Source: a virus (taxonomy: Duplodnaviria; Caudoviricetes). Taken from it: a DNA stretch of 37,081 bases. Shown here piece by piece: positions 1 to 37,081 of this stretch (within the stretch, counting starts at the first letter, position 1; each line of letters starts with the position of its first letter). Where the stretch lies: positions 1-37,081 of the IMG/VR virus record IMGVR_UViG_3300025639_000008; one strand, given 5' to 3'. The notes beneath the pieces were generated by a model, which saw only the letters and a list, made by a program, of their open reading frames with translations, was not told the origin of the DNA and searched no databases. The position numbers and the translations under genes are program-made.

Positions 1-272
1 GCAGGTTTGCGGATTAGGACAGCACCATGGCATAGGCTCAAGGCCTGGTTTTTCCTGCTGGTCACTACTGAAACCGTGTGGTTGCCTAGGATTATTGAGC
101 ATGTCACGCCATTTGTTGCGAGGCTTAGATTTGGATCAATCGGGGAGGTGATCCCTGTTGCTGCACCACCAGCTTATTATTATCTAATTTTACAAAAAGG
201 ATGTAACAACAGTAGTACACACAAAACAGCCATCATGGAGCAGTATAACAATGATGTTATTTTTCAAACAGT

Positions 273-301
273 TTGATTTTTTTATAGATAAGCGCGATAA
301 T
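273..301 (+). promoter_or_regulatory. Putative host sigma70-type promoter for the regulator-integrase-tRNA unit
   Basis: TTGATT (273-278), 17-bp spacer, GATAAT (296-301) in an AT-rich non-coding stretch about 100 bp upstream of the 405 start. A palindrome ATAACA-ATGA-TGTTAT (245-260) lies just upstream. Confidence 0.45.
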
Positions 302-404
302 CACGACATATATGTAATGTACGATAGCGATATAAGAACTCTTTTGATCCGTATCGGAAAGAGAGAGGTCTGGATAAGTCGCAGAGTATCATCGGGAGGG
401 TATT

Positions 405-812
405 GTGAACGTAACAACAAAGGGGCAGATCAAGATCCCAAGTGTGAACCAGGAGAAACTGGAGAAACTGCTAGGGTTGATCAGTGAAGTCCAAACGCTC
501 AACAGTGAGATACAACTTCAGACGCTCAAGACATTGCTCTTGACTGCGAAGATGAATCTCAACAGTGAGCAGGATGAGCAGGACTTTAATGGTCGTAAGC
601 TGCCTACAATAAAGAATCTAGCCACCAGTATCAACACTCATTCAGGTGCTGCAACTGGCCGTAACGTCATGTATTTTACTGAAGATGGTAGCATTCGTGG
701 CAAAGCTCTCCTGGTGACAGGCGAGAGGCGAGATAGAAAGATTGAGAAGATAGTCCATGTCACTGATGAGGGTGATGCCTTTATCAACCGACTCCTGGAC
801 TTTATTAAGTAA
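405..812 (+). CDS. Putative MarR-like winged-helix transcriptional regulator (candidate repressor)
   Basis: GTG start after GGAGG. 135 aa with a wHTH-like pattern (TIKNLA...SGAATGRNV...DRKIEKIVHVTDEG). Position directly upstream of the integrase matches MarR-like genes of temperate marine T7-like phages. Confidence 0.6.
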   Translation: MNVTTKGQIKIPSVNQEKLEKLLGLISEVQTLNSEIQLQTLKTLLLTAKMNLNSEQDEQDFNGRKLPTIKNLATSINTHSGAATGRNVMYFTEDGSIRGKALLVTGERRDRKIEKIVHVTDEGDAFINRLLDFIK

Positions 813-839
813 GTAACCTTAAAAGAGGAGGGCATAGTT

Positions 840-1898
840 ATGCCAGTATCAAAGAGAGGAAACGGGTATCAAGCAGTTGTTAATAACAAATACGAACGTT
901 ATCGTAGACAGTTTAATAACGAACATGATGCCGAGATGTGGTGCCTAGAGCTACGTAAAGCGTTGCGTAATGGAGACCCTGTAGGTCATCTCATAGAAGA
1001 TCAGAACGCCTCACCAGCAGCCTCCAGAGCAGCCAAAAGCTACCGCCTGGATAAGGTGCTTGACAACACCTACAAGATGTATTGGGCTGACAAGGCATCA
1101 GCTAAGGATGCTCGTAGAAAGATCAGTGAACTTTTAAATTTCTATGGTCATAACGCAAACGTTAGGGATGTTACCACACTAAGCATGGATGATTTTGTAA
1201 TACAGTGTAAGAGTATGGGTAACAGTGGCGCTACTTGTAATCGTAAGCTAGCTGTCTTGTCAAAAGCTCTTAAGTACGCTGTTGAGCGTGACATCTTGCC
1301 CAAGAAGCCTGTGATACCTTTTGAAACGGAATCGAAAGGGCTGACCGTTTATGTTGAACCACCTCAGGAGAGGAAGTTCATTGAGACATTAACGCATTGG
1401 GGTGATCGCTTTATGTTGGATGCCTACATTATTCTGGTGGACACTGGACTACGCAAGAGTGAGTTCCTGAAGATTCGCAAGAAGCATGTTAAGGAAGGTA
1501 TGCTTGAAATAGGCTACGACTACAAAACTAAGAATGGAGAGCCTCGCACCATAGCCCTCACTGAACGCGCATTGAAGATCCTCAAGCGTAGGGGTGAGAA
1601 GCTCAAGGGCAGTGACTACTTGTTTGATGTGAGTGTCAACACATTGGACAGGCGCTGGCAACGTATACGAGGTGCGCTATCTTTTGGTGACATTAAGATA
1701 CACACCTTACGTCATACTACTGCGTCCCGTTTAGCTCAAAAAGGGGCATCAATGCAGACGATTATGTCGTGGATGGGCCACAAGGACATCAAGACGACAA
1801 TGCGCTACCAGCACTTGTGTCCTGACAATATGATAGGTGCTAAAAAAATACTAGATAAAATGATATTATCTATTGCAGAGCCTGAGGAAGTTGCGTAA
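840..1898 (+). CDS. int: Tyrosine integrase
   Basis: Catalytic motifs DTGLRKSE, KTKNG, HTLRHT, MGHKD and TMRY; N-terminal arm-binding-like segment; RBS GAGGAGG. Confidence 0.95.
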   Translation: MPVSKRGNGYQAVVNNKYERYRRQFNNEHDAEMWCLELRKALRNGDPVGHLIEDQNASPAASRAAKSYRLDKVLDNTYKMYWADKASAKDARRKISELLNFYGHNANVRDVTTLSMDDFVIQCKSMGNSGATCNRKLAVLSKALKYAVERDILPKKPVIPFETESKGLTVYVEPPQERKFIETLTHWGDRFMLDAYIILVDTGLRKSEFLKIRKKHVKEGMLEIGYDYKTKNGEPRTIALTERALKILKRRGEKLKGSDYLFDVSVNTLDRRWQRIRGALSFGDIKIHTLRHTTASRLAQKGASMQTIMSWMGHKDIKTTMRYQHLCPDNMIGAKKILDKMILSIAEPEEVA

Positions 1899-1922
1899 TA
1901 TTCGCTCCGTCCTAAGGGCAAC

Positions 1923-2007
1923 GCGACTGTGGTGAAATTGGTATACACGCCGGATTTAGGTTCCGGTGCCGCAAGGCGTGAGAGTTCGAGTCTCTCCAGT
2001 CGCACCA
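1923..2007 (+). tRNA. tRNA-Leu, anticodon UAG, with encoded CCA
   Basis: Acceptor stem GCGACTG/CAGTCGC plus ACCA; D-loop AATTGGTA; anticodon arm CCGGA-TTTAGGT-TCCGG; long variable arm GCC-GCAA-GGC; T arm GAGAG-TTCGAGT-CTCTC. Confidence 0.97.
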
Positions 2008-2035
2008 TCTTTTTAACAGTATTAAAGATGTTTTA
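2006..2035 (+). terminator. Possible weak terminator after the tRNA
   Basis: CATCTTT (2006-2012) and AAAGATG (2024-2030) inverted repeat followed by TTTTA. The stem is AT-rich. Confidence 0.3.
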
Positions 2036-2053
2036 TCCAGCCCCCACTTGTGG

Positions 2054-2302
2054 TGTGGCGAATGGTGGCGAATGAGTCACCACATGGGTAGGGGAACCCC
2101 AAGAGATCCTAATGAAATCAATAGGTTATCATTAGAATCACTGGATTTAGGTTCCCCCTCCCTTCTATAACGTTATCATTTACGTATACACTGTAAGGCC
2201 TGTAGCCAATAGTGTTGTAGTGGATTACATCCATAACCCTAACGTTATAATTTACGTTATTTGCCACAAGATCTGCATTTTGTGGCGAATCTTGTGGCGA
2301 AT
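2054..2302. other. attP-like phage attachment site (core, arm-type repeats, IHF site)
   Basis: Core GGATTTAGGTTCC (2143-2155) is identical to tRNA positions 1952-1964. GTGGCGAAT repeats at 2055-2063, 2065-2073, 2282-2290 and 2294-2302, plus an inverted variant ATTTGCCACA (2259-2268). Perfect IHF consensus WATCAANNNNTTR = AATCAATAGGTTA (2116-2128). Lies between int and the RNAP gene. Confidence 0.85.
2168..2257. repeat. Two 18-bp direct repeats containing the palindrome TAACGTTA (candidate operator or excisionase sites)
   Basis: TAACGTTATCATTTACGT (2168-2185) and TAACGTTATAATTTACGT (2240-2257), 1 mismatch. A related GTAACGTTAC is at 4844-4853. Confidence 0.7.
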
Positions 2303-2322
2303 AAAGAACGTACCCAATAGCC
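2302..2322 (+). promoter_or_regulatory. Putative phage-RNAP promoter, copy 1
   Basis: TAAAGAACGTACCCAATAGCC; 19/21 identical to 4858-4878; intergenic, upstream of the RNAP gene. Confidence 0.6.
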
Positions 2323-2370
2323 CCACCCTGGGTTCACATTAGTATTCTTTAGTATGAGAGGAAGGGAAGA

Positions 2371-4833
2371 ATGAATCTATTTGATGAGCAGTTAGAGCTT
2401 GAGAGAGAAATGGTTGACAGTGGTGTCAGCCGATACTGGAGGGATGTGAATAAGCTGAAAGAGAAGAACAATGAGGGGTCAACAGCATACGGTCTACTAC
2501 TGATGAAGAATACAGTAGACAAGGTGGCTGATCATCTGAACAAAGAGTTGTTGAAGGTCATGGGTGGCAAGGCTAGGTCAAAGGCCTCTGCGTACATGTA
2601 TCTGTCCTGCCTTGACATTCATGTCTGCTCATACATTGGTTTACGTATCGTAGTGAACTCACTGAGCAACCAGAAGGCGTCACTAACAAGGACTTGCAAA
2701 GACATAGGCGAGGCCATTCACGATCAGTATGTCATTGATGCTTTTGAGAAGAAGAATAAGATGTGGTACAAGTCAACGAAATCTCACGCAATAAGACGTA
2801 CATGTGATCGACAACATCAGAAGATGGCACTGGTCACAGCAGCGGGTAAGGCTGGTACAGAATACGATCAGTGGGGGAAGCAAGCTCATTACCACATTGG
2901 CTCTAAGGTGGTGGATGCAATTATACAATCAACAGGCATAGTGAAGCTGGTGACTATTCGCATGAAGAATGGCCCTAAGACTAAGCATGTCCTTAGAGCT
3001 GCACCAGAGACCCTAGAGTGGGTCAACAAGGTCAATGAGAATGGAGAAGCTCTTGCACCTGAAGCCTTACCCTTCATCGTACCACCTAAACCCTGGCTGT
3101 CAGTCAACAGGGGAGTAGCCCACTCCCAGCACTTTGTTCAGAAGTTCAAGCTCATCAAGACTCGCAACAACAACTTGATTGAAGAACTATCTGGTGATCC
3201 GAGCCTCAAACCCACCATTGATGCCGTAAATACCCTAATGGCAACACCCTTTAAGATCAATCAAAGAATCATTGAGATTCAAAAGGCTTGCTGGGAGAGT
3301 GGACAGAAGTGGCAGGACATCCCACCTAAGGGAGACTATCCTCTACCACCGTCACCTTTCCCTAACAGACCAACACGAGAACTCAATGAGGATGAGTTAG
3401 TAGTCCTAAGAAAATTCAAGCACCAGCGCGTAGAGATCTACACCAAGAATGCTCAACTGGCATCCAAGCGTTTTGCTTTTGTGAAGTCCCTGAAGACAGC
3501 TACCCGTTTCTCAAAGTATGAGCGTATCTACTTCCCTTGGCAGCTTGACTTCAGAGGTAGAGCATACCCTTGGGTTACATACCTCTCTCCTCAGGGCAGT
3601 AAGAACATCAAGGCCATGCTCCTGTTTGCCAATGGTAAGCCCTTGGGTGACACAGGCGTTAGGTGGTTAGCTATTCACGGATCTAACTGTTGGGGCGAAG
3701 ACAAGGTTAGCTTTGATGATCGGGTAAAGTACATTGACAATATGGAGGAAGAGATCAAGGCCTATGCCAGTGACCCCCTGGAACACAAGGGTTGGCAACA
3801 AGCAGATGATCCTTGGAACTTCTTAGCGTTCTGCTTTGAGTGGGCTGAGTATCTTGAGCAAGGCCCAAGTTTCGTGAGTCATATATCTGTGGCACTTGAC
3901 GGATCGAACAATGGTCTTCAACATTTCTCTGCAATCATGCGAGATCCAGAGGGAAGTAGGGCAACAAACATCATTCCCCAAGAGATACCTGAGGACATCT
4001 ATAAGGATGTTGCTAGGATCGTTCAGAACAAGCTACAAGAAGAGGAAACGGCTCACCCCTATGCACAGCATTGGTTAGACTTCGGTGTCACTAGGAGCCT
4101 CACAAAGCGTCCTACAATGGTGCTTGTCTATGGCGCTACTTTGTTCTCATGTAGAGACTATGTTCAGGAGTATGTGGATGAGCAGGTAGAGGCGGGAGTC
4201 TACAATCCCTTCAGGGATGAAGTCTTCAAAGCAGCTATCATGTATCTGGCTAAGTTGGTCTGGTCATCTATTGGTGACTGTGTGACCAAGGCTAAGGAGT
4301 GTATGTCCTGGATACAATCTGTTGCAAGGTTGGTGGCTAAGGAAAACTTGCCGATGATTTGGACTACACCAAGCGGCTTCAAGGTATTTCAACAGTACCC
4401 TAATTATAAAGTGATGAGGATTCAGACCCACATTGACGGGTCTTTATTACGTCCTAGGGACAAGATACCGAACTACAATAAGATTGACAAACACCGCAAC
4501 GCCAATGGTGCCAGCCCTAATTTTGTGCATTCCATGGACTCATCTGCAATGATGCTCTGCATATTACAAGCAAGAGAAGAGGGTTTAACAGCAAGAGAAG
4601 AGGGTATCACTGACTACTGGATGATACACGACAGCTTTGGCACTCATGCGTGTAATGCAGGGAAGCTCCAGGTGGCAATAAAGACCAGCTTCTACAAAAT
4701 GTACAATGAGAATGATGTGCTGGAACAGTTCCGTAATGCAGCGCTTGAGGTAGTTGATGAAGTCCCCTTACCACCAGCGCGTGGTGACCTGGATCTTTCA
4801 ACTGTTTTAAAGTCTGATTACTTTTTCGCTTAA
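2371..4833 (+). CDS. T7-like single-subunit DNA-directed RNA polymerase
   Basis: Motifs LDFRGRAY, DGSNNGLQHFS (A), RSLTKRPTMVLVYG (B), PNFVHSMD, IHDSFGTH (C) and C-terminal YFFA. Confidence 0.98.
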   Translation: MNLFDEQLELEREMVDSGVSRYWRDVNKLKEKNNEGSTAYGLLLMKNTVDKVADHLNKELLKVMGGKARSKASAYMYLSCLDIHVCSYIGLRIVVNSLSNQKASLTRTCKDIGEAIHDQYVIDAFEKKNKMWYKSTKSHAIRRTCDRQHQKMALVTAAGKAGTEYDQWGKQAHYHIGSKVVDAIIQSTGIVKLVTIRMKNGPKTKHVLRAAPETLEWVNKVNENGEALAPEALPFIVPPKPWLSVNRGVAHSQHFVQKFKLIKTRNNNLIEELSGDPSLKPTIDAVNTLMATPFKINQRIIEIQKACWESGQKWQDIPPKGDYPLPPSPFPNRPTRELNEDELVVLRKFKHQRVEIYTKNAQLASKRFAFVKSLKTATRFSKYERIYFPWQLDFRGRAYPWVTYLSPQGSKNIKAMLLFANGKPLGDTGVRWLAIHGSNCWGEDKVSFDDRVKYIDNMEEEIKAYASDPLEHKGWQQADDPWNFLAFCFEWAEYLEQGPSFVSHISVALDGSNNGLQHFSAIMRDPEGSRATNIIPQEIPEDIYKDVARIVQNKLQEEETAHPYAQHWLDFGVTRSLTKRPTMVLVYGATLFSCRDYVQEYVDEQVEAGVYNPFRDEVFKAAIMYLAKLVWSSIGDCVTKAKECMSWIQSVARLVAKENLPMIWTTPSGFKVFQQYPNYKVMRIQTHIDGSLLRPRDKIPNYNKIDKHRNANGASPNFVHSMDSSAMMLCILQAREEGLTAREEGITDYWMIHDSFGTHACNAGKLQVAIKTSFYKMYNENDVLEQFRNAALEVVDEVPLPPARGDLDLSTVLKSDYFFA

Positions 4834-4857
4834 CCTTATAACTGTAACGTTACAAAT

Positions 4858-4878
4858 TAAAGAACGTACCCATAAGCC
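4858..4878 (+). promoter_or_regulatory. Putative phage-RNAP promoter, copy 2
   Basis: TAAAGAACGTACCCATAAGCC directly after the RNAP stop and ahead of the replication module, the usual position of the first class II promoter. Confidence 0.65.
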
Positions 4879-4909
4879 AAAAGAACCATTTTACAGGGGA
4901 GTACGAATA

Positions 4910-5029
4910 ATGCTTGAACGAGCAATATCAATTCTACGAGAGGGAAATCCTCTACCTTGCGACTTGATCGCTGACTTACTGAATGAAGGTTATGACGTAT
5001 CAGTGATTGAACGCAAGTATTCAATTTAA
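4910..5029 (+). CDS. Small hypothetical protein (39 aa; not in the ORF track)
   Basis: GGGGAG RBS then ATG; MLERAISILREGNPLPCDLIADLLNEGYDVSVIERKYSI; fills the gap between the promoter and SSB. Confidence 0.65.
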   Translation: MLERAISILREGNPLPCDLIADLLNEGYDVSVIERKYSI

Positions 5030-5062
5030 TTAAAACCATTACACAAAAGGGTATTCAACCAA

Positions 5063-5695
5063 ATGGCAACACTACAGAAAATCACAACACCCGCTGGCTC
5101 TGCGAACTGGGCTAAGTTGATCACACCTGACACCAAATTCAATGCAGATGGTGAGTATAAGGTGAATCTTCTTATCCGTGAAGACGCAGCAGAGGCTCTA
5201 ACAACACAGTTAGACAAGCTGGTGGACATGGCATTTGCAAAAGAAGTCAAGCGTAATCCTAAACTCAAAACCAAGTTGACCAAACGCCCGCCTTATCAGG
5301 AAGTGTTGGATGACGAGGGTAATGAGACCGGAGACCTTGAGTTCAAATTTAAGTTAAAGGCTGTGGTGAACTGCAAGGATGGCAGCTCATTCACTCAAAA
5401 ACCTGTGCTTTATGACGCAAAAGGTAAACCACTTATGGATGACATCAGTGTTGGGAATGGCTCAAAGATCAAAGTGGCCTTTGAACCCATCCCTTACATG
5501 ATGGCATCTACCAAACAAGTATCACTGAGTCTACGCATGAAAGCGGTGCAGATCATTGACCTACAGGAGTATAAGGCTGGGGGTAATGCAGATTCATTCG
5601 GCTTCAGTGAAGAGGAAGGATATGAAGCAACAGCAACGAAAACGGACGAAAGTAACAGCACCGAAAAGGAAGACTTTGACGACATCGACTTCTGA
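5063..5695 (+). CDS. Single-stranded DNA-binding protein (T7 gp2.5-like)
   Basis: TTPAG..WAKLITPDTKF...GEYKV, VGNGSKIKVAF, LRMKAVQIIDL and an acidic tail ending in DF. Confidence 0.93.
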   Translation: MATLQKITTPAGSANWAKLITPDTKFNADGEYKVNLLIREDAAEALTTQLDKLVDMAFAKEVKRNPKLKTKLTKRPPYQEVLDDEGNETGDLEFKFKLKAVVNCKDGSSFTQKPVLYDAKGKPLMDDISVGNGSKIKVAFEPIPYMMASTKQVSLSLRMKAVQIIDLQEYKAGGNADSFGFSEEEGYEATATKTDESNSTEKEDFDDIDF

Positions 5696-6056
5696 TACCA
5701 ACAAGTACCGATCCAAACTGGAAGAACGAGTAGCCAGTGACTTACATAAGCGGGGCGTTGAGTTCCGCTATGAAGATGAACGGATTGAGTACAAGGTTGT
5801 TCGTAACTATAAGCCGGACTTCCAGCTTCCCAACGGTATTTACGTTGAAGCGAAGGGATACTTCAAATCAGAAGATCAGAGAAAAATGAGAAATCTGAAA
5901 GCACAGCATCCAGACAAGGATTTTAGGATGTTGTTTCAGAACGCCAAGGGCAAAGTCCAGGGATCTAAGATGACCAACATTGCGTGGTGTCAGAAGTACG
6001 ATTACCCATGGTGTGAAGCCCTTGTTCCTGAGGAGTGGATCAATGAAAACACGTAA
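5676..6056 (+). CDS. Endonuclease I / Holliday junction resolvase (T7 gp3-like)
   Basis: YRSKLE, YKPDF and YVEAKGYF motifs. Start placed at TTG 5676 after AAGGA, rather than 5556. Confidence 0.93.
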   Translation: MTTSTSDTNKYRSKLEERVASDLHKRGVEFRYEDERIEYKVVRNYKPDFQLPNGIYVEAKGYFKSEDQRKMRNLKAQHPDKDFRMLFQNAKGKVQGSKMTNIAWCQKYDYPWCEALVPEEWINENT

Positions 6057-6471
6057 CAAAACGGACTTCATCGTGATTCATTGTGCCGCTACTAAACCCA
6101 GCATGGACATAGGTCGAAAGGAGATTGACCAGTGGCATAGGCGTAGGGGGTGGCTAGGGATTGGCTACCACTACGTCATCAGGCGTGATGGAACCATTGA
6201 AGTAGGGCGTAACTGGGATGCTGTAGGGGCGCATGTTCGCTCCTTCAATAACAACTCAGTAGGTATCTGTCTGGTGGGTGGATTGGATGAAGAAGGTGAG
6301 GTTGATGTGAATTACACGCAGCCTCAGTTCGACACCCTTGATGCCCTGACCACCACATTGACACGGATGTTTCCTAATGCCTCTGTGGTTGGTCATACAG
6401 ATCTCGACAGTCATAAAACATGTCCAAACTTTGAGGTATCAGAATGGTGGAATCAAGTGAAGGATGGGTAG
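6043..6471 (+). CDS. N-acetylmuramoyl-L-alanine amidase (T7 gp3.5 lysozyme-like)
   Basis: IVIHCAAT, IGYHYVIRRDG, GAHV, SVGICLVGG and GH...KTCP Zn ligands. ATG 6043 follows GAGGAG. Confidence 0.95.
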   Translation: MKTRNKTDFIVIHCAATKPSMDIGRKEIDQWHRRRGWLGIGYHYVIRRDGTIEVGRNWDAVGAHVRSFNNNSVGICLVGGLDEEGEVDVNYTQPQFDTLDALTTTLTRMFPNASVVGHTDLDSHKTCPNFEVSEWWNQVKDG

Positions 6472-8126
6472 CAACACGCTTACCCTGTCCAAAGTGCGAT
6501 AGTTCAGATGCGTACAGTATCAATGATCGTGATTGGGGTCACTGCTTTTCTTGTGGTGCCAATGTACCACCGGAAGATGGTGAGGACACTGAACCATTCA
6601 TGGATGAAATAACCAGCCCAGGCCTTATTCATAAAGGGAATGCACAAGCCTTAGCAAAGCGTAAGCTGTCCGAACAGACTTGCAAGAAGTGGGACTACAC
6701 AGTCTCAAAGCACAAGGGCGTGACTTGTCAAGTTGCCAACTACAAGGATGCTAGTGGCACGACTGTCGCTCAGAAGATCCGCTATCCTGATAAAACCTTT
6801 ACCTTTCTTGGGGACACTAAAGCAGCCGGACTTTATGGTGAGTGGCTCTGGCGAGATAAGGGTAAACAGGTAGTTATCTGCGAGGGTGAGTTGGACGCGT
6901 TAAGCATAAGCCAGGGTTGCTTCAACAACAAATGGCCCGTTGTGTCCGTACCCAATGGAGCTAATGCAACCAAGGCTATCAAGAAATCTCTTGAGTGGCT
7001 TCTTGGCTTTGAGACCGTCATCTTCTGCTTCGACAACGACCAGCCAGGTATGGAAGGAGCCAAAGCCTGTGCAGCACTACTACCACCCCGCAGGGCCAAG
7101 ATCGCTAGGCTTCCACTTAAGGACGCTAACGAGATGCTTCAAGCAGGGCGAGTAGCTGAACTCACAGATGCCATATGGGGAGCAAAGGAATACGCACCGG
7201 ATGGGATTGTAAATGGTTCTGCTATTTGGGAACGGTTGATCAATAGACCATCTGTAACCAGTTACGCCTATCCAGATTTTATGGAAAAAATGAATCAGAA
7301 AACCTTTGGCATTCGCATGGGTGAGCTGGACACTTTCACATCAGGCTCTGGAATGGGCAAGACAACTATCATCAAGCAGTTGCAGCACCACTTCCATGAA
7401 ACGACAGGCTTTAACCAAGCCCTAATCCATCTTGAAGAAACTCTTGAGGACACCGCTGAAGGTCTCATGGGTATCCATATGGGTAAGCGGTTAAACCTTC
7501 CGAACATCCGTGAGACAGTCACTGAGGCTGAGCTAGCTGTAGCCTATGCAGAGACCTTTGGAGCAACAGACCCCGAAGGGAACTTTAGGCTTAATCTCTA
7601 TGATGCTTTCGGCAGTCTTGAGGAGGGTGACTTGTACAACAAGATCCGATACTTCGCCCATGGTCTGGATTGCAAGATCATCTGGATTGATCATTTAAAC
7701 ATCCTGGTATCAGGTTTAGGAGGAGAAGGTGATGAGCGAAGAATTATTGATAGCATTATGCACAATCTTAAATCTCTTACTGTTGAGCTTGGGATTTACA
7801 TTGGCCTTATCGTACACCTCAAAAAAGCCCCGCAGGGAAGAAGTTTTGAAGAAGGTTATGTACCGAATCTTGACGATCTCCGTGGTTCTGGTGGCATTAA
7901 ACAACTTTCTAATTCAGTTTTTGCTCTAAGTAGAAATCAACAGGAACTCAATGATGTCGCTAGGAACACTAGCCTCATTACGGTTCTTAAGTGTCGCTAT
8001 ACCGGACGCACTGGCGCAGCCGACTACCTCCTCTTTGATGAGAACACAGGGCGCATGGTGCAGGGCAGTGATCCTGAACTACTTCCAGAAGACGATAGCC
8101 CACTAGTCCATTCGGACGACTTTTAA
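6444..8126 (+). CDS. DNA primase-helicase (T7 gp4-like)
   Basis: Zn finger CPKC...HCFSC, TOPRIM CEGELD/FDND/KDANE, Walker A SGSGMGKTT, IDHL and DLRGSG. Confidence 0.97.
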   Translation: MVESSEGWVATRLPCPKCDSSDAYSINDRDWGHCFSCGANVPPEDGEDTEPFMDEITSPGLIHKGNAQALAKRKLSEQTCKKWDYTVSKHKGVTCQVANYKDASGTTVAQKIRYPDKTFTFLGDTKAAGLYGEWLWRDKGKQVVICEGELDALSISQGCFNNKWPVVSVPNGANATKAIKKSLEWLLGFETVIFCFDNDQPGMEGAKACAALLPPRRAKIARLPLKDANEMLQAGRVAELTDAIWGAKEYAPDGIVNGSAIWERLINRPSVTSYAYPDFMEKMNQKTFGIRMGELDTFTSGSGMGKTTIIKQLQHHFHETTGFNQALIHLEETLEDTAEGLMGIHMGKRLNLPNIRETVTEAELAVAYAETFGATDPEGNFRLNLYDAFGSLEEGDLYNKIRYFAHGLDCKIIWIDHLNILVSGLGGEGDERRIIDSIMHNLKSLTVELGIYIGLIVHLKKAPQGRSFEEGYVPNLDDLRGSGGIKQLSNSVFALSRNQQELNDVARNTSLITVLKCRYTGRTGAADYLLFDENTGRMVQGSDPELLPEDDSPLVHSDDF

Positions 8127-8146
8127 ACAAAAAGGAATACAAGACT

Positions 8147-8879
8147 ATGAATGTACTCGACCTGTTCTCAGGTATCGGGGGGGTTTTCCCTTGGTCTTGA
8201 GAAAGTTGGAATGAAGACTGTAGCGTTCTGTGAGATTGATTCTAATGCTCAGAAGGTGCTTGAAAAACACTGGCCTAATGTCCCTATATTTAATGATGTA
8301 AGGACTTTGACAAAGGCCAGCCTACCTAATGATGAAATTGATGTTATCTGTGGTGGTTTTCCTTGCCAAGACGTTTCAGTTGCTAGCCCTACTAAGGAAG
8401 GCTTAGAGGGTAAGAGATCAGGACTGTGGTCAGAATACCTAAGACTAATCAAGGAGATAGAACCGTCTTATGCAATTATTGAAAATGTCGCAAACCTCAG
8501 ATCTAAAGGACTTACCAGAGTTCTCAAAGATCTCTGGGAGATCGGGTATGACGCAGAATGGCACATTATACCAGCTTCCAGCGTTGGTCTCCCGCACACA
8601 AGGGAACGCATCTGGATTATTACCTACCCCCACCATGCGGGATTACAAGGATGTCTCCTCAAAAGGAGCGAGTCCTTCTGCATCCAACCGGAAAAGCCCT
8701 TGTTTAGTGGTGGTTGGTTATCTGAATGGCTTAACACCTGGATACGAAGCCGAATTGTACCGAGAGGTAATGGGATACCCCGAAGGCTGGCATGTCACGC
8801 AGTAAGTCAATATGGCAATGCCGTAGTACCTCAAATCCCTGAACTAATTGGCAGGGCAATCCTATCCCATAAACCTTAA
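8147..8879 (+). pseudogene. C5-cytosine DNA methyltransferase (large chain), frameshifted by one extra G in a G7 tract
   Basis: ATG 8147 after AAGGA reads MNVLDLFSGIGG (motif I), then goes out of frame at G7 (8177-8183). With G6 it continues FSLGLE...GGFPCQD (IV), ENV (VI), RERIW (VIII) and GNAVVP (X). May be a sequencing error or an OFF allele. Confidence 0.8.
8470..8805 (+). CDS. Overlapping alternative-frame ORF: putative methyltransferase small (beta) chain carrying motif IX
   Basis: 111 aa fully nested in the MTase. It contains LLPTP and REVMGYPEGW (motif IX-like), and the main frame has no clear motif IX. AAGGAG at 8451-8456. Confidence 0.65.
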   Translation: MQLLKMSQTSDLKDLPEFSKISGRSGMTQNGTLYQLPALVSRTQGNASGLLPTPTMRDYKDVSSKGASPSASNRKSPCLVVVGYLNGLTPGYEAELYREVMGYPEGWHVTQ

Positions 8880-8910
8880 ACCACAATCACTCCAGCGAGA
8901 GGATGCAACA

Positions 8911-10617
8911 ATGAAACTACTCTTTGATATTGAAACCGATGGGTTATTAGATACCCTGACAAAAGTACACTGCATAGCCCTGATGGATGTTGATACGAGG
9001 GTCATATTGACCTTTGACCCCACATCTATTGAGCAGGGTCTTAAAGCACTCATGAAGGCCGATGAACTCATAGGTCACAACATCATGGGCTTTGACATTC
9101 CTGCGTTGCTCAAAGTGTACCCTGACTTCAAACCCCCTAAGAAAATCACAGACACTTTAGTTCTCTCTAGGCTCATATGGCCTAACTTGAGAGAGCTGGA
9201 TTTCAAGAAGGAAAAGATACCCCGCAAGTCCTTTGGCTCTCACAGCCTAGAAGCGTGGGGCTACCGCCTTAAGTGTCATAAGGGTGACTTTGGTCAGGAC
9301 ACAGATTGGGCAGAGTTCACCCCTGAGATGCTTGAGTATTGCAAGCAGGATGTATGGGTGAACAAGACCCTTCTGGATACTATCAATAAAAAGGAGTTTA
9401 GCCATGACGCAATCCGACTTGAACACGACATCCACCGAATCTGCCTGGAGCAAGAACGCTTGGGTTTCCCGTTTGAAGAACAAAAAGCAGCAGCTCTTTA
9501 CTCACGACTTTCAGCAAGACGCGAGGAGCTTAAGACACAGCTTCAAGAACAGTTTGAACCGAATGTTATCCAGCTTAAAACGAAAACAAAAGTAATCCCT
9601 TTTAACCCTGCAAGCCGTCAACAGATTGCCGACAGGTTGATGAAAAGGGGGTGGAAGCCTGAGGAGGAGACCGACTCTGGTCAACCTAAAGTAGATGAGT
9701 CAGTTCTAGCTAAGATTGACCTGCCTGAAGCCAAACTGCTCTTAGAGTTTCTGATGCTTAACAAACGCATTGGACAACTAGCAGAAGGTGCTAATGCTTG
9801 GTTAAAGCTGAGTAAGCAGGGTCGGATACATGGACGGGTAACAACGATGGGAGCAGTGACTTCCAGAGCTACTCACCAGCGTCCTAATTTAGCCCAAGTG
9901 CCTAGTCTACGTGCAGCCTACGGTAAAGAATGCCGTGAGTTATTTCATGCACCTATAGGCTGGGAAATTATGGGTTCCGACATGTCAGGTATTGAACTGA
10001 GATGCCTTGCTCATTTCATGGCGAGGTTTGATAAAGGTAAGTATGCAGACATCATCCTTAATGGTGATATTCACACAGCTAATCAACATGCAGCGGGTCT
10101 CAAAACTAGAGATCAATCGAAGGTTTTCGTGTACTCGCTGATTTATGGGGCAGGTCCAGCCAAGATTGGCAGCATTATAGGCCAAGGTATTCGTGGCGGC
10201 TCGGCCCTCAAGAAGAGATTTCTTAGCAACCTCCCAGCCCTTGCCAATCTTCAAGAAGCTGTACAGGACAGAGCTAAAACTGGTTCTTTGGTTGGGCTTG
10301 ATAAGCGAATCATCCCTGTCCGATCCCCACACTCAGCCCTCAATACCCTTCTGCAATGTGCTGGCGCATTACTCGCCAAGCAGTGGGTAGTTGAGTTTCA
10401 TAATGTAGCAAAGGAGCAGGGCTTCAACCATGGTAAAGATTATCAGCAGGTCGCTTGGGTTCACGATGAAATTCAAGTCTTGGTGCCTAAGGGCAAAGGA
10501 GATATTTTTGGAAAAATTAGTCAAGAAGCAATTGAACGGGCAGGGAAGCACTTTAAGTTCAGAATCAAGCTCGACACAGAGTACAACATTGGAAGCACAT
10601 GGGCCGAGACCCACTAA
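8911..10617 (+). CDS. DNA polymerase, family A (T7 gp5-like)
   Basis: Exonuclease motifs FDIETD, HNIMGFD and YCKQD; polymerase motifs DMSGIELR, RDQSKVFVYSLIYG and VHDE. Start ATG 8911 follows GAGAGGA. Confidence 0.97.
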   Translation: MKLLFDIETDGLLDTLTKVHCIALMDVDTRVILTFDPTSIEQGLKALMKADELIGHNIMGFDIPALLKVYPDFKPPKKITDTLVLSRLIWPNLRELDFKKEKIPRKSFGSHSLEAWGYRLKCHKGDFGQDTDWAEFTPEMLEYCKQDVWVNKTLLDTINKKEFSHDAIRLEHDIHRICLEQERLGFPFEEQKAAALYSRLSARREELKTQLQEQFEPNVIQLKTKTKVIPFNPASRQQIADRLMKRGWKPEEETDSGQPKVDESVLAKIDLPEAKLLLEFLMLNKRIGQLAEGANAWLKLSKQGRIHGRVTTMGAVTSRATHQRPNLAQVPSLRAAYGKECRELFHAPIGWEIMGSDMSGIELRCLAHFMARFDKGKYADIILNGDIHTANQHAAGLKTRDQSKVFVYSLIYGAGPAKIGSIIGQGIRGGSALKKRFLSNLPALANLQEAVQDRAKTGSLVGLDKRIIPVRSPHSALNTLLQCAGALLAKQWVVEFHNVAKEQGFNHGKDYQQVAWVHDEIQVLVPKGKGDIFGKISQEAIERAGKHFKFRIKLDTEYNIGSTWAETH

Positions 10618-11143
10618 CCTCAATGTCACTTTTGAAGATGGAGAATGGTGGTATGTAGGGCAAGCAGACGGAGGTCGAAGGCGTGTTACCGGACACAACC
10701 TTAAGAACACTTCAAGAATGTTCGTGAACGGTAAGTACGTCCCTAAGTCACACCCACTACATAAACCAGGTCGTTATAAATCCTTTGATGATGCTGCCTT
10801 CTCAGCTCTCAAGGGGTACAGCAAGACTCCCAAGGGTCACGTTTACCTGATCGTAAACAAGGCTTGGAACGGGTGGGTTAAGGTAGGTAAAGCCATTGAT
10901 GCTAGTGACCGCCTTAACTCATATCAGACTTCCTCACCTCACCGCGATTACCATCTCGTTCATTACATAGAAGTAGATGATCGGGCCAGTAAAGAGCGAC
11001 AGGCTCACAACCTAATCCAAAAGAATGCAGTAGAACGTCTTGGGGAATGGTTCCGTATCCCCCTGGGCTTTGCAGTACAACTTCTCAATTCACTAGCTGG
11101 AGATCAACAGAATGCCGCGTCATCACCGGAAGGAACGCAGTAA
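10589..11143 (+). CDS. T5orf172 / GIY-YIG-superfamily putative nuclease
   Basis: GHVYLI...WVKVGKA...RLNSYQTSSP...E..AH...GEWF. Start uncertain; an in-frame TTG at 10589 overlaps the end of the polymerase gene. Confidence 0.75.
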   Translation: MEAHGPRPTNLNVTFEDGEWWYVGQADGGRRRVTGHNLKNTSRMFVNGKYVPKSHPLHKPGRYKSFDDAAFSALKGYSKTPKGHVYLIVNKAWNGWVKVGKAIDASDRLNSYQTSSPHRDYHLVHYIEVDDRASKERQAHNLIQKNAVERLGEWFRIPLGFAVQLLNSLAGDQQNAASSPEGTQ

Positions 11144-11822
11144 AAACAACAAAGATAAGTTCACTGAAGAACGCCTCCCCCAGCCACTTCTACCTAAAAA
11201 CGATAAGCAAGCCGACTATATAGCAGCCATTATGACTCGCCAACAAACAGTCAGTATGGGATGTGCTGGTACAGGTAAGACTTACATAGCGGGTAGCATA
11301 GCTGCTGATCTACTACGCCTCAACAAGATTGAAAAGATTGTCCTGACCCGTCCTAACGTTGGCGCAGGTAAGTCCTTAGGCTTCTTCAAGGGTTCACTGG
11401 CAGAGAAGATTGAGCCGTGGATCGCACCTTTTACAGAGGTCATAAAGTCTCGCCTAGGGGCATCAGCTTATGAGATCTACATGAAACGGGGTCAGATTGA
11501 AATTGTCCCCTTTGAGGTAATGAGGGGCAGAACATTTAATGATGCCTTTGTGATCCTTGATGAAGCCCAGAACACCACCCCAGAAGAGATCAAGATGTTT
11601 CTCACACGTATAGGCCAAGATACCAAGGTGGTTATCAACGGTGACATCAGTCAATCAGACCTACGTGGTAAGACCTCAGGACTGAAGAAAGTAGTTGAAC
11701 TAGCCCAACGCTTTAACCTACCTATTCCTGTCATTGAGTTCACAGAGAATGACATTGTACGTTCCGACATCTGCGCCATGTGGATTAAGGCATTCAACCG
11801 CGACACAAAAGGAGTGACCTAG
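11112..11822 (+). CDS. phoH: PhoH-family ATPase
   Basis: GCAGTGKT, LTRP, LGFFKG, MRGRTF, ILDEAQN, GDISQSD and DIVRS. Confidence 0.95.
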   Translation: MPRHHRKERSKNNKDKFTEERLPQPLLPKNDKQADYIAAIMTRQQTVSMGCAGTGKTYIAGSIAADLLRLNKIEKIVLTRPNVGAGKSLGFFKGSLAEKIEPWIAPFTEVIKSRLGASAYEIYMKRGQIEIVPFEVMRGRTFNDAFVILDEAQNTTPEEIKMFLTRIGQDTKVVINGDISQSDLRGKTSGLKKVVELAQRFNLPIPVIEFTENDIVRSDICAMWIKAFNRDTKGVT

Positions 11823-11823
11823 T

Positions 11824-12084
11824 ATGGAAACAGGTGATATTCAACTAATCATTACACTCGACAGTAAATGCGAAAAGATGAAATACCGTAGTTACCAGGT
11901 AGACGGAGGTAAACCAACAGACGACCAATCAGTCTTTGGCGCTGTCTTTTATGCAGCTCTTAGTCACGTTGTTAGTGATGAGGAAGTCTTTGATTTCTAT
12001 CTTAAATTAGCCAATGAAATAAACAAAAAGGCATCACAAGGAAAGACAGAGAAGTCTAAGCCACATCTAAAGGTGGTGCACTGA
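11824..12084 (+). CDS. Hypothetical protein
   Basis: AGGAG RBS; tightly packed with neighbours; ends PHLKVVH. Confidence 0.7.
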   Translation: METGDIQLIITLDSKCEKMKYRSYQVDGGKPTDDQSVFGAVFYAALSHVVSDEEVFDFYLKLANEINKKASQGKTEKSKPHLKVVH

Positions 12085-12085
12085 C

Positions 12086-12280
12086 ATGACCTTCTTTGAA
12101 ACCGTGATGCTTGCCCTAATAACCTTAGGTTTTCTTGCGGTCAGTCTAGGGCTTGCTGCCAATTTTATATCACAAGCCTATGTCAATTACATAGCTACGA
12201 TGGTGCAACTGGAGGATTTAATTGAAGACGCAAAAAAACAGCAACGTGCGGCAGAAGAAGAGGAAGACTCTTCTGATTGA
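12086..12280 (+). CDS. Small putative membrane protein
   Basis: Hydrophobic N-terminal helix (VMLALITLGFLAVSLGLAA) and an acidic tail. Confidence 0.6.
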   Translation: MTFFETVMLALITLGFLAVSLGLAANFISQAYVNYIATMVQLEDLIEDAKKQQRAAEEEEDSSD

Positions 12281-13004
12281 TGGAGACATCATTGCATATA
12301 AAGCCGCCGTAACGCGGGAGCAGGGCATCAACTGGGGGGAGGGTCTTTGGACTCTCCACTGTTTTGAAGATGATGTTTACGCTGCCATCCACCAACAGAT
12401 CGAAACACTAATTACAGCCACAGGCCTTACGGACATTGTAGTTGCTATAAGCGACAGCGAGAACTTCCGTAAAGACCTGAACCCCCTCTACAAGTCTAAC
12501 CGTAAAGACACACGCAAACCTATGTGTCTGTCCCAAGCCCTTCAGTTTATGAAGGATGAGTATCCACACGTTGTCTTACCTACCCTTGAAGCAGATGACG
12601 TTATAGGAATCCTGGCTACGGAAGAACCAGAGAAGTACGTGATAGTTAGTGCCGATAAGGACATGAAGACAATACCTGATGCCTACATATGGGAGAACGG
12701 GGAAGTTGTACATATTACCAAGGATGAGGCCTATGAAAACTTCATATGCCAAGCACTTAAGGGTGATCCAACGGATGGTTATTACGGTGTCCGAGGCGTA
12801 GGTGAAGTCTCAGCCCGAAGAGTCATTGAGCATTTTAGGGGCACCCCTGAGTCCCTGTGGACAGGCGTATTGAAGACCTACAAATGGCATGAAGAAGACG
12901 CCATTCTAAATGCACGTATGGCACGAATCCTTACTAATGACCTGTGGGACGGTGAAAAACCGATCCTGTGGGAACCACCTATAGATGCAAAGGAGATTAC
13001 CTAA
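12222..13004 (+). CDS. 5'-3' exonuclease (T7 gp6-like)
   Basis: LLIDGD, NFRK...YKSNR, LEADDVIG, SADKDM and GDPTDGYYGVRGVG. TTG start follows GGAGG. Confidence 0.93.
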   Translation: MKTQKNSNVRQKKRKTLLIDGDIIAYKAAVTREQGINWGEGLWTLHCFEDDVYAAIHQQIETLITATGLTDIVVAISDSENFRKDLNPLYKSNRKDTRKPMCLSQALQFMKDEYPHVVLPTLEADDVIGILATEEPEKYVIVSADKDMKTIPDAYIWENGEVVHITKDEAYENFICQALKGDPTDGYYGVRGVGEVSARRVIEHFRGTPESLWTGVLKTYKWHEEDAILNARMARILTNDLWDGEKPILWEPPIDAKEIT

Positions 13005-13005
13005 T

Positions 13006-13272
13006 ATGGAAGACAAGATAGAACCTACTTTGAATAATGTAGTGGATCTGATCAAGCAACCACCTCACTACACCAGTGGGGGGATTGAACCTATTGACTA
13101 CATTGTCCGAAACGACCTCGACTTCCTTGAGGGAAATGTCATCAAGTATGTGACACGTTATCCCTTCAAAGGTACTCCTGTAGCTGACTTACACAAGGCG
13201 AGATTCTACCTCGACCTACTAATCCAACGAACGGAGCTTAACCACAAAGATGAGCGAGAACCAAATACTTAA
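13006..13272 (+). CDS. DUF3310 / T7 gp1.7-like putative nucleotide kinase
   Basis: PPHY...IEPID...FLEGNVIKYVTRY..KG....DLHKARFYL. ATG 13006 follows AGGAG. Confidence 0.8.
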   Translation: MEDKIEPTLNNVVDLIKQPPHYTSGGIEPIDYIVRNDLDFLEGNVIKYVTRYPFKGTPVADLHKARFYLDLLIQRTELNHKDEREPNT

Positions 13273-13516
13273 ATTTTACACACCTACCTGCCAACCCTGC
13301 AAAACCTACGCCCCCCTAGTTAAAGACCTTTGCGACATCAAAGAAATAGACCTTCGTAATATCAATGCTGAAGAAGAACCTGAACTTGCTGCCCGTTATC
13401 GTATTCGCTCAGTCCCTACGCTGGTGGCTGTGGATTCAGAAGGTAGCAACTTAGGCTTCTTAGGGGGAGTTAAAGGCCGTAGAGAACTAACCCAATGGAT
13501 GGATAAATATCTATGA
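13250..13516 (+). CDS. Thioredoxin-like protein
   Basis: CQPC redox motif and IRSVPT cis-Pro loop; overlaps the RNR start. Confidence 0.88.
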   Translation: MSENQILKFYTPTCQPCKTYAPLVKDLCDIKEIDLRNINAEEEPELAARYRIRSVPTLVAVDSEGSNLGFLGGVKGRRELTQWMDKYL

Positions 13517-14443
13517 CCACATCAAATCAAACACTCTCTGACATCACTGTCTTCTCAAAGTACGCTAAGTACGATCCCCAACTACAGCGTAGGGAAACAT
13601 GGAAAGAGCTAGTTAATCGTAACAAGGAAATGCACCAGCGTAGGTTCCCTAAACTCAAGGCAGAGATTGAAGGGGCTTACCGCTTGGTACATGAAAAGCG
13701 TGTACTACCTTCAATGAGAAGTCTCCAGTTCGGTGGGATGCCTATTGAACTGGCACCTAATCGCATCTTCAACTGTGCCTTTATGCCTTGTGATTCTACT
13801 GAGTCCTTCAGTGAAGCTATGTTCCTTCTACTAGGAGGTACAGGCGTAGGTTACAGCGTTCAACGTCACCATGTTGAAAAGTTACCTGATGTAGTAGGGG
13901 TCAAGAAACGTAAAAGACGCTTCCTAATATCGGACAACATTGAAGGCTGGGCAGATGCGGTTAAGGTCTTAATGGAGGCCTACTTTAGAGGTCTCATGGA
14001 TGTTGAGTTTGACTACCGAGACATACGTGTCAAGGGTGCCAAACTAATCACTAGCGGTGGTAAAGCACCTGGCCCACAACCACTCAAGGACTGTATACAT
14101 AACCTCCGTAAGGTTCTTGATGGAGCTATAGGACGTAAGATAACCACCCTTGAGGCCCACGACCTCATGTGCTATATCGCTGACGCTGTTCTTGCGGGTG
14201 GTATTAGACGCGCAGCCCTTATCAGTCTCTTCTCTATGGATGATGAAGATATGTTGGCCTGTAAAGCAGGGAAGTGGTATGAGGAAAACCCACAGCGAGG
14301 CCGAGCTAATAACAGTGCAGTTATCCTACGCCACAAGGTCACTAAACAAGACTTTGATGAGCTTTGGGAACGTGTAGAGTTATCAGGTTCAGGAGAGCCT
14401 GGGGTTTACTTTAGTAATGATAAAGATTGGGGAACAAATCCGT
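13513..14443 (+). CDS. nrdJ: Class II (adenosylcobalamin-dependent) ribonucleotide reductase, exon 1
   Basis: SKYA, RRETW, LPSMR, FNCAF, GGTGVG, GGIRRAALI and GEPG...GTNP. The exon ends at the first base of the Cys codon. Confidence 0.92.
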
Positions 14444-14712
14444 CAATGGCGGCTTAATGGAGTAATCCATTCCGAAGAATTACGTTAATTCAGGGAACAT
14501 CTCTACGAGACAATCCTGAGCGAAGCCTTATGTCGTAAGACATTCGGAACGTGCAACGACTATCCCGCAAGGGAGTAGGGTATAAGCTAATGATACCCGA
14601 AAAGCGTAACATCCTGAAAAAGCGGATGATGATATAGTCTGGACTATGCGGTGACGTATAGAAGTTCATAAGAGAACTGGTGAGAGCTTTGCGACTCTCA
14701 TTGAACACAACG
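14444..14712 (+). ncRNA. Self-splicing group I intron (IA2-like), 269 nt, no ORF
   Basis: 5' exon ends in U and the intron ends in G. P1 CCGU/GCGG has the U.G pair; P10 CAAU/GUUG. Core elements P AATTCAGGGAAC (14487-14498), Q AATCCTGAGC (14512-14521), R GTGCAACGACTA (14551-14562), S ATGATATAGTCT (14629-14640). P7.1 and P7.2 hairpins present. Removal restores NPCCEI in frame. Confidence 0.93.
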
Positions 14713-15632
14713 GTTGTGAAATAGCACTACGCCCCTACCAATTCTGTAATCTTACAGAGATCAACGCTTCTGACATCTCTAGTCAGCAAGACCTCAACGC
14801 TCGCGCTAAAGCCGCAGCCCTCATTGGGACTCTTCAGGCCTCCTATACAGACTTCCACTACTTACGGGAGATATGGCGAGAGACCACAGAAAAAGATGCC
14901 CTCTTGGGTGTAGGCATGACAGGCATAGGTTCTGGGGAGATATTAAAATATGATCTGGAAGAAGCAGCCTCAGTCGTTAAAGAAGAAAATAATAGAGTTT
15001 CTAATATCCTTGGCATTAATCCTGCTGCTCGTACAAACACTGTTAAGCCCTCTGGTACGTCCAGTTGTGTTCTGGGTTCTTCTAGCGGCATCCATGCTTG
15101 GCATAATGACTATTATATTCGCCGTATTCGTTTAGGTAAAAATGAAGCCCTATACGGATACCTGAATGAGTACCACCCAGAACTGGTGGAAGATGAATAC
15201 TTCCGTCCTTCAGAAATGGCTGTCATTGAGATTCCTCAAAAGGCTCCTGACACCTCAATCCTCCGCACCGAATCCCCTACATCACTCCTAGAGCGTGTCC
15301 GTAAGTTCAACATTGAATGGGTTAGAGCTGGTCATCTAAAAGGCCAGAACGCCCATAACGTGAGCTGCACGATCAGCGTTAAGGATGATGAGTGGGAACT
15401 GGTAGGGGAGTGGATGTGGAAGAACCGTAATAACTTCAATGGTATTTCAGTTCTCCCTTATGACGGAGGTACTTATGTACAAGCTCCTTTTGAGGACATC
15501 ACTAAAGAACGTTATGAAATGTTGGAGAAATCCTTAAGCAATATAGATCTAACATTGGTTGAAGAGACTGATGATATGACTGACTTAGCTGGTGAACTTG
15601 CCTGTGCAGGAGGTGCATGTGAAGTTGTATAA
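14713..15632 (+). CDS. nrdJ: Class II ribonucleotide reductase, exon 2 (spliced product 616 aa)
   Basis: CEIALRPYQFCNLTE, LGVGMTG, TVKPSGT, HNVSCT, ISVLP and C-terminal CAGGAC redox pair. Same frame as ORF 14904..15632. Confidence 0.92.
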
Positions 15633-15759
15633 AAAAATCAAGCACATCTTTCTGAAGTGGTATATCCGATATTCAATTTATTCAATGAACCGTCAAATCT
15701 CTAAGGTAGAACAGGCGCTTATACAGGAGCTGAAAGAACGTGGTGACATCAATAAGTGA
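15619..15759 (+). CDS. Small basic hypothetical protein (46 aa; not in the ORF track)
   Basis: AGGAGGT then GTG; MKLYKKIKHIFLKWYIRYS...; bridges nrdJ and the next ORF. Confidence 0.45.
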   Translation: MKLYKKIKHIFLKWYIRYSIYSMNRQISKVEQALIQELKERGDINK

Positions 15760-15931
15760 AGCAACGGGACTGCCCATTCGCACAAAAGCAAAGACTGATA
15801 AGTATGACGCAGGTTGGGAGGCATTATTCAATAAACCCCCTGTACCTTTAGGTGAAGACACTCGCCCCAAGGACGCAATCAAACGGGGTCTTTCTCGGAA
15901 CTGTGTTGAAGAGGATTGGGACTGCCGTTGA
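15740..15931 (+). CDS. Hypothetical protein
   Basis: AGGAG RBS and GTG start; the stop overlaps the next ATG. Confidence 0.6.
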   Translation: MVTSISEATGLPIRTKAKTDKYDAGWEALFNKPPVPLGEDTRPKDAIKRGLSRNCVEEDWDCR

Positions 15932-16032
15932 TGTTCATTACCCACTTTGAAGAAATTATGAGTGGCTTCGGCTGCTCTTTCAACACTGCCGTTCAGTTAG
16001 CACAACGCGGTACAGTATGGGAGGATTTATAG
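15931..16032 (+). CDS. Small hypothetical protein (33 aa; not in the ORF track)
   Basis: TGATG coupling; MFITHFEEIMSGFGCSFNTAVQLAQRGTVWEDL. Confidence 0.45.
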   Translation: MFITHFEEIMSGFGCSFNTAVQLAQRGTVWEDL

Positions 16033-16113
16033 TGAACTATAGAGACATTGGTTTCGATGACGGATACCCGCCAGAGTGGGATTTACCAGATGAGGAAGAG
16101 GAGGAGGATACAG

Positions 16114-16341
16114 ATGAATTATATAGAAGATTTAAAGAATGTATTCACAGATGAGTATTTGGATGGGTTATTAATAACTAGACTAATGGAGCAATACCAC
16201 AATGTCATTGGAGTGAGTAGTACACGCCCAGAAGATACTGCTTACGATAAGGTGTTATTAGATGCTATGAACATAGTGATAAAGCATAACCTAACCAACC
16301 CTGAATTCAGAGAATGGCTGGAGGATACTGATGAAAGCTGA
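16114..16341 (+). CDS. Hypothetical protein
   Basis: Strong GGAGG before ATG 16114; overlaps the thyX start. Confidence 0.6.
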   Translation: MNYIEDLKNVFTDEYLDGLLITRLMEQYHNVIGVSSTRPEDTAYDKVLLDAMNIVIKHNLTNPEFREWLEDTDES

Positions 16342-16984
16342 GTATGTGGACCACATGGGGTCTGACCTAACTGTAGTGAATGCAGCTAGGGTATCCTTTG
16401 ATAAGGAAAGTGCAGAGGTTAGTTACAGTGACCAAAAGCTAATCAATTACCTAGCTAAACACGGTCACTGGACACCATTCAGTCACCCACAGATAACCAT
16501 GCGCTACACAGTACCAATATTTGTTGCTCGTCAGGAGTTCAAGCACATCGTAGGCTTCACTCGTAATGAGGTGAGCCGTAGGTATGTTGATGATACCCCT
16601 GAGTTCTATATGCCAGAGGTGTGGCGTAGTAGGCCTGAGGGCAGTGTGAAGCAGGGTAGTGGTTCAGGTGAAGTGGTTCACATGGGCAGTGATTACAAGT
16701 CGGAAGGTACTGTAGCCAGTAACTATAAGGACTTAATCAACACCTGTAAATACTTCTATGAAGATATGCTCAGGTATGGTGTAGCACCTGAACAAGCACG
16801 TATGGTCTTACCACAGTCTATGTACACCTCGTACTACGTTACTGGTTCTCTGGCTGCCTTTGCTCGGATGGTCAAGCAACGCACTGATGCTCACGCTCAA
16901 GTAGAGATTCAGGAGCTAGCTAAGATTGTGGATAAATTAATTAGACCCCTCTTCCCTGTGAGTTGGTCAACACTTACTGAATAA
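16331..16984 (+). CDS. thyX: Flavin-dependent thymidylate synthase
   Basis: VNAARVSF, GHWTPF, PIFVARQ, NEVSRRY, EQARMVLP and HAQVEI. Confidence 0.93.
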   Translation: MKAEYVDHMGSDLTVVNAARVSFDKESAEVSYSDQKLINYLAKHGHWTPFSHPQITMRYTVPIFVARQEFKHIVGFTRNEVSRRYVDDTPEFYMPEVWRSRPEGSVKQGSGSGEVVHMGSDYKSEGTVASNYKDLINTCKYFYEDMLRYGVAPEQARMVLPQSMYTSYYVTGSLAAFARMVKQRTDAHAQVEIQELAKIVDKLIRPLFPVSWSTLTE

Positions 16985-17000
16985 AGCGTACCCACTAGGT
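16980..17000 (+). promoter_or_regulatory. Putative phage-RNAP promoter, copy 3 (start of the virion module)
   Basis: AATAAAGCGTACCCACTAGGT shares the CGTACCCA core (16987-16994) and the downstream AG; it sits at the boundary between replication and structural genes. Confidence 0.55.
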
Positions 17001-17009
17001 ATTCGTTTA

Positions 17010-17216
17010 ATGAATAATGATATAAAAGTTATAAAACGTAGTCCCTACAGCTTGTCAGAAGGACTCATTAATAAACTAGATGAGTTATTCCCTGACAAGC
17101 TCCCAAATAACATAAGCTGCTCACTGGAAGACCTTAGGTTTCTCCAGGGCCAGCGATCCGTGATTGATAAATTACATGAGTTAATGACGGAAGAACCTGA
17201 CGAGGAACACTTTTAA
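17010..17216 (+). CDS. Hypothetical protein at the T7 gp6.5-like position
   Basis: L..LFPDKLP...LRFLQGQRSVI pattern and position ahead of the pre-portal genes. Confidence 0.65.
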   Translation: MNNDIKVIKRSPYSLSEGLINKLDELFPDKLPNNISCSLEDLRFLQGQRSVIDKLHELMTEEPDEEHF

Positions 17217-17217
17217 T

Positions 17218-17427
17218 ATGTGTTTTGCAAGCTCCCCCTCAAGCCCACCCGCATCACCAGCACCTGCTAGGCCTCCCGCTAAGTTGAATCTGACTGATTT
17301 AGAACAAACACCTTCTGCCTCACGAAAGAAGTCTGCGAAAGGTAAGCGTTCTTTACGTAGTCCTGGAGACACTGGCTTAAATCTAGGCGGTGTTAAGCCT
17401 GGTGGCTTGAATATACCAAAGAATTAA
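17218..17427 (+). CDS. Small virion protein (T7 gp6.7/7.3-like)
   Basis: MCF start, Pro-rich, basic KGKRSLR and GLNIP C-terminus; upstream of the portal gene. Confidence 0.65.
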   Translation: MCFASSPSSPPASPAPARPPAKLNLTDLEQTPSASRKKSAKGKRSLRSPGDTGLNLGGVKPGGLNIPKN

Positions 17428-17448
17428 TAGTAAAAGAGGTAATTACTG

Positions 17449-18561
17449 ATGTGTGTAAACACTTCTAATGACACCAGCGGTGGAGGTGGTGGAAACAAAT
17501 CATCAAACTCTTCCCCTACAACCATTGAGACCTCATACACCCCTAATGATGATCCAAGGACGGAAGGTAATCCTTATAATACGCCATACACCCCACCACC
17601 GCCTACTACAGAGCAGGGTAAGGCCTTAGAAATATCTTCTTTAACTGGTAATGACTACCCTACAGTAGACCTCACTGATGATATACCTGACCCTGTTACA
17701 GAGATAGCACCTATAGAGGTTGCTAGCGATTCTGAAGCTAATCCTTGGGATGTTCCAATAGACCTCATTGATGACGCGGAGAAAGCAGCAGAGAAACCCA
17801 CCCCCGCGCCAACTGAGTACAACCAAGCGTACTGGGCTGATCAACGCGCTAAGGGTGTGAGTCAAGCCGACATGAAGGTTGAGCAAGACAAGGTAGGTAT
17901 GAAGAAAGCCTACTCTGGCGATAAAGTGGTCACTGAGGATATGAGCCGTAAAGCTAATGATGATCTAAAGCGTGTTACTGGGTCAATGGCTGTGATTGAT
18001 GATCCTGATATGAGTAAGGCAGATAAAGCCGACCTTACCAAAGCAGGCATCCTTGTTGGCGGCGTCAAAAAGACCGAAGAGAAGAGCGGGTTATTTGATA
18101 GGAACGTCAAGACCACTTACGACTACAAAGGTGGGCCATCCATTGTTACTAAATCGGATGACCCTACCATTGGTGATGTTCGCCTTGGTGAGAAGACTTC
18201 TACCACCTTTGTGGATGGGATCGAGGTGGCCACCAAGACAGGCCATGACCCGCTAGGCAAAGACGCCAAGGTGACTAAGCCTGATATTGCAGGCCATATT
18301 GATGACACTGTTAATACAAATAAAAAGACGGAAACTCCTGCCCCTAGTGATTCCCCTTCAAAACAGGATACAACTCCCGCACCTGCCTCAGCACTCCCTC
18401 CCGCAGAAGTAGAAGGTTTAACCAACCTCTTGGCTATCAAAAAGCATAAGCGTAGGGCAGGTAAGAGGGCTTTACGTTCTCTACCCCCTACGACTTACGG
18501 TAAAAACTTCGGTATTAATGTTGGTGGTACAGGCCAATCTGGTCTTAACATCCCAACATAA
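17449..18561 (+). CDS. Large low-complexity protein with gp6.7/7.3-like termini (putative virion protein)
   Basis: MC start; P/T/D-rich; C-terminal AGKRALRS...GINVGG...GLNIPT resembles the preceding gene. Confidence 0.65.
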   Translation: MCVNTSNDTSGGGGGNKSSNSSPTTIETSYTPNDDPRTEGNPYNTPYTPPPPTTEQGKALEISSLTGNDYPTVDLTDDIPDPVTEIAPIEVASDSEANPWDVPIDLIDDAEKAAEKPTPAPTEYNQAYWADQRAKGVSQADMKVEQDKVGMKKAYSGDKVVTEDMSRKANDDLKRVTGSMAVIDDPDMSKADKADLTKAGILVGGVKKTEEKSGLFDRNVKTTYDYKGGPSIVTKSDDPTIGDVRLGEKTSTTFVDGIEVATKTGHDPLGKDAKVTKPDIAGHIDDTVNTNKKTETPAPSDSPSKQDTTPAPASALPPAEVEGLTNLLAIKKHKRRAGKRALRSLPPTTYGKNFGINVGGTGQSGLNIPT

Positions 18562-18598
18562 CACCCCCCTATAAACATTTTTAAAAAGGCTATGAGAG

Positions 18599-20167
18599 AT
18601 GGTAGATACATCCACCACAGCCAAGCAGCGGTATACACAACTAGAAGCTGAACGCTCTCCTTTTTTGGAACGAGGGCGTGAGTGTGCTGAGTTGACAATA
18701 CCTACCTTACTGCCCCCTGAGGGTCACACAGGATCGACTAATTACGCCACACCTTTCCAGAGTATCGGAAGCAGGGGTGTGAATAATTTAGCATCAAAAC
18801 TCCTAATGACCCTTTTACCTCCCAATAGCCCCTTCTTTAGGCTGACTATTGACGACTTTGACCTTGCAGAATTAGCAGGGCCAGATGCCAGAGGTAAGGC
18901 AGAGGAAGCCTTGGCGCGAATTGAAAGAGCAGGAATGCAAGAGGTAGAAGCTAACGCCTACCGAGTGCCTGTGTTTGAAGCACTAAAACAACTAATTACA
19001 TCAGGTAACGTCCTGATCTATATGGCCCCTGATGGGGGTATGAGGGTATTCCGTCTTGATCGCTTTGTTGTTCAACGGGATGCCATGGGAAATACTTTAG
19101 AGATCCTTACCAAAGAATCCGTAAGTCCTATGATGTTACCTCCCTCCACACAAGAGGTACTAAATAGCCCAGAAGCAGCCGATGACATCCACCGTAACCT
19201 AGATCTATTTACTCATGTTCGCCTTATAGAAGGTAAGAAGTGGGAAATTTATCAGGAAGTAGAAGGTCTGGTTGTTCCGGATTCGGAAGGTACATTCACC
19301 TTTGATCAAAACCCCTTCCTACCCCTACGTATGATTCGTGTGGATGGTGAGAGCTATGGTCGAGGCTATGTTGAAGAGTTTCTTGGGGATCTTAAGTCTC
19401 TTGAGGCCTTAACAAAGGCTCTCGTAGAGGGTTCCGCAGCCGCCGCTAAGGTATTGTTCCTAGTGAGGCCTAACGGTACTACTAAACCCCGCACCCTTGC
19501 CAGCACCCCTAATGGGGGTATTGCTCAAGGTGATGCTAATGATGTCTCAGTCCTACAACTACAGAAGTTCAACGACTTCCGTGTAGCATCTGATGCAGCT
19601 CAAAAGATTAGTGAACGCTTGTCTTTTGCCTTCCTTATGAACACTTCAGTACAGCGTCAAGCTGAACGAGTGACTGCGGAAGAAGTACGCTTTATGGCCC
19701 AAGAGCTGGAATCATCCCTAGGTGGTGTGTATTCCATTCTAAGTCAAGAGTTCCAATTACCCATGGTGACTATCCTACTTCAGCGTATGCAGCAGCAGGG
19801 TAAGATGCCTAAGTTCCCTAAAGACAGTCTGAAACCACAGATTGTTACAGGTATGGAAGCACTAGGTCGTGGACAAGACCTTAATAAACTTGCCCAACTA
19901 CTCCAATACCTACAACCCTTAGGCCCAGAAGTCTTACGCCAAGAATTGAACTTGGATGACTACATTGACCGCCTTGGTGCGTCACTAGGTATTGATACAA
20001 ATGGCTTAATTAAATCCGCAGAGCAGAAGGCACAAGAACAACAAGCAGCCCAACAAGCTCAACAACAAGCAATGATGCAACAGACAATGGCAGGAATGGC
20101 TGAAAAGGCTAGTCCTCAAATTGCCCAGAGCATGGCGGAACAATATCAACAAGCCTCAACTGAATAG
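18599..20167 (+). CDS. Portal / head-to-tail connector (T7 gp8-like)
   Basis: LTIP, QSIGSRGVNNLASKL, GESYGRGYVEE, ERVTAEEVR and GMEALGRGQD. Confidence 0.97.
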   Translation: MVDTSTTAKQRYTQLEAERSPFLERGRECAELTIPTLLPPEGHTGSTNYATPFQSIGSRGVNNLASKLLMTLLPPNSPFFRLTIDDFDLAELAGPDARGKAEEALARIERAGMQEVEANAYRVPVFEALKQLITSGNVLIYMAPDGGMRVFRLDRFVVQRDAMGNTLEILTKESVSPMMLPPSTQEVLNSPEAADDIHRNLDLFTHVRLIEGKKWEIYQEVEGLVVPDSEGTFTFDQNPFLPLRMIRVDGESYGRGYVEEFLGDLKSLEALTKALVEGSAAAAKVLFLVRPNGTTKPRTLASTPNGGIAQGDANDVSVLQLQKFNDFRVASDAAQKISERLSFAFLMNTSVQRQAERVTAEEVRFMAQELESSLGGVYSILSQEFQLPMVTILLQRMQQQGKMPKFPKDSLKPQIVTGMEALGRGQDLNKLAQLLQYLQPLGPEVLRQELNLDDYIDRLGASLGIDTNGLIKSAEQKAQEQQAAQQAQQQAMMQQTMAGMAEKASPQIAQSMAEQYQQASTE

Positions 20168-20192
20168 CTAATAAACAACGGAGACAGTACAA

Positions 20193-20963
20193 GTGGCTGA
20201 ACAGTTAAATACATATGAAGAACCACAACCAGAGAATCAAGAACACGTAGCAGAGATGGTTGCTAAGGCAGACGCCCTAGAAAACCCTCCAGTGTCTGAT
20301 CGACCTGAGTGGCTTCCAGAAAAGTTCACCTCTGCTGAAGATATGGCTAGCGCCTATGCAGAGTTAGAAAAGAAATTAGGACAACCTAAGGACAAGGTTC
20401 AAATTCAATCCGATGTTCCGGCACCTGAGACTGCTTCTGTGGAAGCTGCTCAAGAAGAGCTGGAGAAGCGGGGAATTGACTTTGATGTATTGTCCCAAGA
20501 GTTTGCCCAAAAAGGTAAATTATCAGACCAAGCCTACAAGCAACTAGAAGAAGCTGGCATTAGTCGAGACCTAACCAACCAATTCATCCAAGGCCAAACT
20601 GCTGTGGCAACACAGATGCAGAATGACGCCTTTGGTTTGGTTGGAGGACAAGACCAATACACTGAAATGGTTACATGGGCTGCTGATAACCTACCTGAGT
20701 CCACTATTAATACCTTTAATAAGGCTGTTAACAGTGGGAGTAAAGAGACAGTCCATATGGCTATCCAGGGACTATCAGCACAGTACCGTTCCGCTAACGG
20801 GAGTGAACCCACTCTGGTTAGGGGTACAACCAATACGAAAGCGGGTGGGGTCTTTGAGTCTAGCGCCCAACTCACCGCAGCAATGCGTGACCCAAGGTAC
20901 TCGAAAGATCCTGCATACCGACAAGAAGTAGCTGTGAAATTACAACGCAGCAGCGTCTTCTAG
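20193..20963 (+). CDS. Capsid scaffolding protein (T7 gp9-like)
   Basis: RPEWLPEKF, AYAELEKKLG, GGQDQY...WA and AMRDPRY.KDPAYR; lies between portal and capsid. Confidence 0.93.
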   Translation: MAEQLNTYEEPQPENQEHVAEMVAKADALENPPVSDRPEWLPEKFTSAEDMASAYAELEKKLGQPKDKVQIQSDVPAPETASVEAAQEELEKRGIDFDVLSQEFAQKGKLSDQAYKQLEEAGISRDLTNQFIQGQTAVATQMQNDAFGLVGGQDQYTEMVTWAADNLPESTINTFNKAVNSGSKETVHMAIQGLSAQYRSANGSEPTLVRGTTNTKAGGVFESSAQLTAAMRDPRYSKDPAYRQEVAVKLQRSSVF

Positions 20964-20988
20964 TCGGACTGTCTCCGCAATACCCTTT

Positions 20989-21011
20989 AGGCTCCTTCGG
21001 GAGTCTTTTTT
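20989..21011 (+). terminator. Intrinsic terminator-like hairpin after the scaffold gene
   Basis: AGGCTCC-TTCG-GGAGTCT followed by a T run. Confidence 0.8.
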
Positions 21012-21138
21012 ATTCCAATAGCAAAGTTCCAAGACCAAGTATCTCTGACCCTCTGCGGAGGACAATCTTAGGGAAAGGAAGGACAAGTGCTGGAAACACA
21101 AAACAACACTTTAATTTTCTTTAAGAAGGTACATTATT

Positions 21139-22155
21139 ATGGCTCTGCCACATCAAGCCCCATCACGATTGGGTCAAACTAACGCAACTGGCGATGATCG
21201 CTCATTATTTCTCAAACTGTACGCAGGTGAAGTCCTAACTGCATTTGAGGAAAAGAACATTTTCATGCCGTTGCACCGCACCCGCACTATCTCAGGTGGT
21301 AAGTCAGCGACTTTCCCTCTAGTTGGTGTAGGTTCTGCTAAATATCACACTCCTGGCAGTATGATTGAAGCAGATAAGATCAAACATGCAGAACGTATCG
21401 TAACTGTTGATGATCTACTTATCTCAACTCAATTCATCAGTAATGTTGATGAAGCTATGAACCACTTCGATGTTCGCAGCATCTACTCTAAAGAAGCTGG
21501 TAATGCTTTGGCTAACGTAGCTGACCGTAACATTTCGCGCATTATTGCCCGTTCTGCTTATGTCACTAACAGCACCCAAGCTACCTCTTTGTTCGGTGCT
21601 TCCTTTGATGATGAAGTTTACACTTCTAACGTCACTGTAGGTACTACAGCAGCTCATGCTACTGATGGTAAGAAGATTGTTGACGCGATCTATGCTGCCT
21701 TAGAAGAGTTCGACAAGAAGGACGTAACTGGTCAGAAGACCGTTGTGTTAGCTCCTTCTCAATACTACGCACTACTGAACGCTACTGACGTTACTTCAGC
21801 CACTTGGTTGAACAAAGACGTAGGTGGTAATGGTTCTGTAGCTGGTGGTGTTGTACCACAAGTAGGCGGTGTTAATGTGATGATGTCTAACCACATCCCA
21901 CAGTCTAACCAAGCCTCTAGTTCTGCTGATGTAGAACCAATCACTTCCAGCCGTACCTCTGCGTACCGCGCTGACTACAGCAAGTTGTTAGGCTTAATCT
22001 TCACTGAAGACGCTGCTGCAACTGTTAAATTGCTGGATCTAGGTGTTGAGTCTGAGTATCAGATTGAACGTCAAGGCACCTTAATGGTAGCCAAATACGC
22101 TATGGGTCATAACGCCCTACGTCCTGCGTGTGCAATTGCTATTAGCAAGGTTTAA
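21139..22155 (+). CDS. Major capsid protein (T7 gp10-like)
   Basis: LFLKLYAGEVLTAF, RTISGGKSATFP, DEAMNHFDVRSIYS and KYAMGHNALRP. Confidence 0.97.
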   Translation: MALPHQAPSRLGQTNATGDDRSLFLKLYAGEVLTAFEEKNIFMPLHRTRTISGGKSATFPLVGVGSAKYHTPGSMIEADKIKHAERIVTVDDLLISTQFISNVDEAMNHFDVRSIYSKEAGNALANVADRNISRIIARSAYVTNSTQATSLFGASFDDEVYTSNVTVGTTAAHATDGKKIVDAIYAALEEFDKKDVTGQKTVVLAPSQYYALLNATDVTSATWLNKDVGGNGSVAGGVVPQVGGVNVMMSNHIPQSNQASSSADVEPITSSRTSAYRADYSKLLGLIFTEDAAATVKLLDLGVESEYQIERQGTLMVAKYAMGHNALRPACAIAISKV

Positions 22156-22165
22156 GCACATCTAT

Positions 22166-22190
22166 AAGGAGGCCTTAGGGTCTCCTTTTC
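22166..22190 (+). terminator. T-phi-like terminator after the capsid gene
   Basis: AAGGAGGCC-TTAG-GGTCTCCTT followed by TTCTTATTT. Confidence 0.8.
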
Positions 22191-22213
22191 TTATTTAAAG
22201 TGAGGGGGAATAT

Positions 22214-22810
22214 ATGACTCCAACTACGAAGCTGGAGGCGGTAAACACACTGCTGTCAGCCATCGGGGAATCTCCGATCAATACTCTGAACTCAGGGCTG
22301 GTTGAAGCGACCCTCGCAGAGCAGATAGTGGATAACATCAGCCGATCAACTCAATCCAGAGGTTGGTCATTCAACACTGATCTTGATTTTAAGCTCAGTC
22401 CTGATTTAGCAGGGGAAGTTGTACTGCCCACAAACTGTCTGCATGTAGACACGACATCGCTCCGAATGTCTGCTACGTCTGATCTGGTTCAGCGGGGTAA
22501 TAAGCTCTATGACCGCGTAAAGAATACACATGCCATTAATGACTCTGTAAATGTAGACATAGTGGTATTACTAGATTTTGAAGATTTACCTGAGACAGCA
22601 AGGCGTTTCATTACTGTACGTGCTGCCAGAATCTTCCAAGACCGTACTCTTGGGTCTGATTCCCTTCATGGGTTTCAACAAGAGGATGAAGTAACAGCCT
22701 GGTCTGATCTCCAACAAGCAGAGTCAGATGTCCAGGACTTCAACATATTTGACAATTATGAGACCTATTCCGTGATTGATCGGGCCGCAGGTTCAAAGGT
22801 GGTGGTGTAA
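22214..22810 (+). CDS. Tail tubular protein A / adaptor (gp11-like)
   Basis: LEAVN.LL.AIGESP, GWSFN, RGNKLYD and FEDLPE.ARRFI..RAAR.FQ. Confidence 0.93.
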   Translation: MTPTTKLEAVNTLLSAIGESPINTLNSGLVEATLAEQIVDNISRSTQSRGWSFNTDLDFKLSPDLAGEVVLPTNCLHVDTTSLRMSATSDLVQRGNKLYDRVKNTHAINDSVNVDIVVLLDFEDLPETARRFITVRAARIFQDRTLGSDSLHGFQQEDEVTAWSDLQQAESDVQDFNIFDNYETYSVIDRAAGSKVVV

Positions 22811-22813
22811 ATT

Positions 22814-25144
22814 ATGTCGTTAATTTCAAGCTCCATCCCTAACCTCCTTAATGGTATCTCACAGCAACCTCCAAGCCTTAGACAACCCTCACAGGCAGAG
22901 GTGCAGATCAATGGCCTGAGTTCTGTAACACGCGGACTTGAGAAACGACCTTGTACAGAACACATAGCTAAACTACCTGGGGTCTCCACAGCAGCTAATG
23001 CCTTTATCCATCCTATAAAATACTCAAGCACTGAGGACTACACTGCAATTATTACCACATCCGGTATAAAAGTGTTTAATAGTTCAGGTACAGCCTTGAC
23101 TGTTAAGGATGAGAACGGCAATACACTAACTAGCTTACCCTCCTACCTTTCAGGAGTCACTGACTACACCACACAAATCAGTGCTGTATCAGTGGGAGAT
23201 TCCACCTTTATCGTTAATAAAAAAAAGACGGTAGCTCTGGACTCTTATACAAGTACCTTAAGACCCCCTGAGTGTATGTTCTATATACGCCAAGCTGACT
23301 ATGGTCTTACCTACACGATTGAGGTAGGGGGAGCTACAGCTACATTCACCACACCAGATGGAAGTGCCTCAAGCCACTCCTCTGAGATTGCTACAGATTA
23401 CATAGCTACCCAGTTGTACAACAACTTGAGTTTAAGTGCTGCTTATACCAAAGAACGTATAGGCTCCACAGTCTACGTTAAGCGTACTGATGGAGCTGAC
23501 TTTGAAATTGCTAGCTCCGATGGTGCTGGTGATCGCTTCATGTTCAGTTTTAAGGGCCAGACCATAGACTTTAAGAACCTCCCCCGCAAGGGTAAGGAGG
23601 GTTTTAAGATCATGGTAAGTGGTTCTAACGAAAAGAAGCAGGATGACCACTTCGTTCACTTAACTAAGAATGATAACAACAACAATGAGCTAGTTTGGAA
23701 AGAGACTGTAGGCGAGTTAGGGACTGACGGTAATGCCCTTAAGAACCGCTTAAATAAGCTAACCATGCCTCATAAGCTGGTAAAGAACAGTGATGGCTCT
23801 TTTACCTTCACTCCTATTGAATGGAATGATCGTAAAGCAGGGGATGAAGAAACTAACCCTAATCCCTCTTTAATAGACTTCACAATTAATGACATCTTCT
23901 TCCACCGTAACCGTTTAGGGTTCTTGGCAGATGAAAACGTCATCTTTTCCGAAGCAGGGGAGTTCTATAACTTCTACCCTAAGACTGTACTGACTACCTT
24001 AGAGTCTAACCCTATAGATGTAGCAGTAAGTAACAACCAGATCAGTATTCTTAAACACGCTATACCCTTTAATGAATCACTATTGATCTTCTCTGACCTA
24101 ACACAGTTCATGCTAACCGCCTCTGAACTCCTGACACCCGATACTGTTCATATAGACGTATCAACTAACTTTGAGGCTGATTTAGCTGCAAAGCCAGTAG
24201 GGGCAGGACGTTACGTATTCTTTGGGTATTCCAAAGGTAAGTGGTCGGGTATCCGTGAGTATTATGTAGATTCCTCAAGCGAAACTAACGATGCTGCTGA
24301 CGTATCTGCACACACCCCTACCTACCTAGAGGGAACCGTAACAGGCCTGGCAGCTTCTTCCAATGAAGATATGCTCCTGGTACTCAGTGAAGATAAGCCA
24401 AACTCTGTGTTTGTTTATCGTTATTACTGGCGAGGTGAAGAGAAGCTACAGTCAGCTTGGTCAGAATGGACATTCTCTGGTGAAGTGAAGTCCGTAGCCT
24501 TTAATGGTTCCAATATTAAGGTAATTGTTGAGTATTCTGATGGCTTATATCTGGAATCCTTAAGCCTCTCTAATGACTCTGCCAGTTCCTATATGAGCTA
24601 CACAAACACCCTTAGTAACTATGGGGGAGGGGCTGTACTTCTTGATAGACGCTTCCTACTGACCTCTTCAGGTGCGCCTTATACAGATTCCAATATTATT
24701 TATATTGATACTGATGGGGTACAAATAACAGCTTCAGCGGCTGCCACGGCTGTTGCTAATGGAGATAGAGTCTATGGGGGTATTCCTTATACCTTCACAT
24801 ACCAGTTCTCAGAAGCTGTTCTAAAACAAGACAACAAGGCTATTACCATTGCCAAATTGCAGATTAGAAACTTCAACATTGTTTATAACGATACAGCTTA
24901 TTTTAAAGTTGAATCTACCCCCACAGAACGTCCTACAGTCTCCAGAGAGTTCAATGGACGGACTATCGGTGGAGGTACAAACATCCTTGGTCGTGCAAAC
25001 CTCGATGAGGGCACGTTCAGGGTTCCCATTATGACTAACTCTAAGTATGCCAAGGTAGTGCTGACATCAGACAGTTACTTGCCTTGTGTGTTCCAGAGTG
25101 CGGAGTGGGAAGGATTCGTTACTCAAAAAACCCAAAGGATCTAA
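22814..25144 (+). CDS. Tail tubular protein B / nozzle (gp12-like)
   Basis: SIPNLLNGISQQP, GLEKRP, TMPH.L, FFHRNRLGFL and QSAWSEW. Confidence 0.95.
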   Translation: MSLISSSIPNLLNGISQQPPSLRQPSQAEVQINGLSSVTRGLEKRPCTEHIAKLPGVSTAANAFIHPIKYSSTEDYTAIITTSGIKVFNSSGTALTVKDENGNTLTSLPSYLSGVTDYTTQISAVSVGDSTFIVNKKKTVALDSYTSTLRPPECMFYIRQADYGLTYTIEVGGATATFTTPDGSASSHSSEIATDYIATQLYNNLSLSAAYTKERIGSTVYVKRTDGADFEIASSDGAGDRFMFSFKGQTIDFKNLPRKGKEGFKIMVSGSNEKKQDDHFVHLTKNDNNNNELVWKETVGELGTDGNALKNRLNKLTMPHKLVKNSDGSFTFTPIEWNDRKAGDEETNPNPSLIDFTINDIFFHRNRLGFLADENVIFSEAGEFYNFYPKTVLTTLESNPIDVAVSNNQISILKHAIPFNESLLIFSDLTQFMLTASELLTPDTVHIDVSTNFEADLAAKPVGAGRYVFFGYSKGKWSGIREYYVDSSSETNDAADVSAHTPTYLEGTVTGLAASSNEDMLLVLSEDKPNSVFVYRYYWRGEEKLQSAWSEWTFSGEVKSVAFNGSNIKVIVEYSDGLYLESLSLSNDSASSYMSYTNTLSNYGGGAVLLDRRFLLTSSGAPYTDSNIIYIDTDGVQITASAAATAVANGDRVYGGIPYTFTYQFSEAVLKQDNKAITIAKLQIRNFNIVYNDTAYFKVESTPTERPTVSREFNGRTIGGGTNILGRANLDEGTFRVPIMTNSKYAKVVLTSDSYLPCVFQSAEWEGFVTQKTQRI

Positions 25145-25153
25145 GGGAAAACT

Positions 25154-25630
25154 ATGGCCCACTATAGGAAAACACGCTTTAAAGACATTAAGAAGCTAGC
25201 CCCAAGGCTACGCCTTCAAGACCAACATGAAATTATGGCATCCCATGGGCTACACCCTTATGAAGCCTTAGTTCTTTGCTATGAGTCCTCAGAAGAATGT
25301 AACACCATTATTGATGAATCTGGGGAGATTATAGGAATCTTTGGCTTCAATATTGTCAGTGACCTTCTAGCCAGCCCTTGGTTATTAGGTTCTGACGAGA
25401 TCAAAACCATAGGGCGGGACGTTATTAAAGTCTCTAATGAATGGGTTAGGGACTTAAACCTAAAATACCCCGTCCTCTACAACTATGTAGATGAACACAA
25501 TGAGGTGGCAATCCGATGGCTAAGGAGCCTTGGGTTCACCTTTGTACGCCTTATCCCTGACCATGGGGTAGGTAAGAAACCCTTTTATGAATTTGTGAGG
25601 ATTAACGAATCATGTGCCCACCAGCATTAA
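25154..25630 (+). CDS. gp13-like GNAT-fold protein
   Basis: LR.QD.HE, PWLLGS and LYNYVDEHN..AIRWLRSLGF; follows gp12. Confidence 0.8.
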   Translation: MAHYRKTRFKDIKKLAPRLRLQDQHEIMASHGLHPYEALVLCYESSEECNTIIDESGEIIGIFGFNIVSDLLASPWLLGSDEIKTIGRDVIKVSNEWVRDLNLKYPVLYNYVDEHNEVAIRWLRSLGFTFVRLIPDHGVGKKPFYEFVRINESCAHQH

Positions 25631-26112
25631 TAGCGGCTATGGGAACAGCAGGTATGGGAACAGCACTCAGTATTATGAGTTCTGTCATGGCCTTTAGCGA
25701 AGCACAGTCCCAATCCCAAGCCAACGACAAAGCAGCCAACGCCGCTGCACTCAATGATTATCGTCAACTCAATTTACAACAACGTGAACAAGAAGAGGCT
25801 AAAGCTGATGCAGAGTTCAAAGCTGATATTGAATCAGCCAAGGCTCTCGCTCATGCCAAAGTCGCTTCTGGTGAATCAGGTGTATCAGGATTATCCGTGG
25901 ATAGTCTGTATGCCGACATAGTTAGACAGAATCTAACAGACGACACAAGGCGTGACACTAACCTCCAGAACTACATTGCCCAAGTAGACCAAGAAAAGAA
26001 AGGTGTGGAGGCTGGTAGACAATCACGTATCAATGATGTGCCCCGACCTAACCTCTTAGCTACAGGCTTGGAGATAGGCGGTAAATACAACACCTACAAA
26101 TCAGGTGACTAA
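25612..26112 (+). CDS. Internal virion (ejection) protein, gp14-like
   Basis: MC start, hydrophobic N-terminus and GESGVSGLSVD; synteny. Confidence 0.8.
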   Translation: MCPPALIAAMGTAGMGTALSIMSSVMAFSEAQSQSQANDKAANAAALNDYRQLNLQQREQEEAKADAEFKADIESAKALAHAKVASGESGVSGLSVDSLYADIVRQNLTDDTRRDTNLQNYIAQVDQEKKGVEAGRQSRINDVPRPNLLATGLEIGGKYNTYKSGD

Positions 26113-26130
26113 AACATAGGAGTTATCGCT

Positions 26131-28050
26131 GTGGCGAGACAACGAGTACAAACACAGTATGACAGTAATCAGGTGAGCCTGAACCCCGTAGCGCAAACTG
26201 TTAATACATATGTGCGACCTACTAAGGACAATCAATTAAGTCGTGCCTTAGCCCAAGCTGCGGGTACGGTATTTGAAAGAGTAGAAGAGCAGAAACGGGT
26301 ACAAACAGCCCAAGATCGTTCTTACGCAAAGCGTATACAAGCCCAAACACTAGAACAGCTTAAGAATGTCATAGCGACCCCTGAGGTTTCCGATGACCCT
26401 AATATGAATGCCGAGGGTTTATTTTCTCTCCCTGCTGTACAGAGCTTACTTACAACTAATTTAAGCGACATCCAAGACCCCTTACTAAAACAGGAAGTGC
26501 AGGATAACCTAACATCCATCTTCACTCCTGTTATGCAGCAGCATTTCCACTTAGGACAACAGAAGCAATTAGACGAGAACACTTCAAAAGCGTTTATGTC
26601 TACGTATAGAGCTTATAGTAATAACCCAGAAACAAAGCCTGGTGACTTCAATAAGTTAATCAATCAGTTTGATACTGATCTGCGTAGTGGTGATTATGGT
26701 TTATCTAAGCAACAGTCACTTAATAGCCTTGCCCGTATAGCTCAGACCGAGGGACGCTTAGGGTTAATGCCTCATGTTGGTAACTACCTCCTAGAGAAAG
26801 GTTTAGGTGGTACAGGATACCAATCCAATATCACTGAGTATGTGTTTGCTGCAACTGAGAAGATTAAAGCAGTAGAGTTAAAGAATATTCAAGAAGCCTG
26901 GGGTAACTCAATAGGCGAAGCTACCTACACCCAAATTAGTGGGGGGCTTGGTTTAAGAGATATAACAAGCCCTTGGGGTAAAACAATCTCTGTTAAAGAG
27001 CAGAAGCAAGCGGCTGTAGAACACCTAAACTTCACTGTTGAATCAAGCTACAACGAGGCTGTCACAACAGCTAAAACCTTATATGAAGAAGGTTCAGAAG
27101 AATACCAATTAGCGTTATCAATGGCAAAAGGGGAGGCACAAGATACTAAGTATAAGTGGCATACCAAGAACAACATTGAGAACCCAGAGTGGTCTTCAGA
27201 AATCAATGCAGCCACAGCCCGTATCCACACATACACTGATGAGACCAACCCTGAGGGCCAACAGGCCATCCTTAGGGGTATGGAACGCTTAAAGCAGCTC
27301 TCTAACACAGCGCCTAACTATTTTAATACGTTTGTAAATGAGGCTGATCAAGAGCTTTACCACACCTACACAGCCCTTACCATGTTTGGAGCCACACAGC
27401 CTGAAGCTCTCTCAATGATTGCCAATAAGATCAACGGGAACATTGAGGTAGATCTACAAGGTGTTCAGGAACAAGCAGCCACTATAGTTGATGATGTTAA
27501 TGATTGGTGGTTCAAAACTGGCCCAGGTGCGAGAAACCTACGTCCTAAAGTTGAGCGTATGATCACCGCAGCACTGACTTATAACCCCAATGCTGACCCT
27601 GAGAAGGTCTTAGAGATCGCTAAGGACAGGATTGAGGCTATGACAGTGGTTATTGGTAATTCACGCTTAGATAAGTCCCGTATTCAAGGGCTGCCTCCTA
27701 AAGACTTTGCTGATGCCATCCCCTCCTATGTTAATTATCTTAAAGAGACCAACCCGCTACTAGCTATATATATGTCAGGCATTGATGTTGATGATGTAGG
27801 TGTAGCTTATAGCCACCAATCCAACGGTATTAACTACTTCACTCTATATTCTGAAGAAGGGAAGATGCCAAGTGCCTCCTCTTTCTCTATAGAGGACATT
27901 AAGAAGGCCGCTATGTGGCAACAAAACCAAGTCCTTAAGTCTACACATGCACTCACAAAGCAAGCTGATGAGATGAAGGAGTGGGCTGAAAACAACACGC
28001 CTTTACAACAGCTCATTAACAAGCAAGTACGTCAATCTGAGGGGGAATAA
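26131..28050 (+). CDS. Internal virion protein, gp15-like
   Basis: 639 aa, helical character; called by position between gp14 and gp16. Confidence 0.65.
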   Translation: MARQRVQTQYDSNQVSLNPVAQTVNTYVRPTKDNQLSRALAQAAGTVFERVEEQKRVQTAQDRSYAKRIQAQTLEQLKNVIATPEVSDDPNMNAEGLFSLPAVQSLLTTNLSDIQDPLLKQEVQDNLTSIFTPVMQQHFHLGQQKQLDENTSKAFMSTYRAYSNNPETKPGDFNKLINQFDTDLRSGDYGLSKQQSLNSLARIAQTEGRLGLMPHVGNYLLEKGLGGTGYQSNITEYVFAATEKIKAVELKNIQEAWGNSIGEATYTQISGGLGLRDITSPWGKTISVKEQKQAAVEHLNFTVESSYNEAVTTAKTLYEEGSEEYQLALSMAKGEAQDTKYKWHTKNNIENPEWSSEINAATARIHTYTDETNPEGQQAILRGMERLKQLSNTAPNYFNTFVNEADQELYHTYTALTMFGATQPEALSMIANKINGNIEVDLQGVQEQAATIVDDVNDWWFKTGPGARNLRPKVERMITAALTYNPNADPEKVLEIAKDRIEAMTVVIGNSRLDKSRIQGLPPKDFADAIPSYVNYLKETNPLLAIYMSGIDVDDVGVAYSHQSNGINYFTLYSEEGKMPSASSFSIEDIKKAAMWQQNQVLKSTHALTKQADEMKEWAENNTPLQQLINKQVRQSEGE

Positions 28051-28053
28051 CCC

Positions 28054-31000
28054 ATGTCTACCAATGAACTATCTGATTATAGTCGTTTGTATGGCCTTGG
28101 TGATACCCAAGGAACACACACGGCTGAACGGTTAGCTGAACAAGGTTATACCCTAGATGAACAAGGAAGTGTAGTAGAAGACGTTGCGCCTAAATTCACT
28201 GATGCAATGTCTGCTTCATATGATGAAAACTCCCTTACAGGTGTGATGCAGCACTCCGTAGTAAACACTACTGAGTATGGTTTTCTATGGACAGAAGAGT
28301 TGGTCAATGAGTACACCAAGGATATTCCTTATGAACTCCATGACTACATCCTTGAGTCTCGTTCAGAAGGCACAGCGAAGGCCCGTAGAGCCAGTGCTAT
28401 AACAACTAACGATAACCGTAAGATCTTAGCTAAGGCCTACCAACACAACCCTATCTCCACCTTTTTAGGTGAGTTGGCGGTAGGTGCATTAGACCCTGCA
28501 CTCCTACCTACCTACTTTATGGGTATAGGGGAGGGGATAGCTGTAGCAAGGGCCACAAGAGCCACTACACGCTTGTCCAATGCTATACGCTATGGACGTA
28601 ACGGTATGATCTATGGTGCTGTTGAGAACGGCCTAGTAGAGCTAGCAGCAACTGAATTAGCTCCTGATCGAGATGCTCAAGATGTCCTATATGCAACCTT
28701 AGGTGGTGGTGTATTAGGTGGCAGTCTTAGTACCTTGGCTGGATCTCTTACAAGAGCCTTGGACTACGGCACCATAAGGGCATTAGAAAATATGTCCGGT
28801 AAAAAGATACTCAATAATAAAGGTGAGTATCACTTCTCTGACGTAAAGGAAGCGGCTGTCAACATGAGAGCTGTGGATCCTGAACACCCTCAGAGTCTCC
28901 ATAAGGTTGAAGAGTTAGAACAGTACAAGCAAGCTATCAGTGACATCAAGCAAAGGCTGATGCCTGAGGCTGGCAATAAGCTCTCCAGAGGTGAAATTAA
29001 GACCCTTAGGGCTGAATTGCACGACTTAAATTACAAGTTAAAGCAAACTAAGAAGAATGCAGCTACCAAACCCACTAAAGATCTTAAACAAGAAGCTAAA
29101 GATCTCTTAGGCGGTAAGAGGAATCAACAGAAGTCCCGTAAAGTTAAACACTTTGCTGAAGAGTTGGAGCAACACCAACAGCTACAAGAGGAAGGTTTAT
29201 TCCAGAGCAGGGTTGATAATATCAACTCCCGCCTAGCTGCCCACCAAAAAGCAACTGAGGCTGAAGCCGCCTTATCCCGCTTAGAGACCTTTGAGCGAGA
29301 AGGTTATAACCCTAAGGAACTCTTTGAGTCCTATGAGCAAGGTGTGAATCCTAAAGACCTCCCAGGGCGTACTCAAGAGAAACCTTTAGACCCTACACCT
29401 GATGAGGTAATTGTAGCTAAGAAGCAAGTTGAAGACATGATCAATAATGATCTAGTCCCTGATAACTACAAAGACATCTTACGCACTGCTGATCCTGTCA
29501 ATGTGGCAAAGATCATTAAGAATGTAGCGGCTGCTAAGGATGATCCTACAGCCATGGCTAAGGCTATCGCTGAGATGCCAGAGATGAAGTGGTCTCCTAG
29601 CGACCTGGCAGGGGTTAGTAACTTATTGAATGACGTATCCGTTGTTCTGACGCACCCTATCCCAGAAGTACGTTTCCTTGGTGCTGCTCTAATCCAGAAC
29701 AACCGAGGCAACAAAGACGGTAGTCCTGTAGTCATCTCTGCCTCTACTATCCAATCTAAGATCCAACGTAAAGCTCATTCCAAGTATATGTTGGACATTG
29801 GCAAGGACATTAGAGAGTGGCAGAAGAACTTACCCTCTAGCTGGTCAAAGGTAGTGAATTGGCGTTTTGCTGATACCAGTGCCTTCCATGAGCAGGTGAC
29901 TCAAGCAGCACGTTCTAAGGAAGTCTTTGATAAGTCTCCCCCTTACATCCAGAACCGAGCTAAGGTAGCCAGAGAAGTGCTTGATGAACTCTTTGGTGAC
30001 ATGCAAGACGCTGGTGTACCCAGTGCTACACAGTCCAAGCATATCCCTGATTACGTTCCGCGTATGATGGACATTGCTAGATTCTTCAACGTTATACTTC
30101 CTAAAGTATCCCATAACCAAGACAGAGCCGTTAAGTTAATAGCGGAAAATGTCATCAAAAGGGCATGGATCAAGAAGCAGCCTGAACTGTACGATCAAGT
30201 ACGGACAATGATTGAGAACAAGATCTTTAGGACAATGGAACGCCAAGAGCTGGCAGGTAAGCCTATTACTCAACGCTCTCAGGAATACATAGACAAGAAG
30301 GTTGATGATTACATCAATAAGGTATCCCTAGCATATGCTAAAGGTATCCAAAAGATCCCTAATAACGAAAAGGGAATGATGGACGCAGGGCAACGTCTTG
30401 ATGATCCTGATGAACTCATTAACAACCTGACAGAAGAGTTAACTGACCTAATGGATGAAGGCACCACAAGAGCTGACATCCAAGAACTTGTAACCCTCAT
30501 GGTTACAGGCTCCCCCCTTAAGAAGGGTAAGGAACGCATGGTCAACCTTAGATCCCGACTACATCTTGATGAAACCGCTAAGTTCCCTGTGCCTACAGAT
30601 AGCGGAAAGATTGAGATGATCAGTGTGTCCGACTTTACCATTAACTCTATGCAAGACCTGATTATGGACTACAGCTTCCGAGCTGGTGCTTCTGTAGGTC
30701 TTGCTCGTAACGGTATAGACACTCACGATATGACCTTTGATAAGTGGATGCGTATTGTTGATCAATCCTTCATTAATCGGAAGACAGAGAACCCTAACCT
30801 TGACCTTGCTGGTTCTAAGGACAAAGTAGAGAAGATTCTACACAACCTTTACAAAGGCATTAAGGGTAAGGAAATGGTGGACTCTGACCTGATCAGTGAC
30901 AAGACCCGATCCCGTCTTCAGATGCTACGTGATTTCAACTTCATGCGGGTAATGAACCTAGTAGGTTTATCGCAAGTAGTGGAAGTCTCTACAGTAATTG

Positions 31001-32097
31001 CAGCTAATGCTCTTAAACATAACCTACGCACTATGAGCCACTTCAACCAGGTCTATAAAAGGGCCGCTGATGGTAGTTTAGACAATAAGGCTTTGGATGA
31101 GATTGTTATGGCTACAGGCGTGGGAACACACTTTGCGAGGGGTTCCAACAGATCTCGTTATGACGAACCTGGAGAGTGGATTACCACTACCCATTCCAAG
31201 CTCAACTGGATGCTTGGGGCAGGGCGTGGCGTTACCTCCACAATCTCAGGTATGCACTTCTTAACAGACATGTCCCAGCGCGTTCAGATCTTTGGGATGC
31301 TCCAAAACTGGACAGATGCAGCCTTTAAGAACACTAAAGCCTACCCATCCATTGTTCTGCAACAGACAGGCTTGGATGAGGTAATGGGTAAGAGAATCAT
31401 TGACAACATACGTACACACGTACAGATGGATGAGTCAGGTTTTCCTACTGTCCTTAACGGCAAGCAATGGGAACCTGAGGTATGGGATTCGTTCCAGAAC
31501 CATGTAGCTCTTGAGGTGACTAACCTTGTCCAAGAAGCTGATATAGGCTCTAACAACGCTCTGATCAGATCTGCAATAGGTCGTACATTATTCCAGTTCC
31601 TAGGATTTCCTATAGCAGCCGCAGAACACCAGACCGGACGTTTATATAACCGAGCAGTCAATGGTGATCCTGTGGTATCCGCAAGGATTCTCATGGCTCA
31701 AATGGCAGCAGCTACTATGTTGCATATTGGTCGAGTGTATCTACTTGCACAAGGTCGCCCAGACCAGCAGGAATACATTGAACGCCATATGACTCCAGGA
31801 GCAGTTGCAGTAGGTGCCTTCTCCTACACATCAGGCTTTGGTTTCTACTCCTTCCTTGGAGGTATTCCGAATGTCTTGAAGGATGGTGCAGGTAGTGCCT
31901 TTATTGCCAACCCAACCCTTGACCTTATGGACTCTGCAACGCGAACTCTAGTGAACCTAGGGACTCAAGCAGATGACATGTCATTTACACAGTGGAGAGC
32001 AGCAGCACGTTTGCTTCCTTACCAGAACGCTCTTTTAGTGAACCAAGGCCTCAACATCTTGAGCAGCCAGGGTACATCTTCAAACTTTAACAACTAG
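28054..32097 (+). CDS. Internal virion protein, gp16-like
   Basis: 1347 aa; YVPR, LFQFLGF and C-terminal LLPYQN motifs; directly before the tail fibre. Confidence 0.75.
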   Translation: MSTNELSDYSRLYGLGDTQGTHTAERLAEQGYTLDEQGSVVEDVAPKFTDAMSASYDENSLTGVMQHSVVNTTEYGFLWTEELVNEYTKDIPYELHDYILESRSEGTAKARRASAITTNDNRKILAKAYQHNPISTFLGELAVGALDPALLPTYFMGIGEGIAVARATRATTRLSNAIRYGRNGMIYGAVENGLVELAATELAPDRDAQDVLYATLGGGVLGGSLSTLAGSLTRALDYGTIRALENMSGKKILNNKGEYHFSDVKEAAVNMRAVDPEHPQSLHKVEELEQYKQAISDIKQRLMPEAGNKLSRGEIKTLRAELHDLNYKLKQTKKNAATKPTKDLKQEAKDLLGGKRNQQKSRKVKHFAEELEQHQQLQEEGLFQSRVDNINSRLAAHQKATEAEAALSRLETFEREGYNPKELFESYEQGVNPKDLPGRTQEKPLDPTPDEVIVAKKQVEDMINNDLVPDNYKDILRTADPVNVAKIIKNVAAAKDDPTAMAKAIAEMPEMKWSPSDLAGVSNLLNDVSVVLTHPIPEVRFLGAALIQNNRGNKDGSPVVISASTIQSKIQRKAHSKYMLDIGKDIREWQKNLPSSWSKVVNWRFADTSAFHEQVTQAARSKEVFDKSPPYIQNRAKVAREVLDELFGDMQDAGVPSATQSKHIPDYVPRMMDIARFFNVILPKVSHNQDRAVKLIAENVIKRAWIKKQPELYDQVRTMIENKIFRTMERQELAGKPITQRSQEYIDKKVDDYINKVSLAYAKGIQKIPNNEKGMMDAGQRLDDPDELINNLTEELTDLMDEGTTRADIQELVTLMVTGSPLKKGKERMVNLRSRLHLDETAKFPVPTDSGKIEMISVSDFTINSMQDLIMDYSFRAGASVGLARNGIDTHDMTFDKWMRIVDQSFINRKTENPNLDLAGSKDKVEKILHNLYKGIKGKEMVDSDLISDKTRSRLQMLRDFNFMRVMNLVGLSQVVEVSTVIAANALKHNLRTMSHFNQVYKRAADGSLDNKALDEIVMATGVGTHFARGSNRSRYDEPGEWITTTHSKLNWMLGAGRGVTSTISGMHFLTDMSQRVQIFGMLQNWTDAAFKNTKAYPSIVLQQTGLDEVMGKRIIDNIRTHVQMDESGFPTVLNGKQWEPEVWDSFQNHVALEVTNLVQEADIGSNNALIRSAIGRTLFQFLGFPIAAAEHQTGRLYNRAVNGDPVVSARILMAQMAAATMLHIGRVYLLAQGRPDQQEYIERHMTPGAVAVGAFSYTSGFGFYSFLGGIPNVLKDGAGSAFIANPTLDLMDSATRTLVNLGTQADDMSFTQWRAAARLLPYQNALLVNQGLNILSSQGTSSNFNN

Positions 32098-32108
32098 GGC
32101 TTATTATC

Positions 32109-33851
32109 ATGGCTTATAGCTATATTGAATATACTGCTGATGGCAGCACTAATACATTTAGTATCCCATTCAGCTACACAGCCCAGCAGGACATCAGTGT
32201 GTATGTCGCTGGGTCGGCTACTACAGCATTTACTTTTACAAGTAGTAGCACCATATCCCTGACCAGCACACCAACAAACGGTCAGGTAGTACGTGTAGCG
32301 CGTACAACTTCATTAACCAACCGAGCAGTTGATTTCAGTAATGGAGCAATCCTTACTGAGAACGACCTTGATAAATCTGCTGAACAGTTGTTCTTTGCTT
32401 CTCAAGAAGCTATAGATACCGCAGGTGAATCTTTATTTAAAACAGCAGACGGTAAGTTTGATGCTCAAAGTCGAGTTATCAAGAATGTTGCTGACCCAGT
32501 AGCTGCACAGGATGCAGTCACTAAGAACTGGGCTGAGACTTCTATGGACTCTCAAGTAGTTCAGGCAACTTCAGCTAAGGATGCAGCACAGACCAGCGAA
32601 ACCAATGCAGCTACCAGTGAGTCTAATGCAAGTAGCTCCGCAAGTAGTGCCTCTGGTAGTGCCTCAACAGCTACTACTAAAGCCTCACAAGCGTCTACTT
32701 CAGCTTCCAACGCAGCTCTAAGTGCTACTGCTTCTGCGGCTAGTGCTACAGCTTCTGCATTGAGCGAATCTAATGCTAGTGCGTCTGAAGGTAACGCTAG
32801 TAGTTCTTCTACAAGTGCAACATCCAGTGCTGCCACAGCGACTACCAAGGCTAACGAAGCAGCCACTAGCGCCTCTTCAGCGTTAAGCTCTAAGAATGCT
32901 TCAGCTACTTCAGAAACTAATGCAGCTAACAGCGCATCTTCAGCTAGTACGGATGCCTCAACAGCCACTACCAAAGCTTCACAAGCGTCTACAAGCGCAA
33001 CTAACTCTGCCTCAAGTGCCACAGCCTCGGCTTCAAGTGCCTCTACAGCAAGCACACAGGCCAGCACAGCGACCACACAAGCGAGTAATGCGGCCAGTTC
33101 TGCAAGTTCTGCCAGTGGTTCAGCATCTACAGCGACTACTCAGGCGAGTACAGCGACCACGAAAGCCAACGAAGCAGCCACCTCAGCCTCCAACGCAGCC
33201 GTAAGTGCCGCAAGTGCCGCCTCAGCATTCGACAGCTTTGATGACCGTTATCTAGGCGCTAAAGCATCCGCTCCAACCACAGACAACGATGGCGACCCAC
33301 TCCAAACAGGCAACCTTTACTTCCTCACAGGCACAGGAATGCAAGTATGGGATGGCGCAGCTTGGATAGCCGCTAGCTCGTCTGGCAACGTGTCGATGTA
33401 CGTTTTTGAGTTCACAGCAACTTCTGGACAGACGACATTCAGTGGCAATGACACTAACGGTCAGGCGTTGAGCTACACAGCAGGAAACATTCACGTTACC
33501 TATGGTGGCTTCGACCTACCTACAGCCGACTATACAGCGACTAACGGCACAAGCATTGTCCTTGATGATGGTGCAGAGGTTGGCAAGATTGTTCGTGTGG
33601 TTGCCTTTGAGAGCTTTGTGGTAGCTGATACGTACACACAGGCACAGGCTGACGCTCGGTACAAATCAATCAGTGCGTCCGAAGGTGGCCCGTCATTAGG
33701 CACAGACTCGGTGATACGCACAAACGCAAAGACCATTGCAGAAAACATAACATTCGCTGGTACTGAAAACGGTATGTCGATTGGCCCCATCACGGTCAAC
33801 TCAGGCTATACGGTGACGGTGACTAGTGGTTCAACGTGGGTGGTTCTATGA
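32109..33851 (+). CDS. Tail fibre (gp17-like N-terminal anchor, Ser/Ala/Thr-rich shaft)
   Basis: YTADGSTNTFSIPFSY...VDFSNGAILTENDLD anchor; S/A/T repeats; C-terminal IGPITVNSG.TVTV..GSTW. Confidence 0.9.
   Translation: MAYSYIEYTADGSTNTFSIPFSYTAQQDISVYVAGSATTAFTFTSSSTISLTSTPTNGQVVRVARTTSLTNRAVDFSNGAILTENDLDKSAEQLFFASQEAIDTAGESLFKTADGKFDAQSRVIKNVADPVAAQDAVTKNWAETSMDSQVVQATSAKDAAQTSETNAATSESNASSSASSASGSASTATTKASQASTSASNAALSATASAASATASALSESNASASEGNASSSSTSATSSAATATTKANEAATSASSALSSKNASATSETNAANSASSASTDASTATTKASQASTSATNSASSATASASSASTASTQASTATTQASNAASSASSASGSASTATTQASTATTKANEAATSASNAAVSAASAASAFDSFDDRYLGAKASAPTTDNDGDPLQTGNLYFLTGTGMQVWDGAAWIAASSSGNVSMYVFEFTATSGQTTFSGNDTNGQALSYTAGNIHVTYGGFDLPTADYTATNGTSIVLDDGAEVGKIVRVVAFESFVVADTYTQAQADARYKSISASEGGPSLGTDSVIRTNAKTIAENITFAGTENGMSIGPITVNSGYTVTVTSGSTWVVL
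32560..33230 (+). repeat. Degenerate coding repeats (ATTKASQASTSA / ATTKANEAATSA / SETNAA)
   Basis: Recurring peptide units with synonymous DNA divergence; boundaries approximate. Confidence 0.75.
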
Positions 33852-34231
33852 GCTTAATCAAAGCAAACGATTTACAGAATGCCTCTGGTGGTATTCCAAC
33901 GGTTAAAGGTCAGAAGCTAATCCCGACAGCGTGGGTGAACTTTGACGGTACAGGTACGGTGGCTATTCGAGATAGTGAGAATGTGTCGAGTATTACTGAT
34001 AATGGTACAGGTGATTATACGGTTAGCTTTGCTACGGCTATGGCTAATAATGATTATGTTTGGACGTGGGGAGTACGGGATGGCAGCACTTATGGTAGAG
34101 GCCGCTTTATGAACCTAACTACGGCTGCTGTTATATCCACGACACAGTTCCAAAGTATGTGGCAGAACGACATATCGACAGTAATGCAAGATATTAACTC
34201 TGGGTGTTTAATGTTTATGGGAGGCCAATAA
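33848..34231 (+). CDS. Small tail-fibre-associated module 1
   Basis: ATGA coupling to the fibre gene; AWVNFDGTG...NVSSITDNGTG.YT..F.T.MANNDY domain. Confidence 0.7.
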   Translation: MSLIKANDLQNASGGIPTVKGQKLIPTAWVNFDGTGTVAIRDSENVSSITDNGTGDYTVSFATAMANNDYVWTWGVRDGSTYGRGRFMNLTTAAVISTTQFQSMWQNDISTVMQDINSGCLMFMGGQ

Positions 34232-34232
34232 T

Positions 34233-34628
34233 ATGTCCACAATCAAAGCGAACACCCTCCTACACAGTGACGGCTCACAGACCACTGAACCCTCCATCCC
34301 CGCATTAGATCAGCGTATGGCTAAGGCTTGGGTTAACTTTAATGGTACGGGTACGGTGAGTATTAGGGATTCTTATAATGTCAGTAGTATTACTGATAAT
34401 GGTACAGGTATGTACACAATTAACTTTTCTACGTCTATGGCAAATAACGATTATGCCGTATTTGCTGGGGGTGCAGAAGGTGGCAGCGTGAGTGGTGCTA
34501 ATCAGTTCGGTTATCTAGGTCGAGGAGATTCGATCTGGCAAGCTGGAAGTTTTCAGGTGCAGGCGAGGCATAACAATGACAGTGCTGTGGATAATGCGTA
34601 CATGACCTGTGTAGCATTCGGCTCTTAA
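34233..34628 (+). CDS. Small tail-fibre-associated module 2 (paralog of module 1)
   Basis: Same AWVNF...SSITDNGTG domain with a different C-terminus; GGAGG RBS. Confidence 0.7.
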   Translation: MSTIKANTLLHSDGSQTTEPSIPALDQRMAKAWVNFNGTGTVSIRDSYNVSSITDNGTGMYTINFSTSMANNDYAVFAGGAEGGSVSGANQFGYLGRGDSIWQAGSFQVQARHNNDSAVDNAYMTCVAFGS

Positions 34629-34644
34629 TTAAAGGAACAAACAA

Positions 34645-34854
34645 ATGAAAATCATATATCAAACACAAGACGGTATCGCCGTCATCACACCAGCAGCAAA
34701 TTGTCCTTTAACTATTGAGCAAGTAGCCGCTAAAGACGTACCTACGGGCAGCCCGTACAAGATTGTAGAAGATAGCTTTGTACCATCTGACCGTACCTTT
34801 AGAAATGCGTGGGAAGTTGACTCAGTAATCCTAACGGATGGGGTGGGTGCATGA
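34645..34854 (+). CDS. Putative tail-fibre assembly/chaperone-like protein
   Basis: IIY...AVITP...AAKDVP.G.PYKIV....PSDRTFRNAW; AAGGA RBS. Confidence 0.55.
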   Translation: MKIIYQTQDGIAVITPAANCPLTIEQVAAKDVPTGSPYKIVEDSFVPSDRTFRNAWEVDSVILTDGVGA

Positions 34855-35318
34855 GCGTAACGATTAGTGGTACTGATGGCATTGATAAGGTAGCTGATGG
34901 TGCTGAGATGCCAGCGGGTAGTGTGATTCAGGTTGTAGGTTTTAACACTGTGTCTAGTTGGACTACAACATCCAACAGCTATTCCTCTACTGACTTATCA
35001 CAAGCAATCACACCCAAGTATGCTAATAGTAAGATACTTGTTCAGATATTTGGGTCTGTCCATTTTGACGCTTCTGGGACGCACGGTATGGGACAAATAC
35101 GAAAAGACGGGTCAACCTTATCTGATTATAACGACGATGACCTTTTAGGTTACTCTTCGGCATCATTCGCACGAAGCGACATGACAAGTACTTTCTGGTT
35201 TGGTGACGCAGGTAGTACCAACACTGCCACGTATGCCTACTATGTGTGTACTCAAAACTCTGCGTTATTCTACTTTTATCGTAACTGCGGAATAACTATT
35301 ACGGAAATCAAAGGATAA
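34851..35318 (+). CDS. Small tail-fibre-associated beta-rich module 3
   Basis: GSVIQVV...ITPK..NSKILV...ITITEI; ATGA-coupled. Confidence 0.6.
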   Translation: MSVTISGTDGIDKVADGAEMPAGSVIQVVGFNTVSSWTTTSNSYSSTDLSQAITPKYANSKILVQIFGSVHFDASGTHGMGQIRKDGSTLSDYNDDDLLGYSSASFARSDMTSTFWFGDAGSTNTATYAYYVCTQNSALFYFYRNCGITITEIKG

Positions 35319-35323
35319 CCAAC

Positions 35324-35623
35324 ATGATCAACACAATAGACAAACCACAAGCACTTCAATCACTCCGTCCACAAGCCCAATGGGTCATGCGCGGTGATGA
35401 ACTAGAATGGCTAGACACTGAGCAGACAGAACCTACAGCAGCAGAGCTAACAGCAGAAGTCACCCGCCTACAAGCAGTCTACGACTCTCAAGCCTACGCA
35501 CGTTCACGCAAAGCCAAGTACGACTTACTCAACCAAGACGAGCTTCGTTATGACGATTTAGTCAACGGCACAACCACATGGCCAGATGCTATCCAAGCTA
35601 TTAAACAGGAGTTCCCTAAATGA
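35324..35623 (+). CDS. Putative tail-fibre chaperone-like protein
   Basis: ALQSLRP.AQW...YARSR...Y....Q...WPDAIQAIKQEFPK. Confidence 0.55.
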   Translation: MINTIDKPQALQSLRPQAQWVMRGDELEWLDTEQTEPTAAELTAEVTRLQAVYDSQAYARSRKAKYDLLNQDELRYDDLVNGTTTWPDAIQAIKQEFPK

Positions 35624-35853
35624 GCATTACAATTAACATGACAAAGGCAAAAGACATTGCCCACACAGCGCGTAGAGCCGCACGTACAGCCCTATTCGCC
35701 CCACTAGATGCCATTGCTACAGTGCCGCACTTAGCGGTACAAGCCGAAGCAGACCGAGCTGTTATCCGTGATGCTGATGCTGCTTTGCAAGTGTCTATGG
35801 ACGCTGCGAGTGATGCTGACGAGTTAAAGGCGCTGATGCCTACGGGAGCGTAG
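35620..35853 (+). CDS. Putative tail-fibre chaperone-like protein
   Basis: INMTKAKDIAH..RRAAR...FAPLD; ATGA-coupled. Confidence 0.55.
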   Translation: MSITINMTKAKDIAHTARRAARTALFAPLDAIATVPHLAVQAEADRAVIRDADAALQVSMDAASDADELKALMPTGA

Positions 35854-35856
35854 AGA

Positions 35857-36819
35857 ATGTCTAAATCAAACACAAGACAAACGGCTGATATAGCTCACGT
35901 TGTCGGACGTAAGAACCTTATTATTAATGGTGGGTTTGATGTGTGGCAGAGGGGTACTAGCTTTTCTCCATCCAATGCTAACACTTACACAGCAGACCGC
36001 TGGTATGGGTATTATCAAGACACTGCTATAACGCAAGAAACTGTAACTTATTCCGGCACAAAACTTAACGCATTAAAAGTGAGTTGTACAAACGCAGGGC
36101 TGATTCCGTGGATTGCTCAGAAAATAGAGAATAATAGCTGGGCTAGTAATAAAACAATTACAGTGAGTTTTCTGGTTAAAACCACATCAGCCTTTTCTGA
36201 TTTCAAAGTTGGATATTCTGTAGAAAATGGTTCTGGTACATCTTTAGCGAATGGACAGATAGGGAGTAATATTGCTGTCACTACCAGTTTTGTTCGTCAT
36301 AGTGTTTCTATATCTATTGCTGATTTATCATCGGCTACACTTGATGATGCGGGTAGTGAAGTAAGAATTGAGTTTAAAAAATCTGCTGGCTCTGGGGATT
36401 TTACGATAGCCCAAGTCCAACTAGAACTAGGCTCAGTCGCCACCGACTTTGAACACCGCAGCTATGGTGAAGAACTGGCGCTGTGTCAGCGGTACGGATG
36501 GGCAATGGATTGGTCGTTCTGTCATTGGATGTCTAGTGACATTGGGCGACTACATGGGACATTTCCTGTACCCATGCGTGGCATACCAAGCGTGACCTAC
36601 ATAAATACTCACTTGTATGGTGAAAGATACAACCAAGCAGGGGGCTACACTACCTCCGCCAGTCATTATGGCAGTCAATACGGTCTTAGTGATGGATATG
36701 ACTTTATGATTAGTGGTTGGAGTGGGGCAAATATTAATGTTGCGTATGGAAACACGGGGATAATAAAGCCAACCGCAGGGCTTGGTAATGCAATCGCCTT
36801 CTTAGACGCAGAGCTATAG
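35857..36819 (+). CDS. Tail-fibre/receptor-binding-like protein with carbohydrate-binding-module-like domain
   Basis: RKNLIINGGFDVWQRGTS...YTADRW...VQLELGSVATDFEHRSYGEELALCQRY, then an aromatic-rich C-terminus. Confidence 0.7.
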   Translation: MSKSNTRQTADIAHVVGRKNLIINGGFDVWQRGTSFSPSNANTYTADRWYGYYQDTAITQETVTYSGTKLNALKVSCTNAGLIPWIAQKIENNSWASNKTITVSFLVKTTSAFSDFKVGYSVENGSGTSLANGQIGSNIAVTTSFVRHSVSISIADLSSATLDDAGSEVRIEFKKSAGSGDFTIAQVQLELGSVATDFEHRSYGEELALCQRYGWAMDWSFCHWMSSDIGRLHGTFPVPMRGIPSVTYINTHLYGERYNQAGGYTTSASHYGSQYGLSDGYDFMISGWSGANINVAYGNTGIIKPTAGLGNAIAFLDAEL

Positions 36820-36828
36820 GAGATAACT

Positions 36829-37081
36829 ATGACTATTCAAACAGTAAAACTTCAAGAAAATGGTTATCTCGTTAACGGCAATATGTCTGTACCAGAAGCC
36901 GAGGGCAACCGCCACTACCAAGAAATCCTCGATTGGATTAACGATAGCAACCTACCCGAAGGCCCAGACATTATCGAACCTGATTATGTCGCTCTACGCA
37001 CAGGCACAGACGGTTATGCTTCCACAGGTGAACAGTTAGGCATGATTGCAGATGGTACTCAAGCCGCACACGTAGCCGAAG
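36829..37081 (+). CDS. Putative fibre chaperone-like protein (partial; runs off the window)
   Basis: AGGAG then ATG 36829; MTIQTVKLQENGYLVNGNMSVPEAEGNRHYQEILDW...; open to the end of the window. Confidence 0.6.
   Translation, partial: MTIQTVKLQENGYLVNGNMSVPEAEGNRHYQEILDWINDSNLPEGPDIIEPDYVALRTGTDGYASTGEQLGMIADGTQAAHVAE

Follow-up and report, generated by a model that had tools for sequence, protein, structure and literature searches.

Integration of T7-like phages into a leucine tRNA gene has been described before. In the available part of the preprint by Zhao et al. (bioRxiv 10.1101/410191), pelagiphage HTVC025P integrates in the middle of tRNA-Leu(TAG) without rebuilding it, and its own tRNA-Leu likely substitutes for the broken gene; three further pelagiphages (HTVC019P, HTVC119P and HTVC200P) are described likewise. 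Their attP lies between integrase (int) and RNA polymerase (RNAP) with a core of 11-46 bp, and the same extracts report ocean fragments with int, an intact tRNA-Leu and a 3' end. In the case of the Rhizobium phage vTRX32-1 group (Paadamvirus, Autographiviridae), the accessible text gives the same scheme at tRNA-Leu(TAG) with a 12-bp core; the phage tRNA lacks this core, which was proposed to block super-integration (PMC8631192). The principle was named tRNA-dependent lysogeny and proven in mycobacteriophages, where deletion and plasmid tests showed that the phage tRNA is needed, as far as the available part of that paper goes (PMC10865867). T7-like cyanophages integrate but form no stable lysogens, according to the portion of the source at hand (PMC8776855). 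For a proteobacterial T7-like phage, no knock-out test was found in the open-licence literature.

The preliminary description of the present locus had implied that its disrupt-and-replace scheme was new, and this has to be withdrawn: the scheme is already published for T7-like phages at tRNA-Leu(TAG), and proven and named in mycobacteriophages. It had also suspected a precedent among marine T7-like phages, which HTVC025P at tRNA-Leu(TAG) provides, as judged from the available part of the preprint (bioRxiv 10.1101/410191). The concept is thus not new, and the small difference of our locus is a 13-bp core kept in its own tRNA. What is added here is a marine T7-like phage without close cultured relative that joins a published integration strategy, together with a survey that encounters this strategy repeatedly in temperate T7-like phages and, in four bacterial genomes, as whole prophages.

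The window, i.e. the whole analysed stretch of 37,081 nucleotides, equals a virus record of IMG/VR with a completeness of 87%. It carries a T7-like gene set entirely on the + strand (RNAP, ssDNA-binding protein, primase-helicase, DNA polymerase, capsid and tail), including a T7-type RNA polymerase at 2371..4833 (+ strand, phrog_414). Immediately 5' of this single-subunit RNAP sit int and the likely attP, and the genes for T7-like replication and for the virion share one strand. This gene layout is shared with temperate T7-like phages (Autographiviridae, HTVC019P- and vTRX32-1-like), with a best RNAP identity of 37%. No close cultured relative was found, as integrase identity was at most 33% in full-length matches and RNAP identity at most 37%. 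The phage is present in two sediment runs, the possible source, and in one seawater run from another study, and no RNA run was listed among those containing it; locus L207 is identical to the window across all 4,895 bases compared. Genes for a DNA methyltransferase, a PhoH-like protein and thymidylate synthase (8151-8879, 11112-11822 and 16331-16984) lie amid the replication genes. A ribonucleotide reductase match is divided over two frames, 13513-14457 and 14904-15632, about 450 nt apart, possibly by an intron, an insertion or a split gene. That the window itself could be an integrated prophage was rejected, as the site has int on one side and RNAP on the other, and the IMG/VR record is that of a virus.

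As initially noticed, a complete tRNA-Leu(UAG) lies between int and RNAP. ARAGORN calls tRNA-Leu(tag) at 1923..2007 (+ strand) as the sole tRNA of the window, with cloverleaf fold and CCA end, and this gene is likely the replacement for a host tRNA-Leu(TAG). By eye, a weak -10-like hexamer TAATAT (1896..1901, + strand) was seen 21 nt 5' of the tRNA and may be its promoter; a promoter scan did not call it and gave 5 sites versus 4.6 expected, with no convincing tRNA promoter. A relative with 87% integrase identity (L208) has TAGAAT where the window has TAATAT, and all 12 loci from the nearest marine clade have a perfect TATAAT 14-38 nt 5' of the tRNA, a count taken, like that of the integration host factor (IHF) sites below, from 31 hand-picked loci. 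In the vTRX32-1 group, going by the accessible text, the tRNA is encoded upstream of int, on the strand opposite to it, whereas the window has it downstream on the same strand and with 13 bp of the core kept.

The 13-mer GGATTTAGGTTCC occurs twice, inside the tRNA at 1952-1964 and again at 2143-2155, 135 nt past the tRNA; in 3 of 5000 shuffles, the tRNA and the intergenic DNA had 13 or more consecutive bases in common. This second copy had been described as the anticodon arm of the tRNA. A copy is indeed present, but it is shorter than the whole 5-bp arm and comprises the 7-nt loop with 3 bp of stem on either side. We regard 2139..2155 (+ strand) as the likely attP core, of which 13 bp are shared with the phage tRNA and 15-17 bp with bacterial tRNA-Leu(TAG); the anticodon loop TTTAGGT (2146-2152, + strand) is the predicted overlap region. 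The absence of a tRNA 3' half after the core was confirmed from the sequence, and the 5' flank likewise holds no tRNA 5' half. The attP is therefore without any tRNA half and shares only its core, 13-17 bp, with a host-type tRNA, the host gene being inferred from sampled genomes. Eleven of the 12 bases of the vTRX32-1 core, as given in the available text, equal window 2142-2153. In classical attP sites that restore the tRNA (Boilgate, Omega, and the relatives L032, L040, L107, L035 and L036), the crossover region is also the anticodon loop, and in these five relatives the attP also lies between int and RNAP as in the window; however, half a tRNA is joined to their core, and the window has none.

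Paired repeats had been reported on both sides of the core copy, and they are there. The left pair, (T/G)GTGGCGAAT at 2054..2073 (+ strand), likely represents integrase arm sites, and arm-type repeats on the right (2257..2302, + strand) comprise an inverted copy at 2259-2267 and a direct pair at 2281-2290 and 2293-2302. In the 37 kb, GTGGCGAAT is found exactly four times (2055, 2065, 2282 and 2294), the inverted copy at 2259-2267 having one mismatch; in 0 of 5000 shuffles was any 9-mer present four times. The arm-pair pattern matches 12 viral stretches. An IHF consensus site (2116..2128, + strand) ends 17 nt 5' of the loop. The initial claim of a perfect IHF site stands insofar as 2116-2128 agrees with the IHF consensus motif, but the site is not above chance by itself, since the window has 3 matches where 1.8 are expected, and 3 are also reached in 27 of 100 shuffles; it is credible because its position is conserved in relatives. 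In lambda-type attP sites, paired arm sites flank the core, with an IHF site lying between an arm and the core. The arm pairs on both sides and the IHF site between arm and core appear to follow this layout in the window.

The integrase (840..1898, + strand) is an intact frame of 352 aa that matches PF00589 (E 1e-22) and phrog_1. In an alignment of 16 integrase sequences R205, K231, H288, R291, H314 and Y323 are invariant, presumably the catalytic set of the tyrosine integrases. Pfam gave no arm-binding domain family in it, and the integrase by itself matched no viral contig. The protein encoded just before it (405..812, + strand) is winged-helix-like and a candidate repressor: it is 27% identical (E 4e-9, pairwise) to an annotated transcription regulator of phage MedDCM-OCT-S28-C10, whose gene is upstream of int in that phage, and its Atlas look-alikes (0.90-0.91) are named winged-helix DNA-binding. 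Pfam and PHROG gave no match for this protein, and it did not align with the MarR protein of LUZ100. Two 18-bp repeats with the palindrome TAACGTTA (2168..2247, no strand assigned; palindromes at 2168-2175 and 2240-2247) may be operators or accessory sites. The palindrome occurs three times in the window (also at 4845-4852) versus 0.33 expected, a number reached in 0 of 100 shuffles; all three copies are intergenic, on both sides of RNAP, and one overlaps the best sigma-70-like site 5' of RNAP (2224-2251). These palindromes are candidate operators for the winged-helix protein at 405-812.

A search of bacterial tRNA-Leu(TAG) genes, as had been proposed, gave a longest match of 15-17 bp versus 13 bp to the phage's own tRNA. 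The 15-mer 2141-2155 stands in a tRNA-Leu(TAG) context in 137 of 401 genomes drawn from the phylum to which G004, a bacterial genome with an integrated relative described below, belongs, and the match extends to 17 bp (2139-2155) in 6 of 10 fetched tRNA copies, which were chosen by the tool and not at random. The core thus fits bacterial tRNA over a longer stretch than phage tRNA and behaves as a host-directed core should. The pattern is present in one copy in 128 of the 137 genomes and in 2-4 copies in the other 9, so dependence on a phage-borne gene need not apply in every host. When the intergenic DNA was compared with cultured phages, nothing but other tRNA-Leu genes was found among the best 30 of 302 records.

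Taking these observations together, we consider it highly probable that 2054-2302 is the attP, that the loop core at 2146-2152 recombines with a host tRNA-Leu(TAG) which is left split, and that the phage tRNA at 1923-2007 replaces it. The integrase of the window would act on 2054-2302 together with IHF: by analogy with lambda-type recombination as generally understood, Int would bind at the arms, the DNA would be bent by IHF, and strands would be exchanged with the host gene across the 7-nt loop. The predicted attL consists of the host 5' half, the loop, the right arm and RNAP, and the predicted attR of int, the whole phage tRNA, the left arm, the loop and an orphan host 3' half. At attL, the promoter of the host tRNA would point into RNAP. 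The host would be a proteobacterium with a single such tRNA gene, the phage tRNA would be transcribed in the lysogen, and the lysogen would depend on it. CUA codons need a UAG tRNA, so a host with a single copy would depend on the prophage gene. If this dependence holds, the prophage could be lost by precise excision only, and the int-tRNA-attP cassette could be used as a self-selecting integration vector.

Similarities to the known systems extend to this predicted state. The ocean fragments in the available part of the pelagiphage preprint match the attR predicted for the window, and the attP placement is the same; on the other hand, the integrases of the pelagiphages listed are 31-36% identical to that of the window, and integration was established there by junction sequencing, whereas the window is known from sequence alone. 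The vTRX32-1 integrase is 30% identical. In the actinobacteriophages Fionnbharth, Cluster L, Cain and Gaia, according to the accessible text (PMC10865867), there are, like in the window, a tyrosine integrase, paired arm sites and a tRNA of matching isotype, and cores of 8-17 bp lie in the tRNA gene without rebuilding. These belong to another phage group and host phylum, and the need for the tRNA is experimental there and inferred in the case of the window.

Relatives were compared at two levels. Firstly, in relatives that are about 90% alike (runs X4 and X6), no listed change falls within 2138-2154, the IHF site or the left pair of arm repeats, 26 of the 28 substitutions in X6 being listed; in X8 the IHF site and 2138-2154 are also unchanged. 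The right arm repeats are less conserved, with differences in X6 at 2258, 2281, 2286, 2298-2299 and 2302. In L208 the anticodon stem of the tRNA is altered, the arms and the IHF site are kept, and the contig ends 5' of the core; by its shared indels it looks like the same lineage as X4 and X6. Secondly, 238 integrase loci besides the window's twin were surveyed, taken from the best 80 matches per search. Once 5 duplicates had been removed, 33 of these listed loci showed a tRNA on the same strand at most 300 nt 3' of int. The survey of short cores next to full tRNAs suggested at the outset was positive: among the matches listed, the anticodon loop is repeated in 23 of the 29 loci with at least 180 nt downstream, versus 1.83 expected, the loci being related and not independent events. 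The isoacceptor of the phage tRNA tracks the core loop across TAG, TAA and CAA loci. Of the 11 core-bearing loci in the nearest marine clade (34-41% integrase identity), 8 have an IHF match with 0-1 mismatch whose end is 17 or 27 nt 5' of the loop. Many other T7-like relatives are without a whole tRNA at that place, and some carry a 3' half (L032, L040, L107) or a 5' half (L035, L036), which makes disrupt-and-replace one of several modes in the family.

This conservation bears on the possibility that the 13-bp copy is due to chance or to a decayed duplication without any role. The copy is short, and the IHF match does not reach significance by itself; yet the shuffles, the conservation in relatives and the recurrence in 23 of 29 loci all speak against a chance repeat, which was rejected on these grounds and appears hardly credible. 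Similarly, the crossover could take place within the whole tRNA at 1952-1964, so that a hybrid tRNA would be rebuilt on each side and 2143-2155 would be a leftover. The same 13 bp are indeed found inside the tRNA, and a second loop copy is absent in 6 of the 29 loci (L098, L101, L115, L117, L120, L272), of which L101, L120 and L272 have a whole tRNA without second loop. However, the arm pairs and the IHF site surround 2143-2155 and not the tRNA, the tRNA stem is changed in L208 whereas X4 and X6, apparently of the same lineage, retain the downstream core, and all seven integrated loci described below recombined at the downstream loop. A crossover in the phage tRNA was rejected accordingly and is in our view very improbable.

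The integrated state could be observed in homologous prophages. The order int, whole tRNA, loop and orphan host 3' half is present in 7 of the 23 loci with a repeated loop (L093, L100, L105, L108, L127, L216 and L253), and in 7 of 7 of these attR loci recombination had used the downstream loop. Four attR loci lie in bacterial genomes, namely G001-G004, which come from a Ferrovibrio sp., two Xanthobacter sp. and Rhizobium sp. BK376. In all four, attL shows the host 5' half and the loop, after which the DNA is no longer that of a tRNA; a T7-type RNAP comes directly 3' of attL in G001-G003 and about 2 kb further on in G004. The distance from attL to attR is 41-44 kb on one contig in G001-G003; in G004 they are on separate contigs. 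The sole intact copy found with two search patterns is that of the prophage (CAA in G001 and G003, TAA in G002, TAG in G004), G004 thus having the isoacceptor of the window; one further pattern match in G001 was judged by eye to be chance. An intact host copy may have been missed, since these genomes are metagenome assemblies (G001-G003) or a draft (G004). Identity of the integrases to that of the window is 25-33% in G001-G004 and 25-41% across the integrated examples. A terminator-like hairpin follows the core in two of the four lysogen attL regions (L198, L203, L196, L178). In the right arm of the window, a scan found no terminator on the + strand; the region 2153-2370 folds strongly (z -4.85), partly via the inverted arm repeats.

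For the phage of the window itself, attL/attR junctions were looked for in contigs of runs X1-X6 and X8 (X3 read to 43%), and no loose end at the core was found among those listed. Contigs of X1, X2 and X3 span the core unbroken, X1 and X2 being possibly the source; X4, X6 and X8 contain relatives in attP form, and in X5 no contigs aligned to the site. As contigs lose rare forms, this search does not argue for the absence of junctions. The disrupt-and-replace claim therefore stands on the anatomy and on four prophages with homologous integrases, a split host tRNA and a whole prophage tRNA, whereas neither a junction of the window's own phage or of a close relative nor its host was found. A different reading would be that the attP does split the host tRNA, with integration being rare or transient or the host having spare copies, so that the tRNA serves mainly lytic translation or defence against tRNA cutting and is unneeded for lysogeny. 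T7-like cyanophages without stable lysogens (in the available part of PMC8776855) would fit, as would, weakly, the missing junctions in runs containing the phage, the 9 of 137 genomes with several copies, and, in ten large genes of the phage, a CTA share of 18% among the leucine codons. Against it, there are whole prophages of the integrase family in which the prophage tRNA is the sole intact copy found, the isoacceptor matches the core loop across TAG, TAA and CAA, and the window has a winged-helix candidate repressor, a kind absent from cyanophages in the accessible part of the source. This reading thus seems improbable to us. Regarding the preferred disrupt-and-replace reading, the multi-copy genomes and the cyanophages, as far as that source goes, make dependence of the lysogen likely, not certain.

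A replacement tRNA that keeps the 13-bp core could itself be a fresh attB. In such a case superinfection would stack prophages in tandem, each incoming phage breaking the prior replacement tRNA and bringing the next one. This proposal, combined with disrupt-and-replace at tRNA-Leu as a recurrent mode of temperate T7-like proteobacterial phages that switches between TAG, TAA and CAA, is speculative and as a whole rather doubtful. The 13-bp core is kept in the replacement tRNA of the window and in that of one of the seven integrated relatives (L100), and L208 is without it. In L018, L019, L023 and L024 the loop of the tRNA begins with T and the attP core with C; being mismatched at this one base of the predicted overlap, the tRNA could be protected from the phage's own integrase.

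Some further loci showed particular arrangements. At L098 (5904-6010) there is a tRNA-Leu-like gene with an altered loop, and a normal TAA-type loop copy follows 11 nt later. The site in L216 (890-1210), a TAA locus in attR form from the nearest marine clade with an integrase identity of 41%, has another integrase-like frame after the orphan 3' half, and this suggests a reused island site. Finally, G001 has a short RNAP-like fragment (L206, G001:C7:135861-136166) at a distance of about 2 kb from its tRNA-Leu(TAG) gene, possibly the remnant of a second T7-like prophage in that genome.
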